Assembly: GCF_050920415.1 (NCBI RefSeq)
Contig: NZ_CP169309.1
Reading direction: 5' to 3' (one strand)
Origin: Escherichia coli
GTDB taxonomy: Bacteria > Pseudomonadota > Gammaproteobacteria > Enterobacterales > Enterobacteriaceae
DNA: 64,000 nucleotides
In this document: piece by piece, positions 1 to 64,000 of the stretch
How positions within the stretch are numbered: the first letter of the stretch is position 1
Layout: each line of letters opens with the position of its first letter
Made by a program: the position numbers and the translations under genes
Notes under the pieces: generated by a model
Database searches by the model: none
What the model saw: the letters and a program-made list of their open reading frames with translations, nothing else
Told to the model about the DNA's origin: nothing

Positions 1-24433: not shown

Positions 24434-24742
24434 ATGGATTATTTAATTCCAGTTTGTCTGGTATTGCTGGGATTGCTCGCGATCTTCACCCCCAATTGGC
24501 TGATCCCTGTTTTTATCGTCGTGGGGGGATGGCTGGGGGTACTTGCCTGGGGTTGGCTCTGGCTAATGATTTTTTTACCTTTACTTAACGGTGTCGGGCT
24601 TGCTTATGCCCTGTGGTTGATGTTCAAAAGGCCATCCATAGCATCCCGCTTGGTTGCTGCATGCTGTGTTATCTCCGTCATTCTGATGTTAGCGCTTTAT
24701 TATGCTTTCCTGACTATGCCGCCGTTCCCGCCTCAGCACTAA
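24434..24742 (+). CDS. Hypothetical small, Trp-rich membrane protein (102 aa, ~3 predicted TM segments)
   Basis: Intergenic ORF MDYLIPVCLVLLGLLAIFTPNWLIPVFIVVGGWLGVLAWGWLWLMIFLPLLNG...; no strong SD, so coding status is uncertain. Confidence 0.35.
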   Translation: MDYLIPVCLVLLGLLAIFTPNWLIPVFIVVGGWLGVLAWGWLWLMIFLPLLNGVGLAYALWLMFKRPSIASRLVAACCVISVILMLALYYAFLTMPPFPPQH

Positions 24743-24774
24743 GCCTGATAGCCAGAGGCTATCAGGCAACACTT

Positions 24775-26973
24775 TTACTTCCTGCGCAACAATCTTAACG
24801 CATTCGCTGTCACCAGCACCGTCGCACCCGTATCTGCCAGCACCGCCAGCCATAGTCCGGTCATCCCTAACAGCGTTGTGACGAGGAAGATCCCTTTCAG
24901 CCCCAGCGCAATGGTGATGTTCTGGCGGATATTGGCGTGAGTGGCGCGTGCCAGTTCAATCATCTGCGCCAGGCCGCGCAGGTGGTTATGGGTTAATGCT
25001 GCGTCGGCGGTTTCCAGCGCCACATCTGTGCCACTGCCCATTGCAATCCCTATGGCGGCAGCTTTCATGGCGGGCGCGTCGTTAATACCGTCACCGACCA
25101 TCGCCAGAGGCGCATGTTGATTCAGCTCGGTCACCGCTTTGACTTTATCTTCTGGTAATAGGCCCGCTTTAAATTCCAGCCCCAGTTCACCGGCGATTGC
25201 CGCCGCTGCGCGTGGATTATCGCCAGTGAGGATCACTCCTTTGACGCCCAGGGCGCTCAGTTCGCTGATGGCAGTTGCGGCGTCGGCGCGCAGGGTATCC
25301 TGCAATGCAATGACACCCAGCACTTCATCGTTACGCACCACCAGTACTACCGTTTGCCCGGCGCTTTCCAGTTCGTTAATTAAACCAGCAAATGCAACAA
25401 CCGGATGTTTTCCGGCAGCGCATATCAACACGCGCTCGCCGTTAATCAGTGCTTCAATACCAGACCCGACCAGCGCCCGCTGTGATTCGGCGGCAGGAAT
25501 GGTTAGCGCAGCGACCTGTGCTTCACGCACAATGGCCTGCGCCAGTGGATGCGTCGCGCCTTGTTCTACCGCCGCTGCCAGCGACAGCAGTTCAGATTCA
25601 CTAATCCCCGTTGCCGGATGAATCGCGGTAACGCGCGGTTTACCGACGGTCAGCGTACCGGTTTTATCAAACGCCACCTGGGTAACACGACCTAGTTGTT
25701 CCAGCGCCGCACCGCCTTTAATCAACGCCCCACGACGCGCTGCTGCCGCCAGCCCGGAGGTAATCGCCGCAGGTGTTGAGATCACCAGCGCACACGGGCA
25801 GCCAATCAGCAGCAGCGTCAGCCCTTTATAAATCCACTCTTGCCAGCTGGCGGCAAACAGCAGCGGCGGCACCAGAGTTACCAGCAGAGCGACCGCCATA
25901 ATCGCTGGCGTGTAAATACGGCTGAAACGGTCGATAAACCGCTCAATCGGCGCGCGGCGCTCTTCGGCTTCTTCGATCAGTTTCAGAATGCGGTCAATGG
26001 CGCTGGCACCCGGTTCTGACAACACTTCCAGGGTAACCAGACGGTCTACGCTGGTGGCGCCTGCAGGAACTTTATCACCCGTCGCGCGCTCCACCGGAAT
26101 GGATTCGCCGGTCAGGGCGCTTTCATCAAAACTGGCAAAGGGCGAGAGCAGTTTACCGTCGGCAGGTAAACGCCCACCTGCCGCAACTTCGATAACATCG
26201 CCCGGACGCAGGCTGTTAATTGCTACCTCTTCACGCTTGCCATTACGCAGGCGCGTGGCGGTTTCCGGTTTCAGCGCCATTAACGCGCTGACCCCTTGAC
26301 GTGCGCGGCTGGCGGCCCAGCCTTCCAGTCGTTCACCAATCAAAAATAGCAGCAACACCATCGCAGCTTCGGCGGTTGCGCCAATAAACAGCGCGCCAAT
26401 GGCGGCTACGCTCATTAACGTTTCAATGGCGAAGTAGCTGCCAGATTTGATCAGTCGTAATGCCTGGCGCGCAATCGGGTACAGCCCAACCAGCGTGGTC
26501 GCGATAAACGCCAGTTGCCCGAACGGATGATTAAACTGCTCCAGACCCCAGCTGATTGCCATCAACACGATTAGCGTAATCAGCGGCAGATTCTCTTTCA
26601 GGCGTGATTCTTGTTGTTCGTCGGCGGACTGTTCATCGCGCAGGGAATAGCCCGCTTTTTGCACCGCAGATTCAACCTGGGCACGGATGTCATTGTCGGC
26701 ATCCACCACCAGTTTTTCGGTGGCGAACAACACCTGCACCTGATTCACGCCTGCAAGCTGGCGCACGGCATTTTCTACCTTGCGCGCACAGGCGGCGCAG
26801 TCCATGCCGCTGACTTTCCAGCTATAGCGGGTGCCGGAGACGTTTTCAGAGAGCGTTGGCGTGCTGGAACATGCGCCGTCGCAGCAACAGTCGTTGGCGT
26901 TCTGAACCGTGGTTAGCGGTTTGAACGCGGCAAATTGAGGGGCTTTCTTGCCGTGATTGTCAGGAGTCGACAT
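24775..26973 (-). CDS. zntA: Zn/Cd/Pb-exporting P1B-type ATPase ZntA
   Basis: 732-aa ORF with N-terminal metal-binding GMDCAAC, CPC transmembrane motif and DKTGT phosphorylation site. Confidence 0.95.
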   Translation of the reverse strand: MSTPDNHGKKAPQFAAFKPLTTVQNANDCCCDGACSSTPTLSENVSGTRYSWKVSGMDCAACARKVENAVRQLAGVNQVQVLFATEKLVVDADNDIRAQVESAVQKAGYSLRDEQSADEQQESRLKENLPLITLIVLMAISWGLEQFNHPFGQLAFIATTLVGLYPIARQALRLIKSGSYFAIETLMSVAAIGALFIGATAEAAMVLLLFLIGERLEGWAASRARQGVSALMALKPETATRLRNGKREEVAINSLRPGDVIEVAAGGRLPADGKLLSPFASFDESALTGESIPVERATGDKVPAGATSVDRLVTLEVLSEPGASAIDRILKLIEEAEERRAPIERFIDRFSRIYTPAIMAVALLVTLVPPLLFAASWQEWIYKGLTLLLIGCPCALVISTPAAITSGLAAAARRGALIKGGAALEQLGRVTQVAFDKTGTLTVGKPRVTAIHPATGISESELLSLAAAVEQGATHPLAQAIVREAQVAALTIPAAESQRALVGSGIEALINGERVLICAAGKHPVVAFAGLINELESAGQTVVLVVRNDEVLGVIALQDTLRADAATAISELSALGVKGVILTGDNPRAAAAIAGELGLEFKAGLLPEDKVKAVTELNQHAPLAMVGDGINDAPAMKAAAIGIAMGSGTDVALETADAALTHNHLRGLAQMIELARATHANIRQNITIALGLKGIFLVTTLLGMTGLWLAVLADTGATVLVTANALRLLRRK

Positions 26974-27004
26974 GGCATCCTCCGGTTAAGTTTTTCTCAT
27001 TAAC

Positions 27005-27040
27005 CGAAGGATACACTCTGGAGTCGACTCCAGAGTCAAG
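27005..27040 (-). promoter_or_regulatory. zntA promoter with MerR-type ZntR operator
   Basis: -35 TTGACT (minus strand, 27034-27039) followed by the 22-bp perfect palindrome ACTCTGGAGTCGACTCCAGAGT (27015-27036), about 40-70 bp upstream of the zntA start. Confidence 0.75.
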
Positions 27041-27045
27041 TTTTA

Positions 27046-27672
27046 TCAGAGATACAGCGAGCGGACGATGAGGAAGTGACCGGCAAAATAACAAGCGGCG
27101 GCAATCGCGTGGTCCGCACGGAAGCGTCGGCGATAGTGGCTACCCAGCCAGACAAAGTTACTGATAAACAGCAACGAAGCGCCGACAAATGCAGAAAGTG
27201 CCGGAGCGGTTGGACGGAAGAACCACAGTTCACCTGCCAGCCATACCATCACCAGCGTCATGCCGATAAACGTGCAGATAGGCCAACGATACTCTTCCAG
27301 ACGCGTCCAGATAATCGCCAGTAACAGCGCACCCAGCACCAGCAACACCAGCGGCAAAGGCCAGAAGAAAGAGAGCGTCATCTGGCTGGCGAAATAGATG
27401 GTGTACAGCAGGTGCGAGAGGAAAAATGCGCCGATGGCATACATCAGACGTTGACGTGGCAACAGGGTTAGCGCATCGCCCAGCAGTGAGGCGCACAATC
27501 CCGCCAGCACCAGATAGCTAATGGCGTCGAACATCGGCGCTTGCCAGGCCAGCAACAGCAGGAGAAGAAGGGTTAATGGTTTAAATACCCAGCGTTGCCA
27601 GGTTGGCCCACGATACGATGCATCCACAGATAGCCATGCGGAAAGACAGACAGCGATAAACGACCAAAGCAT
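27046..27672 (-). CDS. yhhN: YhhN family inner membrane protein
   Basis: 208-aa hydrophobic ORF, synteny. Confidence 0.85.
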
Positions 27673-27812
27673 CTTAGTTCCTTGAATTCGTTATTTTTTC
27701 GTAAGCGGAATGCCTACGGTCTTGCTTCCAGTTTAGTGGCGAGGGTGGACGGATGACAACACCATAACTGGCAGGGTATGCTTAATTCCGCATTTTCCGA
27801 TGAGGGATAAAG

Positions 27813-28172
27813 ATGAGCAAACCACCTCTTTTCTTTATTGTTATCATTGGCTTAATTATCGTCGCCGCATCGTTTCGTTTTATGCAACAACGACGGGAAA
27901 AAGCTGATAATGATATAGCGCCACTCCAGCAAAAGTTGGTGGTGGTGAGCAATAAGCGGGAAAAACCGATTAACGATCGCCGTTCGCGCCAGCAGGAAGT
28001 GACACCGGCAGGTACCAGCATGCGCTATGAGGCGAGCTTCAAACCGCAAAGCGGAGGAATGGAACAGACCTTTCGCCTCGACGCCCAGCAGTACCATGCC
28101 CTGACAGTGGGCGATAAAGGTACGCTGAGCTATAAAGGAACGCGCTTTGTCAGCTTTGTTGGCGAACAATAA
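27813..28172 (+). CDS. yhhM: DUF2500 protein YhhM
   Basis: 119-aa ORF with N-terminal TM segment, synteny. Confidence 0.85.
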   Translation: MSKPPLFFIVIIGLIIVAASFRFMQQRREKADNDIAPLQQKLVVVSNKREKPINDRRSRQQEVTPAGTSMRYEASFKPQSGGMEQTFRLDAQQYHALTVGDKGTLSYKGTRFVSFVGEQ

Positions 28173-28174
28173 GG

Positions 28175-28444
28175 TTATTTTTTAACTTTAAATTTCTTCT
28201 GCCAGACCAGCAGTTCAAACACGCCGAAAAGGAAAATGCGCACCTTTTCGGCGGTGGTCATCTGCGGGCCATCTTTCGGCAAAGTGGATTTCAATAGCGC
28301 CAGCTGCATACCATGCATCAGCACGGTAAAAATCAGCGCCACGTTAACGAAAATATTCAGCGGACGCGGGAAGGGATGCACCAGGTTGAGGATTAAAAAT
28401 CCCCAAACGCAGAGCATTAACAAACGTCCAATATTAATCAACAT
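28175..28444 (-). CDS. yhhL: DUF1145 small membrane protein YhhL (89 aa)
   Basis: Internal ATG giving MLINIGRLLMLCVWGFLILNL...; overlaps rsmD stop by 11 nt. Confidence 0.75.
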   Translation of the reverse strand: MLINIGRLLMLCVWGFLILNLVHPFPRPLNIFVNVALIFTVLMHGMQLALLKSTLPKDGPQMTTAEKVRIFLFGVFELLVWQKKFKVKK

Positions 28445-29030
28445 CACTTTCTCCTTGTGCTTCGCGTTGATACAGCCGATAAGCCACCTGACCCGCCACT
28501 TTTTCCCGATGTAATGACCAGTTCGCCGGAACAGTGGGCAGACCGTTTTCGACTTCGCTTTCGACATAAATCAGGGCTTCGTCAGCCAGCCAGCCGTTAT
28601 CTTCCAGTAAATTTATCGTCTCTTCTAACAAGCCACGGCGGAACGGTGGATCGACAAACACGATATTATGCGGTGTGCCTTTTTGCGCCAGGAATGACAT
28701 CGCGTTGCTGTTCACCACGCGTGCATTGCCTGCTTTTAGTGTCGCCAGATTCTTAATTAACTGCTGAGAAACCGCGCGATCCATCTCAATCAACGTGGCC
28801 CCCGCAGCGTAGCGCGATAACGCTTCCAGCCCCAGCGCGCCGCTCCCGGCGAAGCAATCCAGACATTGGGCATCAACAATGACCGGAGCCAGCCAGTTAA
28901 ACAACGTTTCGCGTACGCGGTCTGTGGTGGGGCGCAGACCTGGGCTATCAGGAACCGGGAGTTTACGGCCTCGCCACTGCCCGCCAATAATGCGGATTTG
29001 GCCGCTGCCGGAATGATTCGGTTTTTTCAT
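28434..29030 (-). CDS. rsmD: 16S rRNA m2G966 methyltransferase RsmD
   Basis: 198-aa ORF with SAM-binding motif (LDCFAGSGALGLEALSR) and DPPF motif. Confidence 0.9.
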   Translation of the reverse strand: MKKPNHSGSGQIRIIGGQWRGRKLPVPDSPGLRPTTDRVRETLFNWLAPVIVDAQCLDCFAGSGALGLEALSRYAAGATLIEMDRAVSQQLIKNLATLKAGNARVVNSNAMSFLAQKGTPHNIVFVDPPFRRGLLEETINLLEDNGWLADEALIYVESEVENGLPTVPANWSLHREKVAGQVAYRLYQREAQGESDVD

Positions 29031-29179
29031 GATAAATTGCTCAATCCGCCATATAACACATACTTGCAGGCGGTGATGTGAATTAAGTTAAGTGATAGAC
29101 TATTTCATCATTTTTTTAGCTGCTATGTACATAGCGTTAACGCTGTGCCATGAAGCAACAGCGAGGAGTGTAGTCGCAA

Positions 29180-30718
29180 ATGGCGAAAGAAAAAAAACGT
29201 GGCTTTTTTTCCTGGCTGGGCTTTGGTCAAAAAGAGCAGACCCCGGAAAAAGAGACAGAAGTCCAGAACGAACAACCGGTTGTAGAAGAAATCGTTCCGG
29301 CGCAAGAGCCTGCGAAGGCTTCTGAACAAGCCGTTGAAGAGCAGCCGCAGGCGCATACTGAAGCCGAGGCGGAAACTTTTGCTGCCGACGTTGTGGAAGT
29401 TACTGAACAGGTTGCTGAAAGTGAAAAAGCGCAGCCTGAAGCTGTTGCTGAACCGGAAGTTATTACTGAGCCGGAAACGATAGTTGAAGAAACGCCAGCG
29501 TCAGTCATTGAACCTGAAGTTACGCCAGAGCCTGTGGCTATCGAGCGTGAAGAGCTGCCGTTGCCGGAAGACGTCAAAGCCGAAGAGGTTTCGCCAGAAG
29601 AGTGGCAGGCCGAAGCGGAAACCGTAGAGATTGTCGAAGCGGCGGAAGAAGAAGCGGCTAAAGACGAAATCACCGACGAAGAGCTGGAAGCACAGGCGCT
29701 GGCTGCCGAAGCGGCAGAAGAGGCGGTGATGGTGGTTCCTCCGGCAGAAGAAGAGCAGCCGGTGGAAGAAATCGCTCAGGAGCAGGAAAAACCGACCAAA
29801 GAAGGTTTCTTCGCGCGCCTGAAACGCAGCCTGTTAAAAACCAAAGAAAACCTCGGTTCCGGATTTATCAGCCTGTTCCGCGGTAAAAAAATCGACGATG
29901 ATCTGTTTGAAGAATTGGAAGAGCAATTGCTCATCGCCGATGTGGGCGTGGAAACCACGCGTAAAATTATCACCAATCTGACAGAAGGTGCGACCCGCAA
30001 GCAGCTTCGTGATGCCGAGGCGCTCTATGGCCTGCTGAAAGAAGAGATGGGTGAGATACTGGCGAAAGTCGATGAACCGCTGAACGTTGAAGGTAAAACG
30101 CCATTCGTGATCCTGATGGTGGGCGTCAACGGTGTGGGTAAAACCACGACGATTGGTAAGCTGGCGCGTCAGTTTGAGCAGCAGGGTAAATCAGTGATGC
30201 TGGCGGCGGGCGATACTTTCCGTGCAGCAGCGGTTGAACAGCTTCAGGTCTGGGGGCAGCGTAATAATATTCCGGTGATTGCCCAGCATACCGGTGCGGA
30301 TTCTGCTTCTGTTATCTTCGACGCCATTCAGGCCGCTAAAGCGCGTAACATCGACGTTCTGATTGCCGATACCGCCGGGCGCCTGCAGAACAAATCGCAC
30401 TTGATGGAAGAGTTGAAGAAAATCGTCCGCGTGATGAAGAAACTCGACGTTGAAGCTCCGCATGAAGTTATGCTGACTATCGACGCCAGTACCGGGCAGA
30501 ATGCAGTAAGCCAGGCCAAACTGTTCCACGAAGCCGTTGGCTTAACCGGCATCACGCTAACGAAACTGGACGGCACGGCGAAAGGCGGGGTAATTTTCTC
30601 GGTGGCTGACCAGTTTGGTATCCCTATCCGCTACATTGGTGTCGGCGAACGTATTGAGGATTTGCGTCCGTTTAAAGCGGACGACTTTATAGAGGCACTT
30701 TTTGCCCGAGAGGATTAA
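29180..30718 (+). CDS. ftsY: Signal recognition particle receptor FtsY (512 aa; acidic A-domain longer than the 497 aa recalled for K-12)
   Basis: MAKEKKRGFFSWLGFGQKEQ N-terminus, acidic E/A/V/P-rich domain, C-terminal SRP GTPase motifs (GVNGVGKTTT, DTAGR). Confidence 0.95.
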   Translation: MAKEKKRGFFSWLGFGQKEQTPEKETEVQNEQPVVEEIVPAQEPAKASEQAVEEQPQAHTEAEAETFAADVVEVTEQVAESEKAQPEAVAEPEVITEPETIVEETPASVIEPEVTPEPVAIEREELPLPEDVKAEEVSPEEWQAEAETVEIVEAAEEEAAKDEITDEELEAQALAAEAAEEAVMVVPPAEEEQPVEEIAQEQEKPTKEGFFARLKRSLLKTKENLGSGFISLFRGKKIDDDLFEELEEQLLIADVGVETTRKIITNLTEGATRKQLRDAEALYGLLKEEMGEILAKVDEPLNVEGKTPFVILMVGVNGVGKTTTIGKLARQFEQQGKSVMLAAGDTFRAAAVEQLQVWGQRNNIPVIAQHTGADSASVIFDAIQAAKARNIDVLIADTAGRLQNKSHLMEELKKIVRVMKKLDVEAPHEVMLTIDASTGQNAVSQAKLFHEAVGLTGITLTKLDGTAKGGVIFSVADQFGIPIRYIGVGERIEDLRPFKADDFIEALFARED

Positions 30719-30720
30719 CA

Positions 30721-31389
30721 ATGATTCGCTTTGAACATGTCAGCAAGGCTTATCTCGGTGGGAGACAGGCGCTGCAGGGCGTTACGTTCCATATGCAGCC
30801 GGGTGAGATGGCGTTTCTGACCGGTCATTCCGGCGCAGGGAAAAGTACCCTCCTGAAGCTGATCTGTGGGATTGAGCGGCCCAGCGCCGGGAAAATCTGG
30901 TTTAGCGGCCATGACATCACGCGTCTGAAAAACCGTGAAGTTCCGTTTCTGCGCCGCCAGATTGGCATGATTTTCCAGGATCACCATCTACTGATGGACC
31001 GTACTGTCTACGATAACGTGGCGATCCCGCTGATTATCGCCGGTGCCAGCGGTGACGATATTCGTCGTCGTGTATCGGCGGCGCTGGATAAAGTCGGGCT
31101 ACTGGACAAAGCGAAGAACTTCCCTATTCAGCTTTCCGGCGGTGAACAACAGCGTGTTGGCATTGCCCGCGCGGTGGTGAACAAGCCCGCGGTACTGCTG
31201 GCGGATGAACCGACCGGTAACCTTGACGACGCGTTGTCAGAAGGAATTCTACGTCTGTTTGAAGAATTCAACCGCGTTGGGGTAACCGTATTGATGGCAA
31301 CGCACGACATCAACCTGATTTCGCGGCGTTCCTATCGCATGCTCACCCTGAGCGATGGTCACTTGCATGGAGGCGTGGGCCATGAATAA
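30721..31389 (+). CDS. ftsE: Cell-division ABC transporter ATP-binding protein FtsE
   Basis: 222-aa ORF with Walker [10 protein letters not shown] and signature LSGGEQQR. Confidence 0.95.
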
Positions 31390-32440
31390 GCGCGATGCAA
31401 TCAATCATATCCGGCAGTTTGGCGGGCGTCTGGATCGCTTCCGTAAATCGGTCGGCGGCTCTGGCGACGGCGGTCGTAATGCGCCGAAACGCGCGAAATC
31501 CTCGCCAAAACCGGTAAACCGCAAAACTAACGTTTTCAACGAACAGGTGCGCTATGCCTTCCACGGCGCATTGCAGGATCTGAAAAGCAAACCGTTCGCC
31601 ACGTTTTTAACGGTGATGGTTATTGCCATCTCTCTGACGCTGCCCAGCGTCTGTTATATGGTGTACAAAAACGTTAACCAGGCGGCGACGCAGTATTATC
31701 CGTCACCGCAAATCACCGTTTATCTGCAAAAAACGCTGGACGATGACGCCGCTGCGGGCGTGGTGGCACAGTTGCAGGCCGAGCAAGGTGTAGAGAAAGT
31801 AAACTATCTTTCTCGTGAAGACGCACTGGGCGAGTTCCGTAACTGGTCTGGTTTTGGTGGTGCGCTGGATATGCTGGAAGAAAACCCGCTTCCGGCAGTG
31901 GCGGTGGTAATCCCGAAACTCGATTTTCAGGGGACCGAGTCACTGAATACCTTGCGCGATCGTATCACCCAGATCAACGGCATTGACGAAGTGCGAATGG
32001 ATGACAGCTGGTTTGCCCGTCTGGCGGCGTTGACCGGGCTGGTCGGGCGCGTTTCGGCAATGATCGGCGTATTGATGGTGGCGGCAGTGTTCCTCGTCAT
32101 CGGTAACAGTGTGCGTCTGAGCATCTTTGCTCGCCGTGACTCCATTAACGTACAGAAACTGATTGGTGCGACAGATGGTTTCATCCTGCGCCCATTCCTG
32201 TACGGTGGCGCATTGCTGGGATTTTCTGGCGCATTGCTGTCATTAATTTTGTCGGAAATTCTGGTCCTGCGTTTGTCTTCGGCGGTTGCGGAAGTGGCAC
32301 AGGTTTTCGGAACGAGGTTTGATATCAATGGCTTATCTTTTGATGAATGCCTGCTATTGCTGCTGGTATGCTCGATGATTGGCTGGGTGGCAGCCTGGCT
32401 TGCCACGGTACAACATTTACGCCACTTTACGCCTGAATAA
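31382..32440 (+). CDS. ftsX: Cell-division ABC transporter permease-like protein FtsX (352 aa)
   Basis: ATG overlapping ftsE 3' end; [20 protein letters not shown]...; 4 TM segments. Confidence 0.9.
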
Positions 32441-32564
32441 TAAAAGCGTGTTATACTCTTTCCCTGCAATGGGTTCCGTAGCAGGGAAAGAGACCCCGTT
32501 GTCTCTTCCCGGTATTTCATCTCTATGTCACATTTTGTGCGTAATTTATTCACAGCGTTGCATT

Positions 32565-32591
32565 GAACTTGTGGATAAAATCACGGTCTGA
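32565..32591 (+). promoter_or_regulatory. Sigma-E dependent promoter (rpoH P3)
   Basis: GAACTT-N16-TCTGA, matching the sigma-E consensus, ~95 bp upstream of the rpoH start. Confidence 0.7.
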
Positions 32592-32684
32592 TAAAACAGT
32601 GAATGATAACCTCGTTGCTCTTAAGCTCTGGCACAGTTGTTGCTACCACTGAAGCGCCAGAAGATATCGATTGAGAGGATTTGA

Positions 32685-33539
32685 ATGACTGACAAAATGC
32701 AAAGTTTAGCTTTAGCCCCTGTTGGCAACCTGGATTCCTACATCCGGGCAGCTAACGCGTGGCCGATGTTGTCGGCTGACGAGGAGCGGGCGCTGGCTGA
32801 AAAGCTGCATTACCATGGCGATCTGGAAGCAGCAAAAACGCTGATCCTGTCTCACCTGCGGTTTGTTGTTCATATTGCTCGTAATTATGCGGGCTATGGC
32901 CTGCCACAGGCGGATTTGATTCAGGAAGGTAACATCGGCCTGATGAAAGCAGTGCGCCGTTTTAACCCGGAAGTGGGTGTGCGCCTGGTCTCCTTCGCCG
33001 TTCACTGGATCAAAGCAGAGATCCACGAATACGTTCTGCGCAACTGGCGTATCGTCAAAGTTGCGACCACCAAAGCGCAGCGCAAACTGTTCTTCAACCT
33101 GCGTAAAACCAAGCAGCGTCTGGGCTGGTTTAATCAGGATGAAGTCGAAATGGTGGCCCGTGAACTGGGCGTAACCAGCAAAGACGTACGTGAGATGGAA
33201 TCGCGTATGGCGGCACAGGACATGACCTTTGACCTGTCTTCCGACGACGATTCCGACAGCCAGCCGATGGCTCCGGTGCTCTATCTGCAGGATAAATCGT
33301 CCAACTTTGCCGACGGCATTGAAGATGATAACTGGGAAGAGCAGGCGGCAAACCGTCTGACCGACGCGATGCAGGGTCTGGATGAGCGTAGCCAGGACAT
33401 TATCCGCGCACGCTGGTTGGACGAAGACAACAAGTCCACGTTGCAGGAACTGGCTGACCGTTACGGTGTTTCCGCTGAGCGTGTGCGCCAGCTGGAAAAG
33501 AACGCGATGAAAAAACTTCGCGCTGCTATTGAAGCGTAA
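32685..33539 (+). CDS. rpoH: RNA polymerase sigma-32 heat-shock factor RpoH
   Basis: 284-aa [54 protein letters not shown]... Confidence 0.95.
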
Positions 33540-33558
33540 TTACCGCTGTTAAGCAGAG

Positions 33559-33592
33559 AACCCTGGATGAGAGTCCGGGGTTTTTGTTTTTT
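33559..33592 (+). terminator. rpoH intrinsic terminator
   Basis: Stem AACCCUGGA/UCCGGGGUU (one G-U pair) followed by TTTTTGTTTTTT. Confidence 0.7.
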
Positions 33593-33810
33593 GGACCTCT
33601 ACAATAATCAATTACCCCCTCCGACAAAACGCCAATCCCCACGCAGATTGTTAATAAACTGTCAAAATAGCTATTCCAATATCATAAAAATCGGGTATGT
33701 TTTAGCAGAGTATGCTGCTAAAGCACGGGTAGTCATGCATAAAACGAAATAAAGTGCTGAACAACAACATCACAACACACGTAATAACCAGATGAATGGG
33801 GATTCTCAGG

Positions 33811-34914
33811 ATGAATATAAAGGGTAAAGCGTTACTGGCAGGATGTATCGCGCTGGCATTCAGCAATATGGCTCTGGCAGAAGATATTAAAGTCGCGGTC
33901 GTGGGCGCAATGTCAGGTCCGGTGGCCCAGTACGGTGACCAGGAGTTTACTGGCGCAGAGCAGGCGGTTGCGGATATCAATGCTAAAGGTGGTATCAAAG
34001 GCAATAAACTGCAAATCGTAAAATATGACGATGCCTGTGACCCGAAACAGGCGGTCGCGGTGGCGAACAAAGTCGTTAACGACGGCATTAAATATGTGAT
34101 TGGTCACCTCTGCTCTTCATCAACGCAGCCAGCGTCTGACATCTACGAAGACGAAGGCATTTTAATGATCACCCCAGCAGCAACCGCACCAGAGCTGACC
34201 GCCCGTGGCTATCAGCTGATCCTGCGCACCACCGGCCTGGACTCCGACCAGGGACCGACGGCGGCGAAATATATTCTTGAGAAAGTGAAACCGCAACGCA
34301 TTGCTATCGTTCACGACAAACAGCAGTACGGCGAAGGTCTGGCGCGTGCAGTGCAGGACGGCCTGAAGAAAGGCAATGCTAACGTGGTGTTCTTTGACGG
34401 CATCACCGCCGGGGAAAAAGATTTCTCAACGCTGGTGGCGCGTCTGAAAAAAGAGAATATCGACTTCGTTTACTACGGCGGTTATCACCCGGAAATGGGG
34501 CAGATCCTGCGTCAGGCACGCGCGGCAGGGCTGAAAACTCAGTTTATGGGGCCAGAAGGCGTGGCTAACGTCTCGCTGTCTAACATTGCGGGCGAGTCAG
34601 CTGAAGGGTTGCTGGTAACCAAGCCGAAGAACTACGATCAGGTTCCGGCGAACAAACCAATTGTTGACGCGATCAAAGCGAAAAAACAGGACCCAAGCGG
34701 CGCGTTCGTCTGGACCACCTACGCCGCGCTGCAATCTTTGCAGGCGGGCCTGAATCAGTCTGACGATCCGGCTGAAATCGCCAAATACCTGAAAGCGAAC
34801 TCCGTGGATACCGTGATGGGGCCGCTGACCTGGGATGAGAAAGGCGATCTGAAAGGCTTTGAGTTCGGCGTATTTGACTGGCACGCCAACGGCACGGCGA
34901 CCGATGCGAAGTAA
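33811..34914 (+). CDS. livJ: Periplasmic Leu/Ile/Val-binding protein LivJ (367 aa; in-frame ATG at 33796 also possible)
   Basis: Signal peptide [23 protein letters not shown] then [20 protein letters not shown]. Confidence 0.9.
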
Positions 34915-34974
34915 TCATTAATCGGCAACTTTGGGTTGCCGCCAAATTGCTAATATCGAGTACGCATGCTTCAT

Positions 34975-35073
<99 letters not shown>

Positions 35074-35114
35074 AATTTCTCGTTGGTCATCACTTTTGAA
35101 ATCAAACTTGACGA

Positions 35115-35498
35115 TTAACGCTTCTCCCAGCCGCCCTGTTGTGCCGTAAACCCCAGCGCCTGCATAAACGCCGTCATCACGCCGCGATCTTCCACGCCTG
35201 CATCCGCCATCCACCAGCCTGAAACGCCAGGATTGTTACGCAAAACCTCTTCCAGCAGATATTGCCCCACACCGCGACGTCGGGTGACTTCCCGCACGCG
35301 CAGGGAATCCAGTGCCCCCTCGGTGCCGTTTAAGGTTACCCGCACGGCCGCGAGCAGGCGCTCGTTAAAACGCGCGGCGTAGATGCGGTGGTTATCGTCA
35401 ACCTGTAAAGAGGAAGGGGAGTACTCCGGCCAGATCTTTTGCAGATCAATCCGGTCCTGGTCGCTAAAGTGTTCTAAACGAATGATGGTCAGCTTCAT
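35115..35498 (-). CDS. panM: GNAT-family PanD maturation factor PanM (YhhK)
   Basis: 127-aa ORF, synteny between livJ and livK; acetyltransferase-like sequence. Confidence 0.8.
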   Translation of the reverse strand: MKLTIIRLEHFSDQDRIDLQKIWPEYSPSSLQVDDNHRIYAARFNERLLAAVRVTLNGTEGALDSLRVREVTRRRGVGQYLLEEVLRNNPGVSGWWMADAGVEDRGVMTAFMQALGFTAQQGGWEKR

Positions 35499-35921
35499 GG
35501 GAAACCCGTGTAAATCACAAAAGTGGAACCAGTGTAGCGAAATAATTTAATCGGAGGCTTTCTCTTTTTTATTTCTTTTGGCAGGTGATTAATTTTTTAA
35601 CAGCAATAATTACAAATTAAAAACATTAGAGAATGAAAAATGTCCAGCATAATCCCCTGAATGGTAGTGAATTATTCCGCCCTTTGTACCGTTATTTTAT
35701 GCTGACAACGGCGCTTTTTTCTGTTTATCTATCAATAAATTCAGAATATTATCTGTTCTTAATCGACTGAAAAATAGGGATTTTAATCGCTATTATCACA
35801 AAACACTGCGCTAAACCCTTAATCAGACAGGCAAAAACAGTGCAGTATAAAAAAAGTACAGTCTGATTTGTTAACACATAAAAACAAAGCAACACAACAT
35901 CACGAATGGGGATTTTTGACT

Positions 35922-37031
35922 ATGAAACGGAATGCGAAAACTATCATCGCAGGGATGATTGCACTGACAATTTCACACACCGCTATGGCCGACGATATTA
36001 AAGTTGCCGTTGTCGGCGCGATGTCCGGTCCGATTGCCCAGTGGGGCGATATGGAATTTAACGGCGCGCGTCAGGCGATTAAAGACATTAATGCCAAAGG
36101 GGGAATTAAAGGCGATAAGCTGGTGGGCGTGGAATATGACGACGCCTGCGACCCGAAACAAGCCGTTGCGGTCGCCAACAAAATCGTTAACGACGGCATT
36201 AAATACGTTATTGGTCATCTGTGTTCCTCCTCTACTCAGCCTGCTTCAGATATCTACGAAGACGAAGGTATTTTGATGATCTCGCCGGGGGCGACCAACC
36301 CGGAGCTGACCCAACGCGGTTATCAACACATCATGCGGACTGCCGGGCTGGACTCTTCCCAGGGGCCAACAGCGGCAAAATACATTCTTGAGACGGTGAA
36401 GCCCCAGCGCATCGCCATCATTCACGACAAACAACAGTATGGCGAAGGGCTGGCGCGTTCGGTGCAGGACGGATTGAAAGCAGCCAATGCCAACGTCGTC
36501 TTCTTCGACGGTATTACCGCTGGTGAGAAAGATTTCTCCGCGCTGATCGCCCGCCTGAAAAAAGAAAACATCGACTTCGTTTACTACGGCGGTTACTACC
36601 CGGAAATGGGGCAGATGCTGCGCCAGGCCCGTTCCGTTGGCCTGAAAACTCAGTTTATGGGGCCGGAAGGGGTGGGTAATGCGTCGCTGTCGAACATTGC
36701 CGGTGATGCCGCCGAAGGTATGTTGGTCACTATGCCAAAACGCTATGACCAGGACCCGGCAAACAAAGGCATCGTTGATGCGCTGAAAGCAGACAAAAAA
36801 GATCCGTCCGGACCTTATGTCTGGATCACCTACGCGGCGGTGCAATCTCTGGCGACTGCCCTTGAGCGTACCGGCAGCGATGAGCCGCTGGCGCTGGTGA
36901 AAGATTTAAAAGCTAACGGTGCAAACACCGTGATTGGGCCGCTGAACTGGGATGAAAAAGGCGATCTTAAGGGATTTGATTTTGGTGTCTTCCAGTGGCA
37001 CGCCGACGGTTCATCGACGGCAGCCAAGTGA
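35922..37031 (+). CDS. livK: Periplasmic leucine-specific binding protein LivK (369 aa)
   Basis: Signal peptide [23 protein letters not shown]; ~80% identical to LivJ by eye. Confidence 0.9.
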
Positions 37032-37039
37032 TCATCCCA

Positions 37040-37064
37040 CCGCCCGTGAAATGCGGGCGGTTTT
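37040..37064 (+). terminator. Intercistronic hairpin/attenuator between livK and livH
   Basis: CCGCCCG-TGAAATG-CGGGCGG followed by TTTT, 9 nt after the livK stop. Confidence 0.6.
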
Positions 37065-37078
37065 AGAAAGGTTACCTT

Positions 37079-38005
37079 ATGTCTGAGCAGTTTTTGTATT
37101 TCTTGCAGCAGATGTTTAACGGCGTCACGCTGGGCAGTACCTACGCGCTGATAGCCATCGGCTACACCATGGTTTACGGCATTATCGGCATGATCAACTT
37201 CGCCCATGGCGAGGTTTATATGATCGGCAGCTACGTCTCTTTTATGATCATCGCCGCACTGATGATGCTGGGCATTGATACCGGCTGGCTGCTGGTGGCG
37301 GCGGGATTCGTCGGCGCAATCGTCATTGCCAGCGCCTATGGCTGGAGTATCGAACGTGTGGCTTACCGCCCGGTGCGTAACTCTAAGCGCCTGATTGCGC
37401 TCATCTCGGCAATCGGCATGTCTATCTTCCTGCAAAACTACGTCAGCCTGACTGAAGGTTCGCGCGACGTGGCGCTACCCAGCCTGTTTAACGGTCAGTG
37501 GGTTGTGGGCCATAGTGAAAACTTCTCTGCCTCTATTACCACCATGCAGGCGGTGATCTGGATTGTTACCTTCCTCGCCATGTTGGCGCTGACAATTTTC
37601 ATCCGCTATTCCCGCATGGGGCGCGCCTGTCGTGCTTGCGCGGAAGACCTGAAAATGGCGAGCCTGCTTGGCATCAACACTGACCGGGTGATTGCGCTGA
37701 CCTTTGTGATTGGCGCGGCGATGGCGGCGGTGGCAGGTGTGCTGCTCGGTCAGTTCTATGGCGTAATTAACCCCTACATCGGCTTTATGGCCGGGATGAA
37801 AGCCTTTACTGCTGCGGTACTCGGTGGGATTGGCAGTATTCCGGGAGCGATGATTGGCGGCCTGATCCTGGGGATTGCGGAAGCGCTCTCTTCTGCCTAT
37901 CTGAGTACGGAATATAAGGATGTGGTTTCATTTGCCCTGCTGATTCTGGTGCTGCTGGTGATGCCGACCGGTATTCTGGGTCGCCCGGAGGTAGAGAAAG
38001 TATGA
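37079..38005 (+). CDS. livH: Branched-chain amino acid ABC transporter permease LivH
   Basis: 308-aa hydrophobic ORF, operon position. Confidence 0.95.
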
Positions 38006-39279
38006 AACCGATGCATATTGCAATGGCGCTGCTCTCTGCCGCCATGTTCTTTGTTCTCGCGGGCGTCTTTATGGGAGTGCAACTGGAGCTGGACGGCACC
38101 AAACTGGTGGTCGATACGGCTTCAGACATCCGATGGCAGTGGGTGTTTATTGGCACTGCGGTGGTCTTTTTCTTCCAGCTTGTGCGACCTGCGTTTCAGA
38201 AAGGGCTAAAAAGCGTTTCCGGGCCGAAGTTTATTCTGCCCGCGATTGATGGCTCCACGGTGAAGCAGAAACTGTTCCTCGTGGCCCTGCTGGTGCTTGC
38301 GGTGGCGTGGCCGTTTATGGTGTCGCGTGGGACGGTGGATATCGCCACCCTGACCATGATCTACATTATCCTCGGCCTCGGGCTGAACGTGGTGGTGGGG
38401 CTGTCTGGCTTACTGGTACTGGGTTACGGTGGTTTTTACGCCATCGGCGCTTACACCTTTGCCTTGCTCAATCACTATTACGGTCTTGGCTTCTGGACCT
38501 GTTTGCCGATTGCCGGGTTGATGGCGGCGGCGGCGGGATTCCTGCTCGGCTTCCCGGTGTTGCGTTTACGTGGCGACTATCTGGCGATCGTTACTCTCGG
38601 TTTCGGCGAAATTGTGCGCATATTGCTGCTCAATAACACGGAAATCACCGGCGGTCCGAACGGAATCAGTCAGATCCCGAAACCGACTCTCTTCGGACTC
38701 GAGTTCAGTCGCACCGCCCGCGAAGGCGGCTGGGATACGTTCAGCAATTTCTTTGGCCTGAAATACGACCCGTCCGATCGCGTCATCTTCCTCTACCTGG
38801 TGGCGTTACTGTTGGTGGTGTTAAGCCTGTTTGTCATTAACCGCTTACTGCGAATGCCGCTGGGCCGCGCGTGGGAAGCGTTGCGTGAAGATGAAATCGC
38901 CTGTCGTTCGCTGGGCTTAAGTCCGCGTCGTATCAAGCTGACCGCCTTTACCATCAGCGCCGCGTTTGCGGGTTTTGCCGGAACGCTGTTCGCGGCACGT
39001 CAGGGATTTGTCAGCCCGGAATCCTTCACCTTTGCCGAATCGGCGTTTGTGCTGGCGATAGTGGTGCTCGGTGGTATGGGCTCGCAATTTGCGGTGATTC
39101 TGGCTGCAATTTTGCTGGTGGTGTCGCGAGAGTTGATGCGTGATTTCAACGAATACAGCATGTTAATGCTCGGTGGTTTGATGGTGCTGATGATGATCTG
39201 GCGTCCGCAGGGCTTGCTGCCCATGACGCGCCCGCAACTCAAGCTGAAAAACGGCGCAGCGAAAGGAGAGCAGGCATGA
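38002..39279 (+). CDS. livM: Branched-chain amino acid ABC transporter permease LivM
   Basis: 425-aa hydrophobic ORF, ATGA overlap with livH. Confidence 0.95.
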
Positions 39280-40043
39280 GTCAGCCATTATTATCTGTTA
39301 ACGGCCTGATGATGCGCTTCGGCGGCCTGCTGGCGGTGAATAACGTCAATCTTGAACTGTACCCGCAGGAGATCGTCTCGTTAATCGGCCCTAACGGTGC
39401 CGGAAAAACCACGGTTTTTAACTGCCTGACCGGTTTCTACAAACCCACCGGCGGCACTATTTTACTGCGCGATCAGCATCTGGAAGGTTTGCCCGGCCAG
39501 CAAATCGCCCGCATGGGCGTGGTGCGCACCTTCCAGCATGTGCGTCTGTTCCGTGAAATGACGGTGATTGAAAACTTGCTGGTGGCGCAGCATCAGCAAC
39601 TGAAAACCGGGCTGTTCTCCGGCCTGTTGAAAACGCCTTCTTTCCGCCGCGCCCAGAGCGAAGCCCTCGACCGTGCCGCAACCTGGCTTGAGCGCATTGG
39701 TTTGCTCGAACACGCTAACCGTCAGGCGAGTAACCTGGCCTACGGTGACCAGCGCCGTCTGGAGATCGCCCGCTGCATGGTAACGCAGCCGGAGATTTTA
39801 ATGCTCGACGAACCAGCGGCAGGTCTTAACCCGAAAGAAACCAAAGAGCTGGATGAGCTGATTGCCGAACTGCGTAACCATCACAACACCACTATTTTGT
39901 TGATTGAACACGATATGAAACTGGTGATGGGGATTTCAGACAGAATTTACGTGGTCAATCAGGGGACGCCACTGGCAAACGGTACGCCTGAGCAAATCCG
40001 TAATAACCCGGACGTGATCCGTGCCTATTTAGGTGAGGCATAA
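39276..40043 (+). CDS. livG: Branched-chain amino acid ABC transporter ATP-binding protein LivG
   Basis: 255-aa ORF with Walker [10 protein letters not shown]. Confidence 0.95.
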
Positions 40044-40044
40044 G

Positions 40045-40758
40045 ATGGAAAAAGTCATGTTGTCCTTTGACAAAGTCAGTGCCCACTACGGCAAAATCCA
40101 GGCGCTGCATGAGGTGAGCCTGCATATCAATCAGGGCGAAATTGTCACGCTGATTGGCGCGAACGGGGCGGGGAAAACCACCTTGCTCGGCACGTTATGT
40201 GGCGACCCGCGCGCCACCAGCGGGCGAATTGTGTTTGATGATAAAGACATTACCGACTGGCAGACGGCGAAAATCATGCGCGAAGCGGTGGCGATTGTCC
40301 CGGAAGGACGTCGCGTCTTCTCACGCATGACGGTGGAAGAGAATCTGGCGATGGGCGGCTTTTTTGCTGAACGCGACCAGTTCCAGGAGCGCATAAAGTG
40401 GGTCTATGAACTGTTTCCACGTCTGCATGAGCGCCGTGTTCAGCGGGCGGGCACCATGTCCGGCGGTGAGCAGCAGATGCTGGCGATTGGTCGCGCGCTG
40501 ATGAGCAACCCGCGTTTATTGTTGCTTGATGAGCCATCGCTCGGTCTTGCGCCGATTATCATCCAGCAAATTTTCGACACCATCGAGCAACTGCGCGAGC
40601 AGGGGATGACTATCTTCCTCGTCGAGCAGAACGCCAACCAGGCGCTAAAGCTGGCAGATCGCGGCTATGTGCTGGAAAACGGTCATGTCGTGCTTTCCGA
40701 TACCGGCGACGCGCTACTGGCGAATGAAGCGGTGAGAAGTGCGTATTTAGGCGGGTAA
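40045..40758 (+). CDS. livF: Branched-chain amino acid ABC transporter ATP-binding protein LivF (237 aa)
   Basis: ATG directly after livG stop; Walker A GANGAGKTT, signature MSGGEQQM. Confidence 0.9.
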   Translation: MEKVMLSFDKVSAHYGKIQALHEVSLHINQGEIVTLIGANGAGKTTLLGTLCGDPRATSGRIVFDDKDITDWQTAKIMREAVAIVPEGRRVFSRMTVEENLAMGGFFAERDQFQERIKWVYELFPRLHERRVQRAGTMSGGEQQMLAIGRALMSNPRLLLLDEPSLGLAPIIIQQIFDTIEQLREQGMTIFLVEQNANQALKLADRGYVLENGHVVLSDTGDALLANEAVRSAYLGG

Positions 40759-40819
40759 TAACACGTTGATTGATAAGGAGTCAAAAGACTCCTTTGAGAC
40801 AGGTTACAAATGTAAAATT

Positions 40820-40918
<99 letters not shown>

Positions 40919-41018
40919 ATGAAACGATGAGCAATCTGTAGAGTTTGATTCAGACCTTCTATTTTTCCCGCTTATCCGTGCCCCATCTCCCAATTTCCCT
41001 CACCTACGCCGTCACTGC

Positions 41019-41094
41019 CTTGTCATCTTTCTGACACCTTACTATCTTACAAATGTAACAAAAAAGTTATTTTTCTGTAATTCGAGCATGTCAT
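41019..41094 (+). promoter_or_regulatory. ugpB promoter region with putative PhoB boxes
   Basis: CTTGTCATCTTTCTGACAC (41019-41037) and CTGTAATTCGAGCATGTCAT (41075-41094) resemble the CTGTCAT-type pho box direct repeat. Confidence 0.5.
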
Positions 41095-41155
41095 GTTACC
41101 CCGCGAGCATAAAACGCGTGAATTCGCGCATTCGGTACAACAAGAGAGATAAACG

Positions 41156-42472
41156 ATGAAACCGTTACATTATACAGCTTCAGCACTGGCGCTCGGACTG
41201 GCGTTAATGGGGAATGCACAGGCAGTGACGACCATTCCGTTCTGGCATTCTATGGAAGGGGAACTGGGTAAAGAGGTGGATTCTCTGGCCCAACGTTTTA
41301 ACGCCGAAAACCCGGATTACAAAATTGTACCGACCTATAAAGGCAACTACGAACAGAATTTAAGTGCGGGGATTGCCGCATTTCGTACCGGCAACGCGCC
41401 TGCTATTTTGCAGGTTTATGAAGTTGGCACCGCCACCATGATGGCGTCGAAAGCCATTAAACCGGTGTATGACGTGTTTAAAGAGGCGGGGATTCAATTC
41501 GATGAGTCGCAGTTTGTGCCGACGGTTTCAGGTTACTACTCCGACAGCAAAACCGGTCACTTACTCTCCCAGCCGTTCAACAGCTCGACTCCCGTTCTCT
41601 ATTACAACAAAGACGCCTTCAAGAAAGCGGGGTTAGACCCGGAACAGCCGCCGAAAACCTGGCAGGATCTGGCAGACTATGCCGCGAAACTGAAAGCCTC
41701 TGGTATGAAGTGCGGCTACGCCAGCGGCTGGCAGGGCTGGATCCAACTGGAAAACTTTAGCGCCTGGAACGGTCTGCCGTTTGCCAGCAAAAACAACGGC
41801 TTTGACGGCACGGACGCGGTGCTTGAGTTCAACAAGCCGGAGCAGGTGAAACACATCGCCATGCTCGAAGAGATGAACAAGAAGGGCGATTTCAGTTACG
41901 TAGGGCGTAAGGATGAATCTACCGAGAAGTTCTATAACGGTGATTGCGCGATGACGACCGCCTCTTCGGGTTCTCTTGCCAACATTCGCGAGTACGCCAA
42001 ATTCAACTACGGCGTAGGCATGATGCCATACGACGCCGACGCGAAAGATGCGCCACAAAACGCCATTATCGGCGGAGCCAGCCTGTGGGTGATGCAGGGC
42101 AAAGATAAAGAAACTTACACCGGCGTGGCGAAGTTCCTCGACTTCCTCGCGAAGCCAGAAAACGCTGCCGAGTGGCATCAGAAAACCGGTTATCTGCCAA
42201 TCACCAAAGCGGCGTATGACCTGACCCGTGAGCAGGGCTTTTACGAGAAAAACCCAGGGGCGGATACCGCGACGCGTCAGATGCTGAACAAGCCGCCGTT
42301 GCCGTTCACCAAAGGGCTGCGTCTGGGCAATATGCCGCAGATCCGCGTGATTGTGGATGAAGAGCTGGAAAGCGTGTGGACCGGTAAGAAGACGCCACAG
42401 CAGGCGCTGGATACCGCTGTTGAGCGTGGGAACCAGTTACTGCGCCGCTTTGAGAAATCTACGAAGTCTTAA
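41156..42472 (+). CDS. ugpB: Periplasmic sn-glycerol-3-phosphate binding protein UgpB
   Basis: 438-aa ORF with signal peptide [23 protein letters not shown]. Confidence 0.95.
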
Positions 42473-42482
42473 CCAGTGAAAT

Positions 42483-42550
42483 GTCGGATGCGTTTCGCTT
42501 ATCTGACCTGGCATCGCGTGTAGGCCGGATAAGCGAAGCGCATCCGGCAC
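42483..42550. repeat. REP pair (BIME) between ugpB and ugpA
   Basis: GTCGGATGCGTTTCGCTTATCTGACC and GTAGGCCGGATAAGCGAAGCGCATCCGGCAC. Confidence 0.7.
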
Positions 42551-42569
42551 AGTTCAGGAATTAACCGTA

Positions 42570-43457
42570 ATGTCATCATCCCGTCCGGTGTTCCGCTCGC
42601 GCTGGCTGCCTTATTTGCTGGTCGCGCCGCAGCTTATCATCACCGTTATCTTTTTTATCTGGCCTGCGGGCGAAGCGTTGTGGTACTCGCTACAAAGCGT
42701 CGATCCGTTTGGCTTTTCCAGCCAGTTTGTCGGCCTGGATAACTTCGTCACGCTGTTTCATGACAGCTACTATCTCGACTCCTTCTGGACGACGATAAAA
42801 TTCAGCACCTTTGTCACGGTCAGCGGTTTGCTGGTGTCGCTGTTCTTCGCGGCGCTGGTGGAGTATATCGTGCGCGGCAGCCGTTTCTATCAAACCTTAA
42901 TGCTGCTGCCGTATGCCGTGGCTCCCGCCGTTGCCGCCGTATTGTGGATCTTCCTGTTTAACCCTGGTCGCGGGCTGATCACTCATTTTCTCGCTGAGTT
43001 CGGCTACGACTGGAACCATGCGCAAAACAGCGGTCAGGCAATGTTCCTGGTGGTGTTTGCCTCAGTATGGAAGCAAATCAGCTACAACTTTCTGTTCTTC
43101 TATGCCGCGCTGCAATCCATTCCCCGTTCGTTGATTGAAGCCGCAGCCATCGACGGTGCAGGCCCGATTCGCCGCTTCTTTAAGATTGCGCTGCCGCTTA
43201 TCGCCCCGGTGAGCTTCTTCCTGCTGGTGGTGAACCTGGTGTACGCCTTCTTCGATACCTTCCCGGTGATCGACGCCGCCACGTCCGGCGGGCCAGTACA
43301 GGCCACCACGACGCTGATTTATAAGATCTACCGCGAAGGCTTTACCGGACTGGATTTGGCTTCATCTGCCGCGCAGTCGGTGGTGTTGATGTTCCTCGTC
43401 ATCGTGCTGACGGTGGTGCAGTTCCGCTATGTTGAAAGCAAGGTGCGTTACCAATGA
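42570..43457 (+). CDS. ugpA: sn-glycerol-3-phosphate ABC transporter permease UgpA
   Basis: 295-aa hydrophobic ORF, operon position. Confidence 0.95.
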
Positions 43458-44299
43458 TTGAGAACCGTCCGTGGCTGACAATATTCAGCCATACCATGCT
43501 GATCCTCGGGATCGCGGTGATCCTCTTCCCGCTGTACGTGGCGTTTGTCGCGGCGACGCTGGATAAACAGGCCGTCTACGCCGCGCCGATGACGCTCATC
43601 CCCGGCACGCATCTGCTGGAAAATATCCACAACATCTGGGTGAACGGGGTAGGCACAAATAGCGCGCCGTTCTGGCGGATGTTGCTTAACAGCTTCGTGA
43701 TGGCGTTCAGCATTACGCTCGGCAAAATTACCGTCTCGATGCTCTCGGCATTTGCCATTGTCTGGTTTCGTTTTCCGCTGCGTAACCTCTTCTTCTGGAT
43801 GATTTTTATCACCCTTATGCTGCCGGTTGAAGTGCGTATCTTCCCGACAGTAGAAGTCATCGCCAACCTGAAAATGCTTGACAGCTACGCTGGTTTAACG
43901 CTGCCGCTGATGGCCTCTGCGACCGCTACTTTCTTGTTCCGCCAGTTCTTTATGACGCTGCCGGATGAGCTGGTGGAAGCGGCGCGGATCGACGGTGCAT
44001 CACCAATGCGTTTCTTTTGCGACATCGTTTTTCCGCTGTCGAAAACCAATCTGGCGGCGCTGTTTGTGATCACTTTTATTTACGGCTGGAACCAGTATTT
44101 GTGGCCGTTGTTGATTATTACCGATGTTGATCTCGGCACCACCGTGGCAGGAATCAAAGGGATGATCGCTACAGGCGAAGGCACCACGGAATGGAATTCG
44201 GTGATGGCGGCGATGTTGTTAACGCTTATCCCTCCGGTGGTGATTGTTTTAGTGATGCAGCGTGCCTTCGTGCGCGGCCTGGTCGATAGTGAGAAATAA
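43454..44299 (+). CDS. ugpE: sn-glycerol-3-phosphate ABC transporter permease UgpE
   Basis: 281-aa hydrophobic ORF, ATGA overlap with ugpA. Confidence 0.95.
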
Positions 44300-44300
44300 G

Positions 44301-45371
44301 ATGGCAGGACTGAAATTACAGGCAGTAACCAAAAGCTGGGATGGCAAAACCCAGGTCATTAAACCGCTGACCCTTGATGTGGCGGATGGCGAATTTATCG
44401 TGATGGTCGGGCCGTCTGGCTGCGGGAAATCCACGCTGCTGCGCATGGTTGCCGGGCTGGAGCGGGTCACCGAAGGCGATATCTGGATTAACGACCAACG
44501 CGTGACCGAAATGGAGCCGAAAGATCGCGGGATTGCGATGGTGTTCCAGAACTACGCGCTTTATCCGCATATGAGTGTCGAAGAAAACATGGCGTGGGGG
44601 CTGAAAATTCGCGGCATGGGCAAGCAACAAATTGCCGAGCGTGTTAAAGAAGCGGCGCGCATTCTGGAGCTGGACGACCTGCTCAAGCGCCGTCCGCGTG
44701 AGCTTTCTGGCGGTCAGCGTCAGCGTGTAGCGATGGGCCGCGCGATTGTGCGCGATCCGGCGGTGTTCCTGTTTGATGAGCCGCTCTCTAACCTCGATGC
44801 CAAGCTGCGCGTGCAGATGCGCCTTGAGCTGCAACAACTGCACCGTCGCCTGAAAACGACTTCACTCTACGTTACTCACGATCAGGTTGAGGCGATGACG
44901 CTCGCTCAGCGGGTTATGGTGATGAACGGCGGCGTTGCCGAACAGATTGGCACGCCAGTTGAAGTCTACGAAAAGCCCGCCACTCTGTTTGTGGCGAGTT
45001 TTATCGGCAGTCCGGCGATGAACCTGCTGACAGGCCGCGTGAATAACGAAGGCACGCATTTCGAACTGGATGGCGGTATCGCGCTACCGCTAAACGGTGG
45101 CTACCGTCAGTATGCCGGGCGTAAAATGACTCTTGGCATTCGCCCGGAACATATTGCGTTAAGCTCGCAGGCAGAAGGCGGCATACCGCTGGTGATGGAC
45201 ACGCTGGAGATCCTCGGCGCAGATAACCTGGCGCACGGACGCTGGGGCGAACAGAAGCTGGTGGTGCGACTGGCGCATCAGGAGCGCCCGACGACAGGCA
45301 GCACGCTGTGGCTGCATCTGCCGGAAAATCAGCTGCATCTTTTTGATGGTGAAACAGGACAACGAGTATGA
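44301..45371 (+). CDS. ugpC: sn-glycerol-3-phosphate ABC transporter ATP-binding protein UgpC (356 aa)
   Basis: [15 protein letters not shown]...; Walker [10 protein letters not shown], signature LSGGQRQR. Confidence 0.9.
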
Positions 45372-46111
45372 GTAACTGGCCTTATCCCCGCATCGTCGCC
45401 CACCGTGGCGGCGGTAAACTGGCCCCGGAAAACACCCTGGCGGCAATCGACGTTGGGGCAAAATACGGTCATAAGATGATCGAATTTGACGCGAAGTTAT
45501 CGAAAGATGGTGAGATCTTCCTGCTTCATGACGACAATCTCGAACGCACCAGCAACGGCTGGGGCGTCGCGGGCGATCTGAACTGGCAGGATTTACTGCG
45601 CGTGGATGCAGGCAGTTGGTACAGCAAAGCGTTTAAAGGTGAGCCGCTGCCGTTGCTTTCGCAGGTGGCGGAACGCTGCCGTGAACATGGGATGATGGCA
45701 AATATTGAAATCAAACCCACCACTGGCACTGGTCCATTAACGGGCAAAATGGTATCGCTGGCGGCGCGCGAACTGTGGGCTGGTATGACGCCGCCGCTGC
45801 TGTCATCGTTTGAGATTGATGCTTTAGAAGCCGCACACCAGGCTGCACCGGAACTGCCGCGCGGTTTGTTGCTGGATGAGTGGCGCGACGACTGGCGCGA
45901 ACTGACCACGCGGCTGGGCTGCGTCTCTATTCATCTCAATCATAAGTTGCTCGATAAAGCGCGAGTGATGCAGTTGAAAGACGCTGGATTACGGATTCTG
46001 GTTTATACCGTCAACAAACCCCAGCGTGCGGCAGAGTTGCTGCGCTGGGGCGTGGATTGCATCTGTACCGATGCGATTGATGTGATTGGCCCGAACTTTA
46101 CGGCCCAATAG
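45368..46111 (+). CDS. ugpQ: Glycerophosphodiester phosphodiesterase UgpQ
   Basis: 247-aa ORF; GDPD-family N-terminus ([19 protein letters not shown]). Confidence 0.95.
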
Positions 46112-46538
46112 TTTTCAACGGAATATCAGGCTGCGGCGTGCTGGGCTGATTCAGCATGTCGCCGTTTCTCCTCTCCGGCAACATATGCTGCTGATTCAAC
46201 GAACTATCCGGATTACGGTTGCTGTTTAACATCCCGCCGTTGGTGTTGGGCAGCATTTGCTGCCGGGCGGGATTTAGCTCCCCCGGCTGTGACTGCAATA
46301 CCCGCTGCGAGTTGCTATTAAGCTGATTTTCTAAATGCTGCTGTTGTAATTGCGTCTGAGTTTTCAGTTGCTGATTCAGCATCCCTTTTTGCTGGATTTG
46401 CTGCGTTTGCATTTGAGTTTGCATCCGCTGCTGGCTGGGGATCTGATACCCCGGCTGGTTAGGGTTGTTCAGAGTATTAATGGGCTGTGCAAAGCCGACA
46501 AAAGGCAGGAGTGCCGTCAAAAGCAGAAGTCGTTTCAT
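46098..46538 (-). CDS. yhhA: Gln-rich secreted protein YhhA (DUF2756)
   Basis: 146-aa ORF with signal peptide [17 protein letters not shown] and low-complexity Q-rich body; 3' end overlaps ugpQ 3' end by 14 nt. Confidence 0.75.
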
Positions 46539-46657
46539 CGCGTATCCTCCTCTGAAGATATTCTTTAAGTTTACTCCTTTCCTGCAATCATCAGGATTAA
46601 TTCAGAGTTATATACCAGGCTTAGCTGGGGTTGCCCCTTAATCTCTGGAGTATAACG

Positions 46658-48403
46658 ATGATAAAACCGACGTTTTTACGCCGGGTGGCTATTGCTGCTC
46701 TGCTCACAGGAAGTTGTTTTAGTGCTGTCGCCGCGCCACCTGCGCCGCCGCCAGTCTCGTATGGCGTGGAGGAGGATGTCTTCCATCCGGTACGCGCGAA
46801 GCAGGGGATGGTAGCATCTGTGGACGCCACTGCCACTCAGGTGGGGGTAGATATCCTTAAGCAGGGCGGGAATGCCGTTGATGCTGCCGTGGCAGTGGGC
46901 TACGCGCTGGCGGTAACACATCCGCAGGCAGGGAATCTGGGCGGCGGCGGTTTTATGCTGATCCGCACTAAAGATGGCAATACCACCGCCATCGATTTCC
47001 GCGAAATGGCACCCGCCAAAGCGACCCGCGATATGTTCCTTGATGATCAGGGCAACCCGGACAGCAAAAAATCTCTCACTTCGCATCTTGCTTCTGGCAC
47101 ACCCGGTACGGTAGCGGGCTTCTCGTTGGCGCTGGAGAAATACGGCACCATGCCGCTGAACAAAGTTGTGCAGCCTGCGTTTAAACTGGCACGCGATGGT
47201 TTTATCGTTAACGATGCGCTGGCAGACGATCTCAAAACCTACGGCAGTGAAGTGCTACCAAATCACGAAAACAGCAAAGCTATCTTCTGGAAAGAGGGCG
47301 AACCGCTGAAAAAGGGCGACAAGCTGGTACAGACGAATCTGGCAAAGAGCCTGGAGATGATTGCCGAAAACGGCCCGGATGAATTCTACAAAGGCACGAT
47401 AGCGGAACAGATCGCCCTGGAGATGCAGAAAAACGGTGGCTTGATCACTAAAGAAGATTTAGCGGCCTATAAAGCGGTCGAACGTACACCAATAAGTGGC
47501 GATTATCGCGGGTATCAGATTTACTCCATGCCACCGCCATCCTCCGGCGGGATCCATATCGTACAGATCCTCAATATTCTGGAAAACTTCGATATGCAGA
47601 AATACGGCTTTGGCAGCGCCGATGCGATGCAAATCATGGCAGAAGCGGAGAAATACGCCTACGCCGACCGCTCGGAATATCTTGGCGACCCGGATTTTGT
47701 CAAAGTACCGTGGCAGGCGCTGACCAATAAAGCCTATGCCAAATCTATTGCTGATCAAATCGATATCAATAAAGCGAAGCCATCCAGCGAAATTCGCCCC
47801 GGCAAGCTTGCGCCTTATGAGAGTAATCAAACTACCCATTACTCTGTAGTGGATAAAGACGGTAACGCGGTGGCGGTGACCTATACGCTGAACACCACCT
47901 TCGGTACGGGTATTGTCGCGGGTGAGAGCGGTATTCTGCTTAATAATCAGATGGATGATTTCTCCGCCAAACCGGGCGTACCGAACGTTTACGGGCTGGT
48001 GGGTGGTGATGCTAACGCTGTCGGGCCGAATAAACGCCCGCTGTCGTCGATGTCACCAACCATTGTGGTCAAGGATGGTAAAACCTGGCTGGTCACCGGA
48101 AGCCCAGGTGGTAGCCGGATTATCACCACTGTGCTGCAAATGGTGGTGAACAGCATCGATTATGGCATGAATGTCGCCGAAGCGACCAATGCGCCGCGTT
48201 TCCACCATCAGTGGTTGCCGGACGAGCTGCGTGTCGAGAAAGGATTTAGCCCGGATACGCTCAAGCTGCTGGAAGCAAAAGGTCAGAAAGTGGCGCTAAA
48301 AGAGGCGATGGGCAGTACACAAAGCATTATGGTTGGGCCGGACGGCGAATTGTATGGCGCTTCCGACCCACGTTCGGTAGATGATTTAACGGCGGGGTAT
48401 TAA
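46658..48403 (+). CDS. ggt: Gamma-glutamyltranspeptidase Ggt
   Basis: ATG with GGAG SD; signal peptide MIKPTFLRRVAIAALLTGSCFSAVAA; autoprocessing-site region ...NQTTHYSVVD. Confidence 0.95.
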   Translation: MIKPTFLRRVAIAALLTGSCFSAVAAPPAPPPVSYGVEEDVFHPVRAKQGMVASVDATATQVGVDILKQGGNAVDAAVAVGYALAVTHPQAGNLGGGGFMLIRTKDGNTTAIDFREMAPAKATRDMFLDDQGNPDSKKSLTSHLASGTPGTVAGFSLALEKYGTMPLNKVVQPAFKLARDGFIVNDALADDLKTYGSEVLPNHENSKAIFWKEGEPLKKGDKLVQTNLAKSLEMIAENGPDEFYKGTIAEQIALEMQKNGGLITKEDLAAYKAVERTPISGDYRGYQIYSMPPPSSGGIHIVQILNILENFDMQKYGFGSADAMQIMAEAEKYAYADRSEYLGDPDFVKVPWQALTNKAYAKSIADQIDINKAKPSSEIRPGKLAPYESNQTTHYSVVDKDGNAVAVTYTLNTTFGTGIVAGESGILLNNQMDDFSAKPGVPNVYGLVGGDANAVGPNKRPLSSMSPTIVVKDGKTWLVTGSPGGSRIITTVLQMVVNSIDYGMNVAEATNAPRFHHQWLPDELRVEKGFSPDTLKLLEAKGQKVALKEAMGSTQSIMVGPDGELYGASDPRSVDDLTAGY

Positions 48404-48410
48404 TATCTTA

Positions 48411-48438
48411 AGCCCTCTCCCGGTAGGTGAGGGCTTTT
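48411..48438. terminator. Terminator hairpin between convergent ggt and yhhY
   Basis: AGCCCTC-loop-GAGGGCT followed by TTTT. Confidence 0.6.
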
Positions 48439-48452
48439 AGATTACAAATTCT

Positions 48453-48941
48453 CTATTTCACCCGCGCCATATAATACGCATCGACATATTCGCCATTACG
48501 AAAAGCGTAATTTTTGCCGGTACCTTCTATGAGAAATCCGAATTTTTTATAGACTGCGATTGCCGGGGCGTTATCCGCAAACACCGTCAACTCAATACGA
48601 TCTATCCGTAACCAGTTGTCGCACATTTCAATCAATTCGCGGATCAGGGCGCTGGCGATGCCACGGTTGTGCCAGCGGGAGTCAACACAGATACCAAAAG
48701 TTGCAACATGACTGCGACGTGGGCCTTGATAAGCTTCCACGAAAAGATGACCCACCACGATACTATCAATGCAGGCAACCAGTTGTTTAAATCCCTGGCG
48801 ATCTTTCAATCTTTCTGGCCACCAGCCTTCCGAAGGATGAGGTAGTTGTAGCGTGTTGTAATACACCTCCGGCTGGGCGTGAATTTGCCTGATGGCCTCG
48901 TAATCCCGTGTTTCTGCGTGGCGTATTACTATCTCACTCAT
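48453..48941 (-). CDS. yhhY: GNAT family N-acetyltransferase YhhY (162 aa)
   Basis: Internal ATG giving MSEIVIRHAETRDYEAIRQIHAQ...; GNAT motif region QGPRRSHVATFGICVDSRWHNRGIASALI. Confidence 0.85.
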   Translation of the reverse strand: MSEIVIRHAETRDYEAIRQIHAQPEVYYNTLQLPHPSEGWWPERLKDRQGFKQLVACIDSIVVGHLFVEAYQGPRRSHVATFGICVDSRWHNRGIASALIRELIEMCDNWLRIDRIELTVFADNAPAIAVYKKFGFLIEGTGKNYAFRNGEYVDAYYMARVK

Positions 48942-49041
48942 TCCTTTGTCCTCTTTGGGGTAAATGTCCCTTTCAACATCATTGACTTTCAAATGCGAGT
49001 CAAATGCATTTTTTTGCAAAAAGTGTTGGACAAGTGCGAAT

Positions 49042-49060
49042 GAGAATGATTATTATTGTC
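49042..49060 (+). promoter_or_regulatory. Fur box in the ryhB promoter
   Basis: GAGAATGATTATTATTGTC matches the 19-bp Fur consensus GATAATGATAATCATTATC at 15/19 positions, ending 3 nt before the ryhB 5' end. Confidence 0.75.
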
Positions 49061-49062
49061 TC

Positions 49063-49152
49063 GCGATCAGGAAGACCCTCGCGGAGAACCTGAAAGCACG
49101 ACATTGCTCACATTGCTTCCAGTATTACTTAGCCAGCCGGGTGCTGGCTTTT
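49063..49152 (+). ncRNA. ryhB: Iron-responsive small RNA RyhB
   Basis: 90-nt sequence GCGATCAGGAAGACCCTCGCGGAGAACCTGAAAGCACGACATTGCTCACATTGCTTCCAGTATTACTTAGCCAGCCGGGTGCTGGCTTTT matches RyhB as recalled, with terminator hairpin and U-tail; lies between yhhY and yhhX as in K-12. Confidence 0.9.
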
Positions 49153-49274
49153 TTTTTGATCTTTCGTTTTCAATTTATCCACGGGAAGTGCTTGTGATCG
49201 TTATGCGCACTCCAGTAGGAACCACGTCCGCTTTGCGCTAAGGTGTAAATAATCACCTTAAAAAGGACGAAATC

Positions 49275-50312
49275 ATGGTCATCAACTGCGCCTTTATTGG
49301 CTTCGGCAAAAGCACCACCCGTTACCATCTGCCGTATGTACTTAACCGCAAGGATAGCTGGCATGTCGCGCATATTTTTCGCCGCCATGCGAAGCCGGAA
49401 GAACAGGCCCCCATTTACTCTCATATCCATTTCACCAGCGATCTCGACGAAGTACTAAACGATCCCGATGTTAAGCTGGTTGTTGTCTGCACCCATGCGG
49501 ACAGCCACTTCGAGTACGCGAAGCGCGCGCTGGAGGCTGGGAAAAATGTGCTGGTCGAAAAACCGTTTACTCCGACGCTTGCCCAGGCGAAAGAACTTTT
49601 TGCGCTGGCGAAAAGTAAAGGGCTGACCGTCACGCCGTATCAGAATCGTCGCTTTGATTCCTGTTTTCTGACGGCGAAAAAAGCGATTGAAAGCGGCAAG
49701 CTGGGAGAGATTGTTGAAGTGGAAAGCCATTTTGACTATTACCGCCCAGTGGCAGAAACCAAACCTGGACTGCCGCAGGATGGCGCGTTCTATGGCCTTG
49801 GTGTGCATACGATGGACCAGATTATCTCGCTGTTCGGTCGCCCGGATCACGTCGCTTATGACATCCGCAGCCTGCGTAATAAAGCCAATCCTGACGACAC
49901 CTTTGAAGCGCAGCTATTTTATGGCGATCTAAAAGCCATCGTCAAAACCAGCCATCTGGTGAAAATCGATTATCCGAAATTTATCGTTCATGGGAAGAAA
50001 GGTTCGTTTATTAAATACGGTATCGACCAGCAGGAAACCAGCCTGAAGGCTAACATTATGCCCGGCGAACCGGGATTCGCGGCGGATGATTCGGTCGGTG
50101 TGCTGGAGTATGTCAATGACGAGGGCGTGACGGTCAGAGAAGAGATGAAGCCAGAGATGGGCGATTACGGACGCGTTTATGATGCGTTGTACCAAACCAT
50201 CACCAGCGGGGCGCCAAATTACGTCAAGGAATCTGAAGTTCTTACCAATCTGGAAATCCTTGAACGCGGTTTTGAGCAAGCCTCTCCCTCCACAGTGACT
50301 CTTGCGAAGTAA
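49275..50312 (+). CDS. yhhX: Gfo/Idh/MocA-family NAD(P)-dependent oxidoreductase YhhX
   Basis: 345-aa ORF with N-terminal Rossmann-type segment (MVINCAFIGFGKSTTRYHLP). Confidence 0.9.
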   Translation: MVINCAFIGFGKSTTRYHLPYVLNRKDSWHVAHIFRRHAKPEEQAPIYSHIHFTSDLDEVLNDPDVKLVVVCTHADSHFEYAKRALEAGKNVLVEKPFTPTLAQAKELFALAKSKGLTVTPYQNRRFDSCFLTAKKAIESGKLGEIVEVESHFDYYRPVAETKPGLPQDGAFYGLGVHTMDQIISLFGRPDHVAYDIRSLRNKANPDDTFEAQLFYGDLKAIVKTSHLVKIDYPKFIVHGKKGSFIKYGIDQQETSLKANIMPGEPGFAADDSVGVLEYVNDEGVTVREEMKPEMGDYGRVYDALYQTITSGAPNYVKESEVLTNLEILERGFEQASPSTVTLAK

Positions 50313-50434
50313 GTTTGATGACCTCTCGAATAGTTCAATTTTTTTGAACAGAGGGGTCAATTTTCACCCTCTATCATCCCAGGCGGATCGGGTCCACACT
50401 AAGCCCATCGAAATCATTCAGGGGGCGAATACAA

Positions 50435-51130
50435 ATGATCTACTTACGCAAAGCAAATGAACGTGGTCATGCAAATCATGGCTGGCTGGACTCCTGGCAT
50501 ACTTTCTCTTTTGCCAACTATTACGACCCGAACTTTATGGGCTTCTCCGCGCTGCGCGTGATTAACGACGACGTGATTGAAGCAGGGCAGGGCTTCGGCA
50601 CTCACCCGCATAAAGATATGGAAATTTTGACCTACGTGCTGGAAGGTACTGTTGAGCATCAGGACAGCATGGGCAATAAAGAGCAGGTTCCGGCGGGCGA
50701 GTTCCAGATTATGAGTGCGGGTACGGGTATTCGTCACTCAGAGTACAACCCAAGCAGCACCGAGCGTCTGCATCTGTATCAGATCTGGATCATGCCAGAA
50801 GAAAACGGTATTACGCCGCGTTATGAACAGCGTCGCTTTGATGCCGTACAGGGCAAACAACTGGTGCTCTCGCCGGATGCGCGTGATGGTTCATTGAAAG
50901 TGTATCAGGATATGGAACTGTACCGCTGGGCGCTGGTAAAAGATGAGCAGTCGGTGCATCAGATTGCCGCTGAACGCCGCGTCTGGATTCAGGTAGTGAA
51001 AGGTAATGTCACCATTAACGGCGTAAAAGCTTCGACCAGCGATGGTCTGGCAATCTGGGATGAGCAGGCAATCTCCATCCACGCTGACAGCGACAGCGAA
51101 GTGTTACTGTTCGATCTGCCTCCGGTTTAA
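50435..51130 (+). CDS. yhhW: Pirin-like quercetin 2,3-dioxygenase YhhW
   Basis: 231-aa cupin ORF with His-rich metal site region (GFGTHPHKDMEILTYVLEG). Confidence 0.9.
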   Translation: MIYLRKANERGHANHGWLDSWHTFSFANYYDPNFMGFSALRVINDDVIEAGQGFGTHPHKDMEILTYVLEGTVEHQDSMGNKEQVPAGEFQIMSAGTGIRHSEYNPSSTERLHLYQIWIMPEENGITPRYEQRRFDAVQGKQLVLSPDARDGSLKVYQDMELYRWALVKDEQSVHQIAAERRVWIQVVKGNVTINGVKASTSDGLAIWDEQAISIHADSDSEVLLFDLPPV

Positions 51131-51179
51131 AACTTAACGGCATTTTTGAAGCCTGCCTTTTTGCGGGCTTCATCGCTCG

Positions 51180-51215
51180 CCCCGGTCGCGTGCTGATGTA
51201 CGCGACCGGGGTTTT
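51180..51215 (+). terminator. yhhW intrinsic terminator
   Basis: 11-bp stem CCCCGGTCGCG/CGCGACCGGGG followed by TTTTG. Confidence 0.7.
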
Positions 51216-51353
51216 GTCGCGTCTTTAGCACAATGCGATGCAATTGATTTAGTGTATATCTAATAATTATAAACAAGCACTGTTTTCTCCGGGAAGGTTC
51301 TGATGCGTCCGTGTTAAACTAAGAGAATCTATCTCTTTTGTACCTTCAGGACG

Positions 51354-52349
51354 ATGAAAAAGAAAAGACCCGTACTTCAGGATGTGGCTGACCGTGTTGG
51401 CGTGACCAAAATGACGGTCAGCCGTTTTTTACGCAACCCGGAGCAGGTTTCCGTCGCTCTACGTGGCAAGATTGCCGCCGCTCTTGATGAACTGGGTTAT
51501 ATTCCCAATCGCGCACCCGATATCCTCTCTAACGCCACCAGCCGGGCGATTGGAGTCCTGTTACCTTCACTCACCAACCAGGTTTTCGCTGAAGTATTAC
51601 GCGGTATCGAAAGCGTCACGGACGCACACGGTTATCAGACGATGCTGGCGCACTACGGTTATAAACCGGAAATGGAGCAAGAACGCCTCGAATCAATGCT
51701 TTCCTGGAATATCGACGGACTTATTCTCACCGAACGTACCCACACGCCCCGCACCTTAAAGATGATTGAAGTAGCGGGTATTCCGGTGGTGGAGCTGATG
51801 GACAGTAAGTCGCCGTGCCTCGATATCGCCGTCGGTTTTGATAACTTTGAAGCGGCACGCCAGATGACCACCGCCATTATTGCTCGCGGGCATTGTCACA
51901 TTGCCTATCTCGGCGCACGCCTCGACGAACGTACTATCATCAAACAGAAGGGATATGAGCAGGCGATGCTGGATGCAGGCCTGGTGCCGTATAGCGTGAT
52001 GGTCGAGCAATCTTCTTCTTACTCTTCCGGTATTGAACTGATTCGCCAGGCGCGGCGGGAATATCCGCAGTTGGATGGCGTATTTTGTACTAATGATGAC
52101 CTGGCGGTCGGCGCGGCGTTTGAATGTCAGCGTCTGGGGCTGAAAGTTCCTGACGATATGGCGATTGCCGGTTTCCACGGTCATGACATTGGTCAGGTGA
52201 TGGAGCCACGGCTGGCGAGCGTGCTGACGCCGCGTGAGCGGATGGGCAGCATTGGCGCTGAGCGCCTGCTGGCGCGTATTCGTGGCGAATCTGTGACACC
52301 GAAAATGTTAGATTTAGGTTTCACCTTGTCACCGGGCGGATCTATTTAA
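51354..52349 (+). CDS. gntR: LacI-family gluconate repressor GntR
   Basis: 331-aa ORF with N-terminal HTH (LQDVADRVGVTKMTVSRFLRN). Confidence 0.95.
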   Translation: MKKKRPVLQDVADRVGVTKMTVSRFLRNPEQVSVALRGKIAAALDELGYIPNRAPDILSNATSRAIGVLLPSLTNQVFAEVLRGIESVTDAHGYQTMLAHYGYKPEMEQERLESMLSWNIDGLILTERTHTPRTLKMIEVAGIPVVELMDSKSPCLDIAVGFDNFEAARQMTTAIIARGHCHIAYLGARLDERTIIKQKGYEQAMLDAGLVPYSVMVEQSSSYSSGIELIRQARREYPQLDGVFCTNDDLAVGAAFECQRLGLKVPDDMAIAGFHGHDIGQVMEPRLASVLTPRERMGSIGAERLLARIRGESVTPKMLDLGFTLSPGGSI

Positions 52350-52427
52350 GCTCACAAATTTGAAGTAGCTCACACTTATACACTTAAGGCACGGATGGAT
52401 ATTGCTTCTGTTTTTGTCCGGCTGGAC

Positions 52428-52458
52428 AATGTTACCGATAACAGTTACCCGTAACATT
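52428..52458 (+). promoter_or_regulatory. Two overlapping GntR operator sites in the gntKU promoter
   Basis: AATGTTACCGATAACAGTTACCCGTAACATT contains two imperfect ATGTTAC/GTAACAT-type palindromes ~30 bp upstream of gntK. Confidence 0.65.
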
Positions 52459-52488
52459 TTCTGATTCTTGTATTGTGGGGGCACCACT

Positions 52489-53016
52489 TTGAGCACGACT
52501 AACCATGATCACCACATTTACGTCTTGATGGGCGTATCGGGCAGCGGCAAATCTGCAGTCGCCAGTGAAGTGGCGCATCAACTTCATGCCGCGTTTCTTG
52601 ATGGCGATTTCCTCCATCCGCGCTGCAATATCGAAAAAATGGCGTCTGGCGAACCGCTGAACGACGACGATCGCAAACCATGGTTACAGGCGCTTAACGA
52701 CGCCGCGTTTGCCATGCAGCGCACCAATAAAGTGTCGCTGATCGTCTGTTCTGCACTGAAAAAGCACTATCGCGACCTGCTGCGTGAAGGTAATCCGAAT
52801 CTCTCTTTCATCTACCTGAAAGGCGATTTTGATGTAATTGAAAGCCGTCTGAAAGCGCGCAAAGGCCATTTCTTTAAAACCCAAATGCTGGTGACGCAGT
52901 TTGAAACGCTGCAGGAGCCGGGTGCGGACGAAACCGATGTACTGGTGGTGGATATCGATCAACCGCTGGAAGGTGTTGTGGCAAGCACCATTGAGGTTAT
53001 TAATAAAGGCAAATAA
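52489..53016 (+). CDS. gntK: Thermoresistant gluconokinase GntK (175 aa, TTG start)
   Basis: TTG start giving MSTTNHDHHIYVLMGVSGSGKSAVAS (P-loop). Confidence 0.85.
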   Translation: MSTTNHDHHIYVLMGVSGSGKSAVASEVAHQLHAAFLDGDFLHPRCNIEKMASGEPLNDDDRKPWLQALNDAAFAMQRTNKVSLIVCSALKKHYRDLLREGNPNLSFIYLKGDFDVIESRLKARKGHFFKTQMLVTQFETLQEPGADETDVLVVDIDQPLEGVVASTIEVINKGK

Positions 53017-53019
53017 GTA

Positions 53020-54354
53020 GTGACTACATTAACGCTTGTTTTAACAGCAGTAGGGTCTGTTTTACTGCTGCTGTTTTTAGTCATGAAGGCGCGTATGCAC
53101 GCTTTCCTGGCTTTGATGGTGGTGTCTATGGGGGCTGGCCTTTTTTCCGGTATGCCGCTCGATAAAATCGCAGCGACGATGGAAAAAGGGATGGGAGGCA
53201 CCCTCGGCTTCCTGGCGGTAGTTGTCGCCCTGGGAGCCATGTTTGGCAAGATCTTACATGAAACCGGCGCAGTCGATCAGATTGCCGTCAAAATGCTCAA
53301 ATCCTTCGGTCACAGTCGTGCGCATTATGCCATTGGCCTTGCGGGTCTGGTCTGTGCGCTACCGCTGTTCTTTGGAGTGGCGATTGTTCTGCTGATTAGC
53401 GTTGCTTTCTCAATGGCGCGCCACACCGGTACGAACCTGGTGAAACTGGTAATCCCATTATTCGCAGGCGTGGCGGCAGCGGCGGCGTTCCTGGTGCCGG
53501 GGCCTGCGCCAATGCTATTGGCATCGCAGATGAACGCTGACTTTGGCTGGATGATCCTGATTGGCCTGTGTGCGGCAATCCCGGGAATGATTATTGCCGG
53601 GCCGCTGTGGGGTAATTTCATCAGCCGCTACGTGGAGCTGCATATTCCTGACGATATCAGCGAACCGCATCTCGGCGAAGGCAAAATGCCGTCCTTCGGA
53701 TTCAGCCTGTCGCTGATCCTGCTGCCGCTGGTGGGGCTGAAAACCATTGCCGCGCGTTTTGTGCCGGAAGGCTCTACCGCTTACGAATGGTTCGAGTTTA
53801 TCGGTCATCCGTTTACCGCAATTCTGGTCGCTTGCCTGGTAGCAATTTACGGCCTGGCGATGCGTCAGGGTATGCCGAAAGACAAAGTGATGGAGATTTG
53901 CGGTCACGCGCTGCAACCGGCGGGGATTATTCTGCTGGTGATTGGTGCAGGCGGCGTGTTCAAACAGGTGCTGGTTGACTCTGGCGTAGGTCCGGCGCTG
54001 GGCGAAGCGTTAACCGGCATGGGCCTGCCGATTGCCATCACCTGCTTCGTGCTGGCAGCTGCAGTGCGCATCATTCAGGGTTCTGCCACCGTTGCCTGTT
54101 TAACGGCGGTAGGACTGGTGATGCCGGTTATTGAACAACTGAACTACTCCGGTGCGCAAATGGCGGCGCTGTCGATTTGTATCGCCGGTGGTTCGATTGT
54201 TGTCAGCCACGTTAACGACGCCGGTTTCTGGTTGTTCGGTAAATTTACCGGCGCGACCGAAGCCGAAACGCTGAAAACCTGGACCATGATGGAAACCATC
54301 CTCGGCACCGTTGGTGCCATCGTCGGGATGATTGCGTTCCAGCTGTTGAGTTAA
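53020..54354 (+). CDS. gntU: Low-affinity gluconate transporter GntU (GntP family)
   Basis: GTG start 3 nt after gntK stop; 444-aa hydrophobic ORF. Confidence 0.9.
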   Translation: MTTLTLVLTAVGSVLLLLFLVMKARMHAFLALMVVSMGAGLFSGMPLDKIAATMEKGMGGTLGFLAVVVALGAMFGKILHETGAVDQIAVKMLKSFGHSRAHYAIGLAGLVCALPLFFGVAIVLLISVAFSMARHTGTNLVKLVIPLFAGVAAAAAFLVPGPAPMLLASQMNADFGWMILIGLCAAIPGMIIAGPLWGNFISRYVELHIPDDISEPHLGEGKMPSFGFSLSLILLPLVGLKTIAARFVPEGSTAYEWFEFIGHPFTAILVACLVAIYGLAMRQGMPKDKVMEICGHALQPAGIILLVIGAGGVFKQVLVDSGVGPALGEALTGMGLPIAITCFVLAAAVRIIQGSATVACLTAVGLVMPVIEQLNYSGAQMAALSICIAGGSIVVSHVNDAGFWLFGKFTGATEAETLKTWTMMETILGTVGAIVGMIAFQLLS

Positions 54355-54362
54355 GTTTGTTC

Positions 54363-54394
54363 GCCCGGTAGTTGTGACGCTACCGGGCTCTTTT
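54363..54394. terminator. Terminator hairpin between convergent gntU and yhgN
   Basis: GCCCGGTAG-loop-CTACCGGGC followed by TCTTTT. Confidence 0.65.
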
Positions 54395-54410
54395 CGAAAA
54401 ACTCTCCTCG

Positions 54411-55004
54411 TTACCCCTTCATCCACATTCGAATGCCGTCAAGGAACATCTGAGTTGCCATCATCACCAGAATCAATCCCATCAGGCGTTCAAGTGCATT
54501 CACCCCTTTCTCGCCCAGCAGACGTAAAAATAGCGAAGACTGTAGCAGGATGACAAAGGTGCCACCCCAGGCCAGCAGCAGAGCAATTACCAGATGTCCC
54601 ATCTGATTCGGGTACTGATGAGACAGCAACATCAGCGTGGCGAGAATAGTCGGCCCGGCGACTAACGGAATTGCCAACGGCACGATAAACGGCTCTTCAC
54701 CTGCCGGAAGCCCGCTGCTATTTCCTGAAGCACTGGGGAAAATCATCTTAATGGCGATCAGAAACAGAATGATGCCGCCAGAAATGGAGACGGTTTCTGC
54801 CCGCAGGCTAAGAAATGCCAGAATTTTCTCACCCGCAAACAGGAACACCAGCATCACCAGGAGAGCAATAAGCAACTCTCGCACCATGATTGCCCGCCGT
54901 CTTTTCGGTTCAGTATGTTTCAGTACGGACATGAAAATAGGTAGGTTTCCGAGCGGATCCATAATCAGGATCAATAAAACTGCTGCAGAAATGATTTCAT
55001 TCAT
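54411..55004 (-). CDS. yhgN: MarC-family inner membrane protein YhgN
   Basis: 197-aa hydrophobic ORF, synteny next to asd. Confidence 0.85.
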   Translation of the reverse strand: MNEIISAAVLLILIMDPLGNLPIFMSVLKHTEPKRRRAIMVRELLIALLVMLVFLFAGEKILAFLSLRAETVSISGGIILFLIAIKMIFPSASGNSSGLPAGEEPFIVPLAIPLVAGPTILATLMLLSHQYPNQMGHLVIALLLAWGGTFVILLQSSLFLRLLGEKGVNALERLMGLILVMMATQMFLDGIRMWMKG

Positions 55005-55196
55005 AACTCAAATTCCCTGATAATTGCCGCGGACTTTCTGCGTGCTAACAAAGCAGGATAAGTCGCATTACTGATGGCTTCGCTATCATTGATTAATTTC
55101 ACTTGCGACTTTGGCTGCTTTTTGTATGGTGAAAGATGTGCCACGAGGAGACCGGCACATTTATACAGCACACATCTTTGCAGGAAAAAAACGCTT

Positions 55197-56300
55197 ATGA
55201 AAAATGTTGGTTTTATCGGCTGGCGCGGTATGGTCGGCTCCGTTCTCATGCAACGCATGGTTGAAGAGCGCGACTTCGACGCCATTCGCCCTGTCTTCTT
55301 TTCTACTTCTCAGCTTGGTCAGGCTGCGCCGTCTTTTGGCGGAACCACTGACACACTTCAGGATGCCTTTGATCTGGAGGCGCTAAAGGCCCTCGATATC
55401 ATTGTGACCTGTCAGGGCGGCGATTATACCAACGAAATCTATCCAAAGCTTCGTGAAAGCGGATGGCAAGGTTACTGGATTGACGCAGCATCATCTCTGC
55501 GCATGAAAGATGACGCCATCATCATTCTTGACCCCGTCAATCAGGACGTCATTACCGACGGATTAAATAATGGCATCAGGACTTTTGTTGGCGGTAACTG
55601 TACCGTAAGCCTGATGTTGATGTCGTTGGGTGGTTTATTCGCCAATGATCTTGTTGATTGGGTGTCCGTTGCAACCTACCAGGCCGCTTCCGGCGGTGGT
55701 GCGCGACATATGCGTGAGTTATTAACCCAGATGGGCCATCTGTATGGCCATGTGGCAGATGAACTCGCGACCCCGTCCTCTGCTATTCTCGATATCGAAC
55801 GCAAAGTCACAACTTTAACCCGTAGCGGTGAGCTGCCGGTGGATAACTTTGGCGTGCCGCTGGCAGGAAGTCTGATTCCGTGGATCGACAAACAGCTCGA
55901 TAACGGTCAGAGCCGCGAAGAATGGAAAGGGCAGGCGGAAACTAACAAGATCCTCAACACATCTTCCGTAATTCCGGTAGATGGTTTATGTGTGCGTGTC
56001 GGGGCATTGCGCTGCCACAGCCAGGCATTCACTATTAAATTGAAAAAAGATGTGTCTATTCCGACCGTGGAAGAACTGCTGGCTGCGCACAACCCGTGGG
56101 CGAAAGTCGTTCCGAACGATCGGGAAATCACTATGCGTGAGCTAACCCCAGCTGCCGTTACCGGCACGCTGACCACGCCGGTAGGCCGCCTGCGTAAGCT
56201 GAATATGGGACCGGAGTTCCTGTCAGCCTTTACCGTGGGCGACCAGCTGCTGTGGGGGGCCGCGGAGCCGCTGCGTCGGATGCTTCGTCAACTGGCGTAA
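55197..56300 (+). CDS. asd: Aspartate-semialdehyde dehydrogenase Asd (367 aa)
   Basis: [28 protein letters not shown]...; ORF is open upstream to 55074. Confidence 0.95.
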
Positions 56301-56572
56301 TCTTTATTCATTAAATCTGGGGCGCGTTGCCGCCCCTGTTAGTGCGTAATACAGGAGTAAGCGCAGATGTTTCATGATTTACCGGGAGTTAAATAGAGCA
56401 TTGGCTATTCTTTAAGGGTGGCGGAATACAAGAGTATTTACAGCCTTACCTGAAGTGAGGACGACGCAGAGAGGATGCACAGAGTGCTGCGCCGTTCAGG
56501 TCAAAAAAATGTCACAACCAGAAGTCAAAAATCCAGTTGGATGGGGTGACACAATAAAACAGGAAGACAAGC

Positions 56573-64000: not shown

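Follow-up and report, generated by a model that had tools for sequence, protein, structure and literature searches.

The closest described counterpart of the element analysed here is PzntA, the zntA promoter of Escherichia coli K-12, with its ZntR operator. According to the literature, this promoter has TTGACT as its -35 hexamer and a spacer of 20 bp, where other members of the family have 19 bp (PMC3431237), and the 20-bp figure is also given by PMC7911910. The 22-mer ACTCTGGAGTCGACTCCAGAGT is the ZntR-site consensus and is located inside this 20-bp spacer (PMC1526738). In one paper, the spacer is put at 19 bp (PMC9189660), though our direct count from TTGACT to TATCCT gives 20, as in the three other papers. 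ZntR is known to protect the -35, the spacer, and the -10 from DNase I, as do MerR and CueR (PMC3431237), and its site, which is the spacer, mediates weak repression at low zinc and about 10-fold activation at high zinc (PMC9189660). A passage of PMC2611976, citing Outten 1999, has Zn-ZntR altering the DNA conformation into one that is a more favourable substrate for RNA polymerase. No ZntR operator other than PzntA is known in E. coli (PMC4507017).

Here, we describe the corresponding element in a 64,000-nt stretch of E. coli chromosomal DNA (contig NZ_CP169309.1; the window), which an initial annotation had placed at 27005-27040 and called a ZntR operator/promoter upstream of zntA. This assignment agrees with the identity to K-12, the published 22-mer, and the downstream gene, which is ZntA. 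Likewise, the proposal of a long-spacer MerR-family promoter activated by distortion on Zn binding corresponds to the published account of a K-12-identical sequence, since the papers treat this exact sequence. We therefore hold, with a probability of about 0.97, that the element is PzntA, the sigma-70 promoter of zntA, with its ZntR operator, and that it works by the published mechanism. No evidence contradicting this explanation was found.

Layout of the zntA promoter and its neighbourhood

The features of the promoter and the two flanking genes are as follows.

27046-27672, minus strand (same as zntA): yhhN, the upstream gene (Pfam PF07947)
27039-27034, minus strand: -35 hexamer TTGACT of PzntA, the last 3 nt of which are the first 3 of the operator
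27015-27036: ZntR operator ACTCTGGAGTCGACTCCAGAGT, a perfect 22-bp palindrome, from sequence reading and a repeat finder
27033-27014, minus strand: spacer occupied by the operator, 20 bp by direct count (the optimum is 17 bp)
27013-27008, minus strand: -10 hexamer TATCCT, from sequence reading
26998-27003, minus strand: transcription start, expected near 27001 if the common ~7-nt distance from the -10 applies
26983-26978, minus strand: Shine-Dalgarno GGAGGA of zntA, 4 nt upstream of the ATG
24775-26973, minus strand: zntA, encoding a 732-aa Zn(II)/Cd(II)/Pb(II)-exporting P-type ATPase (open reading frame list, NF033775, and RefSeq annotation of a near-identical record)

The 22-bp palindrome noticed in the initial annotation is indeed perfect, as the repeat finder returned two arms of 11 nt (27015-27025 and 27026-27036) that are 100% complementary and separated by zero gap. 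Its reported overlap with the TTGACT hexamer on the zntA strand amounts to 3 shared nucleotides (ACT), and its other end stops 1 nt short of the -10, with the span 27005-27040 taking in both hexamers and the operator. The sigma-70 hexamers are 20 bp apart and not 17, which is a spacer of the long kind (19-20 bp), and the dyad-symmetric operator at 27015-27036 lies within and overlaps it, as is characteristic of MerR-family long-spacer promoters. Because the 20-bp spacer is outside its accepted range of 16-18 bp, a generic promoter scan was blind to PzntA and found no promoter there. Downstream, the leader comprises the 34 nt between the -10 and the zntA ATG (26973), and transcription from PzntA would be expected to start about 7 nt after TATCCT, at ~27001. 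In the supplements of one genome-wide transcription-start data set, zntA (b3469) is absent.

When aligned with K-12 MG1655, the operator 22-mer is the same, and the whole stretch from -35 to ATG is identical but for one A of the leader A-run. This run (26991-26995) is A5 in the window and A6 in K-12, and it sits in the loop of the leader stem described below. Comparison with the known zntA promoter and ZntR footprinting had been named as checks in the initial annotation. The former gives this match from -35 to ATG except for one leader A, and the latter exists in the literature as the DNase I protection reported for K-12 PzntA (PMC3431237).

By the published mechanism, a dimer of the MerR-family protein ZntR would bind the 22-bp palindrome, which occupies the overly long spacer (20 bp) from TTGACT to TATCCT. 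Without metal, the promoter would be weak because its -35 and -10 hexamers are out of phase. Binding of Zn(II), and also of Cd(II) or Pb(II), to ZntR would distort and underwind the spacer, and the hexamers would then be realigned for RNA polymerase, with zntA transcribed from about 27001. The sequence establishes the anatomy, the K-12 identity, the conservation, and what the regulated gene and its regulator are, whereas we take ZntR binding, the metal response, and the DNA distortion from the literature and infer the exact +1. The PzntA/ZntR operator found in the window is already described from E. coli K-12, so for this operator-promoter there is nothing new beyond a correct annotation. As a system, it is a textbook case of activation by DNA distortion and provides widely used whole-cell biosensors for Zn, Cd, and Pb with their sensing part.

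The zntA product scores 1444.9 bits against NCBIfam NF033775 (cutoff 1240), and the gene under control is a metal efflux gene (ZntA), as befits a MerR-family metal-responsive promoter. The stop codon of yhhN (27048-27046) lies 6 to about 10 nt upstream of the -35, and the gene order yhhN-zntA-tusA is common to the window and K-12. The regulator gene zntR is located outside the window. In NZ_CP169399.1 (E. coli MFDS1022581), whose segment 289822-353821 has 4 mismatches to the window over 64,000 positions, zntR is found at 468360-468785, about 150 kb from the site. Its product is identical to K-12 ZntR at 140 of 141 residues, scores 206 bits against TIGR02043 (cutoff 168), and passes both ZntR equivalog models. 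Accordingly, a cognate MerR-family regulator is present in this near-identical genome. The residue that differs is the penultimate one, with Asp taking the place of Gly (G140D; L006:6361-6786).

Several other observations were made in the window. The tusA-zntA spacer (24220-24774) measures 555 bp, as against about 100 bp in K-12, and holds an open reading frame on the plus strand (24434-24742) for a very hydrophobic product of 102 aa, which gave no match in Pfam and NCBIfam. The full insert was found in just 264 of 5,426 E. coli genomes, and ~90 bp of it (query positions 101-191) are a repeat with a median of 5 occurrences in a genome. A GTATGA-N16-TCATAC sequence occurs at 19341-19368, just upstream of nikA (17729-19303, minus strand), with one match in the window and zero in shuffles. 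This sequence is of the NikR operator type. The annotation of the near-identical record places the start of the window (1-272) within the 3′ end of a transposase gene, that of an IS110-like IS621, with pitA as its neighbour.

Conservation and competing readings of the palindrome

Within the window, ACTCTGGAGTCGACTCCAGAGT is the longest perfect palindrome, with the runner-up having arms of 9 nt, and it remains a single copy even with up to 3 mismatches allowed, whereas matches occurred in 0 of 100 shuffles. When the window was resampled 100 times under a first-order Markov model, arms of 11 nt were reached in just one resample. Given its rank in the window, its rarity in the resamples, and its absence from the shuffles, a chance origin of the palindrome is unlikely. 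The second-longest perfect palindrome is CGGATCAGCGCTGATCCG (13430-13447, 9-nt arms), which lies within the yhhJ coding sequence.

The 42-bp core (27003-27044) is carried without any difference by 5,399 of 5,415 E. coli genomes, while a 221-bp stretch that includes flanking coding DNA is at least 99% identical in just 3 genomes and 90-95% identical in 1,698. Across species, a scan for CTCTGGAGTNNACTCCAGAG with one genome per species returned at least 120 loci, and a ZntA homologue starts downstream in 104 of those listed, with most of the remaining listed loci ending next to yhhN. Scored at positions left free by the search pattern CTCTGGAGTNNACTCCAGAG, the T, T, G, and A of the -35 are kept in 104/104, 103/104, 103/104, and 104/104 other species among the matches listed, and the outer A and outer T of the palindrome are conserved in 100% and 94% of the 104 listed loci. 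In the -10, read as TAnnnT, the first T is found in 99, the A in all, and the last T in all of the 104 listed loci, though the middle three positions vary. The 20-bp spacing, and with it the fixed register, is kept in 104/104 of the listed related loci, while columns upstream of the -35 carry just 0.1-0.6 bits. This pattern is what one would expect of a functional promoter-operator unit. Moreover, yhhN is directly upstream and on the same strand in 96 of the 104 listed related loci.

A promoter-operator with TTGACTCTGGAGTnnACTCCAGAGTGTAnnnT is shared by metagenome bins of Acidobacteria and Gemmatimonadetes (L009:93-130, L068:5550-5590, L056 ~4505, L016 ~3877, and L046 ~11447). In several of these bins, the site is directly upstream of a MerR-family gene followed by a small DUF2703-like open reading frame, and not of a zntA homologue. 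One such MerR-family gene (L009, 138-575) matches the Pfam families MerR-DNA-bind and MerR_1.

Alternatively, the main role of the palindrome might be played in RNA, as a hairpin that closes the yhhN transcript and serves either as an intrinsic terminator or as a 3′-end stabiliser. The hairpin does begin 10 nt past the yhhN stop codon, would form a 9-bp stem in RNA, and occupies a yhhN-zntA gap that offers no other room for a terminator, and a scan flagged a terminator-like site here. That flag is on the plus strand, however, where no gene ends, and on the strand of yhhN and zntA the stem is followed by GUGUAUCCUUCGG without a U-tract. A 66-nt fold around the hairpin is ordinary when compared with shuffles (z = -1.8), and a terminator would have no need for the fixed -35/-10 register that is kept in 104 listed species. 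Furthermore, the literature on ZntR binding concerns this exact sequence, which argues against the hairpin as the main role. As the gene strand has no U-tract and the scan flagged the plus strand only, we rejected termination as the main role of the palindrome and consider the hairpin reading as a whole improbable, although the operator hairpin may have a secondary role as RNA.

Even less credible is a palindrome without any regulatory role in this strain, arisen by chance or neutrally, for instance around its SalI-type GTCGAC core. While 1 of 100 Markov resamples of the 64-kb window did produce a perfect palindrome with arms this long, the palindrome is invariant in about 5,400 E. coli genomes with variable flanks, precedes zntA homologues in over 100 species among the matches listed with the -35 and -10 in register, and is identical to an experimentally characterised site. 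Equally implausible is its use in this strain by a different MerR-family regulator such as CueR or SoxR. A palindrome in a long spacer is a layout common to operators of the family, and ZntR itself scores weakly on the CueR, MerR, and CadR models. Nevertheless, the CueR site (ACCTTCCC-N5-TGGAAGGT, with a 19-bp spacer) is unrelated in sequence to ACTCTGGAGTCGACTCCAGAGT, the consensus published for ZntR is this very 22-mer, the near-identical genome encodes an intact ZntR (99% identical to that of K-12), and zinc induction is reported lost on deletion of zntR in K-12. Thus, from the conservation and the match to the ZntR consensus, both chance and another MerR-family user are effectively excluded, and PzntA with its ZntR operator is the reading that we retain.

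A predicted stem in the zntA leader

Three further features concern RNA that would be read through this region from yhhN.

27000-27014, minus strand: 5′ arm of the leader stem, GTATCCTTCGGTTAA (RNA GUAUCCUUCGGUUAA), made up of the -10 and the discriminator and upstream of the expected +1
26975-26989, minus strand: 3′ arm of the leader stem, TTAACCGGAGGATGC (RNA UUAACCGGAGGAUGC), which contains the Shine-Dalgarno
26960-26971, minus strand: operator right half copied at the zntA start codon, GTCGACTCCTGA, with 11/12 matches to GTCGACTCCAGA

In the predicted stem, 27014-27000 pairs with 26989-26975 through 15 base pairs, 2 of which are G-U. The segment complementary to the ribosome-binding site (RBS) lies upstream of the expected +1, which is the arrangement of fold-back inhibition. 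For read-through RNA covering 27048-26945, the computed fold has -40.7 kcal/mol (z = -6.05), was equalled by 0 of 200 shuffles, and consists of the operator hairpin and the 15-bp stem GUAUCCUUCGGUUAA/UUAACCGGAGGAUGC. In RNA that starts at about 27002 and lacks the 5′ arm, there is no notable structure (z = +0.25). We then calculated the energy needed to open the RBS, taken as the region from 2 nt before the Shine-Dalgarno to +6. It is 6.5 kcal/mol for a PzntA transcript with a start anywhere in 27003-26998, as against 22.4 kcal/mol for the read-through RNA. In controls with the 13 upstream nucleotides shuffled, the opening energy had a mean of 8.2 and a maximum of 16.9 kcal/mol, with 22.4 being reached by 0 of 200 shuffles. 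Moreover, zntA is the extreme among 57 genes in the window, with an opening difference of 15.9 kcal/mol, the next being 7.5 and most less than 2.

On the gene strand, a U-tract terminator is absent between the yhhN stop and the -35. A search of 26850-27150 against Rfam produced only a sub-threshold chance match (20 bits vs a gathering score of 80), and our literature search returned nothing relevant on zntA leader structure or on yhhN-zntA read-through.

The copy of the operator right half, GTCGACTCCTGA, starts at the G of the zntA ATG. Among the listed matches, the 13 nt from this G agree with GTCGACTCCAGAG at 12 or 13 positions in 23 of 102 related loci, where the form is ATG TCG ACT CCA GAr. 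In many Enterobacteriaceae, the left arm of the operator is also complementary to the first zntA codons. The copy in these codons could be a pairing partner for the operator left arm in read-through RNA, or else a third ZntR half-site.

Turning to relatives, we folded 89 unique leaders, which are kin to one another, and obtained a median fold z of -4.3, with the main stem starting inside or at the -10 in 82 of the 89. The stem sequence itself is wholly different between Enterobacteriaceae, Erwiniaceae, and Morganellaceae-like loci. In the Enterobacteriaceae, the read-through opening energy exceeded the native one in 59/59 leaders (mean 17.6-19.8 vs 6.3, with 8.5 when shuffled), whereas the 40 leaders of other families had 7.7-8.4 for read-through vs 6.6 for native and thus no clear excess. 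In Erwiniaceae and others, the hairpin is present and the RBS is not buried (18/40). The mean unpaired probability of the Shine-Dalgarno showed just a small difference over the 102 listed loci (0.28 vs 0.36), so a clear read-through effect is confined to opening energies and to Enterobacteriaceae.

As for covariation in the Enterobacteriaceae, 86.5% of cells were paired in the stem that we specified, as against 30-55% for slid partners, a control biased in favour of the stem because the stem was specified by hand. Double changes in the stem are few (16 cells at 4 pairs), and RNAalifold gave no consensus structure for 54 Enterobacteriaceae leaders. The top of the leader hairpin, TAATGAGAAAATTATCATTA, is conserved, loop included, in most Enterobacteriaceae other than Escherichia (e.g. 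L026, L019, and L126), and the E. coli window is without this segment. A ‘Fur-like box’ has been given for the yhhN-zntA region of Yersinia pestis (PMC2231364). We considered a Fur/Zur box reading of TAATGAGAAAATTATCATTA and rejected it, since by eye ~10 nt (ATTATCATTA, the right half) fit one half-box and the segment is absent from the window.

From these calculations, we suggest tentatively, and with more doubt than belief, that the zntA promoter might double as a translational insulator against yhhN read-through, by analogy with the fold-back inhibition of IS10. This reading rests on computation and on the inferred +1. Since the yhhN stop abuts the -35 with no terminator between them, RNA read through from yhhN would carry the complementary arms, and the -10/discriminator arm would bury the zntA RBS in it. 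Transcripts started at PzntA would lack the 5′ arm and so be translatable. If this is true, zinc export would be governed strictly by initiation that ZntR activates, however much transcription arrives from upstream, and the locus would illustrate how a tightly metal-gated gene placed right behind another, with no terminator, escapes leaky expression. The stem would then matter as well for PzntA fragments in reporter constructs into which upstream transcription reads.

Comparison with described systems

With K-12 PzntA (Brocklehurst et al. 1999; Outten et al. 1999), the element in the window shares both its identity and its neighbours, yhhN and zntA, the differences being the strain background, the leader run (A6 in K-12 and A5 in the window), and one ZntR residue (G140D). 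PmerT and its regulator MerR (Tn501, Tn21) resemble PzntA in having a TTGACT -35 hexamer and a dyad operator in an over-long spacer, and also in the metal-triggered switch from repressor to activator with DNA underwinding. In contrast to PzntA, PmerT has a spacer of 19 bp, and its operator differs in sequence. Moreover, merR is a divergently transcribed neighbour of its target, whereas zntR is unlinked and does not regulate itself. PcopA with CueR, also from E. coli, has the family architecture in common with PzntA and also a distortion mechanism, which for CueR is supported by cryo-EM of activation complexes, but differs in its 19-bp spacer, its operator (ACCTTCCC-N5-TGGAAGGT), and the monovalent metals that are sensed.

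For the predicted leader stem, the nearest parallel is the fold-back inhibition of IS10, a system linked with Davis, Simons and Kleckner in 1985. There, transcripts coming from outside reportedly carry a segment complementary to the RBS, which transcripts from the element's own promoter lack, and only those from its own promoter are said to be translated. Unlike in IS10, the complementary segment predicted here from the zntA sequence would belong to a metal-regulated promoter on the chromosome, as its -10 and discriminator.

Follow-up and report, generated by a model that had tools for sequence, protein, structure and literature searches.

In Escherichia coli K-12, the A-domain of the SRP receptor FtsY is acidic and has been described as "poorly conserved" (PMC5533587, PMC2064314). 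FtsY contacts the membrane through two motifs, alphaA1 (residues 1-14) and alphaN1, and its A-domain stabilises the binding to SecY (PMC5533587, PMC2064314). The acidic body of the domain inhibits stable membrane engagement (PMC5533587), and growth is supported by FtsY-NG+1, which is without the A-domain (PMC5533587, PMC2064314).

We analysed the ftsY gene in a 64,000-nt stretch of E. coli DNA (contig NZ_CP169309.1), called the window below, for which a preliminary description made from the sequence had reported an FtsY with an expanded acidic A-domain. We consider the gene to be an intact and functional ftsY, encoding the bacterial SRP receptor and standing first in ftsYEX, that carries a minority natural allele whose difference in length is likely neutral; we put the probability of this reading at about 85%.

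Identity and integrity of the gene

The gene, its domain core and its neighbours are placed as follows.

28434..29030, - strand: rsmD, the divergent neighbour upstream (open reading frame list and annotation of syntenic records)
29180..30718, + strand: ftsY coding sequence, SRP receptor (open reading frame list; TIGR00064; identity to WP_001040621.1)
29852..30703, + strand: NG core, with the SRP54_N helical bundle at residues 225-290 and the SRP54 GTPase domain at residues 308-508 (PF02881, PF00448, G motifs)
30721..31389, + strand: ftsE (open reading frame list and annotation of the syntenic K-12 and SMS-3-5 records)

In the program-made list of open reading frames, 29180..30718 (+) encodes 512 aa followed by a stop codon. 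The next gene of the ftsYEX operon, ftsE, starts 2 nt past that stop codon, and the order rsmD <> ftsY-ftsE-ftsX-rpoH is collinear with the loci annotated in K-12 and SMS-3-5. Against TIGR00064, the NCBIfam ftsY equivalog model with a cutoff of 260.7, the protein reaches 385.9 bits; against the ffh model it reaches 233.7, which is under that model's own cutoff of 473.2. The Pfam matches are to PF02881 (SRP54_N, 4.5e-15) and PF00448 (SRP54 GTPase, 5.2e-80). The naming of the gene as ftsY in the preliminary description is thus borne out by the equivalog score, the NG domains and the operon context.

K-12 FtsY from the PDB aligns to the window protein from end to end (E=4e-294). The G motifs GVNGVGKTT (315), DTAGR (397) and TKLD (461) are intact and agree with K-12 at the matching positions, and the window gene shows no premature stop, frameshift or loss of a G motif. 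Every testable defining feature of the FtsY family was found, and the protein is a full member of that family. From the near-identity of its NG domain to that of the characterised K-12 protein, we infer that it would dock SRP-ribosome complexes at the membrane or SecYEG in a GTP-dependent manner. The MFDS1022581 gene (WP_001040621.1) has 100% DNA identity to the window gene, and the window DNA is identical to that strain.

An antisense open reading frame at 29227..29673 (148 aa, rich in Ser, Thr and Ala) was set aside as a side effect of the GAA/GCN richness of the sense strand and is not treated as a gene.

Fifteen additional residues relative to K-12

The preliminary description had given a length of 497 aa for the K-12 protein, and this length was right (PDB 5gad_l and 2yhs_A; MG1655 record). 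When the 512-aa window protein was aligned pairwise with K-12 FtsY, the lengths were not identical but differed by +4, +10 and +1 residues. All 15 extra residues lie inside the N-terminal acidic A-domain, in agreement with the low-complexity location first proposed for them.

29444..29455, + strand: +4 piece, V89 A90 E91 P92, 12 nt (alignment)
29492..29521, + strand: +10 piece, T105-V114, TPASVIEPEV, 30 nt (sequence and alignment)
29693..29695, + strand: +1 codon, Q172 (alignment; the K-12-type 497-aa class is without it)

The 12-nt piece is missing in the K-12, GPEC859, TUM12368, 1190 and PSJ-07 alleles. The placement of the +10 piece is one of eight equivalent registers, an alternative reading being PASVIEPEVT, and the 30-nt piece has at its borders a direct repeat of 7 nt, ACGCCAG (29492-29498 and 29522-29528). 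At the third site the window has ELEAQAL where K-12 has ELET-AL; the Q is kept by all other aligned alleles and species, and it is the 497-aa class of K-12 type that has lost a residue, not the window that has gained one.

Compared with K-12 FtsY (WP_001040654.1; PDB 2YHS, 5GAD), the window protein therefore has 15 more residues at three A-domain sites and 13 substitutions in total. It is encoded by the same gene at the same operon position, its domains come in the same order, and alphaA1, alphaN1 and the G motifs do not differ. From GFFARLK to the C-terminus the length equals that of K-12, and 2 of 304 codons carry amino-acid-changing differences.

Layout and conservation of the A-domain

29180..29803, + strand: acidic A-domain, 208 residues up to GFFARLK (composition; no Pfam domain)
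29180..29221, + strand: alphaA1, N-terminal lipid-binding motif, residues 1-14 (MAKEKKRGFFSWLG; identical to K-12; role from PMC5533587)
29804..29866, + strand: alphaN1, amphipathic lipid-binding helix at the A/N junction, residues 209-229 (GFFARLKRSLLKTKENLGSGF; identical to K-12 residues 194-214; role from PMC5533587)

With the motifs defined as in PMC5533587, the enterobacterial-type layout is present, with an acidic A-domain between alphaA1 and alphaN1. The window A-domain holds 63 D+E against 13 K+R, for a net charge of -50, and consists to 77% of E, A, V, P, Q and T and to 30% of D+E. The A-region of K-12 has 193 residues and a net charge of -46, and its composition is the same (30% D+E, about 77% E/A/V/P/Q/T). 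A Pfam search of the window FtsY left the A-domain without any domain match.

Conservation was judged from an alignment of 23 Enterobacteriaceae FtsY sequences, made up of 5 E. coli alleles and 18 others. Across these 23 sequences, residues 1-20 and 201-512 are near-invariant, and almost all positions of alphaN1 are invariant. Conservation is at its lowest in the protein at residues 89-120, where the majority identity is about 0.25 and every column contains gaps. Beside this hot spot are conserved islands at residues 67-83 and 122-130, then at 140-150 and 165-174, and the linker itself sits between the conserved islands FAADVVEVTEQVAESEK and EREELPLPE. In the NG domain, the window gene differs from other E. 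coli alleles at 32-44 synonymous codons and at 1-2 amino-acid-changing ones, and this excess of synonymous differences indicates strong purifying selection.

An AlphaFold2 model of the window FtsY, built from the 23-sequence alignment, has a mean pLDDT of 47, with even the N-domain below 50. The A-domain has pLDDT values of 26-45, and the hot spot, at about 28, is without secondary structure; because the model is poor overall, it supports disorder weakly. Helices are modelled at residues 2-12 (at low confidence), 61-81, 166-175 and 207-221, which agrees with the conserved islands, though as weak evidence.

FtsY length among E. coli genomes

The preliminary description had proposed a survey of A-domain length across E. 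coli, and the survey showed that FtsY length does vary, with forms of 458, 495, 497, 498, 506 and 512 aa. The gene is present in all but one of 5,426 complete E. coli genomes. Lengths were tabulated for 40 rows taken systematically across the full ranking of genomes.

1497 nt (498 aa): 22/40 sampled genomes
1494 nt (497 aa, K-12 type): 13/40 sampled genomes
1488 nt (495 aa): 3/40 sampled genomes
1539 nt (512 aa): 1/40 sampled genomes
1377 nt (458 aa): 1/40 sampled genomes

The commonest length in this sample is 498 aa and not 497. A further class of 1521 nt (506 aa) comprises at least 11 genomes, and probably all 25 genomes of the 90-95% identity band. Other departures lie elsewhere in the A-domain, where TUM12368 FtsY is missing 3 residues and PSJ-07 FtsY (458 aa) has a natural 40-aa deletion.

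The long block of the window (described below) was found in 49 of the 5,426 complete genomes (0.9%), at 98-100% identity, and the ftsY genes of all 49 are 1539 nt long. The whole-gene identity of these carriers to the window ftsY is at least 99% for 18, 97.1-98.1% for 5 and about 96.8-96.9% for 26, including SMS-3-5. The SMS-3-5 protein (WP_001040624.1) is likewise 512 aa, and its hot-spot block differs from that of the window at 1 position in 105 nt; outside the block, the two genes differ at 47 nt and their proteins at 8 residues.

A search of a 5.8-billion-protein database with the A-domain as query returned mostly truncated or frameshifted fragments; it gave no separate long-form cluster and was of use only for a few outgroup sequences. 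A literature search on ftsY length polymorphism or E. coli length classes found nothing relevant, though its coverage was incomplete and such reports may exist. RefSeq already lists an identical protein, and the variability of the A-domain is well known; the allele is an ordinary one.

A divergent block at the linker

29436..29540, + strand: hot-spot haplotype block, about 105 nt, in which long and short alleles differ (genome survey and alignment)

Long and short alleles are separated in this block by two in-frame indels and by changes at 11-13 of the 63 alignable nucleotides (17-21%), whereas in the A-domain outside the block they differ by only 1-3%. Of the 21 codons that can be compared, 4 differ synonymously and 5-6 in the amino acid encoded. 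Because synonymous differences are raised in the block along with non-synonymous ones, the pattern points to deep allelic divergence or to low-complexity misalignment, and not merely to relaxed constraint. The haplotype makes the linker 14 residues longer and the A-domain as a whole more negative by 4 charges.

The preliminary description had drawn attention to repeated segments, EPEVITEPETIVEETP and EPEVTPEPVAIE, and had suggested variation in repeat number. Both strings are present, at residues 91 and 111 of the window FtsY, yet their repetition is marginal. Within the hot spot, the strongest in-frame internal repeat corresponds to the likeness of EPEVITEP to EPEVTPEP and is identical at 21 of 30 positions with a spacing of 60 nt; it reaches p~0.01 only against codon shuffles of the hot spot itself and does not stand out when the whole A region is the reference. 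At its lowest threshold (minimum score 30), TRF found no tandem repeat in 29436-29540, and its sole match in the A-domain is a 15-nt unit of 2.2 copies at 29636-29668. Head-to-tail, near-identical units were thus not found at the variable site, by TRF or in the best pair of 21/30. Nor do the alleles differ by whole repeat units only, since 12-nt and 30-nt indels are accompanied by 11-13 substitutions, with 9-10 changed codons between the indels. The suggestion of repeat-number variation is accordingly not upheld, and by these comparisons the long allele is a compound haplotype rather than a change in repeat copy number. Similar weak internal matches occur all through the GAA-rich sequence.

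The hot-spot site is slippage-prone all the same. The allele of strain 1190 (WP_001040616.1, 506 aa) carries a perfect 24-nt tandem duplication, with QPEAEVVA present twice, on a short-type background; the hot spot is the same as in the window and the mechanism is another, the true duplication being found in 1190 only of the two. The PSJ-07 deletion and the strain 1190 duplication together show that in-frame A-domain indels arise and persist.

Comparison with other Escherichia species

Species-representative genomes were scanned with a degenerate pattern for EEWQAEAETVE, which gave 33 Enterobacteriaceae loci. The complete Enterobacteriaceae proteins range from 468 to 510 aa, with 164-206 residues before GFFARLK and a constant 304 from there. 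Within Escherichia, we compared the linker that joins SEKAQPEA to TPEPVAIE.

Escherichia sp. E1V33 (509 aa): linker 26 aa; both pieces, AVIE... and SPAPVVEPEV
Window and SMS-3-5: linker 26 aa; both extra pieces
E. albertii: linker 18 aa; 4-aa piece and 2 of 10 residues of the second
Escherichia sp. MOD1-EC7003: linker 18 aa; 4-aa piece and 2 of 10 residues of the second
E. coli strain 1190: linker 20 aa; neither piece, with an 8-aa duplication instead
E. coli K-12: linker 12 aa; neither piece

E1V33, E. albertii NBRC 107761 (504 aa) and MOD1-EC7003 (486 aa) all have, like the window, a 4-aa piece after QPEA, and in E1V33 the segment SPAPVVEPEV is the homologue of the 10-aa piece of the window. 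The three differ from the window in that the block is 11-22% divergent in DNA (11% for MOD1-EC7003 and 22% for E1V33) and in having further indels elsewhere in the A-domain. No recent donor species for the block was seen among the species sampled.

Judged from this distribution, the 12-nt piece is ancestral to the genus Escherichia. The evidence on the polarity of the 30-nt piece is mixed, in that it is present in E1V33 and mostly missing in E. albertii and MOD1-EC7003; either it goes back at least to the split from E1V33 or it has been exchanged with the E1V33 lineage. Since the extra pieces occur in other Escherichia, contraction is the more likely history of the common E. coli form, and by parsimony over few taxa the long form is probably the older. 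The word "expanded" in the preliminary description therefore has the polarity wrong in all likelihood. The 497- and 498-aa forms most likely derive from the old long architecture by in-frame deletions, and indels in the linker could arise where low-complexity DNA slips or recombines unequally. A 30-nt piece with a 7-nt direct repeat on its flanks is what replication slippage would predict.

Lineage and history of the long allele

The window differs from K-12 by 4.4% over 35 kb, and its relatives are MFDS1022581, N96, RMDEC465, EC42405 and 2013C-4282. The idea that the window represents a very divergent "cryptic clade" was dropped, since K-12 and SMS-3-5 are already 3.5% apart in the same region; the window therefore represents only a minority deep lineage, and we make no clade claim. 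The possibility that 2013C-4282 has a narrow tract of recombination at ftsY was ruled out, that genome being about 98% identical to the window over all 28 kb compared.

Two other histories for the long allele were weighed against the retention of an old architecture. In one, a K-12-like allele would recently have gained copies of a short PE-rich repeat by slippage. The region is indeed built of degenerate units resembling P-E-x-V/I-x-E, the ACGCCAG repeat stands on both sides of the 30-nt piece, and both the 21/30 internal repeat, at its local p~0.01, and the perfect duplication of strain 1190 at the same hot spot are of the kind that such a process would leave. The hot spot holds no TRF array, however, its internal similarity is not significant across the whole A region, and the extra pieces do not amount to whole copies of a neighbouring unit. 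The long and short blocks are moreover 11-13 substitutions apart, and the change is therefore not recent; the pieces are also already present in other Escherichia species. We regard a recent gain of repeat copies as quite improbable.

In the other history, the long block or the whole allele would have been brought in by recombination from another Escherichia lineage and then have spread, rather than being retained vertically. Nearly the same block (no more than 2 differences in 105 nt) stands on ftsY backgrounds that are about 3% apart elsewhere, such as the window and SMS-3-5 types, which differ by 2-3.7% outside the block; the 35 kb around it is a mosaic, with divergence that varies from 0.2 to 8% between segments; and E1V33 has the two-indel architecture as well. 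Against this, a close donor is absent among the sampled species, the blocks of MOD1-EC7003 and E1V33 being 11% and 22% divergent, and the single difference in 105 nt between the window and SMS-3-5 compares with about 3 expected from the gene-wide divergence, a shortfall that is not significant. Introgression seems to us unlikely on balance, though it deserves to be taken seriously, and as it concerns history only it is compatible with our main explanation of the feature and its role.

Functional significance of the longer linker

On the reading that we prefer, of an intact ftsY with a natural length allele, the extra 14 residues would make a flexible acidic spacer longer and have no effect on function. 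The haplotype leaves the lipid-binding motifs, the conserved islands of the A-domain and the NG GTPase all untouched. The difference in length is most likely neutral or almost neutral under selection, as the linker would act only as a flexible acidic spacer. In principle, the extra acidic residues could slightly shift the balance of membrane engagement, since the acidic A-domain inhibits stable membrane engagement (PMC5533587).

That possibility can be carried further, to functional tuning or balancing selection in which linker length and charge adjust the engagement of the membrane or SecYEG and each haplotype is favoured in some backgrounds or niches. The haplotypes are deeply diverged, synonymous sites included, and cross species boundaries, and the A-domain is known to modulate membrane engagement and to stabilise SecY binding (PMC5533587, PMC2064314). 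The long form is rare, however (0.9%), the hot spot is the least constrained site in FtsY and is free to vary in length among species, and both a natural 40-aa deletion and removal of the A-domain (NG+1) are tolerated; the apparent divergence, too, may be inflated by low-complexity alignment. We find selection of this kind very improbable, and give a shade less credence still to an old trans-species polymorphism in an essential gene, kept because linker length or charge would tune the auto-inhibition of membrane/SecYEG engagement differently from lineage to lineage.

The biological weight of the natural length allele is very small, lying as it does in a poorly conserved and largely dispensable domain. 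The K-12 length of 497 aa should not be taken as the norm of the species, in which 498 aa was the commonest length sampled within a range of 458-512 aa, and residue numbers of A-domain constructs are not transferable from strain to strain. Residues 89-120 are mapped as a linker that tolerates indels in nature and has conserved A-domain islands on either side, and this map could help in choosing where to insert tags or engineer linkers in FtsY. The only remainder of some mild interest is the deep two-haplotype structure that Escherichia species have in common.

Sequence divergence and gene content around ftsY

Over the syntenic 35 kb (window 14000-48400), the window is 95.6% identical to E. coli K-12 and 95.8% identical to strain SMS-3-5, which are 96.5% identical to each other over the same interval; identity to strain 2013C-4282 is 98.2%. 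Examined in 500-nt segments, window 14000-48400 is a mosaic in which divergence runs from 0.2% up to 8-11%, with examples at 15000-15500, 25000-26500, 38000-39000 and 46500-47500. For window 40000-46000, identity of >98% with full coverage was found only in strains MFDS1022581, N96, RMDEC465 and EC42405.

Synteny with K-12 stops on either flank, before window position ~13980 and after ~48400. The region upstream of nikR holds rhsB/yhhH in K-12 and a PTS/FGGY-kinase cluster in SMS-3-5; 2013C-4282 lacks nik and acpT, and carries an acyl-carrier/ketosynthase/MMPL cluster upstream of yhhT. Two intervals inside the syntenic region also differ in content. For ~570 nt between tusA and zntA (window 24210-24780) K-12 gives no alignment, whereas SMS-3-5 and 2013C-4282 can both be aligned and each have a small hypothetical protein annotated at that place. 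The livF-ugpB interval (window 40758-40973) is only ~215 nt, as in K-12, whereas SMS-3-5 and 2013C-4282 have a ~750-nt gene here, its product annotated either as hypothetical or as a tetratricopeptide-repeat protein.

Unusual ftsY alleles and an antisense ORF

Three further features of ftsY loci were recorded:

E. coli PSJ-07 ftsY locus (L006), 301-1677: natural 458-aa ftsY allele in which 40 residues, EEWQAEAETVE... through ...AAEAA, are deleted in frame
ENA metagenome scaffold (L008), 435-1949: E. albertii-like ftsY with an in-frame stop after codon 412, giving two called genes
Window, 29227-29673, minus strand: antisense ORF of 148 aa, Ser/Thr/Ala-rich, wholly inside the ftsY A-domain coding region

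The PSJ-07 deletion removes a block that is near-invariant across Enterobacteriaceae, and yet the annotation of this complete genome gives the gene as intact. The stop in the metagenome scaffold probably stems from an error in sequencing or assembly. The antisense ORF does not look like a gene, and appears instead to be a side effect of GAA/GCN-rich codons, whose complement contains no stops.

Divergence within ftsY

Outside the variable hot spot, DNA encoding the acidic N-terminal A-domain (29180-29435 and 29541-29803) diverges from other E. coli alleles by 0.7-2.7%, well below the 3.5-5.3% of DNA encoding the NG domain, the GTPase core (29804-30718). Hot spot aside, the A-domain is the less divergent part in DNA, though its protein is the less constrained. 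Near-identity to other E. coli alleles (0-0.8%) returns over the final ~200 nt of ftsY and the beginning of ftsE. This uneven divergence across the A-domain, NG domain and ftsY-ftsE junction probably reflects recombination mosaicism.

Follow-up and report, generated by a model that had tools for sequence, protein, structure and literature searches.

Rho-dependent transcripts have been described whose precise 3′ ends lie just past stable stem-loops without a uridine tail, with enrichment of C over G and rut sites immediately downstream of such stem-loops, and with stems that protect the RNA against PNPase and RNase II (Dar & Sorek 2018). According to a later preprint, such 3′ stem-loops are conserved. 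Here we describe a hairpin just past the ftsX stop codon of Escherichia coli, referred to below as hairpin 1 (HP1), which is most likely a U-less protective 3′ stem-loop of this already described class, in an unusually compact arrangement.

The window is the whole stretch of DNA that was analysed, 64,000 nucleotides of one strand of E. coli contig NZ_CP169309.1; its plus strand corresponds to the minus strand of MG1655, and MG1655 coordinates are obtained as 3633468 minus the window position. The spacer between ftsX and rpoH measures 244 bp and is without a classical terminator. Both flanking genes are borne out by a 321-nt query across the site, which is found in 5425 of the 5426 complete E. 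coli genomes, and the hairpin stretch in the window has the same sequence as in MG1655. Both a 75-nt and the 321-nt query match at a median of 1 site in each E. coli genome; the element is single copy, and a dispersed repeat of the REP/BIME type is thereby ruled out. About 31% of E. coli genomes differ from the window somewhere within the 75-nt query, and the loss of a single T from the 5′ arm, a rare variant (32459–32461; strain FCI51 and metagenome L134), gives a bulged A in HP1. The features of the locus are as follows.

31355–32440, plus strand: ftsX open reading frame, from the ORF list (the end of the MG1655 ftsX coding sequence, 3601028, is window position 32440)
32438–32440, plus strand: ftsX stop codon, TAA
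32449–32457, plus strand: putative rpoH P1 extended −10 element TGTTATACT (TGnTATAMT), invariant in 29/29 distinct Enterobacteriaceae sequences, abutting the stem, with the transcription start site (TSS) 7 nt past its last base
32456–32467, plus strand: HP1 5′ arm CTCTTTCCCTGC, the perfect complement of the 3′ arm, with which it covaries
32465 (±1 nt), plus strand: rpoH P1 start, position 8 of the 10-nt 5′ arm (TSS 3601003 of Yan 2018)
32468–32480, plus strand: HP1 loop with a 4-bp inner helix, AUGG/CCGU, from folding
32481–32492, plus strand: HP1 3′ arm GCAGGGAAAGAG, with an invariant core GCAGGG and compensatory changes in the outer 4 pairs
32484–32510, plus strand: hairpin 2 (HP2), GGGAA(A)GAGAC / GUCUCUUCCC, tentatively predicted in P1-initiated RNA, reusing part of the HP1 3′ arm
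32491–32530, plus strand: C-rich, G-poor, rut-like tract, from base composition
32498, plus strand: ftsYEX mRNA 3′ end, 6 nt past the 12-bp stem, or 8 nt past its inner 10 bp (transcription termination site 3600970 of Yan 2018)
32685, plus strand: rpoH ATG

HP1 resembles the class of Dar & Sorek (2018) in being stable (−24.5 kcal/mol), in lying just past a stop codon without a uridine-rich tail, in having a precise transcript end (32498, 146 reads) a few nucleotides past the stem, although this end is not among the dominant ends of Adams 2021, and in being followed directly by a C-over-G tract. It differs from that class in that, for ftsYEX, we infer both the dependence on Rho and the protection from exonucleases, and in that the hairpin is interlocked with the promoter of the next gene, with a 3′ arm that is apparently reused in HP2.

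Canonical intrinsic terminators, among them that of rpoH itself (about 33560–33590; GGGGTTTTTGTTTTTT) and those of two Vibrio loci (L008 and L009), share with HP1 a position after the last gene of an operon, a G+C-containing stem, and a transcript end 6–8 nt past the stem. HP1 differs from them in having neither a U-tract nor an upstream A-tract, in its C/G-rich hybrid, and in its many ragged ends. Where a canonical terminator would have about 4 or more U in 8–9 nt, the 10 nt past the 12-bp HP1 stem, ACCCCGUUGU, contain three U and no U run; the canonical distance of 7–9 nt between stem and end is matched here, with the end at +6 when counted from the 12-bp stem and at +8 when counted from the 10-bp stem.

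Two further systems provide points of comparison. In attenuators and riboswitch-controlled Rho terminators (the trp leader, mgtA, ribB), mutually exclusive hairpins share one strand. Likewise, the HP1 3′ arm (segment 2) can pair either with the 5′ arm (segment 1) or with a downstream pyrimidine segment (segment 3); here, however, the choice would depend on where the transcript starts rather than on a ligand or ribosome, and the 2:3 pairing is a predicted one. The hairpin of the ompA 5′ UTR is a 5′-terminal stabilising stem-loop, and RNA started at P1 is similarly predicted to have a base-paired 5′ end. In contrast to the ompA type, the remnant left in P1 RNA comprises only 3+4 bp (−4.5 kcal/mol) and is missing the conserved, covarying outer stem; such a 5′-terminal structure calls for the whole hairpin to lie within the P1 RNA, whereas the start at 32465 falls inside the 5′ arm.

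Structure and conservation of HP1

The original prediction, made from the sequence alone, had placed here a perfect 10-bp stem-loop with arms CTTTCCCTGC (32458–32467) and GCAGGGAAAG (32481–32490) around a 13-nt loop, beginning 18 nt past the ftsX stop. Arms and loop are read in the sequence as described, the distance holds with the TAA at 32438–32440, and all 10 bp pair, but the length was understated, as the pairing runs over 12 bp. The minimum free energy (MFE) of HP1 is −24.5 kcal/mol (z = −7.0), a stability equalled by 0 of 200 shuffles, and RNA with its 3′ end at 32498 folds in silico (−25.6 kcal/mol) into HP1 followed by a tail of 6 nt. Directly past the stem lies ACCCCGTTGT, which has no T-run (the RNA there reads ACCCCG), and a consensus terminator scan called no terminator at the hairpin; both results uphold the earlier statement that HP1 is not a classic intrinsic terminator. 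A terminator acting on the antisense strand was considered and rejected, as the minus strand has AGUAUAACACGC past the hairpin instead of a U-tract.

Taken alone, a 10-bp stem would be unremarkable, because dinucleotide-shuffled windows yield about one each (1.4 ± 1.5, counting perfect inverted repeats of 10 bp or more around a 3–20 nt loop, overlapping ones included). The real window gives 18 such counts at 9 loci; the eight loci other than HP1 lie at 3707–3742, 6864–6900, 19340–19369, 24743–24767, 28222–28253, 51180–51211, 51386–51423 and 60105–60139. What excludes chance as the origin of the inverted repeat at HP1 is its 12-bp length and, above all, its conservation with compensatory changes: the hairpin is real and conserved.

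The comparison behind this statement drew on three sets of ftsX–rpoH spacers: one from 13 Enterobacteriaceae genera, obtained via FtsX homologues and RpoH-anchored genome loci; one from about 60 more metagenome contigs, anchored on the rpoH ribosome-binding region and hence independent of the hairpin; and outgroups out of the RpoH-anchored set. HP1 was found in all Enterobacteriaceae loci analysed once L150 and L111, two metagenome contigs of low coverage whose hairpin stretch is probably misassembled, had been left out. Every Enterobacteriaceae sequence analysed has TG-n-TATA-(A/C)-T right after the ftsX stop, with the hairpin adjoining. Across 29 distinct sequences the HP1 core CCCTGC/GCAGGG is invariant (29/29), and the outer pairs vary from U-A to C-G, to A-U, or by paired deletions. 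Pairing is found in 90.8% of the cells of this alignment, compared with about 50% when the partner is slid by 1–3 columns, and changes on both sides occur at 6 pairs (22 cells). The resulting covariation score was reached by 0 of 500 shuffles, with the 13-species set concordant, and RNAalifold, applied to the same alignment, independently predicts a 10-bp helix with 4 compensated pairs.

G.U pairs are tolerated in the HP1 stem, the invariant cores are separated by a loop of 12–20 nt (31 distinct sequences), and the MFE folds of most species place a small inner helix within that loop. Because of the compensatory changes, the tolerance of G.U and the 12–20 nt loop, the comparison points to a fold of single-stranded nucleic acid, which in practice means RNA, as the conserved entity, rather than an operator in duplex DNA. 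Outside the Enterobacteriaceae, the same position is occupied differently. The two Vibrio loci (L008 and L009) have canonical terminators, consisting of A-tract, hairpin and U-tract, right after ftsX; Photorhabdus (L003:1081-1102) has an unrelated U-less 8-bp hairpin 20 nt past the ftsX stop; and in Acerihabitans TGTTATAAT is kept and a comparable hairpin is absent. By analogy, these outgroups lend support to a 3′-end role for this position.

The hairpin carries no annotation in RefSeq. A scan of 32300–32900 with Rfam covariance models (E ≤ 10) returned no relevant family, only two chance-level matches elsewhere in the range. Open-access full-text literature searches on rpoH P1 and an ftsX terminator found no description of the hairpin and did not bring up the rpoH and ftsYEX papers of the 1980s, and a full-text search by the numeric coordinates of the site returned unrelated papers only.

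Mapped transcript ends, the P1 start and HP2

The 3′ end of ftsYEX transcripts has been recorded in a published full-length dataset. In the second sheet of the SMRT-Cappable-seq supplement, which we took as the rich-medium sheet, the transcript 3600970–3604315 on the reverse strand is labelled “novelTTS” and covers b3464, b3463 and b3462, that is, ftsY, ftsE and ftsX (Yan 2018). The ftsY start is represented there by 633 TSS reads, 146 of which stop at 3600970 and 43 at most 50 bp downstream, with 69 reads running past 3600970 by a median extension of 70 nt (Yan 2018). The method captures transcripts through the 5′ triphosphate and so favours RNA that is unprocessed, although the 3′ ends may still be processed according to the authors (Yan 2018). 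The canonical rpoH terminator served to calibrate the coordinates, its end in the dataset lying 7–8 nt past the stem, within the U-tract; the position 32498 itself comes from the supplementary table of this single dataset.

Because 32498 sits within the loop of the next hairpin, HP2, only HP1 can be the terminal structure of an RNA that ends there. A transcript 3′ end at the hairpin is what the original prediction had proposed to look for, and one is mapped 6–8 nt past the stem; the Term-seq data of Adams et al. (2021), for their part, list no dominant 3′ end at 36009xx or 36010xx in any of three conditions, and the end may be a minor one, or below threshold for a modestly expressed operon. 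The TERMITe supplements gave no match for the 3′ end.

The same dataset places a transcription start inside the hairpin: its M9 sheet lists an operon at 3599880–3601003 on the reverse strand, with 55 TSS reads, covering b3461 (Yan 2018, Supplementary Data 1). This start, at window position 32465, lies 220 nt upstream of the rpoH ATG, and its spacing from the −10 element, 7 nt, is the same in 13 of 13 species. The position agrees with what we take to be the classical location of rpoH P1. From this geometry and the mapped start, TGnTATAMT would be the extended −10 element of P1; a consensus promoter scan misses this promoter, which is without a −35 element. Like the 3′ end, the start position derives from one dataset and its supplementary table, and the start-site tables of Cappable-seq 2016 and ROSE 2023 gave no match for the site.

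The overlap of P1 with HP1 is the most informative feature of the locus. Although the hairpin had been described as lying upstream of the rpoH promoters, the extended −10 element of P1 overlaps the first 2 bp of the HP1 stem, and transcription from P1 begins within the 5′ arm. As a consequence of this start position, mRNA from P1 is unable to form HP1, and only RNA arriving from ftsX can do so. The 5′ partners of the compensated outer pairs (32458–32461) lie upstream of the P1 start and are missing from P1 RNA, so that selection on HP1 acts through the read-through RNA, that is, ftsYEX RNA.

In RNA that starts at P1, folding suggests a different use of the 3′ arm. HP2 has a predicted energy of −12.7 kcal/mol in E. 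coli (z = −2.9), and MFE folds of RNA from the P1 site show pairing of the 3′ arm with downstream sequence in nearly all species, and for 22 of the 44 distinct sequences the HP2-like pairing is better than in shuffles (p ≤ 0.05). Species of the Klebsiella type carry a near-copy of the 5′ arm, CUUUUCCUGC, further downstream, with which the 3′ arm GCAGGGAAAG can pair over its full length. C32494T, a polymorphism common in E. coli that is carried by LY180 and FCI51 and by two sequences from metagenomes, converts a C-G pair of HP2 to U.G, but the arm of each species fits its own downstream tract only slightly better than do the arms of others (mean −0.6 kcal/mol). The E. coli folds also allow a shortened HP1 to coexist with a 7-bp HP2. 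On these models, reuse of the 3′ arm in HP2 by P1 transcripts is plausible. HP2 followed by TTTCAT was considered as an efficient attenuator of P1 and rejected, as P1 reads reach the rpoH terminator.

Proposed role and alternatives

We hold with moderate confidence that HP1 is the 3′-terminal stem-loop of ftsYEX mRNA, at which trimming stops after a probable Rho-dependent termination. Among the three options that the original prediction had offered for the hairpin (a stabilising 3′ hairpin, an RNase processing site, or a protein-binding site), this corresponds to the first, which is favoured by the position of the ftsYEX 3′ end 6–8 nt past the stem in the full-length dataset. What is established is the structure of HP1 with its conserved, covarying arms, the layout of the promoter, and the 5′ and 3′ ends mapped in the published data. 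The steps that connect them would run as follows. Polymerase coming from the ftsY promoter would transcribe both arms, and the RNA would fold into the very stable 12+4-bp HP1. Since there is no U-tract, and a G+C-rich hybrid (GACCCCG) forms just past the stem, HP1 itself probably does not release the polymerase. Transcription would instead stop diffusely in the untranslated C-rich leader over the next ~100 nt, most likely via Rho, and 3′-to-5′ exonucleases (PNPase, RNase II) would trim the RNA back until blocked by HP1, giving a defined and presumably stabilised end 6–8 nt past the stem. P1 mRNA, having no 5′ arm, would form no HP1 and would continue into rpoH, with its purine-rich 3′ arm probably paired with the downstream pyrimidine tract as HP2.

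For the Rho step, the tract at 32491–32530 is a candidate loading site on the basis of its composition, with 33% C and 15% G in E. coli and means of 33% C and 14% G in a set of 45 distinct Enterobacteriaceae sequences. Diffuse termination followed by trimming would account for the ragged ends that extend over ~70 nt beyond 32498. A Rho-sensitive region has been reported in this spacer, with a best coordinate of 3600870 (window 32598), a Rho score of 1.92 and p = 1e-11, from a comparison of 800-nt windows (Adams 2021). This coordinate coincides with the start region of the sigmaE-type promoter P3, and the score is ambiguous, because induction of the rpoH promoters by bicyclomycin could give the same signal; the Rho dependence of the ftsYEX end is thus unproven. 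Position does not separate trimming from true termination either, because hairpin-driven termination also ends 6–8 nt past the stem.

Intrinsic termination in E. coli needs a weak rU:dA hybrid, and a hybrid rich in rC and rG should resist release. This bears on the alternative that HP1 is a factor-independent, U-less terminator that releases polymerase 6–8 nt past the stem, with neither Rho nor trimming involved. Its appeal lies in the very stable stem, in an end-to-stem distance of 6–8 nt that equals that of the canonical rpoH terminator in Yan 2018, in the fraction of site-reaching reads that end exactly there (146/258, 57%), and in the capture by 5′ triphosphate, which favours unprocessed RNA. 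We nevertheless regard it as unlikely: the RNA past the stem is not U-rich and the consensus scan is negative; the other 43% of reads have ragged ends past the site, a pattern unusual for intrinsic termination (at rpoH, 18 reads end at the terminator and 0 pass); and the caveat of the authors about processed 3′ ends applies here as well. Processing could also take the form of endonucleolytic cleavage, by RNase III in the stem or RNase E beside it, splitting ftsYEX from an rpoH co-transcript. The 12+4-bp helix of HP1 approaches the size of RNase III substrates, but the RNAs in question retain a 5′ triphosphate and have their mapped end beyond the helix, and few ftsYEX reads reach rpoH (median extension 70 nt), which makes this explanation very unlikely and leaves the suggested RNase processing site, as a cut inside the stem, unsupported.

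The remaining alternatives place the function of the palindrome at P1 itself. One is that selection acts in the rpoH P1 leader, where the invariant TGC...GCA top and the inner helix would form a 5′-terminal stem-loop that, together with HP2, sets the stability or attenuation of P1 mRNA, with the full HP1 as a by-product. RNA from 32465 does fold as a 5′-terminal 3+4-bp hairpin with no unpaired 5′ nucleotide and HP2 directly after it, and the prediction of HP2-like pairing in nearly all species and the E. coli polymorphism that keeps the HP2 pair as G.U speak in the same direction. This account is improbable given that the compensatory changes fall in the outer four pairs of HP1, whose 5′ partners the P1 RNA does not contain, that the hairpin left over at the 5′ end has little stability (−4.5 kcal/mol, z = −1.4), and that the covariation specific to HP2 is small. 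The other takes the palindrome as an operator in double-stranded DNA, bound by a dimeric regulator over the P1 start site, as a perfect inverted repeat centred about +10 from that start, with an invariant core in 29 of 29 sequences, might suggest. An operator would be expected to have fixed half-site spacing and conserved sequence, whereas the spacing here is 12–20 nt among close relatives, the outer positions change on both arms with pairing kept, in part by G.U combinations that are non-complementary in DNA, and the loop holds a small inner helix in the predicted folds of most species. We know of no regulator with this site and consider this reading extremely unlikely; the spacing, the tolerance of G.U and the covariation of both arms likewise count against the protein-binding site that had been put forward.

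A protective 3′ end at HP1 would explain how ftsYEX and rpoH, both of them essential and each regulated in its own way, are separated within a 244-bp spacer. It would give ftsYEX a defined, conserved 3′ end, which is unannotated in RefSeq and Rfam and appears as “novelTTS” in the sole dataset that records it (Yan 2018); the end itself was already known, unremarked, from that published supplementary table. The major rpoH promoter is physically interlocked with HP1, and bases 32456–32492 serve both units, which is relevant to engineering of the rpoH regulatory region and to ftsX 3′ fusions or deletions.

Beyond a protective role of HP1, we consider a start-site-dependent RNA switch that insulates rpoH from the upstream operon to be conceivable but fairly unlikely. 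In such a switch, transcripts from the ftsY promoter would fold HP1, leaving the C-rich tract at 32491–32530 exposed for Rho termination within ~100 nt, whereas P1 transcripts, being without HP1, would mask the pyrimidine tract in HP2 and run on into rpoH. If this were true, the start point of an RNA would decide the fate of polymerase over the same DNA, a simple ligand-free route to promoter-specific termination.

Other elements of the spacer

Several other sequence elements were seen around the hairpin and are recorded here as separate observations. In the last ftsX codons, ~35–50 bp upstream of the P1 start, lies a direct repeat TTTAC-N5-TTTAC (32416–32430), the other strand of which, GTAAA-N5-GTAAA, we take to match the CpxR-box consensus. 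Activation of rpoH P1 by CpxR is cited in one retracted paper. Within the spacer, two blocks, the T-rich TTTCATC (32515–32521) and TGTCACATTTTGTGCGTAATTTATTCACA (32526–32554), occur in almost all Enterobacteriaceae and are far better conserved than the stretch between them and the hairpin. The conserved blocks in 32513–32554 are presumably regulator sites, of the CRP/CytR region.

Further downstream, GAACTT-N16-TCTGA (32565–32591) forms a sigmaE-type promoter with an expected start at about 32598, which we take to be the classical rpoH P3. In two conditions of the Term-seq data of Adams 2021, a very strong “orphan” 3′ end lies at 32664–32666 (MG1655 3600804/3600802), 19–21 nt before the first codon of rpoH; it may stem from processing, from attenuation or from a small RNA derived from the leader. 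Between these two, TGGCAC-N5-TTGCT (32629–32644) is a perfect match to the −24/−12 elements of sigma54 promoters, and a genomic-SELEX peak of RpoN has been reported between rpoH and ftsX, at 3598870 in its authors’ coordinates, which apparently follow an older version of the MG1655 sequence.

Follow-up and report, generated by a model that had tools for sequence, protein, structure and literature searches.

Identification of the promoter upstream of rpoH

The window analyzed here (the whole 64-kb stretch of Escherichia coli DNA) carries a short bipartite motif in the spacer between ftsX and rpoH. The question raised by this locus is whether the motif is a functional promoter of rpoH recognized by sigma-E or a sequence conserved, or present, for another reason. 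The site is almost certainly rpoH P3, the promoter of E. coli rpoH that depends on sigma-E (RpoE, sigma-24, ECF group 02). This reading is supported by the uniqueness of the motif, its identity with K-12, an architecture shared with degP and rpoE P2, and its conservation, while sigma-E dependence itself comes from the literature on K-12.

The original prediction placed GAACTT-N16-TCTGA in the ftsX-rpoH spacer, and direct reading of the window finds it exactly there on the plus strand, in the context gcattGAACTTgtggataaaatcacggTCTGAtaaaacagtgaatg. The -35 element GAACTT occupies positions 32565 to 32570 and, with T32564, reads TGAACTT (6/7 versus GGAACTT). It is followed by the 16-nt spacer gtggataaaatcacgg (32571 to 32586), the first half of which lies within a DnaA box, and by the -10 element TCTGA (32587 to 32591), which reads GTCTGA with the preceding G32586. 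The upstream boundary is ftsX (31382 to 32440, plus strand, mapped from the K-12 annotation), whose open reading frame ends with a stop codon at 32438 to 32440. The rpoH coding sequence (sigma-32, 284 amino acids; “RNA polymerase sigma factor RpoH” in RefSeq K-12) is an open reading frame at 32685 to 33539 on the same strand and begins with ATG at 32685. The two genes therefore leave a spacer of 244 bp, with the motif on the rpoH strand.

Transcription from P3 is predicted to start at A32598, 87 nt before the rpoH ATG and 27 nt after the -35 element. This position was chosen because published sigma-E geometry calls for a discriminator of 5 or 6 nt and for a purine at +1, at a distance of 25 to 28 nt from the -35 element. 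The predicted discriminator TAAAAC and the predicted start together span 32592 to 32598 (plus strand), and the P3 transcript would carry an 87-nt 5' untranslated leader (32598 to 32684, plus strand) that is identical to the corresponding sequence of K-12. The 87-nt leader agrees with the mapped P3 start. A32598 is an A in 52 of 74 aligned sequences. The stretch lying upstream of the -35 element (32533 to 32562) is moderately A/T rich (19/30, 63%) and includes, in the allele of the window, GCG at 32555 to 32557.

The exact motif occurs once in the 64-kb window when both strands are searched, against a mean chance expectation of 0.01 (1 of 100 dinucleotide-preserving shuffles contained any match). 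Within the 244-bp spacer, it is also the sole match to AAC..N15-17..TC..A. The motif was assigned to P3 because it is the only sigma-E-like site in the K-12-identical spacer and because it corresponds to the P3 of Erickson et al. (1987) and Erickson and Gross (1989). The identity and location originally proposed are thus correct, the core being identical to that of K-12 and lying directly upstream of rpoH. The K-12 promoter has the same locus, the same flanking ftsX and rpoH genes, and the same core sequence, and it differs only by a 3-nt polymorphism at 32555 to 32557.

No paper was found in a full-text literature search with the promoter string as three overlapping 19- to 22-mers, RefSeq K-12 annotation (including NC_000913.3) contains no promoter features in the ftsX-rpoH spacer, and Rfam at gathering thresholds gave no match at or near the site. 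rpoH P3 is an ordinary textbook promoter, already known in full detail and characterized since the late 1980s. The site shows that a real alternative-sigma promoter is recognizable from sequence alone, and it adds no new biology.

Fit to the sigma-E promoter model

In the model that Rhodius et al. give for sigma-E promoters, a GGAACTT -35 element is combined with a TCAAA-type -10 element, a discriminator of 5 or 6 nt, and a distance of 25 to 28 nt from -35 to +1 (PMC1312014). Spacers range from 15 to 19 nt, with 16 nt strongly preferred (PMC1312014). The -10 logo of sigma-E promoters is GGTCAAA (PMC1312014), and the C of the -10 element is invariant (PMC1851643). An A/T-rich, UP-like stretch ahead of the -35 element is a further feature of such promoters. 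The site has TGAACTT for GGAACTT, with the conserved AAC core present, a spacer of the preferred 16 nt, and CGGTCTGAT where the model has (T/C)GGTCAAAA. The predicted 6-nt discriminator (TAAAAC, to A32598) and the 27 nt from -35 to the predicted start would also fall within the ranges of the model. The GGTCTGA sequence at 32585 to 32591 scores 3/5 against the modern TCAAA consensus and includes the invariant C.

Comparison with two other K-12 promoters places the site in the same architectural class. The degP (htrA) promoter, GGAACTT-N16-TCTGA-AGAACA, has in common with rpoH P3 the GAACTT, the N16 spacing, and an identical TCTGA. The rpoE P2 promoter, GGAACTT-N16-TCTAA, shares GAACTT, N16, and TCTxA. 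The first base of the -35 element is T in rpoH P3, whereas it is G in both degP and rpoE P2. rpoH P3 further differs from these two in being one among several promoters of its gene rather than the main one. The double DnaA box inside its -35 element and spacer is a feature of rpoH P3, and the comparison with degP and rpoE P2 concerns the -35/-10 architecture.

The match to the sigma-E -35 and -10 consensus that had been claimed for the site stands, with 6/7 positions at -35, a 16-nt spacer, and the same -10 element as degP. The strict consensus used for that claim was historically derived from rpoH P3 and degP, which makes the motif match partly circular, and 1.03 chance matches to the relaxed form GAACTT-N15-17-TCNNA are expected per 64 kb. 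The identification draws its stronger support from where the site lies and on which strand, immediately before rpoH in a short spacer, from the lack of any other such match in that spacer, and from conservation.

Conservation across species

A search with a degenerate DNA pattern encoding an 11-residue RpoH peptide yielded 76 loci of Enterobacteriaceae and Erwiniaceae, each from a different species. The genera sampled include Escherichia, Salmonella, Citrobacter, Enterobacter, Kluyvera, Cedecea, Kosakonia, Atlantibacter, Erwinia, Pantoea, and Mixta. Enough upstream sequence was available for 74 of the 76 loci, and the column alignment (n = 74) consists of 73 other species and the window. Of the 74 usable loci, 72 carry GAACTT-N16-TC..A upstream of rpoH, 113 to 150 nt before its approximate start, and the spacer length is 16 nt in all 72. 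The two exceptions are each one base off (AAACTT in one and GAGCTT...TCTAA in the other).

The -35 columns are close to invariant (G 73, A 74, A 73, C 74, T 74, and T 74 of 74). The preceding position, 32564, is T in 45 sequences and G in 29, the G completing the GGAACTT consensus. Counts for the -10 columns (32586 to 32591) are G 72, T 74, C 74, T 69, G 64, and A 73. Within the -10 element, essentially only the third and fourth positions vary (TCTGA, TCTTA, TCGAA, TCATA, and TCAGA), the pattern that would be expected if the constraint is recognition by sigma-E through GTC and the final A. For a mask with the shape of a sigma-E promoter (GAACTT plus G, T, C, .., A), conservation averages 0.993 per column, versus 0.74 for the spacer, and the mask ranks first for conservation among 217 placements in the spacer. 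Between the two elements, positions 32579 to 32585 vary, and positions 32571 to 32578 are conserved in 72 to 74 of the 74 sequences. This quantified conservation footprint is mildly new.

Identity with K-12 and variation within E. coli

Of 5,426 complete E. coli genomes, 5,425 match a 381-nt stretch around the site, and in every case the match falls between ftsX and rpoH. Over these 381 nt, the window shows 100% identity to strain ChlosBP-23-1 and 99% to K-12 MG1655. From position 32558 to the rpoH ATG, a region covering the -35 element, spacer, -10 element, discriminator, and leader, it is identical to K-12 MG1655. The sole difference from K-12 across the aligned positions 32430 to 32700 is GCG in the window versus AGC in K-12 at 32555 to 32557. 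The site thus has the canonical form of the region preceding E. coli rpoH.

Both the -35 and -10 elements are intact in 5,421 of the 5,425 complete genomes. The exact 34-mer ATTGAACTTGTGGATAAAATCACGGTCTGATAAA is present in 4,942 E. coli genomes, and the same 34-mer with a single change in the spacer (G32585T) is present in 479. The most divergent isolate (NZ_OZ038590.1, locus L081) carries T32587C in the -10 element, giving GGCCTGA for GGTCTGA. All 74 aligned sequences (the window and 73 other species) have T at this position. The C of the isolate may have arisen naturally, as a P3-down mutation, or may be an error of sequencing.

The GCG at 32555 to 32557 removes an AAGCTT site found in K-12 and, at approximately 41 to 43 nt before the start predicted for P3, falls in the zone of UP elements. 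GCG is a minority allele, with 218 of 5,425 records identical over a 71-nt query, and AAC and AGCC alleles also exist. The population count of intact promoters, the minority allele upstream of the -35 element, and the single isolate with a substituted -10 element are likewise mildly new.

Overlapping DnaA boxes and alternative explanations

The sigma-E -35 element and the first half of the spacer are overlapped by a double DnaA box, TTATCCACA-ag-TTCAATGCA, at 32559 to 32578 of the minus strand, so that the -35 element falls both between and within the two boxes. DnaA boxes often come as such closely spaced pairs. It consists of a perfect DnaA 9-mer (TTATCCACA; TTWTNCACA) at 32570 to 32578 and a second box (TTCAATGCA) at 32559 to 32567, both on the minus strand. 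Positions 32558 to 32579 of the window are the exact reverse complement of tTTATCCACAagTTCAATGCAa, the entry for the rpoH DnaA ChIP-seq peak (PMC11317965, Table 1). DnaA is bound at the rpoH site in ChIP-seq (PMC11317965), and rpoH transcription is repressed by DnaA (PMC8203912). Across the alignment (74 sequences, from the window and 73 other species), the double DnaA box is as invariant as the sigma-E elements. The invariance of positions 32571 to 32578 is attributed to the DnaA box, since sigma-E does not require those spacer positions. The second DnaA box, and likewise sigma-70 promoter P4, which overlaps the site, could also account for part of the conservation of the -35 element.

The conserved block could accordingly be read as primarily a DnaA operator, a sigma-70 promoter (P4), or both, with the resemblance to a sigma-E promoter incidental. 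The boxes at 32559 to 32578, one of them perfect, their occupancy by DnaA in ChIP-seq, and an invariant spacer half that is not required by sigma-E all favor this alternative, but it does not account for the downstream element. G-T-C at 32586 to 32588 and A32591 are invariant, although they lie at least 8 nt beyond the box and 16 nt from GAACTT, and the candidate sigma-70 -10 element (GATAAA, 32590 to 32595) is less conserved than the GTC. Moreover, direct transcription and binding by the sigma-E holoenzyme are documented in the literature (PMC1851643, PMC3490749, and PMC5493296). A block serving DnaA or P4 only is therefore very improbable and was rejected, since the DnaA boxes do not extend to the invariant GTC..A, which is placed exactly 16 nt from GAACTT. 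For the same reason, the boxes do not compete with the identification of the site as a sigma-E promoter, and the DnaA and sigma-E functions coexist at the site.

The odds that a short bipartite motif without promoter function was matched by chance are close to negligible, and this explanation is effectively refuted by conservation and position: although chance would give the relaxed motif about once per 64 kb, it would give the exact motif only 0.01 times, and the site has the right orientation, occupies a 244-bp spacer that immediately precedes a gene known to belong to the sigma-E regulon, keeps its elements in 5,421 of 5,425 E. coli genomes and, with spacing intact, in 72 of 74 cross-species loci, and has the top-ranked conservation pattern in the spacer.

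With the site taken as rpoH P3, its colocation with DnaA boxes, conserved across two families, is a mildly new observation. It is conceivable, if somewhat doubtful, that the overlap itself is under selection and that DnaA occupancy forms a conserved, obligatory gate on the link from envelope stress to heat shock instead of being a curiosity of E. coli in vitro. If this is true, only the breadth and physiological weight of the DnaA coupling would be new, as repression and binding in E. coli are already published.

Sigma-E control of rpoH

Envelope stress, in the form of unfolded outer membrane proteins or extreme heat, leads to degradation of the anti-sigma factor RseA and thereby frees sigma-E. 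At the site described here, the sigma-E holoenzyme would use sigma region 4 to read the -35 element GAACTT and region 2 to read the -10 element GTCTGA, with the C of GTCTGA as the key base and the 16-nt spacing as the optimum. Transcription would start approximately 6 nt downstream of the -10 element, at the predicted A32598, and produce an rpoH mRNA with the 87-nt leader. The resulting increase in sigma-32 would switch on the cytoplasmic heat shock regulon when the envelope is damaged, and P3 would also raise sigma-32 when sigma-70 promoters fail at lethal temperature. DnaA bound to the overlapping boxes at 32559 to 32578 could occlude P3.

The behavior of P3 in K-12 is well documented. Sigma-E was discovered via rpoH P3, which is active at lethal temperature (PMC8103513), and P3 has been described as transcribed exclusively by sigma-E (PMC1851643). 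It is transcribed in vitro by the sigma-E holoenzyme and also by the Bordetella SigE holoenzyme (PMC3490749). An rpoHP3::lacZ fusion is the standard sigma-E reporter, and rpoH P3 is used as the in vitro normalizer (PMC1312014; PMC3326320). In genomic SELEX with the RpoE holoenzyme, a peak of 37.4 in the rpoH/ftsX spacer is among the strongest in the genome (PMC5493296). On the basis of this literature on K-12 rpoH P3, the proposal that the site links the envelope stress and heat shock regulons is borne out. rpoH P3 is the wiring point by which envelope damage or lethal heat leads to sigma-32 and, through it, to the regulon of cytoplasmic chaperones and proteases.

The same wiring is reported in other genera, for which the comparison made here is with the literature only. 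In Pseudomonas aeruginosa, AlgU acts on rpoH P3 (PMC13104619), and in Bordetella bronchiseptica, a SigE-type promoter is located upstream of the rpoH homologue fam (PMC3490749). The logic common to P. aeruginosa, B. bronchiseptica, and E. coli is that an envelope stress sigma factor of group ECF02 directly transcribes the gene for the heat shock sigma factor.

Other elements of the ftsX-rpoH spacer and the window

A highly conserved block, TGTCACATTTTGTGCGTAATTTATTCACA, is located just upstream of P3 at 32527 to 32555 (plus strand) and contains half sites resembling TGTGA/TCACA. This block is probably the region reported to bind CRP and CytR at rpoH.

At the end of the ftsX region and the start of the spacer, a TGnTATA(C/A)T sequence (32449 to 32457, plus strand) is conserved, in a block that is highly conserved across species. 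Judged by its sequence, it is probably the extended -10 element of a sigma-70 promoter, rpoH P1, which would start transcription near 32464 to 32465, approximately 220 nt before the ATG. A scan of positions 32300 to 32800 for sigma-70 promoters and terminators returned one weak match only (32671 to 32698) and no terminator. The same scan missed the known sigma-70 promoters of rpoH, as well as the element at 32449 to 32457, and is therefore uninformative on P1, P4, and P5.

A hairpin (CUCUUUCCCUGC...GCAGGGAAAGAG; 32456 to 32492, plus strand) has a predicted energy of -25.6 kcal/mol (z = -5.2 versus shuffles). In 63 distinct enterobacterial sequences, its arms are conserved and its loop is variable. 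Compensatory pairs are found, for example, at 32461:32487 (TA in 34 and CG in 26), 32463:32485 (CG in 49 and TA in 12), and 32459:32489 (TA in 37, AT in 9, and CG in 6). Since the stem starts within, or immediately behind, the -10 element of the probable P1, the full stem would be present only in read-through RNA from ftsYEX. No T-run follows the hairpin at 32456 to 32492, and it may act as a terminator or as a stabilizer of 3' ends. This covarying hairpin, elsewhere in the spacer than P3, is also mildly new.

The only Rfam match in the window is the gene for the small RNA RyhB at 49092 to 49156 (plus strand), which matches RF00057 over its full length (83.1 bits; E = 3.6e-14) and is an ordinary gene, expected at that location.

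Follow-up and report, generated by a model that had tools for sequence, protein, structure and literature searches.

The question raised by the livJ locus of Escherichia coli is whether a C/A-rich element in the 5' leader of this gene, which is followed shortly before the start codon by a sequence block that recurs upstream of livK, is a binding site for the small RNA GcvB. The locus was analyzed within a window of 64,000 nucleotides, a term used throughout for the whole stretch of DNA under study. The original prediction, made from the letters of the window, had placed the element among the CA-rich leader sequences that are targeted by the GU-rich region of GcvB in the mRNAs of amino-acid transporters. 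Combined, the exact complementarity to the R1 region of GcvB, the conservation of the leader and the published regulation of livJ indicate that the element is very probably the GcvB-binding site of the livJ mRNA.

Layout of the livJ control region

The genes surrounding the element are arranged in the order ftsY-ftsE-ftsX-rpoH-livJ-(panZ/panM, on the minus strand)-livK-livH-livM-livG, and the gene order in the MG1655 record agrees with that of the window. Because the terminator hairpin of rpoH, located at 33556-33585, ends at position 33585, the control region of livJ was taken as 33590-33810. The features of this region and of the gene that follows it are listed below.

33696-33707, plus strand: candidate livJ -10 hexamer TATGTT (33696-33701) with a transcript start near 33707, proposed from the position of a fusion primer and from conservation
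33761-33780, plus strand: C/A-rich element ACAACAACATCACAACACAC of livJ, at -50 to -31 from the ATG and approximately +55 to +74 of the proposed leader
33794-33804, plus strand: ribosome-binding region GAATGGGGATT, with the Shine-Dalgarno sequence GGGGA at 33798-33802, 8 nt before the livJ ATG
33811-34914, plus strand: livJ coding sequence, encoding a Leu/Ile/Val/Phe periplasmic binding protein of 367 amino acids (RefSeq annotation, identical E. coli record)

Both the CA-rich element and the GAATGGGGATT block before the start codon were present in the livJ leader as originally described. The 20 nucleotides of ACAACAACATCACAACACAC comprise 11 A, 8 C and 1 T with no G (19 of 20 are C or A) and include six overlapping ACA triplets. 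Upon folding of the leader, the CA run was among the more open parts, with a mean unpaired probability of 0.66. Between GAATGGGGATT and the livJ ATG at 33811 lies the hexamer CTCAGG, and the heptamer ATGGGGA had a majority frequency of 0.98 in an alignment of 63 leaders. Additionally, the longer segment AATGGGGA (33796-33810) was nearly invariant (0.98) before both livJ and livK across the Enterobacterales, which is beyond the apparent need of a Shine-Dalgarno sequence alone.

The start of the livJ transcript can be approached through a published reporter construct. The forward primer of the PBAD-livJ-lacZ fusion of Coornaert 2013 begins at agagtatgctgc, and its reverse primer ends three codons into livJ (PMC3536696). 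The first base of agagtatgctgc corresponds to position 33707 of the window, and the block at 33694-33716 is near-invariant across genera in the leader alignment; from these two observations we infer a livJ leader of 104 nt starting near 33707. A scan for consensus sigma-70 promoters made no plus-strand call upstream of livJ; the candidate, TTCCAA-16-TATGTT, is too weak for the thresholds of the scan. As a separate observation, the near-invariant segment GGTATGTTTTAGCAGAGTATGCTGC (33694-33738) spans the probable -10 hexamer and transcript start, and the first approximately 30 nt of the proposed leader contain a predicted 5' stem-loop at 33710-33738.

Several further observations concern translation starts at this locus. 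An in-frame ATG at 33796, which would open a reading frame of 372 amino acids, was considered as the livJ start and rejected: it lies 14 or 15 nt from the annotated ATG depending on the genus, with no Shine-Dalgarno sequence before it, and since this alternating spacing breaks the frame between genera, it is not a conserved coding extension. The window allele carries T at 33793, where K-12 and most sampled E. coli have A; this base creates an additional out-of-frame ATG at 33792 and an 11-codon upstream reading frame (33792-33827) that overlaps the livJ start and has no obvious Shine-Dalgarno sequence. Most enterobacterial livJ genes begin with ATGAA(T/A)ATGAAG, so that the second ATG is codon 3, where the window and K-12 have ATA; the sequence CAGGATGAA in front of the codon-3 ATG could serve as an alternative Shine-Dalgarno sequence and start in other genera.

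When 33300-36200 was searched against Rfam (E-values up to 1), neither the livJ nor the livK leader matched a cis-regulatory RNA family. The only matches were sub-threshold ones to naRNA4, a REP-derived nucleoid-associated RNA, at 34968-35116 between livJ and panZ (40.4 bits, compared with a gathering threshold of 59.5), and these are most likely REP elements.

Pairing with GcvB R1 and repression of livJ

The gcvB gene lies outside the window, and the GcvB sequence was taken from MG1655, with R1 defined as nt 63-90 (GGUUGUGAUGUUGUGUUGUUGUGUUUGC). Since gcvB was found in 5425 of the 5426 complete E. coli genomes and was at least 99% identical in 5389 of them, the K-12 gene is a fair proxy. Two features of the livJ leader are defined by their relation to R1.

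33764-33776, plus strand: ACAACATCACAAC, a 13-nt perfect Watson-Crick complement to GcvB nt 64-76 (GUUGUGAUGUUGU)
33754-33781, plus strand: predicted GcvB-binding stretch, forming 23 bp with GcvB nt 66-92, with a hybrid energy of -26.5 kcal/mol and approximately -15.9 kcal/mol after the opening of both RNAs

The 13-nt complement in livJ and a 14-nt complement in the livK leader are the two longest exact complements to R1 on either strand of the 64 kb, all others being 9 nt long. In 200 Markov-simulated sequences, approximately 0.09 complements of at least 13 nt and approximately 0.02 of at least 14 nt were expected per window. The length of the exact complement is a suitable statistic here because a target composed only of C and A cannot form G-U wobble pairs. 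The lone base of the element that is neither C nor A, T33770, stands opposite the lone A of R1, and the same is true in livK. Stretches of 20 nt with at least 19 C or A occurred at four loci on the plus strand of the window and at none on the minus strand; two of these loci are the livJ and livK leaders, and the remaining stretches, at 1812-1816 and 16857-16863, were set aside as antisense to minus-strand open reading frames.

Duplexes were predicted with ViennaRNA duplexfold, with GcvB restricted to R1 nt 60-92 and opening energies added by a constraint-based calculation; this restriction was used because folding the leader against full-length GcvB gave meaningless duplexes of more than 100 nt. 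When the 5' regions of 55 proxy genes were ranked by R1 duplex energy, livK was first and livJ tied for second, and against dinucleotide shuffles livJ had a z-score of -2.4 (9 of 500 shuffles reached the livJ value) and livK a z-score of -4.0 (0 of 500). The two regions tied with livJ at -28.4 kcal/mol belong to unrelated genes, precede open reading frames starting at 42570 and 58756 (5' regions at approximately 42490-42610 and 58676-58796), are without a long perfect complement, and are probably wobble-driven false positives. When raw hybrid energy was computed for sliding 40-nt segments along the whole window, livJ was not singled out, many unrelated sites being equal or better. Raw energy is a weak to moderate discriminator because the G/U-rich R1 pairs promiscuously through wobble, and the length of the exact Watson-Crick complement discriminated far better.

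The register of the minimum-energy duplex (GcvB nt 66-92) differs from that of the 13-nt perfect complement (GcvB nt 64-76), so any exact pairing register assigned to livJ is a model-based estimate. The predicted size of 23 bp agrees with the reference livJ duplex of approximately 22 bp (0.955 = 21/22) in benchmark papers, where GcvB-livJ serves as a standard test case for programs that predict RNA-RNA interactions. The in silico interaction analysis suggested with the original prediction thus returned both an exact 13-nt complement and a predicted 23-bp duplex with R1.

These predictions can be compared with an existing experimental record. Table 1 of PMC9299463 lists livJ and livK as R1-seed targets, "Verified" in Salmonella (citing Sharma 2007) and "Conserved" in E. 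coli, and gives for livJ 80, 49, 191 and 547 RIL-seq chimeras in four data sets, a MAPS enrichment of 22.4 and a CLASH count of 0. In E. coli MG1655, a PBAD-livJ-lacZ fusion carrying -104 to +9 was repressed by GcvB and less so by GcvBmutR1, "as expected" (Fig. 3D of PMC3536696). Absence of GcvB-dependent regulation of livJ leader fusions had been named as the outcome that would speak against the proposal; the published K-12 leader fusion depends on GcvB and on R1 (PMC3536696), and the idea is not refuted. The Salmonella R1 site (Sharma et al. 2007, Genes Dev 21:2804) belongs to the same gene and has the same position upstream of that gene's ribosome-binding site, and two S. enterica livJ leaders read AACAATAACATCACAACACAC, one base off the window element. 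The window allele (AACAAC..., with T at 33793) is rare, whereas the published E. coli verification used the K-12 allele (AAAAAC...); the window allele would be expected to behave like that of K-12.

The assignment of the livJ element to the GU-rich region of GcvB is therefore supported by an exact R1 complement, a 23-bp predicted duplex, conservation and its published status as an R1 target. The reading can be made sharper than the original reference to elements of this kind, since the literature already names both livJ and livK as targets of R1. That livJ is repressed in a GcvB- and R1-dependent manner (Salmonella, E. coli K-12) and that the RNAs make contact in vivo is known from the literature, and the present analysis contributes the sequence, complementarity and conservation of the site.

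The site lies 18 nt upstream of the Shine-Dalgarno sequence, from which it follows that repression is not simple occlusion of that sequence; in agreement, GcvB was reported to bind livJ upstream of its ribosome-binding site, and simple competition with the ribosome failed to explain repression (PMC2639303). In the proposed mechanism, GcvB made in rich medium would pair through R1, with the assistance of Hfq, with the unstructured, G-free CA run at -50 to -31. The AAC repeats at 33760-33768, at the 5' end of the run, would fit the A-R-N motif that is described as an Hfq site in PMC4104026. Most likely, pairing would mask a sequence that loads ribosomes or acts as a C/A (ACA) translation enhancer, thereby reducing 30S initiation, and RNase E decay might occur secondarily after pairing.

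Precedents for such an enhancer are found in other GcvB targets. A CA-rich gltI element 45 nt upstream of that gene's start codon and ACA motifs of yifK and dppA are translation enhancers silenced by GcvB, and ACA motifs enhance translation regardless of their exact position (PMC3879156). These GcvB sites are, like that of livJ, C/A-rich, G-free and located in the mRNA leaders of amino-acid or peptide transporters. Enhancer activity was demonstrated for gltI, yifK and dppA, whereas for livJ it is deduced from this likeness, which makes ACAACAACATCACAACACAC a probable ACA-type translation enhancer.

A rival reading of the same properties treats the CA run as nothing more than a translation enhancer acting in cis or a standby site for the ribosome, selected through its ACA motifs for efficient LivJ synthesis, with the complementarity to GcvB as a by-product that has no regulatory effect. 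The six overlapping ACA triplets and the lack of G would fit this explanation, as would the positional independence of ACA enhancers (PMC3879156) and the C/A-only composition of every E. coli allele even where the perfect 13-mer is broken. It is nevertheless very unlikely, given that GcvB- and R1-dependent repression of the E. coli livJ leader fusion was measured (PMC3536696), that GcvB-livJ contacts were recovered by RIL-seq and MAPS (PMC9299463), and that CA-richness alone does not predict the match, in livJ (T33770) as in livK, to the only A of R1. An enhancer function and GcvB control can coexist, the former being no substitute for the latter.

livK and the leaders of other enterobacteria

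Control of livJ by GcvB through R1 has a counterpart at livK, whose leader carries the corresponding features in a different arrangement.

35890-35903, plus strand: livK C/A-rich element CAACACAACATCAC, positioned -32 to -19 relative to the start codon; it adjoins the Shine-Dalgarno motif and is perfectly complementary to GcvB R1 over 14 nt
35904-35914, plus strand: livK copy of GAATGGGGATT, with the Shine-Dalgarno sequence GGGGA at 35908-35912, 7 nt before the livK ATG at 35922

A repeat finder identified exactly two words common to the livJ and livK leaders, the 11-mer GAATGGGGATT and the 10-mer ACAACATCAC, the latter occurring as exact copies at 33764-33773 in livJ and 35894-35903 in livK. 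The two words adjoin in livK and are separated by 20 nt in livJ; the sequences bordering the CA run are also different (in livK, GCAACACAACATCAC). The near-identical pair that had been proposed to exist upstream of livK is therefore borne out for the 10-mer and the 11-mer, which are identical, but not for their spacing (0 vs. 20 nt) or their flanks. The livK site is like that of livJ in that ACAACATCAC pairs with the same segment of R1 and is accompanied by the same GAATGGGGATT block; it is unlike livJ in that the CA block adjoins the Shine-Dalgarno sequence, the livJ block lying 20 nt further upstream. This adjacency makes direct occlusion of the ribosome-binding site plausible in livK, which would be controlled likewise by GcvB through its own CA block.

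The conservation of the livJ site was assessed in one scan of a collection of species-representative genomes, which gave 80 livJ-type loci and 61 distinct Enterobacteriaceae livJ leaders for comparison. A perfect R1 complement of at least 11 nt was present in 50 of the 61 distinct leaders, compared with 0.1% of shuffles, the R1 of other genera being assumed equal to that of K-12; R1 is reported to have a "high degree of sequence conservation" (PMC3879156). The identical 13-mer ACAACATCACAAC occurred at about -47 in 36 of the 61 leaders. The CA core is a conservation island in the livJ leader, with a mean majority frequency of 0.90, whereas the value was 0.72 in the 5' half of the leader and 0.66 over the 7 nt directly upstream of the core. 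Leaders of Buttiauxella, Cedecea, Siccibacter and others are without the 13-mer and have instead AACAACACAACA, ACAACAACACAACA or AACACAACAACAC; because these sequences complement other parts of the internally repetitive R1, the register shifts without loss of the potential to pair. The livK leaders of 46 genomes conserve ACATCACGAATGGGGATT. Across genera, the contiguous R1 complement had a median length of 7 nt (ACATCAC) in livK and was usually 13 nt in livJ, the 14-mer of E. coli livK being extreme.

A side observation concerns Escherichia sp. MOD1-EC7003, in which LivJ is 99% identical over the best segment but is preceded by another type of leader (AATAACAATATCGCAACAAATG), similar to those of Kosakonia and Phytobacter, whose complement to R1 spans only 6 nt; this leader may represent recombination or the loss of the GcvB site.

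The shared motifs might also be functionless relics of the duplication that produced the two paralogues, an origin to which the coding identity between livJ and livK (74% for DNA and 77% for protein) and the loose alignability of the leaders (56%) would lend themselves. The arrangement of the motifs argues against this: in a collinear alignment, the strong CA blocks and with them the ACAACATCAC copies fall at non-homologous positions, distal in livJ and proximal, adjoining the Shine-Dalgarno sequence, in livK, and each leader has a decayed CA-like stretch opposite the strong CA block of the other. The CA core evolves more slowly than the neighboring leader (0.90 vs. 0.72), and the flanks have diverged while R1 complementarity was kept in 50 of 61 leaders, sometimes in a new register, which is a signature of selection on pairing rather than inertia. 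The GAATGGGGATT block may be ancestral, yet it is functional anyway as a ribosome-binding site. Inheritance as a relic is therefore highly improbable, and the shared ACAACATCAC is better explained by common pairing with GcvB nt 67-76, which include A70, the only A of R1, than by a duplicated leader.

A last alternative holds that the CA run mainly loads Rho (a rut site) or is recognized by another regulator, for instance Hfq alone or a different sRNA whose seed is like that of GcvB, and that it mediates premature termination or repression independently of GcvB. RNA that is C-rich, G-poor and unstructured is the general signature of a rut site, and livJ transcription was reported in the early 1990s to terminate prematurely in response to leucine. 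Despite the C-rich, G-free composition of the run and the fit of its AAC repeats to the A-R-N Hfq motifs given in PMC4104026, this alternative is hardly credible, since 20 nt is short for a rut site, no Rfam family was found in the leader (33300-36200) and nothing there pointed to another partner, and dependence on GcvB is documented (PMC9299463, PMC3536696); Rho or another regulator could act in addition to GcvB control instead of in its place.

Variation of the site and its meaning

Pairing of the element with GcvB R1, the reading preferred here, can also be considered in relation to the variation found within E. coli. Region 33540-34000 of the window had matches in 5425 of 5426 complete E. 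coli genomes, with 100% identity in one (NZ_CP169399.1, strain MFDS1022581), 97.4% identity to the next-best matches listed, and 5398 records in the 95-99% band. The rpoH-livJ intergenic region is unusually divergent in the lineage of the window.

The window allele (AACAAC...), counted as the exact 71-nt leader, was present in 16 of the 5426 genomes, and the K-12 allele, with AAAAAC for AACAAC, in 732. A third allele, AATCACAACACCACAACACAC, was carried by 1226 genomes (approximately 23%); its T33770C substitution breaks the 13-mer, and eight bases upstream the allele gains ATCACAAC. In strain A41, the CA element is longer by one 8-nt unit. All of the E. coli alleles were G-free and remained C/A-only even with the 13-mer broken, with predicted hybrid energies of -23.4 to -33.2 kcal/mol. 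The polymorphism of the CA element with its predicted R1 pairing kept is a minor new point and, as far as seen, the only part that is apparently outside the literature.

A more speculative possibility, which is considered rather unlikely, is that the livJ GcvB site is a fast-evolving, repeat-like module (AACAAC, AAAAAC, ATCACAAC-ACCACAAC and the three-unit expansion, with register shifts across genera) that would tune the shut-off of branched-chain uptake by lineage in rich medium. If true, this would represent natural variation in an sRNA-target interaction in which regulation is preserved through the internal redundancy of R1.

Overall, the livJ feature is an already known GcvB target site, for which the original prediction was correct and ordinary: the site was recognizable as an sRNA target from the letters of the DNA alone, and no new biology is added by its recognition. 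As an example of an sRNA that shuts down amino-acid import in rich medium, the control of livJ and livK by GcvB has textbook status. Together with the change of register between genera, the variation of the site within E. coli suggests that a long, repetitive seed may buffer the turnover of its target sites.

Follow-up and report, generated by a model that had tools for sequence, protein, structure and literature searches.

The window, a stretch of 64,000 nucleotides from Escherichia coli, was found to carry the chromosome segment rpoH-livJ-panM-livKHMGF. Within it, the stretch 33400-37100, annotated with rpoH, livJ, panM, livK and livH, was matched by 5398 E. coli genomes across at least 80% of its length. 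This liv region of the strain showed 100% identity to only one complete genome (strain MFDS1022581) and 95-99% identity to most others; the livK leader was nonetheless that of K-12. The 65-nt livK leader was 100% identical in K-12 MG1655, and at least 4301 of 5424 E. coli genomes shared the whole leader unchanged. The two binding-protein genes are paralogues, with 77% amino-acid and 74% nucleotide identity between LivJ and LivK. The features of the two genes and their leaders are listed in Table 1.

Other features of the window were also recorded. The RyhB sRNA gene was identified at 49092-49156 (+) as a full-length match to Rfam RF00057 (83.1 bits, where the gathering score is 55). Sub-threshold matches to naRNA4/CssrE (RF02564) were found on both strands at 34968-35116, between livJ and panM; the best, at 40.4 bits, fell short of the gathering score of 59.5, and they look like REP-type repeats. 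In the divergent panM-livK intergenic region, a terminator-like hairpin with a T-run, TGCTGACAACGGCG CTTTTTTCTG, was located at 35700-35722 (+), and the sequence around it was kept in other genera.

Table 1. Genes and leader features of livJ and livK in the window (positions relative to the start codon in brackets).
Feature	Position	Strand	Description
livJ leader, GcvB R1 pairing site	33764..33776 (-47..-35)	+	13-nt perfect complement of GcvB nt 64-76, ACAACATCACAAC
livJ leader, GAATGGGGATT block, Shine-Dalgarno region	33794..33804	+	exact-word match to livK block
livJ CDS	33811..34914	+	Leu/Ile/Val-binding protein, livK paralogue; RefSeq start ATG 33811
livK promoter, candidate -10 hexamer CATAAA	35877..35882	+	inferred by eye from conserved promoter-like block
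livK 5' leader, CA-rich stretch	35881..35903	+	21/23 nt A or C (91%): 14 A, 7 C, 1 G, 1 T
livK mRNA, predicted GcvB R1 pairing site	35888..35905 (-34..-17)	+	18-bp unbroken helix with GcvB nt 65-82: 16 Watson-Crick and 2 G:U pairs
livK leader, GAATGGGGATT block	35904..35914	+	common to livJ; holds Shine-Dalgarno GGGGA (35908-35912), 9 nt 5' of ATG
livK CDS	35922..37031	+	leucine-specific periplasmic binding protein, 369 aa; first gene of livKHMGF; RefSeq start ATG 35922

Positions 35881-35921 read AAAACAAAGCAACACAACATCAC, GAATGGGGATT and TTTGACT, directly followed by the livK ATG, so that the CA-rich element and second block reported in the earlier note were present exactly as described. The 3' end of the CA-rich stretch was 4 nt short of the Shine-Dalgarno GGGG and 19 nt short of the ATG. 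Four ACA triplets were counted in this stretch (within 35884-35899), and its 5' end (about 35880-35888) showed the ARN triplets AAA-AAC-AAG, which could, speculatively, serve as an Hfq (ARN) site.

Blocks common to the livJ and livK leaders were determined by exact-word and longest-common-substring analysis, a pairwise MAFFT alignment of the leaders having misaligned the CA blocks. The word ACAACATCAC, found in the livJ leader at 33764-33773 and also in the livK leader, had exactly two matches on both strands of the 64 kb with 0.10 expected, and two matches were reached in none of 100 shuffles. Exact copies of GAATGGGGATT on both strands of the window were likewise confined to the livK and livJ leaders. 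When composition-matched shuffles of the livK leader were compared with the livJ leader, 49 of 5000 gave a common block of at least 10 nt, and 16 of 5000 gave a block of at least 11 nt. Since shuffles rarely gave common blocks of at least 10 nt, the two collinear blocks just 5' of the paralogous start codons were far more than chance would give. Over their first 90 nt the two coding sequences showed only 61% identity while 21 leader nt were identical, and the leader blocks are thus islands of identity; conservation reaching beyond the coding sequence had been claimed before and was borne out. The further statement that the livK leader mirrors that of livJ was right as to content, both blocks being common, and wrong as to layout, as the blocks were contiguous in livK (35894-35914) and 20 nt apart in livJ.

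The livK leader did not have significant structure, with a fold z of -0.88. The unpaired probability of the predicted GcvB site was about 0.65-0.70 and the Shine-Dalgarno sequence was also mostly unpaired in the ensemble. The leader matched no Rfam family, whether gathering thresholds were applied or E-values up to 1 were allowed. No leader peptide ORF was found upstream of livK, where a TTG at 35868 was a mere in-frame extension. A riboswitch, an attenuator or another structured leader at livK was ruled out by the lack of an Rfam match, the fold z and the lack of a leader peptide ORF.

The GcvB sRNA sequence used was checked against E. coli genomes, where it was matched at 100% and was present in 5425 of the 5426 searched; at identity of at least 99% gcvB was found in 5389 of the 5425 matching genomes, and the gene is located outside the window. 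Both CA blocks were complementary to one segment of the G/U-rich R1 seed of GcvB, nt 64-82. The livK site, AGCAACACAACAUCACGA, contained a perfect 14-nt core, CAACACAACATCAC, at 35890-35903 opposite GcvB nt 67-80. R1 complements were sought by contiguous-complement scanning because a tiled RNAduplex scan of the window failed to discriminate, GC-rich tiles with long interior loops scoring equal to the true site. Complements of at least 10 nt to GcvB nt 60-92 were restricted to the livK and livJ sites on both strands of the 64 kb (128 kb). The GcvB duplex with livK had an energy of -33.7 kcal/mol, which none of 1000 dinucleotide shuffles reached; the duplex with livJ had -28.4 kcal/mol, a value that 8 of 1000 reached. 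The CA-rich element of the livK leader is therefore very probably a binding site for the GcvB R1 seed, and the shared post-transcriptional control site that had been suspected from the conserved leaders is supported by the complementarity of both CA blocks and by the published K-12 interaction data for both listed R1 targets. For the second block this holds in part, as GAATGGGGATT was mainly a ribosome-binding site and not a separate control element.

GcvB, an sRNA that depends on Hfq, represses transporters of amino acids and peptides under plentiful nutrients, and livJ and livK were reportedly described as its targets in Salmonella Typhimurium by Sharma et al. in 2007 (Genes Dev). The GcvB-livJ and GcvB-livK pairs from that work are benchmark pairs for IntaRNA and other target predictors. 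In the IntaRNA paper livJ, in common with argT and gltI, is bound upstream of its ribosome-binding site, and the livJ site found here fits this published binding. Both livJ and livK are listed among the ABC-transporter targets of the GcvB R1 seed by Miyakoshi et al. 2021 (PMC9299463, Table 1), where the status of both is 'Verified' for Salmonella and 'Conserved' for E. coli, so that the sRNA-dependent regulation proposed for this element is documented. The same table gives, for MG1655 derivatives, RIL-seq chimera counts of 16/0/179/85, a CLASH count of 12 and a MAPS enrichment of 10.2 for livK, and RIL-seq chimera counts of 80/49/191/547 and a MAPS enrichment of 22.4 for livJ. Because the 65-nt leaders are identical, these K-12 data apply directly to livK of the window. 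Compensatory-mutation proof is known only from Salmonella. Overall, control of livJ and livK by GcvB through C/A-rich leader elements is already known, and the element at 35881-35903 is livK's already described target site for GcvB R1.

Comparison with other GcvB targets showed both likenesses and differences. Salmonella Typhimurium and E. coli have the same two target genes, the same R1 seed, a C/A-rich site in the 5' leader and a livJ site upstream of that gene's ribosome-binding site. The E. coli livK site adjoins the ribosome-binding site, and its pairing (14 nt perfect, 18 bp once G:U is allowed) exceeds in length the 9-bp anchor of most other genera. The C/A-rich, distal element of gltI (at about -45) is, like the livJ site, an R1 site a long way 5' of the start codon, whereas the livK site is proximal to the Shine-Dalgarno sequence. 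The gltI element, a GcvB target site, doubles as a transferable translation enhancer, and ACA motifs act as translation enhancers at the GcvB target sites of yifK and dppA (Yang et al. 2014, PMC3879156); the liv elements were compared with gltI by sequence only. At yifK and dppA, as at livK, clustered ACA triplets lie directly 5' of the Shine-Dalgarno sequence within the GcvB pairing site, a likeness that for livK was read from the letters alone.

For conservation, a LivK scan with one genome per species produced 78 loci (L001-L051 set against L052-L078). The livJ/livK tandem was found only in Enterobacteriaceae sensu stricto, while Yersinia, Serratia, Hafnia, Pectobacterium, Dickeya, Pantoea, Erwinia and Photorhabdus had a single gene about 75-77% identical to both livJ and livK. 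In the livJ orthologues, the 13-mer ACAACATCACAAC was found at -47/-48 in 32 of 46 and an R1 complement of at least 11 nt in 38 of 46. The conserved livK module in Enterobacteriaceae was ACATCACGA-AYGGGGAT, with ATCAC at -32..-17 in 39 of 51 livK leaders, so that the core of the leader motif was conserved in other genera. RYGGGG at -20..-8 was present in 43 of 51 livK, 45 of 46 livJ and 22 of 24 single-copy orthologue leaders. The anchor ACATCACGA paired with GcvB nt 65-73 in most genera, genera other than Escherichia being judged against E. coli GcvB. The anchor variants ACGTCAC, ACATTAC and ACATCAT still paired via G:U, which is a weak point, as they are mere transitions. The length of the livK helix was 9-19 bp across orthologues; the long CA extension was confined to Escherichia, and the upstream two-thirds of the CA stretch were not kept outside this genus. 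Against composition-matched shuffles, the livK orthologue duplexes showed a median z of -1.85 with 47% below -2, and the predicted duplex was not significantly better than shuffles in about half of the livK orthologues. Single-copy orthologues of Yersinia, Serratia and Hafnia carried R1 complements of 10-13 nt at about -45..-34. As several single-copy outgroup leaders carry such complements, GcvB-type control is probably older than the livJ/livK duplication.

The transcription start of livK would lie near 35888-35891 on the strength of the candidate -10 hexamer CATAAA, and with a start at about 35889 the GcvB site would sit at the very 5' end of a livK leader of about 33 nt. A sigma-70 consensus scan was uninformative, with four matches against 3.2 expected and none at the conserved promoter-like block. 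A literature search for the transcription start of livK and livJ returned Lrp occupancy data only, and pairing coordinates were likewise not found in it. The K-12 RIL-seq and CLASH chimeras (PMC9299463) imply that the livK site is transcribed. Inserts of about 20-190 nt in Citrobacter, Kluyvera, Kosakonia and some Enterobacter always separated the promoter-like block (...TGCTTTTTAACCATAAWAAAACAAAATAT...) from the anchor, which thus remains joined to the ribosome-binding site and, if the promoter-like block is the promoter, lies within the transcript. In three Citrobacter species the leader contained an ERIC repeat (at about 3300-3475 in L004 and about 3380-3475 in L006 and L007), which matched the ERIC2 primer sequence AAGTAAGTGACTGGGGTGAGCG. 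The other inserts, of 20-70 nt, came from Kluyvera, Kosakonia and Enterobacter (L008, L010, L017-L019 and L039) and likewise lay 3' of the promoter-like block and 5' of the ACATCACGA anchor.

Two AT-rich palindromes were observed further upstream, TTTAGCAG-agtatg-CTGCTAAA at 33701-33722 upstream of livJ and CAGAATATTATCTG at 35742-35755 upstream of livK, the latter kept across genera. The consensus for Lrp binding is AT-rich and palindromic. By eye we take both palindromes to resemble it, and they are likely the Lrp operators of the livJ and livK promoters. Lrp occupies the promoter regions of livK and livJ and controls both liv promoters; because GcvB also represses lrp (PMC9299463), the GcvB site of livK lies in a feed-forward loop. 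In addition, an inverted repeat AGCAC...GTGCT (33722-33726 / 33754-33758) flanked the -10-like CATAAA of livJ and covaried to AGCGC...GCGCT in Enterobacter, Lelliottia and Leclercia. This repeat could be a palindrome in the DNA or, at the 5' end of the livJ leader, a short stem in the RNA.

The leader element had been called paralogous to that of livJ, and this is secure for the SD-proximal block only, which was collinear, together with its flanks, in livJ, livK and the single-copy outgroup gene. The CA blocks, in an SD-anchored ungapped comparison of this low-complexity sequence, scored alike at offsets 0 and 20 (10-12 of 17 identical). Their 10-nt identity may have arisen by a 20-nt deletion, or by independent matching of two boxes to the same sRNA seed. 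An SD-proximal box, AATCACAAC, was also found in livJ of Dryocola, Cedecea, Buttiauxella, Mangrovibacter and Shimwellia and in the outgroups. A two-box history can be put forward tentatively and with some doubt, in which the ancestral leader had a distal (about -45..-35) and an SD-proximal (about -27..-20) GcvB box, the distal box survived and was sharpened in livJ of the E. coli clade, the proximal box survived in livK, and Escherichia extended the proximal 9-bp anchor to the 18-bp helix. The CA blocks of livK and livJ would then not be positional homologues, and the ancestral type of leader would still be visible in Dryocola, Cedecea, Buttiauxella, Serratia and Yersinia.

Three other explanations of the leader blocks were weighed against GcvB binding. 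The CA stretch may be an intrinsic translation enhancer only, working through its ACA motifs or as an unstructured standby region, with the GcvB match incidental to its CA-richness. The enhancer activity of ACA motifs at yifK and dppA and of the transferable gltI element (PMC3879156), together with the four ACA triplets of livK, speaks for this, and composition-matched shuffles already paired fairly strongly with the GU-rich R1 (mean of about -20 kcal/mol). However, the perfect runs in livK and livJ were 14 and 13 nt, and runs of at least 12 nt occurred once among 2460 shuffles of the same leaders; both genes also have in vivo GcvB chimera or pull-down signal and are verified targets in Salmonella. 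An enhancer without GcvB binding was thus considered very unlikely, and as enhancer and GcvB functions are known to coexist, the enhancer is a complement to GcvB binding and not a true rival.

It is highly improbable that the shared blocks are operator or promoter elements at the DNA level, for example for Lrp, despite the occupancy of both promoter regions by Lrp and the transcriptional control common to both genes. The blocks were downstream of the conserved promoter-like block and directly adjoined the Shine-Dalgarno sequence, they were CA-rich, and better Lrp-like palindromes were found further upstream (33701-33722 and 35742-35755). Moreover, in several genera inserts of 20-190 nt part the block from the promoter while the block is kept, which fits an RNA element linked to the ribosome-binding site and not an operator tied to the promoter. 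The likeness of the blocks could also be left over passively from the livJ/livK duplication or from gene conversion and have no selected function, as might be expected of tandem paralogues with 74% nucleotide identity and an SD-proximal block collinear across both genes and their single-copy outgroup counterparts. This reading was nevertheless hardly credible: the duplication is older than the divergence of the sampled Enterobacteriaceae genera, the adjoining first 90 coding nt have drifted to 61% while 21 leader nt are still identical, and the livJ 13-mer was unchanged in 32 of 46 genomes, which span many genera. Recent conversion reaching over the start codon was not in evidence, and substitution at a neutral rate in the blocks, tested across genera, was not seen.

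With GcvB binding as the preferred reading, a mechanism can be proposed. The Lrp-controlled livK promoter would produce an mRNA with a short, CA-rich leader, computed to be unstructured, from the presumed start. When GcvB accumulates, R1 nt 65-82 would pair with the livK mRNA at -34..-17, as suggested by the computed complementarity and the published K-12 chimeras and pull-down. This duplex, ending 3 nt 5' of the Shine-Dalgarno GGGGA, would overlap the stretch that the 30S subunit contacts and would mask enhancer motifs of the ACA type. By analogy with Salmonella livK, dppA, oppA, gltI and yifK, initiation at livK would be blocked and the mRNA probably destabilised. At livJ, the complement of the same GcvB segment lies further upstream (-47..-35), so that one seed would co-repress both binding-protein genes; as the seed would bind about 20 nt further upstream there, repression would probably act by enhancer masking as at gltI. 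The GAATGGGGATT block would be the ribosome-binding site, inherited from the leader that preceded the duplication.

That GcvB controls livJ and livK has belonged to textbook knowledge on sRNAs since 2007, and the livK site itself adds nothing new; a reader without tools was nonetheless able to spot a genuine sRNA target site from the sequence. The comparison across genera refines the site in that the minimal conserved livK module is the 9-nt anchor ACAUCACGA plus the Shine-Dalgarno sequence, and the long CA stretch is an Escherichia-specific extension. If the two-box history were true, the 10-nt CA identity between livJ and livK would represent convergence on the same sRNA seed, and the two genes would be repressed by different routes, enhancer masking at livJ and direct occlusion of the ribosome-binding site at livK.

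Follow-up and report, generated by a model that had tools for sequence, protein, structure and literature searches.

What does the GC-rich hairpin between livK and livH do in the livKHMGF operon of Escherichia coli: does it terminate transcription, does it protect the 3' end of the livK mRNA, or does it mainly serve the downstream gene livH? We addressed this question in a 64-kb stretch of E. coli DNA (the window), in which 1.1 kb around the hairpin is 100% identical to the genome of strain MFDS1022581 among the complete E. coli genomes. The RefSeq gene order of that genome is rpoH, livJ, panM (on the opposite strand), livK, livH, livM, livG, livF and ugpB. A 1.1-kb segment of the window (36500-37600) matches 5425 of the 5426 complete E. 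coli genomes, most of them at 95-99% identity, and because only 8 of the 5425 matching genomes are at least 99% identical, the window comes from a lineage that is uncommon at the liv locus.

The livK-livH spacer and its hairpin

The spacer extends over 47 nt from the livK stop codon (TGA, 37029-37031) to the livH ATG at 37079, and it is the sole real spacer of livKHMGF: livH and livM overlap, as do livM and livG, and livG and livF are 1 nt apart. Its sequence consists, in order, of TCATCCCA, CCGCCCGT, GAAAT, GCGGGCGG, TTTT and AGAAAGGTTACCTT, which is followed by the ATG. The features of the region are the following.

35922-37031, plus strand: livK CDS, periplasmic Leu/Phe-binding protein (RefSeq annotation of the 100%-identical genome; NCBIfam NF011933, 699 bits)
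37032-37039, plus strand: 5' flank of 8 nt, TCATCCCA, containing (R-U-Y)AUCCC and the pairing partner (A) of the first U in the tail
37040-37047, plus strand: 5' arm, CCGCCCGU (fold and repeat finder; compensatory changes at all seven core pairs)
37048-37052, plus strand: loop GAAAU (fold; polymorphic among E. coli alleles)
37053-37060, plus strand: 3' arm, GCGGGCGG (fold, repeat finder and covariation)
37061-37064, plus strand: tail UUUU, with 37064 equivalent to the K-12 Term-seq 3' end of livK
37065-37078, plus strand: A-rich stretch and livH ribosome-binding site (AGAAAGG, then a 7-nt spacer), with columns nearly invariant in alignment A1 (see below)
37079-38005, plus strand: livH CDS, permease, first gene of livHMGF (RefSeq; NCBIfam NF008011, 672 bits)

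Positions 37040-37064 read CCGCCCG TGAAAT GCGGGCGG TTTT. The CCGCCCG segment (37040-37046) pairs with CGGGCGG (37054-37060), UUUU comes next at 37061-37064, and an A-U and a U-G pair lengthen the 7-bp core stem to 9 bp. The first-pass annotation of this DNA had placed a CCGCCCG/CGGGCGG stem with a TTTT tail in the 47-nt livK-livH spacer, and both its coordinates and its gene names proved exact. An inverted-repeat finder returned arms of 8 nt at 37039-37046 and 37054-37061, 100% complementary and separated by 7 nt, and RNAfold gave a 9-bp stem from A37039-U37061 to U37047-G37053 with a loop of 5 nt. The stem, of 8-9 bp with seven G-C pairs, is worth about -17 kcal/mol, and a 71-nt context folds at -22.9 kcal/mol (z = -2.75), a value equalled by 1 of 200 shuffles. 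The stem begins 8 nt past the livK stop codon and the hairpin lies 6-7 nt 5' of the livH Shine-Dalgarno sequence. The GC-rich stem-loop that characterizes an intrinsic terminator is present in the livK-livH hairpin. Whether 65, 125, 200 or 400 nt of context are folded, the stem forms with a pairing probability of at least 0.97. The same annotation had called the hairpin attenuating; if regulated attenuation was meant, this is contradicted by the formation of the stem at that probability in all contexts, with no competing fold.

Conservation of the stem and of the U tract

A GC-rich stem by itself is unremarkable window-wide and proves little, because 64 kb should contain about 4.3 perfect GC-rich hairpins of 7 bp or more; six were found. 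The pattern CCGCCCG-N(3-9)-CGGGCGG has a single occurrence in the window, where 0.00 are expected, and roughly 0.003 hairpins are expected in one given 47-nt spacer. It is the location in the spacer, together with covariation and an RNA 3' end in K-12, that raises the hairpin above chance.

From across the Enterobacterales we collected 80 loci, each from a different species, that code for close relatives of LivH, and took the spacers between the upstream livK-like gene and livH; a livK-like open reading frame was found at 76 of the 80 loci. A stable spacer hairpin is present in all but two of the 76, the exceptions being L035 and L049. Alignment A1 comprises 41 Enterobacterales species, and on it RNAalifold predicted the same seven core pairs, with compensatory double changes at every one of the seven. 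Pairing is seen in 89.4% of the pair cells in A1, and shifting the partner column by 1-3 positions brings this down to 37-53%. The observed covariation score, the percentage paired and the number of doubly changed cells were each reached by 0 of 500 shuffles. The stems themselves can be quite different: CUCUGCGGGC/GCCCGUAGAG in Phytobacter, CCUUCCGGG/CCCGGAAGG in a Klebsiella, GCCUCUGCC/GGCAGAGGC in Shimwellia, CAGCGCCUG/CAGGCGCUG in Photorhabdus, and GCCCCCG.../...CGGGGGC in Pectobacterium and Dickeya. Because all seven core pairs covary across the 41 species, we regard the hairpin as a structure that is kept by selection. Such a stable structure, maintained after the gene that would be expressed in excess, is characteristic of a protective stem-loop.

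The two exceptional loci, L035 (Trabulsiella odontotermitis) and L049 (Enterobacteriaceae bacterium LSJC7), have short spacers of 34 and 16 nt without a stable hairpin, and they represent natural "knock-outs" for the contribution of the hairpin. Five other spacers (L007, L023, L031, L037 and L043, from a Citrobacter, Pluralibacter, Cedecea neteri and Phytobacter) carry an insertion of 60-130 nt that resembles an ERIC-type repeat, and they still keep a short hairpin and UUU beside the livH ribosome-binding site.

The U tract behaves differently from the stem. In the window the tail UUUUAGAA has U at 4 of 8 positions and in K-12 the tail GUUUAGAA has U at 3 of 8, so that the U-rich stretch of about 7-8 nt that directly follows the stem of an intrinsic terminator is absent. 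A simple consensus terminator scan did not call the hairpin, because only four of the eight post-stem bases are T. The tail score, in the style of d'Aubenton-Carafa, is 2.8 for the window and 1.3-2.2 for K-12, against 4.7 for the rpoH terminator. By its sequence the livK-livH element would be classed as a sub-canonical intrinsic terminator, which could fit only a weak or partial terminator.

Among the 41 species of A1, 10 have three or more consecutive U beginning no further than 2 nt from the stem and 31 do not; at least five U among the first eight post-stem nucleotides are found in 2. The U tract is consequently not retained in the orthologues of these 41 species. The tails of Enterobacter (GUAUAAAAAGG), Leclercia (GACUAGAAAGG), Raoultella (CAUGAAAAAGG), Mangrovibacter (ACAGAAAAAGG) and Shimwellia (AUGCACAAAGG) would hardly be expected to terminate transcription. 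The conserved property therefore appears to be the stem-loop and not a terminator, and termination could not be the conserved function, because 31 of the 41 relatives are without a U run of at least three after the stem. Post-stem positions +2 to +4 are 49-66% U across the family, a share that would exceed expectation for a tail under no selection. Tails of three to four U are found in Escherichia, some Citrobacter and Salmonella, Kosakonia and others, and spacer hairpins with tails of four to seven U are found in Yersinia, Erwinia, Winslowiella and a Pantoea. The base immediately 5' of the stem, position 37039 in the window, is most commonly A (17 of 41 species), and an A directly 5' of a hairpin lowers read-through (bioRxiv 10.64898/2026.07.06.736697, 2026 preprint). 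Termination probably contributes in some lineages, Escherichia included.

Within Escherichia, the K-12 allele differs from that of the window at two positions: its loop has A where the window has G, and its tail reads GUUU instead of UUUU. The exact 60-mer of the window is present in 22 of the 5426 complete E. coli genomes, and GUUU (GGGUUU) is the reading in each of the seven other Escherichia alleles that we sampled, namely K-12, L003 (the species representative), L083-L086 and E. albertii. The G-to-U change in the window allele brings the U run to four and adds the A37039-U37061 pair. Because of the longer U run and the extra A-U pair, the rare window allele should terminate slightly better than the K-12 allele, and the two alleles form a natural pair for testing termination. 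Strains L085 and L086 have a C.U mismatch, with which their stem is worth -11.5 instead of about -17.5 kcal/mol.

Directly 5' of the hairpin is a nearly invariant motif in the Enterobacteriaceae, R-U-Y-A-U-C-C-C (37031-37038 in the window, A1 columns 6-13), which is kept even with unrelated stems and with a stop codon up to about 30 nt further upstream. In A1 columns 9-13 the consensus base is A in 28 of 35, T in 29 of 36, C in 37 of 37, C in 35 of 40 and C in 35 of 41. An outer helix of the minimum free energy fold, formed between the stop-codon/AUCC flank and the livH Shine-Dalgarno sequence, was rejected: it has one-sided changes only and 47-70% of its cells are paired.

The RNA 3' end of livK and how it may be formed

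Curated Term-seq 3' ends for E. coli MG1655 have been published by Adams et al. 2021 (eLife; PMC7815308, Supplementary file 1). In M63 glucose medium, a "primary" livK 3' end supported by 27,317 reads was mapped to the minus strand at 3596418 (PMC7815308). We find that 3596418(-) is the last U of ...GCGGGCGGGUUU, 33 nt past the stop codon and equivalent to 37064 in the window, which gives livK a 3' UTR of 33 nt up to the mapped end. The K-12 3' end sits 3-4 nt beyond the last pair of the stem; on the K-12 allele it is thus within the U tract, as at a terminator, and directly after the stem, as at a stabilizer. The curated M63 list has no 3' end after livF, and in the same list the livJ 3' end is at a REP element after livJ (PMC7815308). 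Because the Term-seq 3' end maps to the last U past the hairpin, the hairpin-ended transcript is prominent among the liv RNAs of K-12 once the operon is expressed, as seen on the K-12 allele. A livK 3' end at the hairpin and none after livF fit a livK-only transcript and LivK in excess. The 3' end of livK at the hairpin is already contained in a public dataset. Our literature search found no measurement of livK against livH mRNA or protein and no paper discussing a livK-livH terminator, and the TERMITe, TRS and SMRT-Cappable-seq supplements have no livK entries.

The same dataset contains an internal 3' end 40 nt past the livK start codon (MG1655 3597520, minus strand; about 35962 in the window), with 34,570 reads in M63 (Adams et al. 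2021). It suggests early premature termination or pausing within livK.

We think it fairly probable that the hairpin is a constitutive RNA stem-loop that acts both as a leaky terminator and as an exonuclease barrier, and that it makes and protects the 3' end of a livK-only mRNA in livKHMGF. RNA polymerase would start at the livK promoter, and at the hairpin and its short U tract a minority of polymerases would stop, as at a weak and leaky intrinsic terminator; the remaining polymerases would read through and supply livHMGF. Transcripts that end or are cut further downstream would be trimmed back to the hairpin by 3'-5' exonucleases. The hairpin-capped livK mRNA would then outlast and outnumber the livHMGF part, giving an excess of LivK over the membrane and ATPase subunits. 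The division between termination and trimming, the stabilization of livK and the effect on protein ratios are the parts of this scheme that we infer. Leakiness is expected because the U tract is only 3-4 nt and because the stem lies just 8 nt past the livK stop codon, within reach of a terminating ribosome, which can cover its 5' arm. In vivo, a ribosome that terminates at a stop codon almost completely represses terminators lying within a few base pairs of it, and full terminator efficiency is attained only beyond about 30 bp from the stop codon (Li et al. 2015, PMC4824070). Excess production of ABC-transporter binding proteins comes about through a stabilized monocistronic mRNA or a leaky Rho-independent terminator (PMC4474525). 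Steady-state 3' ends right after stem-loops, including stable ones that lack a U tract, also come from trimming by PNPase and RNase II, and inefficient intrinsic terminators and transitional states are to be expected (Dar & Sorek 2018, PMC6061677). Because exonuclease trimming also yields 3' ends after stem-loops, Term-seq by itself does not separate termination from trimming. The proposal of the first-pass annotation that the hairpin is a partial terminator is consequently upheld in part: the stable hairpin, the U residues and the K-12 3' end speak for it, whereas the short and unconserved U tract and the alternative of trimming make termination less certain.

It is a tenable, though unlikely, alternative that there is no termination at the hairpin, and that polymerase always enters livH. 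An endonucleolytic cut or downstream Rho termination would be followed by PNPase/RNase II trimming to the hairpin, which would shield the livK segment as REP does between malE and malF. The stem, in contrast to the U tract, is conserved (through compensatory change), many relatives have tails that could hardly terminate, for instance GUAUAAAAAGG, GACUAGAAAGG and ACAGAAAAAGG, other genera carry REP-like or ERIC-like palindromes in the same spacer instead, the window has a REP pair in its ugpB-ugpA spacer, and the K-12 3' end is only 3-4 nt beyond the stem; all of this would be explained by protection without termination. The Escherichia stem, however, is followed by three to four U and preceded by an A, which is the minimal anatomy of an intrinsic terminator, and both the 49-66% U at positions +2 to +4 across the family and the spacer hairpins with four to seven U in Yersinia, Erwinia, Winslowiella and a Pantoea argue for some termination. 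There is also no C-rich, G-poor (rut-like) stretch within 400 nt downstream, where the C/G ratio is 0.65-1.33, and a downstream Rho loading site was rejected as a candidate on that ground. Expression of the liv genes in LB is expected to be low, as inferred from their control by Lrp and leucine. The LB tables of Adams et al. have no Rho termination region in livH. That the hairpin is a chance palindrome without function is very improbable. By chance the window should contain about four perfect GC-rich hairpins of 7 bp or more, some E. coli strains have the C.U mismatch that brings the stem down to -11.5 kcal/mol, and two related species are without any hairpin; but chance is contradicted by covariation at each core pair in 41 species and by the dominant RNA 3' end mapped in K-12.

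The hairpin could instead mainly serve livH, either by uncoupling its translation from livK ribosome traffic, blocking re-initiation or scanning, or by protecting the 5' end of a processed livHMGF mRNA, but we find this highly doubtful. If it were true, the subunit ratio would be set at the level of translation or processing and not by termination. It would account for the distance of 17-18 nt that separates the livH ATG from the 3' end of the hairpin at most of the 80 loci, even those from Pectobacteriaceae with 78-157-nt spacers, for the conservation of RUYAUCCC 5' of the stem irrespective of stem sequence, and for the predicted poor accessibility of the livH Shine-Dalgarno sequence (unpaired probability 0.07-0.30). 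Against it, the candidate helices between the flank and the Shine-Dalgarno sequence lack compensatory changes, and for one of them just 47% of cells are paired. In silico disruption of either arm takes the mean accessibility from the Shine-Dalgarno sequence to the AUG from 0.41 to 0.49 only, and deletion of the whole hairpin gives 0.31, so the effect is inconsistent. The hairpins of Yersinia, Serratia, Rahnella, Pantoea and Erwinia are 35-100 nt from the ATG, and purifying selection on a ribosome-binding site without indels can explain the constant distance elsewhere. It is doubtful, too, that the hairpin has a second conserved role together with the RUYAUCCC flank, in which it would insulate livH translation or cap the processed livHMGF 5' end.

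Relation to known elements and meaning for the operon

The leaky terminator and exonuclease barrier that we favor has close parallels among known systems. Like livK, gltI in the gltI-gltJ case (Miyakoshi et al. 2015, PMC4474525) is the first gene, codes for a binding protein and is followed by a spacer hairpin before the permease gene; the hairpin gives a monocistronic binding-protein mRNA and read-through gives the membrane components (PMC4474525). The leaky Rho-independent terminator of gltI-gltJ forms the 3' end of both the gltI mRNA and the SroC sRNA (PMC4474525). The gltI element differs, however, in having a conserved canonical terminator and an Hfq-bound sRNA sponge, whereas the livK-livH U tract is 3-4 nt and unconserved, the 3' UTR is 33 nt and there is no Rfam match. 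With regard to a 3'UTR-derived Hfq sRNA of the SroC type, the livK-livH element has no Rfam match and its U tail is short. We know of no sRNA from this element, but synonymous-codon conservation in livK peaks near the 3' end of the gene (see below).

Intercistronic REP stabilizers were reportedly described by Newbury et al. in 1987 for malE-malF and hisJ-hisQ. The livK-livH hairpin resembles REP stabilizers, and the stem-loops of Dar & Sorek 2018 (PMC6061677), in being a stable stem-loop after a gene needed in excess. It also resembles the protective stem-loops of Rho-dependent transcripts (PMC6061677) in that the 3' end comes right after the stem and the structure is conserved but not the U tract. 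In contrast to REP stabilizers, it is not a REP element and has a short U tract in Escherichia. A REP or other dispersed repeat was rejected as a candidate: the hairpin pattern is unique in the window and the REP-like Rfam matches are elsewhere. An Rfam scan of 32000-43000 with E up to 1 gave nothing at the hairpin. The scan did give sub-threshold matches to naRNA4 (40.4 and 40.3 bits; gathering threshold 59.5) and ES036 (28.6 bits; gathering threshold 37.6) after livJ and livF, and REP-derived elements flank the liv genes at 34968-35005, 40841-40883 and 40888-40925. The REP-type palindrome pair in the ugpB-ugpA spacer (42480-42550; ...gtcggatgcg...gtaggccggataagcgaagcgcatccggca) gives the window a second binding-protein gene with a stable structure immediately behind it.

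The rpoH terminator (33556-33585, followed by TTTTTGTTTTTT), 3.5 kb upstream, shares with the livK-livH element a GC-rich hairpin, U residues and an RNA 3' end in the U tract. It differs in having U at 10 of 12 positions, against 4 of 8 at livK-livH, and in its tail score of 4.7 against 2.8; the livK-livH hairpin, for its part, is internal to an operon, with the next start codon 14 nt downstream. Regulated attenuators, whether of the thrL/ilvL leader-peptide type or riboswitches, likewise have a hairpin and U residues upstream of a coding sequence, but the constitutive livK-livH element has no antiterminator fold, leader peptide, ligand-binding domain or Rfam match. An antiterminator or regulated attenuator was also rejected by the folding analysis: there is no competing structure in the four contexts, and the other candidate helices do not covary. 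Nor is the element a terminator for the opposite strand, where the reverse complement of the hairpin is followed by UGGGAUGA without a U tract. The "livK motif", reportedly described by Weinberg et al. in 2010, is said to be a 5' element of Pseudomonas livK and unrelated.

There are two further observations on the livJ and livK 3' regions. A hairpin follows livJ also (CGGCAAC/GTTGCCG, 7 bp, 34923-34941) and starts exactly 8 nt past the livJ stop codon; its flank, TCATTAAT, resembles the livK flank, TCATCCCA. The livJ hairpin is without a U tract, and the K-12 Term-seq 3' end of livJ is beyond it, at the REP element. The livJ and livK 3' flanks look homologous, and the hairpin may predate the livJ/livK duplication. 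Separately, synonymous-codon conservation in livK is highest at codons ~316-360 (about 36867-37001 in the window), at 0.63-0.76 against a gene mean of 0.57 in 39 species. Possible causes are an RNA element within the coding sequence, gene conversion with livJ, and codon bias.

An element of this kind is already known and would not surprise a specialist. The livK-livH hairpin illustrates how one operon gives unequal products, with much periplasmic binding protein and little membrane transporter. To this the comparative data for livKHMGF add a modest point, which is that selection has acted on the stem-loop rather than on the U tract. From that selection it follows as probable that the conserved function would be to define and protect the end of the livK mRNA, with leaky termination a lineage-specific addition.

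Follow-up and report, generated by a model that had tools for sequence, protein, structure and literature searches.

A phased array of PhoB half-sites and a putative extended -10 element upstream of ugpB in Escherichia coli

A Pho box consists of two 7-bp CTGTCAT repeats separated by a 4-bp AT-rich spacer. It can equally be described as two 11-bp tandem units, each of which is bound by one PhoB protomer (PMC4447250). The ugpB promoter is among the most strongly occupied sites of this kind. In PhoB ChIP-seq its peak score of 35 is second only to that of pstS (38), and the peak centre (NC_000913.3 position 3592453) lies 128 bp before the ATG (PMC10294691). PhoB also matters for expression: ugpB RNA drops from 54,461 in the wild type to 2,830 in a phoB deletion, about 19-fold lower (PMC10294691). 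Phosphate-starvation induction of ugpB has been reported in EHEC, Citrobacter rodentium and Salmonella as well.

Two ugp promoters have been described. According to a review that summarises Kasahara 1991, the downstream promoter carries multiple Pho boxes and the upstream promoter a cAMP-CRP consensus (PMC4415409). Gao and Stock report that the output of a ugpB reporter falls at high levels of phosphorylated PhoB (PhoB~P). They attribute the fall to an overlapping alternative ugpB promoter, presumed to be repressed by PhoB~P; a phoB promoter reporter shows a similar fall (PMC4447250). Our own literature search by promoter sequence found only the two ChIP studies discussed below, and searches for mapped transcription starts or earlier descriptions of the ugpB leader yielded no useful result.

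The ugp regulatory region is therefore familiar ground. It is a textbook Pho-regulon promoter, and recognising it here is correct but unsurprising. The promoter is already in use as a phosphate-controlled expression part, and the significance of our analysis is small beyond correct annotation. The useful outcome is a corrected map of the region: three phased Pho boxes with an extra half-site, a putative extended -10 element, and a candidate upstream promoter that the array overlaps.

The locus and its phased half-sites

We analysed a 64,000-nt stretch of E. coli DNA (the window), which contains the livKHMGF and ugpBAECQ region. The annotated gene order is livK-livH-livM-livG-livF, a 397-bp spacer, and ugpB-ugpA-ugpE-ugpC-ugpQ. 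Positions 41019-41094 lie within the known ugp regulatory region. A 541-bp query around this site matches RefSeq chromosomes with 100% identity, and the gene annotated under the match is ugpB. This gene starts at 41156, the equivalent of position 3592325 (minus strand) in NC_000913.3. Of 5426 complete E. coli genomes, 5424 carry a single copy of the 153 bp preceding ugpB, with an identity of at least 95%.

The corresponding region of E. coli K-12 is the same locus and differs in nothing substantive. Between 40963 and 41156 the only differences from K-12 are three SNPs (40993, 41005 and 41016), all of them upstream of the three Pho boxes. Hence, 41019-41094 is wholly identical to K-12. Apart from these SNPs, our strain deviates only in the REP-containing spacer further upstream. 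Here, livF and the ugp promoter are separated by REP/BIME-type repeats (40802-40925), with sub-threshold Rfam matches to the REP-derived families naRNA4 and ES036. A query that includes these repeats has a median of 25 matching places per E. coli genome, and an indel relative to K-12 falls within them.

To describe PhoB sites, we built a position weight matrix (PWM) from 58 ChIP-seq motifs of Fitzgerald et al. 2023 (PMC10294691), leaving out ugpB, and scanned both strands. Within 40990-41130 the plus strand scores above zero at six positions only (41010, 41021, 41032, 41043, 41054 and 41065), which keep an exact 11-bp register. The region thus contains seven half-sites in strict 11-bp phase (41010-41081): CGTCAC, TGTCAT, TGACAC, TATCTT, TGTAAC, AGTTAT and TGTAAT. 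Together the six in-phase 18-mers sum to 61.8 bits. Elsewhere on the plus strand there is at most 1, and the array is the only one of its kind in the 64-kb window. None of 5000 dinucleotide shuffles of the intergenic region reaches 61.8 bits. The summed score is positive only for a step of 11 bp and turns negative when the step is set to 8-10 or 12-14 bp.

Counting words leads to the same place. Five heptamers with at most one mismatch to CTGTCAY occur on the plus strand of 40990-41110, compared to 138 on the plus strand of the whole 64 kb (about 0.26 expected per 121 bp). The half-site cluster upstream of ugpB is not due to chance.

Table 1. Features in and around the ugpB promoter region (positions are those of the window).
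Feature	Position	Strand	Basis or score
Extra upstream half-site CGTCAC (k6), in phase with the array	41010..41015	+	18-mer 41010-27, 10.4 bits; half-site 6.5
Distal Pho box (box 3), TTGTCAT-CTTT-CTGACAC	41020..41037	+	PWM 15.7 bits at 41021-38
Candidate sigma-70 promoter P2: -35 TTGTCA 41020-25, 17-nt spacer, -10 TATCTT 41043-48	41020..41048	+	9/12 matches
Middle Pho box (box 2), CTATCTT-ACAA-ATGTAAC	41042..41059	+	PWM 9.6 bits at 41043-60; ChIP-chip motif
Proximal Pho box (box 1), AAGTTAT-TTTT-CTGTAAT	41064..41081	+	PWM 8.0 bits at 41065-82
Putative extended -10 of P1: TG 41089-90, n 41091, hexamer CATGTT 41092-97	41089..41097	+	Conservation and offset
Predicted transcription start of P1	41103..41106	+	Purines 6-9 nt beyond the putative -10 hexamer
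ugpB coding sequence, first gene of ugpBAECQ	41156..42472	+	ORF list; RefSeq annotation of a 100% identical genome

The array contains three 18-bp Pho boxes, which we number 1 to 3 from proximal to distal (Table 1). For comparison with their scores, the training sites range from 6.9 to 24.0 bits (median 15.5). Each box has the 4-bp A/T-rich spacer (CTTT, ACAA and TTTT, from distal to proximal). Each has also been called independently in published work, because the published ChIP-seq, ChIP-chip and Salmonella motifs each match a different box. The ChIP-seq motif for ugpB, TGTCATCTTTCTGACACC, is exactly 41021-38 in the distal box, and the peak centre maps to 41028 (PMC10294691). The ChIP-chip motif, CTATCTTACAAATGTAAC, located at -105.5 from the start codon, is 41042-59, the middle box (PMC3465305). 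The Pho box listed for Salmonella ugpB, AAGTTATTTTTCTGTCATTCGA (Table S3 of PMC10715179), is the homologue of 41064-85, where the proximal box lies.

The distal box ranks third among about 128,000 positions, and the two higher scorers are themselves training sites of the PWM. It is a near-perfect inverted repeat, TGTCA-N6-TGACA (41021-41036). On the minus strand it scores 11.1 bits, so that binding of PhoB in either orientation is conceivable.

The initial annotation had proposed PhoB boxes upstream of ugpB, consistent with Pho-regulon control of the operon, in the form of two CTGTCAT-like direct-repeat units. Both strings are present, CTTGTCATCTTTCTGACAC at 41019-41037 and CTGTAATTCGAGCATGTCAT at 41075-41094. 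The general proposal is borne out and had been established experimentally before, by ChIP-seq, ChIP-chip and RNA measurements in a phoB deletion. The proposed anatomy holds only in part. The first unit is a genuine Pho box, namely the distal one, as its 7-4-7 layout with 11-bp geometry, its PWM score and the ChIP-seq motif show. The second unit was divided wrongly, as discussed below, and the annotation included neither the middle box nor the half-site with which CTGTAAT pairs upstream.

Other PhoB sites occur in the window. Two more published ChIP-seq motifs are located at 32515-32532 (TTTCATCTCTATGTCACA, ftsX-rpoH intergenic) and at 56499-56516 (GGTCAAAAAAATGTCACA, just before glgB). Both sites are bound by PhoB, and the expression of the adjacent genes is unchanged in a phoB deletion (PMC10294691). 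A further PWM match of 13.0 bits, ATTAACCGTAATGTCATC at 42560-42577, lies at the ugpB-ugpA junction and overlaps the ugpA start codon. No separate ChIP-seq peak is reported there (PMC10294691), and the match is probably due to chance.

Conservation and the downstream end of the array

We retrieved 80 ugpB loci, nearly all from Enterobacterales genera (one is labelled Aeromonas), of which 79 upstream regions were analysable, including that of the window. In 77 of these 79 regions we find the same arrangement: a proximal half-site [TC]GT[AC]A[TC], exactly 7 nt, and then TGnCATnnT. The 7-nt spacer is constant in length over the 77 loci and occurs in 32 sequence variants. TGn reads TGT in 73 loci and TGG in the remaining 4. 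For the hexamer we find CATGTT (73 loci), CATGGT (2), CATTTT (1) and CATCTT (1); A2 and T6 never change. The proximal box as a whole, GTTATTTTTC-TGTmAT, is likewise kept in 77 of the 79 Enterobacterales loci.

Conservation extends upstream along the array. We anchored the regions on the proximal half-site and determined, for each in-phase hexamer, the fraction of loci with a PhoB half-site score above 2 (background 0.025). This fraction is 1.00 at offset 0 bp (k0), 0.05 at -11 bp (k1), 0.97 at -22 bp (k2), 0.77 at -33 bp (k3, the first half of the middle box), 0.40 at -44 bp (k4), 0.66 at -55 bp (k5) and 0.59 at -66 bp (k6, 76 orthologous regions). Further upstream it is 0.20 at -77 bp and 0.05 at -88 bp. 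At k1 the hexamer AGTTAT scores about 0 as a PhoB half-site, although the position is invariant across loci as GTTATTTTTC. E. coli itself is unusual, with a degenerate unit at -33 (TATCTT) and a strong unit at -55 (TGTCAT). Most other genera have the consensus TGTCAy at -33, and their strongest 18-mer is the middle one.

The conserved element downstream of the array is probably the -10 region of the PhoB-dependent promoter P1. We read TG (41089-90) together with CATGTT (41092-97) as an extended -10 element, because TGnCATnnT is conserved at constant spacing and because its offset of 16 nt is common to other Pho promoters. Counted from the start of the last half-site, the ugpB hexamer begins at an offset of 16 nt, and so do those of pstS (TATTTT), phoA (TATAGT), phoB (CATAAT), phoE (TAAAAA) and phnC (CACGAT) in K-12. 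The distance from the proximal box to this putative -10 is invariant in the 77 loci, as befits a PhoB-activated promoter. On the other hand, CATGTT matches TATAAT at only 3 of 6 positions. By analogy, the proximal box would occupy the -35 region of P1.

PhoB binds upstream of ugpB in vivo and is needed for its expression. The distance between the end of the conserved, helically phased array and a conserved -10-like element is fixed. We consider it highly probable (about 0.88) that 41010-41097 is the PhoB-activated promoter P1 of ugpBAECQ, with an array of seven half-sites, three Pho boxes and an extended -10 element.

The leader that follows is also conserved. Positions 41102-41131 (CGCGAGCATAAAACGCGTGAATTCGCGCAT) are almost invariant across Enterobacteriaceae genera, as strongly conserved as the proximal Pho box. 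The leader motif CGArCAwAAAA persists into Yersinia, Serratia and Erwinia, and there is a small GC hairpin or palindrome at 41116-29. An Rfam search of 41100-41155 gave no match at E <= 1. RNAalifold predicts only a 4-bp hairpin in the leader (-3.9 kcal/mol), unsupported by compensatory pairs. Folded singly, the sequence does not outperform its shuffles (z +0.47), and a literature search found nothing that describes the conserved leader 41102-41131. A frame of 23 codons (41088-41159) begins with the ATG of ATGTCAT, and its TGA overlaps the start codon of ugpB. The frame is not conserved, because 1-nt indels disrupt it in other genera, and its ATG lies upstream of the predicted P1 start. We therefore rejected an upstream open reading frame.

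Alternative readings and the upstream promoter

The second unit of the initial annotation, CTGTAAT and ATGTCAT at 41075-94, was proposed as a Pho box. If so, it would bind a PhoB dimer across an unusual 6-bp spacer, as a 13-bp repeat. Both heptamers have at most one mismatch to CTGTCAT, and both are strong isolated half-sites (8.1 and 9.2). However, they start at 41075 and 41088, an offset of 13 bp, whereas PhoB sites are defined as 11-bp tandem repeats (PMC4447250), a geometry shared by all 59 ChIP-seq motifs (PMC10294691). With the PWM, this pairing (the 18-mer from 41076 onwards) does not exceed 0. The PWM joins CTGTAAT, which is in register with six upstream half-sites, to the AGTTAT upstream of it instead, and the published Salmonella motif likewise pairs its half-site with an upstream GTTAT (PMC10715179). 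Furthermore, in four species the second word is TGGCAT, so that the half-site is lost while TGn and CATGTT are kept. A 13-bp Pho box is extremely improbable. The ATGTCAT at 41088-94 coincides with the TGnCATGTT that is invariant across the order, and the TGG variants, which abolish a PhoB half-site yet keep the extended -10, favour the extended -10 reading. Most likely the second unit combines two different elements, the last half-site of the proximal box and the putative extended -10. Pairing TGTCAT-like words without checking the 11-bp register yields the wrong site. PhoB may still touch this position, because the TGTCAT at 41089-94, taken alone, is a perfect half-site (9.2). The word could then have a dual role, as part of the extended -10 and as a lone, out-of-phase PhoB half-site of low affinity that damps P1 at very high PhoB~P. 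Such a role would explain the down-turn of the ugpB reporter (PMC4447250). Among the six Pho promoters examined only ugpB has a consensus half-site over its -10 (9.2 vs at most 2.3), and the invariance of all nine bases of TGTCATGTT exceeds what a weak -10 usually needs. Yet the reporter study ascribes the fall to the inhibition of the overlapping promoter (PMC4447250), and the phoB promoter falls likewise without such a half-site. TGTCAT also lies 13 bp rather than 11 bp from the array, which makes cooperative binding unlikely, and 4 of 77 loci carry TGG. We regard the dual role as unlikely. The -10 could also lie further downstream, at GAGCAT (41105-10), in which case TGTCAT would be an activating promoter-proximal half-site 16 nt upstream of it. 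The 16-nt rule fits this pair as well, and GAGCAT has both A2 and T6. In other species, however, T6 is frequently absent from the corresponding hexamer (GAACAA, GAGCAC, GAACAC), which also shifts by 1 nt relative to TGTCATGTT from genus to genus. In addition, TGTCAT has no partner half-site 11 bp upstream (TAATTC). GAGCAT is a very unlikely -10, and we rejected it for its poor conservation and variable spacing in favour of the extended -10 at 41089-97.

At the other end of the array, the candidate promoter P2 (Table 1) lies under boxes 3 and 2. It is the sole promoter-like match in 40740-41200, but the match alone proves nothing, because shuffles give 0.9 such matches on average. Judged by sequence, its position fits the published upstream CRP-dependent promoter that is inhibited by PhoB. 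CRP-like candidates with 2-3 mismatches to TGTGA-N6-TCACA are found at 40977-92, 41021-36 and 41045-60, which is not above chance. The second of these, the inverted repeat TGTCA-N6-TGACA of the distal box, might be the cAMP-CRP site of a carbon-starvation promoter, instead of or besides a Pho box. It has only 2 mismatches to the CRP consensus, and a CRP-dependent promoter has been described for this region (PMC4415409). At such stringency, however, matches are no commoner than chance: the scan of the 64-kb window gave 163, compared to 207 expected from shuffles, and singled out no site. A positional scan across the 77 loci likewise found no conserved CRP-like position apart from look-alikes of the Pho half-sites. 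Both mismatches, moreover, fall on the G/C pairs of TGTGA/TCACA, which are critical CRP contacts. Under low phosphate, PhoB ChIP-seq is centred on this very site (PMC10294691). A CRP site at 41021-36 is highly improbable, and we retain the distal Pho box.

Proposed regulation and comparison with other Pho promoters

The map suggests how the promoter may work. Under phosphate limitation, phosphorylated PhoB dimers would bind head-to-tail on one helix face. Three such dimers, possibly with an extra protomer at 41010-15, may occupy this face of the DNA. By analogy, the proximal dimer would substitute for a -35 hexamer and recruit the sigma-70 holoenzyme to the weak extended -10, TGtCATGTT. Transcription would then start near 41103-41106. 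The distal dimers would add affinity and occlude the upstream promoter: the array would cover the candidate P2, in agreement with the published model of an upstream carbon-starvation promoter that is silenced by PhoB.

The closest described relatives share most of this layout. In Salmonella enterica the proximal box reads AAGTTATTTTT-CTGTCAT-TCGA, where that of E. coli reads AAGTTATTTTT-CTGTAAT-TCGA (PMC10715179, Table S3). The E. coli half-site TGTAAT thus has an A in place of the Salmonella C at the fourth base.

The pstS promoter of E. coli, like that of ugp, has several half-sites in an 11-bp phase; its 18-mers at -116, -105, -94, -83 and -72 score positive with the PWM. In both promoters the -10 hexamer follows the start of the last accepted half-site by 16 nt. 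The boxes of pstS are near-consensus (24.0 and 16.0 bits), whereas ugp has more boxes of lower strength (15.7, 9.6 and 8.0 bits). Unlike pstS, ugp has a putative TGn extended -10, a hexamer that does not resemble TATAAT, and an overlap with a second promoter.

Follow-up and report, generated by a model that had tools for sequence, protein, structure and literature searches.

The window analysed here is a 64,000-nt stretch of Escherichia coli DNA in which yhhA, an ATG-started ORF of 146 codons plus TAA, lies between a divergent ggt and a convergent ugpQ (Table 1). Its product scores well above the curated cut-offs that define the DUF2756 family, both against PF10956 (198.3 bits vs a cut-off of 21, residues 1-105) and, over its full length, against the NF007675/PRK10350 equivalog profile (263.8 bits vs a cut-off of 136). 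RefSeq carries the label 'DUF2756 family protein' yhhA, next to ugpQ, in a strain with 100% identical sequence as well as in K-12, and the names that an earlier note had given to the two genes are thus correct. So is its claim of a 14-nt convergent overlap between their stop regions, which is exact to the base. The K-12 MG1655 counterpart (b3448, NP_417905.1) is the same gene, with a product of 146 aa that is 97% identical and differs by five amino-acid changes; there too it is flanked by ggt and ugpQ, and the overlap (b3448/b3449) is equally 14 nt long. The window nevertheless represents a divergent E. coli lineage, with a 4.1-kb region that is 94.5% identical to K-12 at the DNA level.

Table 1. 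Features of the yhhA-ugpQ locus, with window positions and the evidence for each.
Feature	Position	Strand	Basis
ugpQ, glycerophosphodiester phosphodiesterase, last gene of the ugp operon	45368..46111	+	PF03009 190 bits, NF006989 456 bits
Terminator-like hairpin CCCCAGCG...CGCTGGGG followed by TTTGTTGA, inside ugpQ	46010..46051 (hairpin 46018-46051)	-	putative function
14-nt overlap between the convergent stop regions of yhhA and ugpQ	46098..46111	.	sequence, K-12 comparison, 79 loci
yhhA CDS, DUF2756 family	46098..46538	-	ORF, family profiles, RefSeq annotation, dN/dS
Disordered tail, codons 91-146, two degenerate ~25-aa units	46101..46268	-	repeats; pLDDT <50
Terminator-like hairpin with T-rich tail, inside yhhA codons ~123-136	46133..46172 (hairpin 46133-46162)	+	scan; putative function
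Gln-rich segment, predicted single long polar alpha-helix, codons 34-82	46293..46439	-	AlphaFold2
Best-conserved motif of mature YhhA, codons 18-38	46425..46487	-	mean identity 0.85 to reference
Predicted Sec signal peptide, codons 1-17, cleavage before Q18 (GFA|QP)	46488..46538	-	n-, h- and c-region features; predicted site
Shine-Dalgarno AGGAGG, 7 nt before ATG	46546..46551	-	purine-rich SD conserved in 14 genera
Candidate -10 TAAACT then TAA, sigma-S-like	46568..46573	-	invariant across 14 genera; tentative assignment

yhhA is a real protein-coding gene that is conserved in Enterobacteriaceae. Of 5426 complete E. coli genomes, 5424 carry the region. Seven pairwise comparisons were informative, and in six of them (with E. 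coli, E. whittamii, Escherichia sp. E1V33, E. albertii and Citrobacter) dN/dS was 0.03-0.11, which is indicative of purifying selection and on a par with ugpC, ugpQ and ggt. Over an 801-nt query from the locus, identity to most E. coli is no more than 90-95%, as against 95-99% for a distant part of the window. This points to a divergent strain lineage rather than to a hypervariable yhhA, since all three genes, ugpQ, yhhA and ggt, share 92-95% identity with other E. coli, and locus-specific hypervariability was thus rejected. The family is narrow: when 1.84 billion representatives were searched with a profile, no more than 80 clusters came back, many of which are fragments. Those listed with an organism name, seven in number, are all from Enterobacterales, and no link of DUF2756 to any other family emerged. 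Profile searching of the PDB detected no sequence relative at E <= 1, and there were no Rfam matches at E <= 1 in 45300-46900. A phage origin was rejected, as a tblastn search of a phage collection gave only a Salmonella chromosomal sequence filed there. Taken as a whole, the best explanation of the locus, of which we are confident, is that yhhA encodes a Gln-rich protein, predicted to be exported, and forms with ugpQ a convergent pair overlapping at the 3' ends. The gene and its overlap are already on record, and the finding is in this sense an ordinary one.

The YhhA protein, its export and its expression

Inspected by rule only, the N-terminus of YhhA has the features of a signal peptidase I substrate of the Sec pathway. 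K2 and R3 precede a hydrophobic core of 13 residues, whose mean Kyte-Doolittle value is 2.44, and positions -3/-1 of the predicted cleavage site hold small residues, while the protein has no Cys, hence no lipobox, and no twin-arginine motif. A17-Q18-P19 is invariant across 22 diverse family members from several genera. YhhA would thus enter the periplasm by the Sec pathway and be cut after Ala17. The signal peptide that the earlier note had described is recognizable by its positive n-region, its hydrophobic core and its small -3/-1 residues, but the word 'secreted' used there is better read as exported across the inner membrane, with a probable periplasmic location. We found in the literature no published test of YhhA localisation, signal-peptide cleavage or function.

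The mature protein, predicted to be of ~14.7 kDa, basic (pI ~10) and very hydrophilic (GRAVY -1.32), is rich in Q (22.5%), N (13.2%), P and L (10.9% each), contains 5.4% M and lacks C, F and W altogether. Its Gln enrichment is extreme (binomial P = 4e-13 vs a background of 4.4%), and among the other 58 ORFs in the window with 150 aa or more the Q fraction peaks at 10.9%. Five xML(N/P) motifs (residues 53, 95, 103, 119 and 128) and a repeat tail complete the picture, so that the Gln-rich low-complexity body with repeated units, also part of the earlier description, is fully recovered. The conserved motif at codons 18-38, whose mean identity was computed over 73 family members with identities to the window protein below 80%, is invariant among E. 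coli length variants, and residues 18-82 as a whole are 74-85% identical across genera. For a Gln-rich low-complexity protein, YhhA is thus unusually tightly conserved, which shows only that its exact sequence matters.

AlphaFold2 predicts a helix over codons 34-82 with pLDDT of ~70-83, the remainder of the protein being below 50 and the mean 58; overall confidence is low, and a Gln-rich sequence is easily modelled as a helix. This segment contains MQTQMQTQ, and the rare in-frame indel alleles of E. coli yhhA fall within it. A coiled-coil or amphipathic helix was rejected, since the segment lacks a heptad pattern and has a low hydrophobic moment (0.22-0.39). The tail that follows is built of two units of the form QQ(H)MLPxxxNG(G/D)MLN..., which are 42% identical to each other by BLASTP (E = 4e-4) and correspond to direct DNA repeats with a spacing of 72-81 nt, and it ends in PLKTIGP. 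It is missing in short distant homologues.

Upstream of yhhA, a consensus scan detected no sigma-70-type promoter. The candidate sigma-S-like -10 element lies in a spacer whose K-12 equivalent, between ggt and yhhA, holds a genomic-SELEX peak for in vitro binding of the RpoS holoenzyme (PMC5493296), and yhhA is up 2.5-fold at the growth-phase transition on entry to stationary phase, alongside rpoS (PMC2241611). The gene is also up in multiple stresses (PMC9501238) and is induced 5.6- to 9.9-fold by a LolCDE inhibitor, that is under envelope stress (PMC5105897). The protein itself has been detected (PMC9927464; PMC9731836), including in Salmonella (PMC4265081), and is named in a figure key together with OmpC, Pal, SlyB, SodC and ZraP in a qualitative proteomic study of Shiga-toxin-producing E. 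coli (PMC9731836). An absence of yhhA expression, the outcome that had been named as fatal to the original description, is therefore contradicted by published transcript and protein data.

The convergent junction with ugpQ

At the junction, the end of ugpQ (...TTT ACG GCC CAA TAG) is antisense to that of yhhA (...ACT ATT GGG CCG TAA). The order ggt <- yhhA -> <- ugpQ, found at the orthologous position in K-12, was followed through 80 Enterobacteriaceae genomes, 79 of which carry both yhhA and ugpQ. The convergent arrangement spans the family, and the stop regions overlap in 66 of the 79 loci, by 4 (the commonest size), 7, 9, 14, 17 or 20 nt; the remaining 13 loci, together with short distant homologues that keep ugpQ downstream, have instead a gap of 5-114 nt. 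Conserved in K-12, near-universal in E. coli and predominant in the loci surveyed, the arrangement is not due to chance. However, because the size of the overlap varies and some loci have a gap, no particular overlap length is required.

Since the coding sequences overlap, an overlap of the full-length mRNAs is unavoidable. The transcript overlap that had been deduced from the coding overlap follows in this way, and it has been reported independently in K-12, where yhhA-ugpQ belongs to a core set of 165 convergent 'excludons' recovered from half or more of 58 RNA-seq data sets (PMC12288877). The pair has the defining property of this class, opposite-strand neighbours with overlapping transcripts, by virtue of its coding overlap in the window and of the RNA evidence from K-12. 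With both stop codons lying inside the partner gene, each mRNA has to end within the other gene, and if it did so at the only terminator-like hairpins present (46133-46172 and 46010-46051), the predicted 3' ends would be complementary over ~160 nt, which is consistent with the published class. Most yhhA and ugp transcripts could nonetheless be truncated.

Of the two hairpins, that on the ugp strand (folding dG ~ -20 kcal/mol) is conserved in Escherichia and Citrobacter, and that on the yhhA strand (-20 to -24 kcal/mol) has a stem kept across 17 sequences from 12 genera, with a variable T-tract. Covariation support is essentially nil for both, compensatory changes affecting 1 of 22 pairs in the former and 0 of 13 in the latter, and both arms are coding in each case. 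The yhhA-strand stem is conserved because it is coding, and the peptides encoded, GDML/STPQ in YhhA and PQR/RWG in UgpQ, would be able to explain the conservation of the hairpins. The T-tracts of both are weak and variable.

Whether the junction is a regulatory device is a matter of interpretation. That the coding overlap has arisen neutrally from the compactness of the convergent junction, not as a tuned device, is a reading we hold only tentatively. Somewhat less probable still, we think, is that the overlap is a selected excludon in which sigma-S/stress-driven yhhA and phosphate- or carbon-starvation-driven ugp interfere, one damping the other, by polymerase collision or by RNase III, which would cleave the RNA duplex of ~160 nt. 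The persistence of the arrangement would speak for selection: apart from the many overlapping loci, the convergence of DUF2756 genes with ugpQ extends from Escherichia to the short distant homologues on metagenome contigs, even with a different upstream neighbour, and short members of similar kind occur in Erwinia. Membership of the core K-12 excludome and the placement of the hairpins, which lets each transcript run 50-90 nt into its partner, point the same way. However, overlap length has not been conserved, a conserved synteny can exist with no function, the excludon list was defined from coverage alone (PMC12288877), the hairpins have no covariation support beyond coding constraint, and in the literature mentioning yhhA we found neither reciprocal-expression data for the pair nor mutually exclusive expression or RNase III-dependent processing.

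Possible roles of YhhA and comparison with known systems

The protein has been said to be a 'validated EPEC effector', a claim whose primary source we could not trace. Under such a scenario, attaching/effacing E. coli would use YhhA as a type III secretion effector, with S/TQ and QS/T clusters that mimic substrates of host ATM-family kinases, and the window protein does have seven S/TQ and four QS/T sites. Such pairs are, however, expected by composition in a protein with 22% Gln, and the classical cleavable Sec-type signal peptide predicted here, with its invariant A-Q-P, would run contrary to type III export. In addition, yhhA is a core chromosomal gene, found in K-12 and in many genera not known for LEE-type secretion, and it occupies a conserved housekeeping locus rather than a pathogenicity island or prophage. 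The effector scenario is therefore hardly credible. Scarcely better placed is the idea that YhhA works with its divergent neighbour Ggt, a periplasmic gamma-glutamyltransferase, as a Gln-rich substrate, inhibitor or partner. Both proteins are predicted to be periplasmic, ggt DNA adjoins yhhA in 78 of the 80 loci, and conservation of the 119-nt divergent spacer is strong in an alignment of 14 genera. Distant DUF2756 members have, however, a pirin-family gene upstream instead of ggt, with ugpQ still downstream, and since they lack an upstream ggt, the link is one of lineage-specific synteny. Moreover, Ggt needs a free alpha-amino and a free alpha-carboxyl group on its gamma-glutamyl donor, which peptide-bound Gln does not have, so that the Gln residues of YhhA would by established enzymology be unsuited as donors.

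A role as a stress-phase periplasmic binder or protectant acting through short linear motifs is possible, and we put it forward as a suggestion rather than as a probable function. A more elaborate version, in which the Q/N helix of a stress-induced protectant self-associates as a polar zipper or condensate, the ML tail binds envelope clients and the embedded ugp hairpin makes the C-terminal codons dual-purpose (protein and RNA structure), appears improbable. If it were true, YhhA would be the periplasmic counterpart of Q/N-rich proteins that phase-separate or behave like prions. Prion-like domains are stretches of at least 60 aa with a strong enrichment of Q/N and few charged residues or Pro; the best 60-aa window of YhhA (residues 25-84) is 47% Q/N, holds K, R and E and is predicted to be helical, and Pro makes up 10.9% of the protein.

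As it stands, the original observation is a correct reading of an annotated gene pair with a catalogued transcript overlap, and it matters little. The residual value of YhhA lies in its being a core gene under strong purifying selection, with an RpoS/stress link and proteomic detection. The junction, for its part, is a compact natural case of terminator-like hairpins lying within the partner's coding sequence, and could serve as a test bed for the termination of convergent overlapping genes.

Among known systems, hydrophilins and periplasmic disordered proteins of the Asr type are small, stress-induced hydrophilic proteins of E. coli. YhhA shares with them its small size, a signal peptide, high hydrophilicity, a mostly disordered chain and induction by stress or in stationary phase. 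There is, however, no sequence relationship, and YhhA is rich in Gln, Asn, Pro and Leu, not in Gly, Lys or Ala. Hydrophilins in the strict sense have more than 6% Gly and a mean hydrophilicity above 1, and assignment to them was rejected, as mature YhhA reaches this hydrophilicity but has 5.4% Gly. With bidirectional intrinsic terminators (bioRxiv 10.1101/2022.10.23.513370 and work cited there), the junction shares the constraint that both transcripts must terminate in a very short space. It is not one of them, since these consist of a single GC-rich hairpin between an upstream A-tract and a downstream T-tract, which terminates both strands, whereas yhhA/ugpQ has two hairpins separated by ~80 nt; both lie within the partner's CDS and have a T-rich tail on one side only. 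The pair also resembles mscL-arfA (PMC10070815) and the rest of the 165 ExcludonFinder pairs (PMC12288877), which are likewise convergent genes with mRNAs overlapping at their 3' ends. For mscL-arfA an antisense regulatory effect has been reported, whereas for yhhA-ugpQ the report is of coverage overlap only; on the other hand, yhhA-ugpQ goes beyond overlapping mRNAs in that its coding sequences overlap as well.

Identity of the locus and lineage of the strain

The minus-strand product of this convergent pair, YhhA, matches the Pfam family DUF2756 (PF10956) with 198 bits (cut-off 21) and, over its full length, the NCBIfam equivalog PRK10350 with 264 bits (cut-off 136), while the plus-strand product is the UgpQ glycerophosphodiester phosphodiesterase (456 bits). 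The coordinates of yhhA and the length of its overlap with ugpQ, as read from the sequence in an earlier note, were exact. On the plus strand ugpQ ends with ...TTT ACG GCC CAA TAG and, over these bases on the opposite strand, yhhA ends with ...ACT ATT GGG CCG TAA. E. coli strain MFDS1022581, which is 100% identical to the window, is annotated in RefSeq as ugpA-ugpE-ugpC-ugpQ, yhhA and ggt (the divergent gamma-glutamyltransferase gene), and in K-12 MG1655 yhhA (b3448, 3586943-3587383) and ugpQ (b3449, 3587370-3588113) overlap identically. The ORFs, family matches and K-12 annotation thus confirm the earlier observation and support its interpretation; both genes and their overlap are already standard annotation, and the transcript overlap is already catalogued.

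Features of the yhhA-ugpQ region and segments compared (window coordinates)
Feature	Position	Strand	Basis or remark
ugpQ ORF, 247 codons	45368-46111	+	ORF scan
yhhA ORF, ATG start, 146 codons	46098-46538	-	ORF scan
Convergent coding overlap, 14 nt	46098-46111	both	ORF coordinates
Terminator-like hairpin, 12-13 bp, then GTTTCTCCTC	46133-46162	+ (ugp strand)	dG ~-20 kcal/mol; yhhA codons 126-136
Terminator-like stem CCCCAGCG...CGCTGGGG, then TTTGTTGA	46010-46051	- (yhhA strand)	dG -20 to -24 kcal/mol; inside ugpQ codons
ggt 5' region, in the ggt/yhhA spacer	46604-46668	+	putative stem
ugpC-ggt block, 4.1 kb	44298-48403		94.5% identity to K-12
Comparison segment, 26 kb off	20000-21200		95-99% identity to E. 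coli genomes

The yhhA/ugpQ region was found in 5424 of the 5426 complete E. coli genomes, of which only 12 were ≥99% identical to an 801-nt query, most being 90-95% identical. The source strain represents a divergent lineage, in which the ugpC-ggt block has moved somewhat further from other E. coli than the second sampled segment. Hypervariability of yhhA itself was rejected, since the ugpQ and ggt segments are equally diverged, each of the three being 92-95% identical to typical E. coli. The MFDS1022581 lineage has few close relatives among the 5426 genomes, and its ugpC-ugpQ-yhhA-ggt block may have been imported or may be older.

Anatomy, constraint and range of YhhA

The signal peptide and the glutamine-rich body with repeated units ascribed to YhhA in the earlier note are both upheld. 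The N-terminus is built like that of Sec/signal peptidase I substrates, with n-, h- and c-regions but neither a Cys nor a twin-arginine motif, and A17-Q18-P19 is invariant among aligned family members, consistent with a predicted signal peptide. Mature YhhA (129 aa, ~14.7 kDa, pI ~10, GRAVY -1.32) consists of 22.5% Gln (enrichment P = 4e-13), 13.2% Asn, 10.9% Pro, 10.9% Leu and 5.4% Met, and contains no Cys, Phe or Trp. An AlphaFold2 model based on a 22-sequence alignment displays one long helix (residues 34-82, pLDDT 70-83), in which no heptad or amphipathic periodicity was found, and pLDDT is <50 outside it (mean 58). Sequence search revealed no relative in the PDB. The tail comprises two degenerate ~25-aa units, QQ(H)MLPxxxNG(G/D)MLN..., which are alike as protein (E = 4e-4) and as DNA direct repeats spaced by 72-81 nt; together with KGMLNQ in the helix, they bring the number of xML(N/P) motifs to five. 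One tail unit is missing in E. albertii.

An alignment of E. coli yhhA alleles contains rare in-frame length variants (90-165 aa), in which short direct repeats have led to the loss or duplication of sequence in the central Gln-rich region; residues 1-38 and 117-146 do not vary among them. Proteins of 146 aa predominate by a wide margin (clusters of 220 and 40 member sequences). When 73 family members with <80% identity to the window protein are compared with it, their mean identity is 0.85 for residues 18-38, 0.74 for residues 39-82 and 0.60-0.65 for the tail. Nei-Gojobori dN/dS was 0.03-0.11 in six of seven informative pairwise comparisons (K-12, a second E. coli lineage, E. whittamii, Escherichia sp. 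E1V33, E. albertii and Citrobacter portucalensis/braakii), remaining informative values being 0.16 for Leclercia and 0.18 for Escherichia sp. MOD1-EC7003 (just 19 substitutions). Values for the neighbours in the same comparisons were similar: 0.04-0.09 for ugpC, 0.05-0.09 for ugpQ and 0.02-0.04 for ggt (0.11 in Leclercia). yhhA is a genuine protein-coding gene under constraint.

Searched with a profile, 1.84 billion representative proteins yielded only 80 clusters of the family at E ≤ 0.001. Its members are ~125-165 aa long in Enterobacteriaceae, and 87-110-aa members also occur, e.g. in Erwinia. These share the signal peptide, the Gln-rich helix and an NPSxQR(M/L)Q motif but have no ML tail, the shortest ending just after ...SQPG; the tail is therefore an extra part of the longer form found in Enterobacteriaceae. 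An 87-aa homologue (P0171) is encoded on a metagenome contig (L083, 4001-4264) within a phage-like block, where its gene is flanked by large-terminase and capsid/protease genes, runs on the other strand and adjoins a 4HBT thioesterase gene; the arrangement resembles that of a moron-type insert.

Expression and possible function

In a genomic SELEX study (PMC5493296), RpoS holoenzyme bound within the ggt/yhhA spacer, and an RpoF (sigma-28) holoenzyme peak was reported inside K-12 ugpQ, between yhhA and ugpC (~3587886 after conversion to current coordinates), which could be an internal or antisense promoter. Our alignment of the spacer from 14 genera shows an invariant TAAACT-TAA element ~29 nt upstream of the yhhA ATG, which would be a sigma-S-type -10, and a conserved purine-rich Shine-Dalgarno of the AGGAGG type. 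In the 5' region of ggt, the Shine-Dalgarno CUGG(AG) pairs with an invariant CCAGG, and AUAAC directly before the AUG with GUUAU, both pairings enclosing a small GC hairpin, GGGGUUGCCCC (dG -18 kcal/mol, z = -1.8 in the window). At one base pair, AU is replaced by GC, a compensatory change, in 3 of 14 genera, and the putative leader stem may sequester the ribosome-binding site.

Expression of yhhA rises on LolCDE inhibition (by 5.6- to 9.9-fold; PMC5105897), in multiple stresses (PMC9501238), after rapid acid treatment (PMC2270276; PMC7824302) and at a growth-phase transition (PMC2241611), and proteomic studies of E. coli and Salmonella have detected YhhA (PMC9927464; PMC9731836; PMC4265081). 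Our best guess, a tentative one, is that YhhA is a stress-phase periplasmic binder or protectant acting via conserved linear motifs. YhhA has also been termed a validated EPEC type III effector in a preprint (10.1101/364117), a claim against which its predicted cleavable Sec signal and core-gene status speak.

The convergent junction and its transcript ends

Practically all of 80 species-representative genomes have the order ggt <- yhhA -> <- ugpQ, and yhhA and ugpQ overlap in 66 of the 79 loci holding both, to a variable extent. The overlap is 4 nt (TTAA/CTAA-type common stops) at 41 loci (Citrobacter, Leclercia, Kosakonia, Atlantibacter, Franconibacter), 14 nt at 14 (Escherichia, several Buttiauxella, Dryocola, Cedecea colo), 17 or 20 nt at nine (C. 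amalonaticus, C. sedlakii, Lelliottia) and 7 or 9 nt at two (Kosakonia arachidis, Pluralibacter). Thirteen loci have a gap of 5-96 nt, with one outlier of 284 nt (some Buttiauxella, Cedecea sulfonylureivorans), and no ugpQ was found at one (Intestinirhabdus). Since the YhhA C-terminus PLKTIGP is kept even where the genes do not overlap, the overlap is not what drives its conservation. Short distant homologues also have a convergent ugpQ downstream (gaps of 33 and 114 nt), with a pirin-family gene rather than ggt upstream; this gene order points to an old yhhA-ugpQ partnership and a lineage-specific one with ggt.

Each stop codon lies inside the partner gene, hence each mRNA must end within the other gene. 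The overlap of transcripts that the earlier note had argued for is reported in K-12: yhhA-ugpQ is among the 165 convergent pairs of the MG1655 core excludome, defined by transcript overlap in ≥50% of 58 RNA-seq data sets (PMC12288877). Our preferred but tentative reading is that the coding overlap merely follows from the tight packing of the convergent genes and is neutral; that this excludon (convergent neighbours with overlapping transcripts) has a regulatory role is possible, if somewhat less likely.

No Rfam element was found in the yhhA/ugpQ region. The ugp-strand hairpin is kept in Escherichia and also in Citrobacter, there with the tail TTCTTTTTCTC. In the yhhA-strand hairpin, the T-tract differs with synonymous or conservative codon changes. 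Compensatory pairs number 1 of 22 in the ugp-strand hairpin and 0 of 13 in the yhhA-strand one. Because both stems consist of conserved codons, with so few compensatory pairs, and the T-tract of the second is variable, their role as terminators is putative. Acting as terminators, the two hairpins would generate complementary 3' ends over ~46010-46170. Unlike a bidirectional terminator, in which one hairpin serves both strands, this junction has two one-sided hairpins.

Follow-up and report, generated by a model that had tools for sequence, protein, structure and literature searches.

The ryhB small RNA gene and its Fur-overlapped promoter between yhhY and yhhX in Escherichia coli

The ryhB locus

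The window, a stretch of 64 kb (64,000 nt) of Escherichia coli DNA, contains an ORF-free gap that the initial annotation had assigned to the small RNA RyhB. The gene indeed fills this gap: it lies between yhhY (48453..48941, − strand) and yhhX (49275..50312, + strand), in a spacer of 333 bp. The features of the locus are as follows.

48453..48941, − strand: yhhY, N-acetyltransferase, divergent neighbour (K-12 and PGAP annotation)
49027..49032, + strand: −35 hexamer TGGACA of the ryhB promoter (promoter scan; position kept in 41 yhhY-linked orthologues)
49036..49060, no strand assigned: Fur-binding cluster (best 19-bp box 49042..49060; weaker overlapping register 49036..49054)
49051..49056, + strand: −10 hexamer TATTAT, within the Fur box (promoter scan; 6 nt 5' of the annotated RNA start at 49063)
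49063..49157, + strand: RyhB sRNA, 95 nt in the K-12 annotation (100% identity to b4451; RF00057 covers 49092..49156)
49063..49097, + strand: 5' stem-loop, outside the Rfam model (separate folding of 41 orthologues)
49096..49120, + strand: conserved core or seed, the 25-mer GCACGACAUUGCUCACAUUGCUUCC (exact 25-mer in at least 120 loci of three orders)
49121..49130, + strand: A/U-rich linker AGUAUUACUU (sequence; AGUAUUA/AGUGUUU in orthologues)
49131..49157, + strand: Rho-independent terminator (terminator scan; hairpin 49131..49149, then a T-run to 49157)
49275..50312, + strand: yhhX, oxidoreductase, co-directional downstream neighbour (K-12 and PGAP annotation)

We scanned the whole 64-kb window with all 4227 Rfam families at gathering thresholds. 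RF00057 (RyhB) matched 49092..49156 on the + strand with 83.1 bits, where the gathering score is 55 (E-value 3.6e-14, model positions 1–67 of 67). The scan gave no other Rfam match and no second RyhB copy within the window. Comparison with the RyhB covariance model had been fixed beforehand as the refutation test for the initial annotation, and the gene came through it well above the threshold. The model spans just the 3' two-thirds of RyhB, leaving the 5' 29 nt outside, and therefore the 5' end of the RNA was set by comparison with K-12. Between the yhhY start codon and the last T of the terminator run (48942..49157), no base of the window differs from E. coli K-12 MG1655 (100% identity), whose ncRNA ryhB (b4451; 3580922..3581016, complement) lies between yhhX and yhhY and maps to 49063..49157. 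The RF00057 match and this identity together place the RyhB RNA where it had been annotated.

Morita et al. (2015) give the length of RyhB as 95 nt (PMC4509938). The classical 90-nt form corresponds to 49063..49152, with its 3' end within the U-tail, and the sole difference between the two forms is the number of tail U's counted. The interval originally annotated, 49042..49152, reads GAGAATGATTATTATTGTC-TC-GCGATCAGG...GCTGGCTTTT.

We are thus practically certain that 49027..49157 represents ryhB of E. coli, the gene for the iron-sparing sRNA RyhB, and none of the results speaks against this. Judged by its sequence, this copy is the orthologous ryhB itself, the same as the K-12 reference, beyond mere membership in the RyhB family. 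It is an already known gene in its textbook form, showing no departure from the K-12 gene.

Promoter and Fur-binding site

A consensus scan of 48800..49400 detected a single promoter-like site, at 49027..49056 on the + strand, where TGGACA and TATTAT are separated by an 18-nt spacer and 10 of 12 positions match the consensus. Its −35 hexamer (49027..49032) falls outside the interval 49042..49152 and is represented by TAGACA, TGGACA or TTTACA at this position in the 41 yhhY-linked orthologues.

A 19-bp Fur box had been noted directly 5' of the RNA, and it is borne out as the unique match in the window. The box GAGAATGATTATTATTGTC (49042..49060) has three mismatches to the consensus GATAATGATAATCATTATC on the − strand and four on the + strand. 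It is the one match with at most three mismatches in 64 kb, where 0.00 are expected and none occurred in 100 shuffles. It spans −21 to −3, leaving 2 nt to +1, and the −10 hexamer falls inside it; a box over the −10 is the geometry of a repressor that would exclude RNA polymerase.

A second, weaker Fur register, shifted 6 bp upstream (49036..49054), scores best in several relatives. It agrees with the published four-site overlapping cluster: in K-12, four overlapping sites spread across 31 bp form the ryhB cluster (25.2 bits, with its centre at −15), and purified Fur shifts it in a gel shift (PMC2189734). Fur binding at the site in the window is taken from these published experiments on the identical K-12 sequence and would be expected to be the same.

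RNA architecture

Folded one by one, the 5' segments of all 41 orthologues (41/41) form a hairpin closed at the same end positions, with sequence and length varying (24–48 nt). In the window, UCAGG (49067..49071) pairs with CCUGA (49089..49093). The stem pairs change between genera, from UCAGG/CCUGA in Escherichia to UUCUG/CAGAA in Pantoea and UUUCC/GGGAA in Erwinia, and in 19 of the 41 orthologues the length of the segment differs from that in the window by a non-multiple of three. A hairpin kept through such changes of length and sequence marks a structured RNA as opposed to coding sequence. RNAalifold applied to the 41 orthologues recovered just the invariant core hairpin and the terminator, missing the 5' stem because of alignment gaps. 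The single-sequence minimum free energy of the 90-nt RNA is not significant (z = −0.67) and was given no weight; a value of this kind is expected where an sRNA has to keep its seed open.

The predicted fold leaves the core single-stranded. The core 9-mer GACAUUGCU (49100..49108) can form a perfect 9-bp duplex with positions −4 to +5 of K-12 sodB, spanning the start codon; we treat this match as descriptive. RNAduplex energies computed for full-length RyhB against 90-nt target regions, where the duplexes are unrealistically long, were modest for sodB (10–14 of 500 shuffles were as good) and no better than shuffles for grxD.

Downstream of the core, the A/U-rich linker is inferred, by analogy with published RyhB work, to be part of an Hfq-binding module (PMC4509938). 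The terminator, the one such site found by the consensus scan in 48800..49400, has the stem AGCCAGC/GCUGGCU (49131..49149) with seven pairs and the loop CGGGU, followed by a nine-T run at 49149..49157. The initial description of a 90-nt RNA ending in a GC-rich hairpin with a U-tail is thus accurate, five of the seven stem pairs being G-C. Among the 41 orthologues, the stem GCCAGC/GCUGGC is invariant and the loop is variable. The efficiency of the ryhB terminator has been reported as ∼80%, and Hfq binds only correctly terminated RyhB (PMC4509938). On the − strand, we found no RNA family in the whole-window Rfam scan and no promoter or terminator match in the scan of 48800..49400.

Conservation across bacteria

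For the comparative scan, we used the 25-nt core GCACGACATTGCTCACATTGCTTCC and one genome per species. The exact core occurs at no fewer than 120 loci in Enterobacterales, Vibrionales, and Aeromonadales; because this 25-mer was itself the search pattern, its invariance among the loci fetched has no evidential weight. In 102 of 116 usable RyhB copies among the loci listed, the 160 nt upstream of the core contain a Fur box with at most four mismatches. Boxes of this quality were absent from all 1750 control segments (0/1200 random 160-nt segments and 0/550 AT-rich segments of the same loci).

In the alignment of 41 yhhY-linked orthologues, the nearly invariant elements are the −35, the Fur/−10 block ATGATAATGATTATTATTG, the GC at +1, the GCCAGC/GCTGGC stem, and the T-run. 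The parts that vary are the loop of the terminator and the 5'-terminal ∼30 nt of the RNA.

Many species carry two or three exact copies of the core. In Salinivibrio (locus L058), two cores stand in tandem ∼300 bp apart (11696 and 12002), each with a Fur-like box 63 nt upstream. In Klebsiella pneumoniae, a second RyhB-family gene (74.1 bits; L123, 3998..4061) is located close to fiu, which encodes a catecholate siderophore receptor; this second gene is probably the ryhB-2 described earlier (PMC3415461). It is overlapped in antisense by a CDS for a 66-aa hypothetical protein (WP_004151911.1; L123, 4014..4214, −), which is likely spurious. The record, NZ_CP076548.1, is labelled "plasmid p2" and is a 221-kb linear sequence with chromosomal-looking genes.

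Plasmid and phage collections were searched for mobile RyhB, and most matches proved to be chromosomes or bacterial contigs. A 10.9-kb circular plasmid of Enterobacter roggenkampii (NZ_CP045066.1) has a RyhB-family match (70.5 bits; L124, 2438..2501) among diguanylate-cyclase and stress-membrane-protein genes, adjoining IS903B and an integrase, and may represent chromosomal DNA captured onto a plasmid. Two phage-labelled records of ∼2 kb (OR845464.1 and OR851358.1; Escherichia, Salmonella) carry the complete RyhB promoter and gene (88.5% identity); the remaining two "phage" matches are Salmonella genome contigs annotated "RyhB RNA". The RyhB records filed as phage look like bacterial DNA.

Flanking genes

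The core has yhhY head-to-head in 48 fetched loci from several families of Enterobacterales, among them loci of Escherichia, Yersinia, Serratia, Pantoea, Erwinia, Rahnella, and Hafnia. In these 48 loci the yhhY start codon lies ∼150–215 nt from the core and ∼100–120 bp from the Fur cluster. Downstream of the core, yhhX was found in 22 fetched loci, all from close relatives of Escherichia.

A mechanically called yhhY ORF, 48453..49019 (−), begins at a TTG at 49019, no more than 8 bp from the ryhB −35, and encodes 188 aa. In both K-12 and PGAP annotation, yhhY starts at the ATG at 48941 (162 aa), leaving room for divergent promoters. In a genomic SELEX study, the ryhB/yhhY spacer appears among minor sigma factor peaks, in a table for extracytoplasmic stress (PMC5493296).

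One may ask whether the Fur cluster mainly controls a flanking gene, either yhhX by read-through or the divergent yhhY, its adjacency to ryhB being secondary. Historically, yhhX was the gene first reported for this fragment as a Fur-titration hit, by Vassinova and Kozyrev (PMC2189734), and the consensus scan detected no separate promoter-like site between the terminator and yhhX, while the ryhB terminator passes ∼20% of transcripts (PMC4509938). The head-to-head position of yhhY in the 48 loci can be read in the same way. Against this, the box covers the ryhB −10 and stops 2 nt short of +1, the classic geometry of a ryhB repressor, and the layout of box and core persists where yhhX and yhhY are both missing, as in the paralogues and in the Vibrio and Aeromonas copies. 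We therefore consider it improbable that a flanking gene is the main target; Fur control of such a gene would at most be an effect additional to that on ryhB, not a replacement for it.

A related reading is that the spacer could be a shared, Fur-controlled bidirectional region, with yhhY as an unrecognised iron-responsive gene tied to RyhB and, likewise, yhhX iron-regulated via read-through of the ryhB terminator. We regard this as a rather unlikely, speculative extension, in which the conserved head-to-head yhhY–ryhB pair, or yhhX read-through, would have regulatory meaning.

Overlapping reading frames

Three ORFs overlap ryhB: 49056..49241 (+), 48964..49197 (+), and 49000..49104 (−). None had a Pfam match at threshold, and the protein-coding reading of all three was rejected.

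As open reading frames exist on the + strand, the interval might be thought to encode a small protein, of 61 aa (49056..49241) or 77 aa (48964..49197), instead of or besides the RNA. We give this next to no credence. The TTG at 49056 lies 7 nt upstream of the +1 (49063), and both ORFs cross the terminator, 49056..49241 running 84 nt beyond it. The product of this ORF is 61 aa long in the window; the lengths elsewhere are 53 aa (K-12), 78 aa (E. albertii), and 62 aa (another Escherichia). These products agree just where the RNA constrains them, and the C-terminal half is frame-shifted or unrelated, owing to a 1-bp indel in K-12 as well as further changes. The lack of a Pfam match and the non-multiple-of-three length differences of the 5' RNA segment (19 of 41 orthologues) also argue against a protein, and inspection by eye of the 20 nt before internal TTG/GTG codons revealed no evident Shine-Dalgarno-like sequence. 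The initial annotation had judged 49056..49241 not to be a protein gene, and its start 5' of +1, the crossed terminator, the missing Pfam match, and the unstable C-terminus uphold that judgement.

Distribution and annotation within E. coli

Of 5426 complete E. coli genomes, 5424 have the ryhB region. In 5413 of these 5424, the promoter and RNA are at least 99% identical, and the region is always chromosomal. This conservation, together with full identity to the functional K-12 gene in promoter, Fur site, RNA, and terminator, leaves virtually no room for a decayed or silent ryhB relic. The function of ryhB in this strain is read from its identity to the K-12 gene.

PGAP annotation of a strain 100% identical here has no ncRNA at ryhB, and the curated K-12 record does have the ncRNA ryhB. 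In all 20 of the PGAP-annotated RefSeq E. coli genomes listed (20/20), the span of the ryhB promoter and RNA (49027..49157) is without any annotated feature. PGAP-annotated RefSeq E. coli genomes thus miss the ryhB feature even though the gene is near-universal in complete genomes of the species. The value of the present assignment lies in correct annotation: with it, the 333 bp separating yhhY from yhhX are accounted for and a spurious ORF drops out.

Proposed mechanism

At the post-transcriptional level, RyhB acts as the master regulator of iron sparing. As the sequence shows, a sigma-70 promoter (−35 at 49027, −10 at 49051) is overlapped by the Fur cluster (49036..49060) and would drive a 90–95-nt ncRNA. 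Fe2+-Fur represses ryhB, and iron starvation lifts the repression (PMC8544716). For the identical K-12 gene, the literature documents that the RNA is induced when iron is limiting or fur is mutated, and that its targets decay in a manner dependent on Hfq and RNase E (PMC2189734, PMC4509938, PMC8544716). Following the K-12 literature, in iron-replete cells Fe2+-Fur would occupy the −10 region and the start site, blocking RNA polymerase; when iron is scarce, Fur would be released and RyhB made. Hfq would then bind the linker and the U-tail, stabilising the RNA, as described in the literature.

RyhB is reported to pair with ∼20 mRNAs, with translation blocked and the mRNAs decaying through the RNase E degradosome, and Hfq both stabilises RyhB and scaffolds the complex (PMC8544716). 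In the window copy, it is the core that would pair with translation-initiation regions of these ∼20 mRNAs for non-essential iron-using proteins, e.g., sodB and sdhC. The pairing would block translation and recruit the RNase E degradosome, so that iron is spared.

Comparison with known systems

Going by their published descriptions, Pseudomonas PrrF1/2, Staphylococcus IsrR, and Haemophilus HrrF follow a like logic, in which a Fur-repressed sRNA lowers iron-using proteins. To our knowledge, they are unrelated to RyhB in sequence.

The RyhB of Vibrionaceae has an identical 25-nt core and a Fur box 60–72 nt upstream, and lacks synteny with yhhY or yhhX. The two loci tested, from Salinivibrio (L058) and Aliivibrio (L013), share this core and yet do not attain the gathering score of RF00057.

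The RyhB paralogues (ryhB-2 of K. pneumoniae and extra copies in Yersinia, Serratia, Photorhabdus, Pantoea, and Hafnia) have in common the 25-nt core, the terminator, and the upstream Fur box. However, they occupy other loci, e.g., adjoining fiu in Klebsiella, and differ in their 5' parts, whereas the window copy is the yhhY-linked orthologue.

The closest counterpart is RyhB of E. coli K-12 (b4451, RF00057), which has the same promoter, Fur cluster, RNA, and terminator (100%), and the same neighbours yhhY and yhhX in the same orientation. Four substitutions or indels distinguish the two strains in this region, including the 1-bp indel, and all of them lie between the terminator and yhhX. The other side of yhhY also differs: ggt abuts yhhY in the window, while K-12 has yhhZ, yrhA, and IS1E downstream of yhhY. 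The gene ggt (46631..48403, +) stops 49 bp short of the yhhY end (junction 48404..48452), both here and in strain MFDS1022581, which matches at 100%. In K-12 MG1655, a block comprising yhhZ (a putative endonuclease), the yrhA pseudogene, and IS1E lies directly downstream of yhhY (L001, 3364..5001), and hence we consider this block a strain-variable insertion. All features that define RyhB at the sequence level are found in the window copy, namely, the RF00057 score, the core, the Fur box over the promoter, the terminator with its U-tail, the position between yhhY and yhhX, and the complementarity to sodB.
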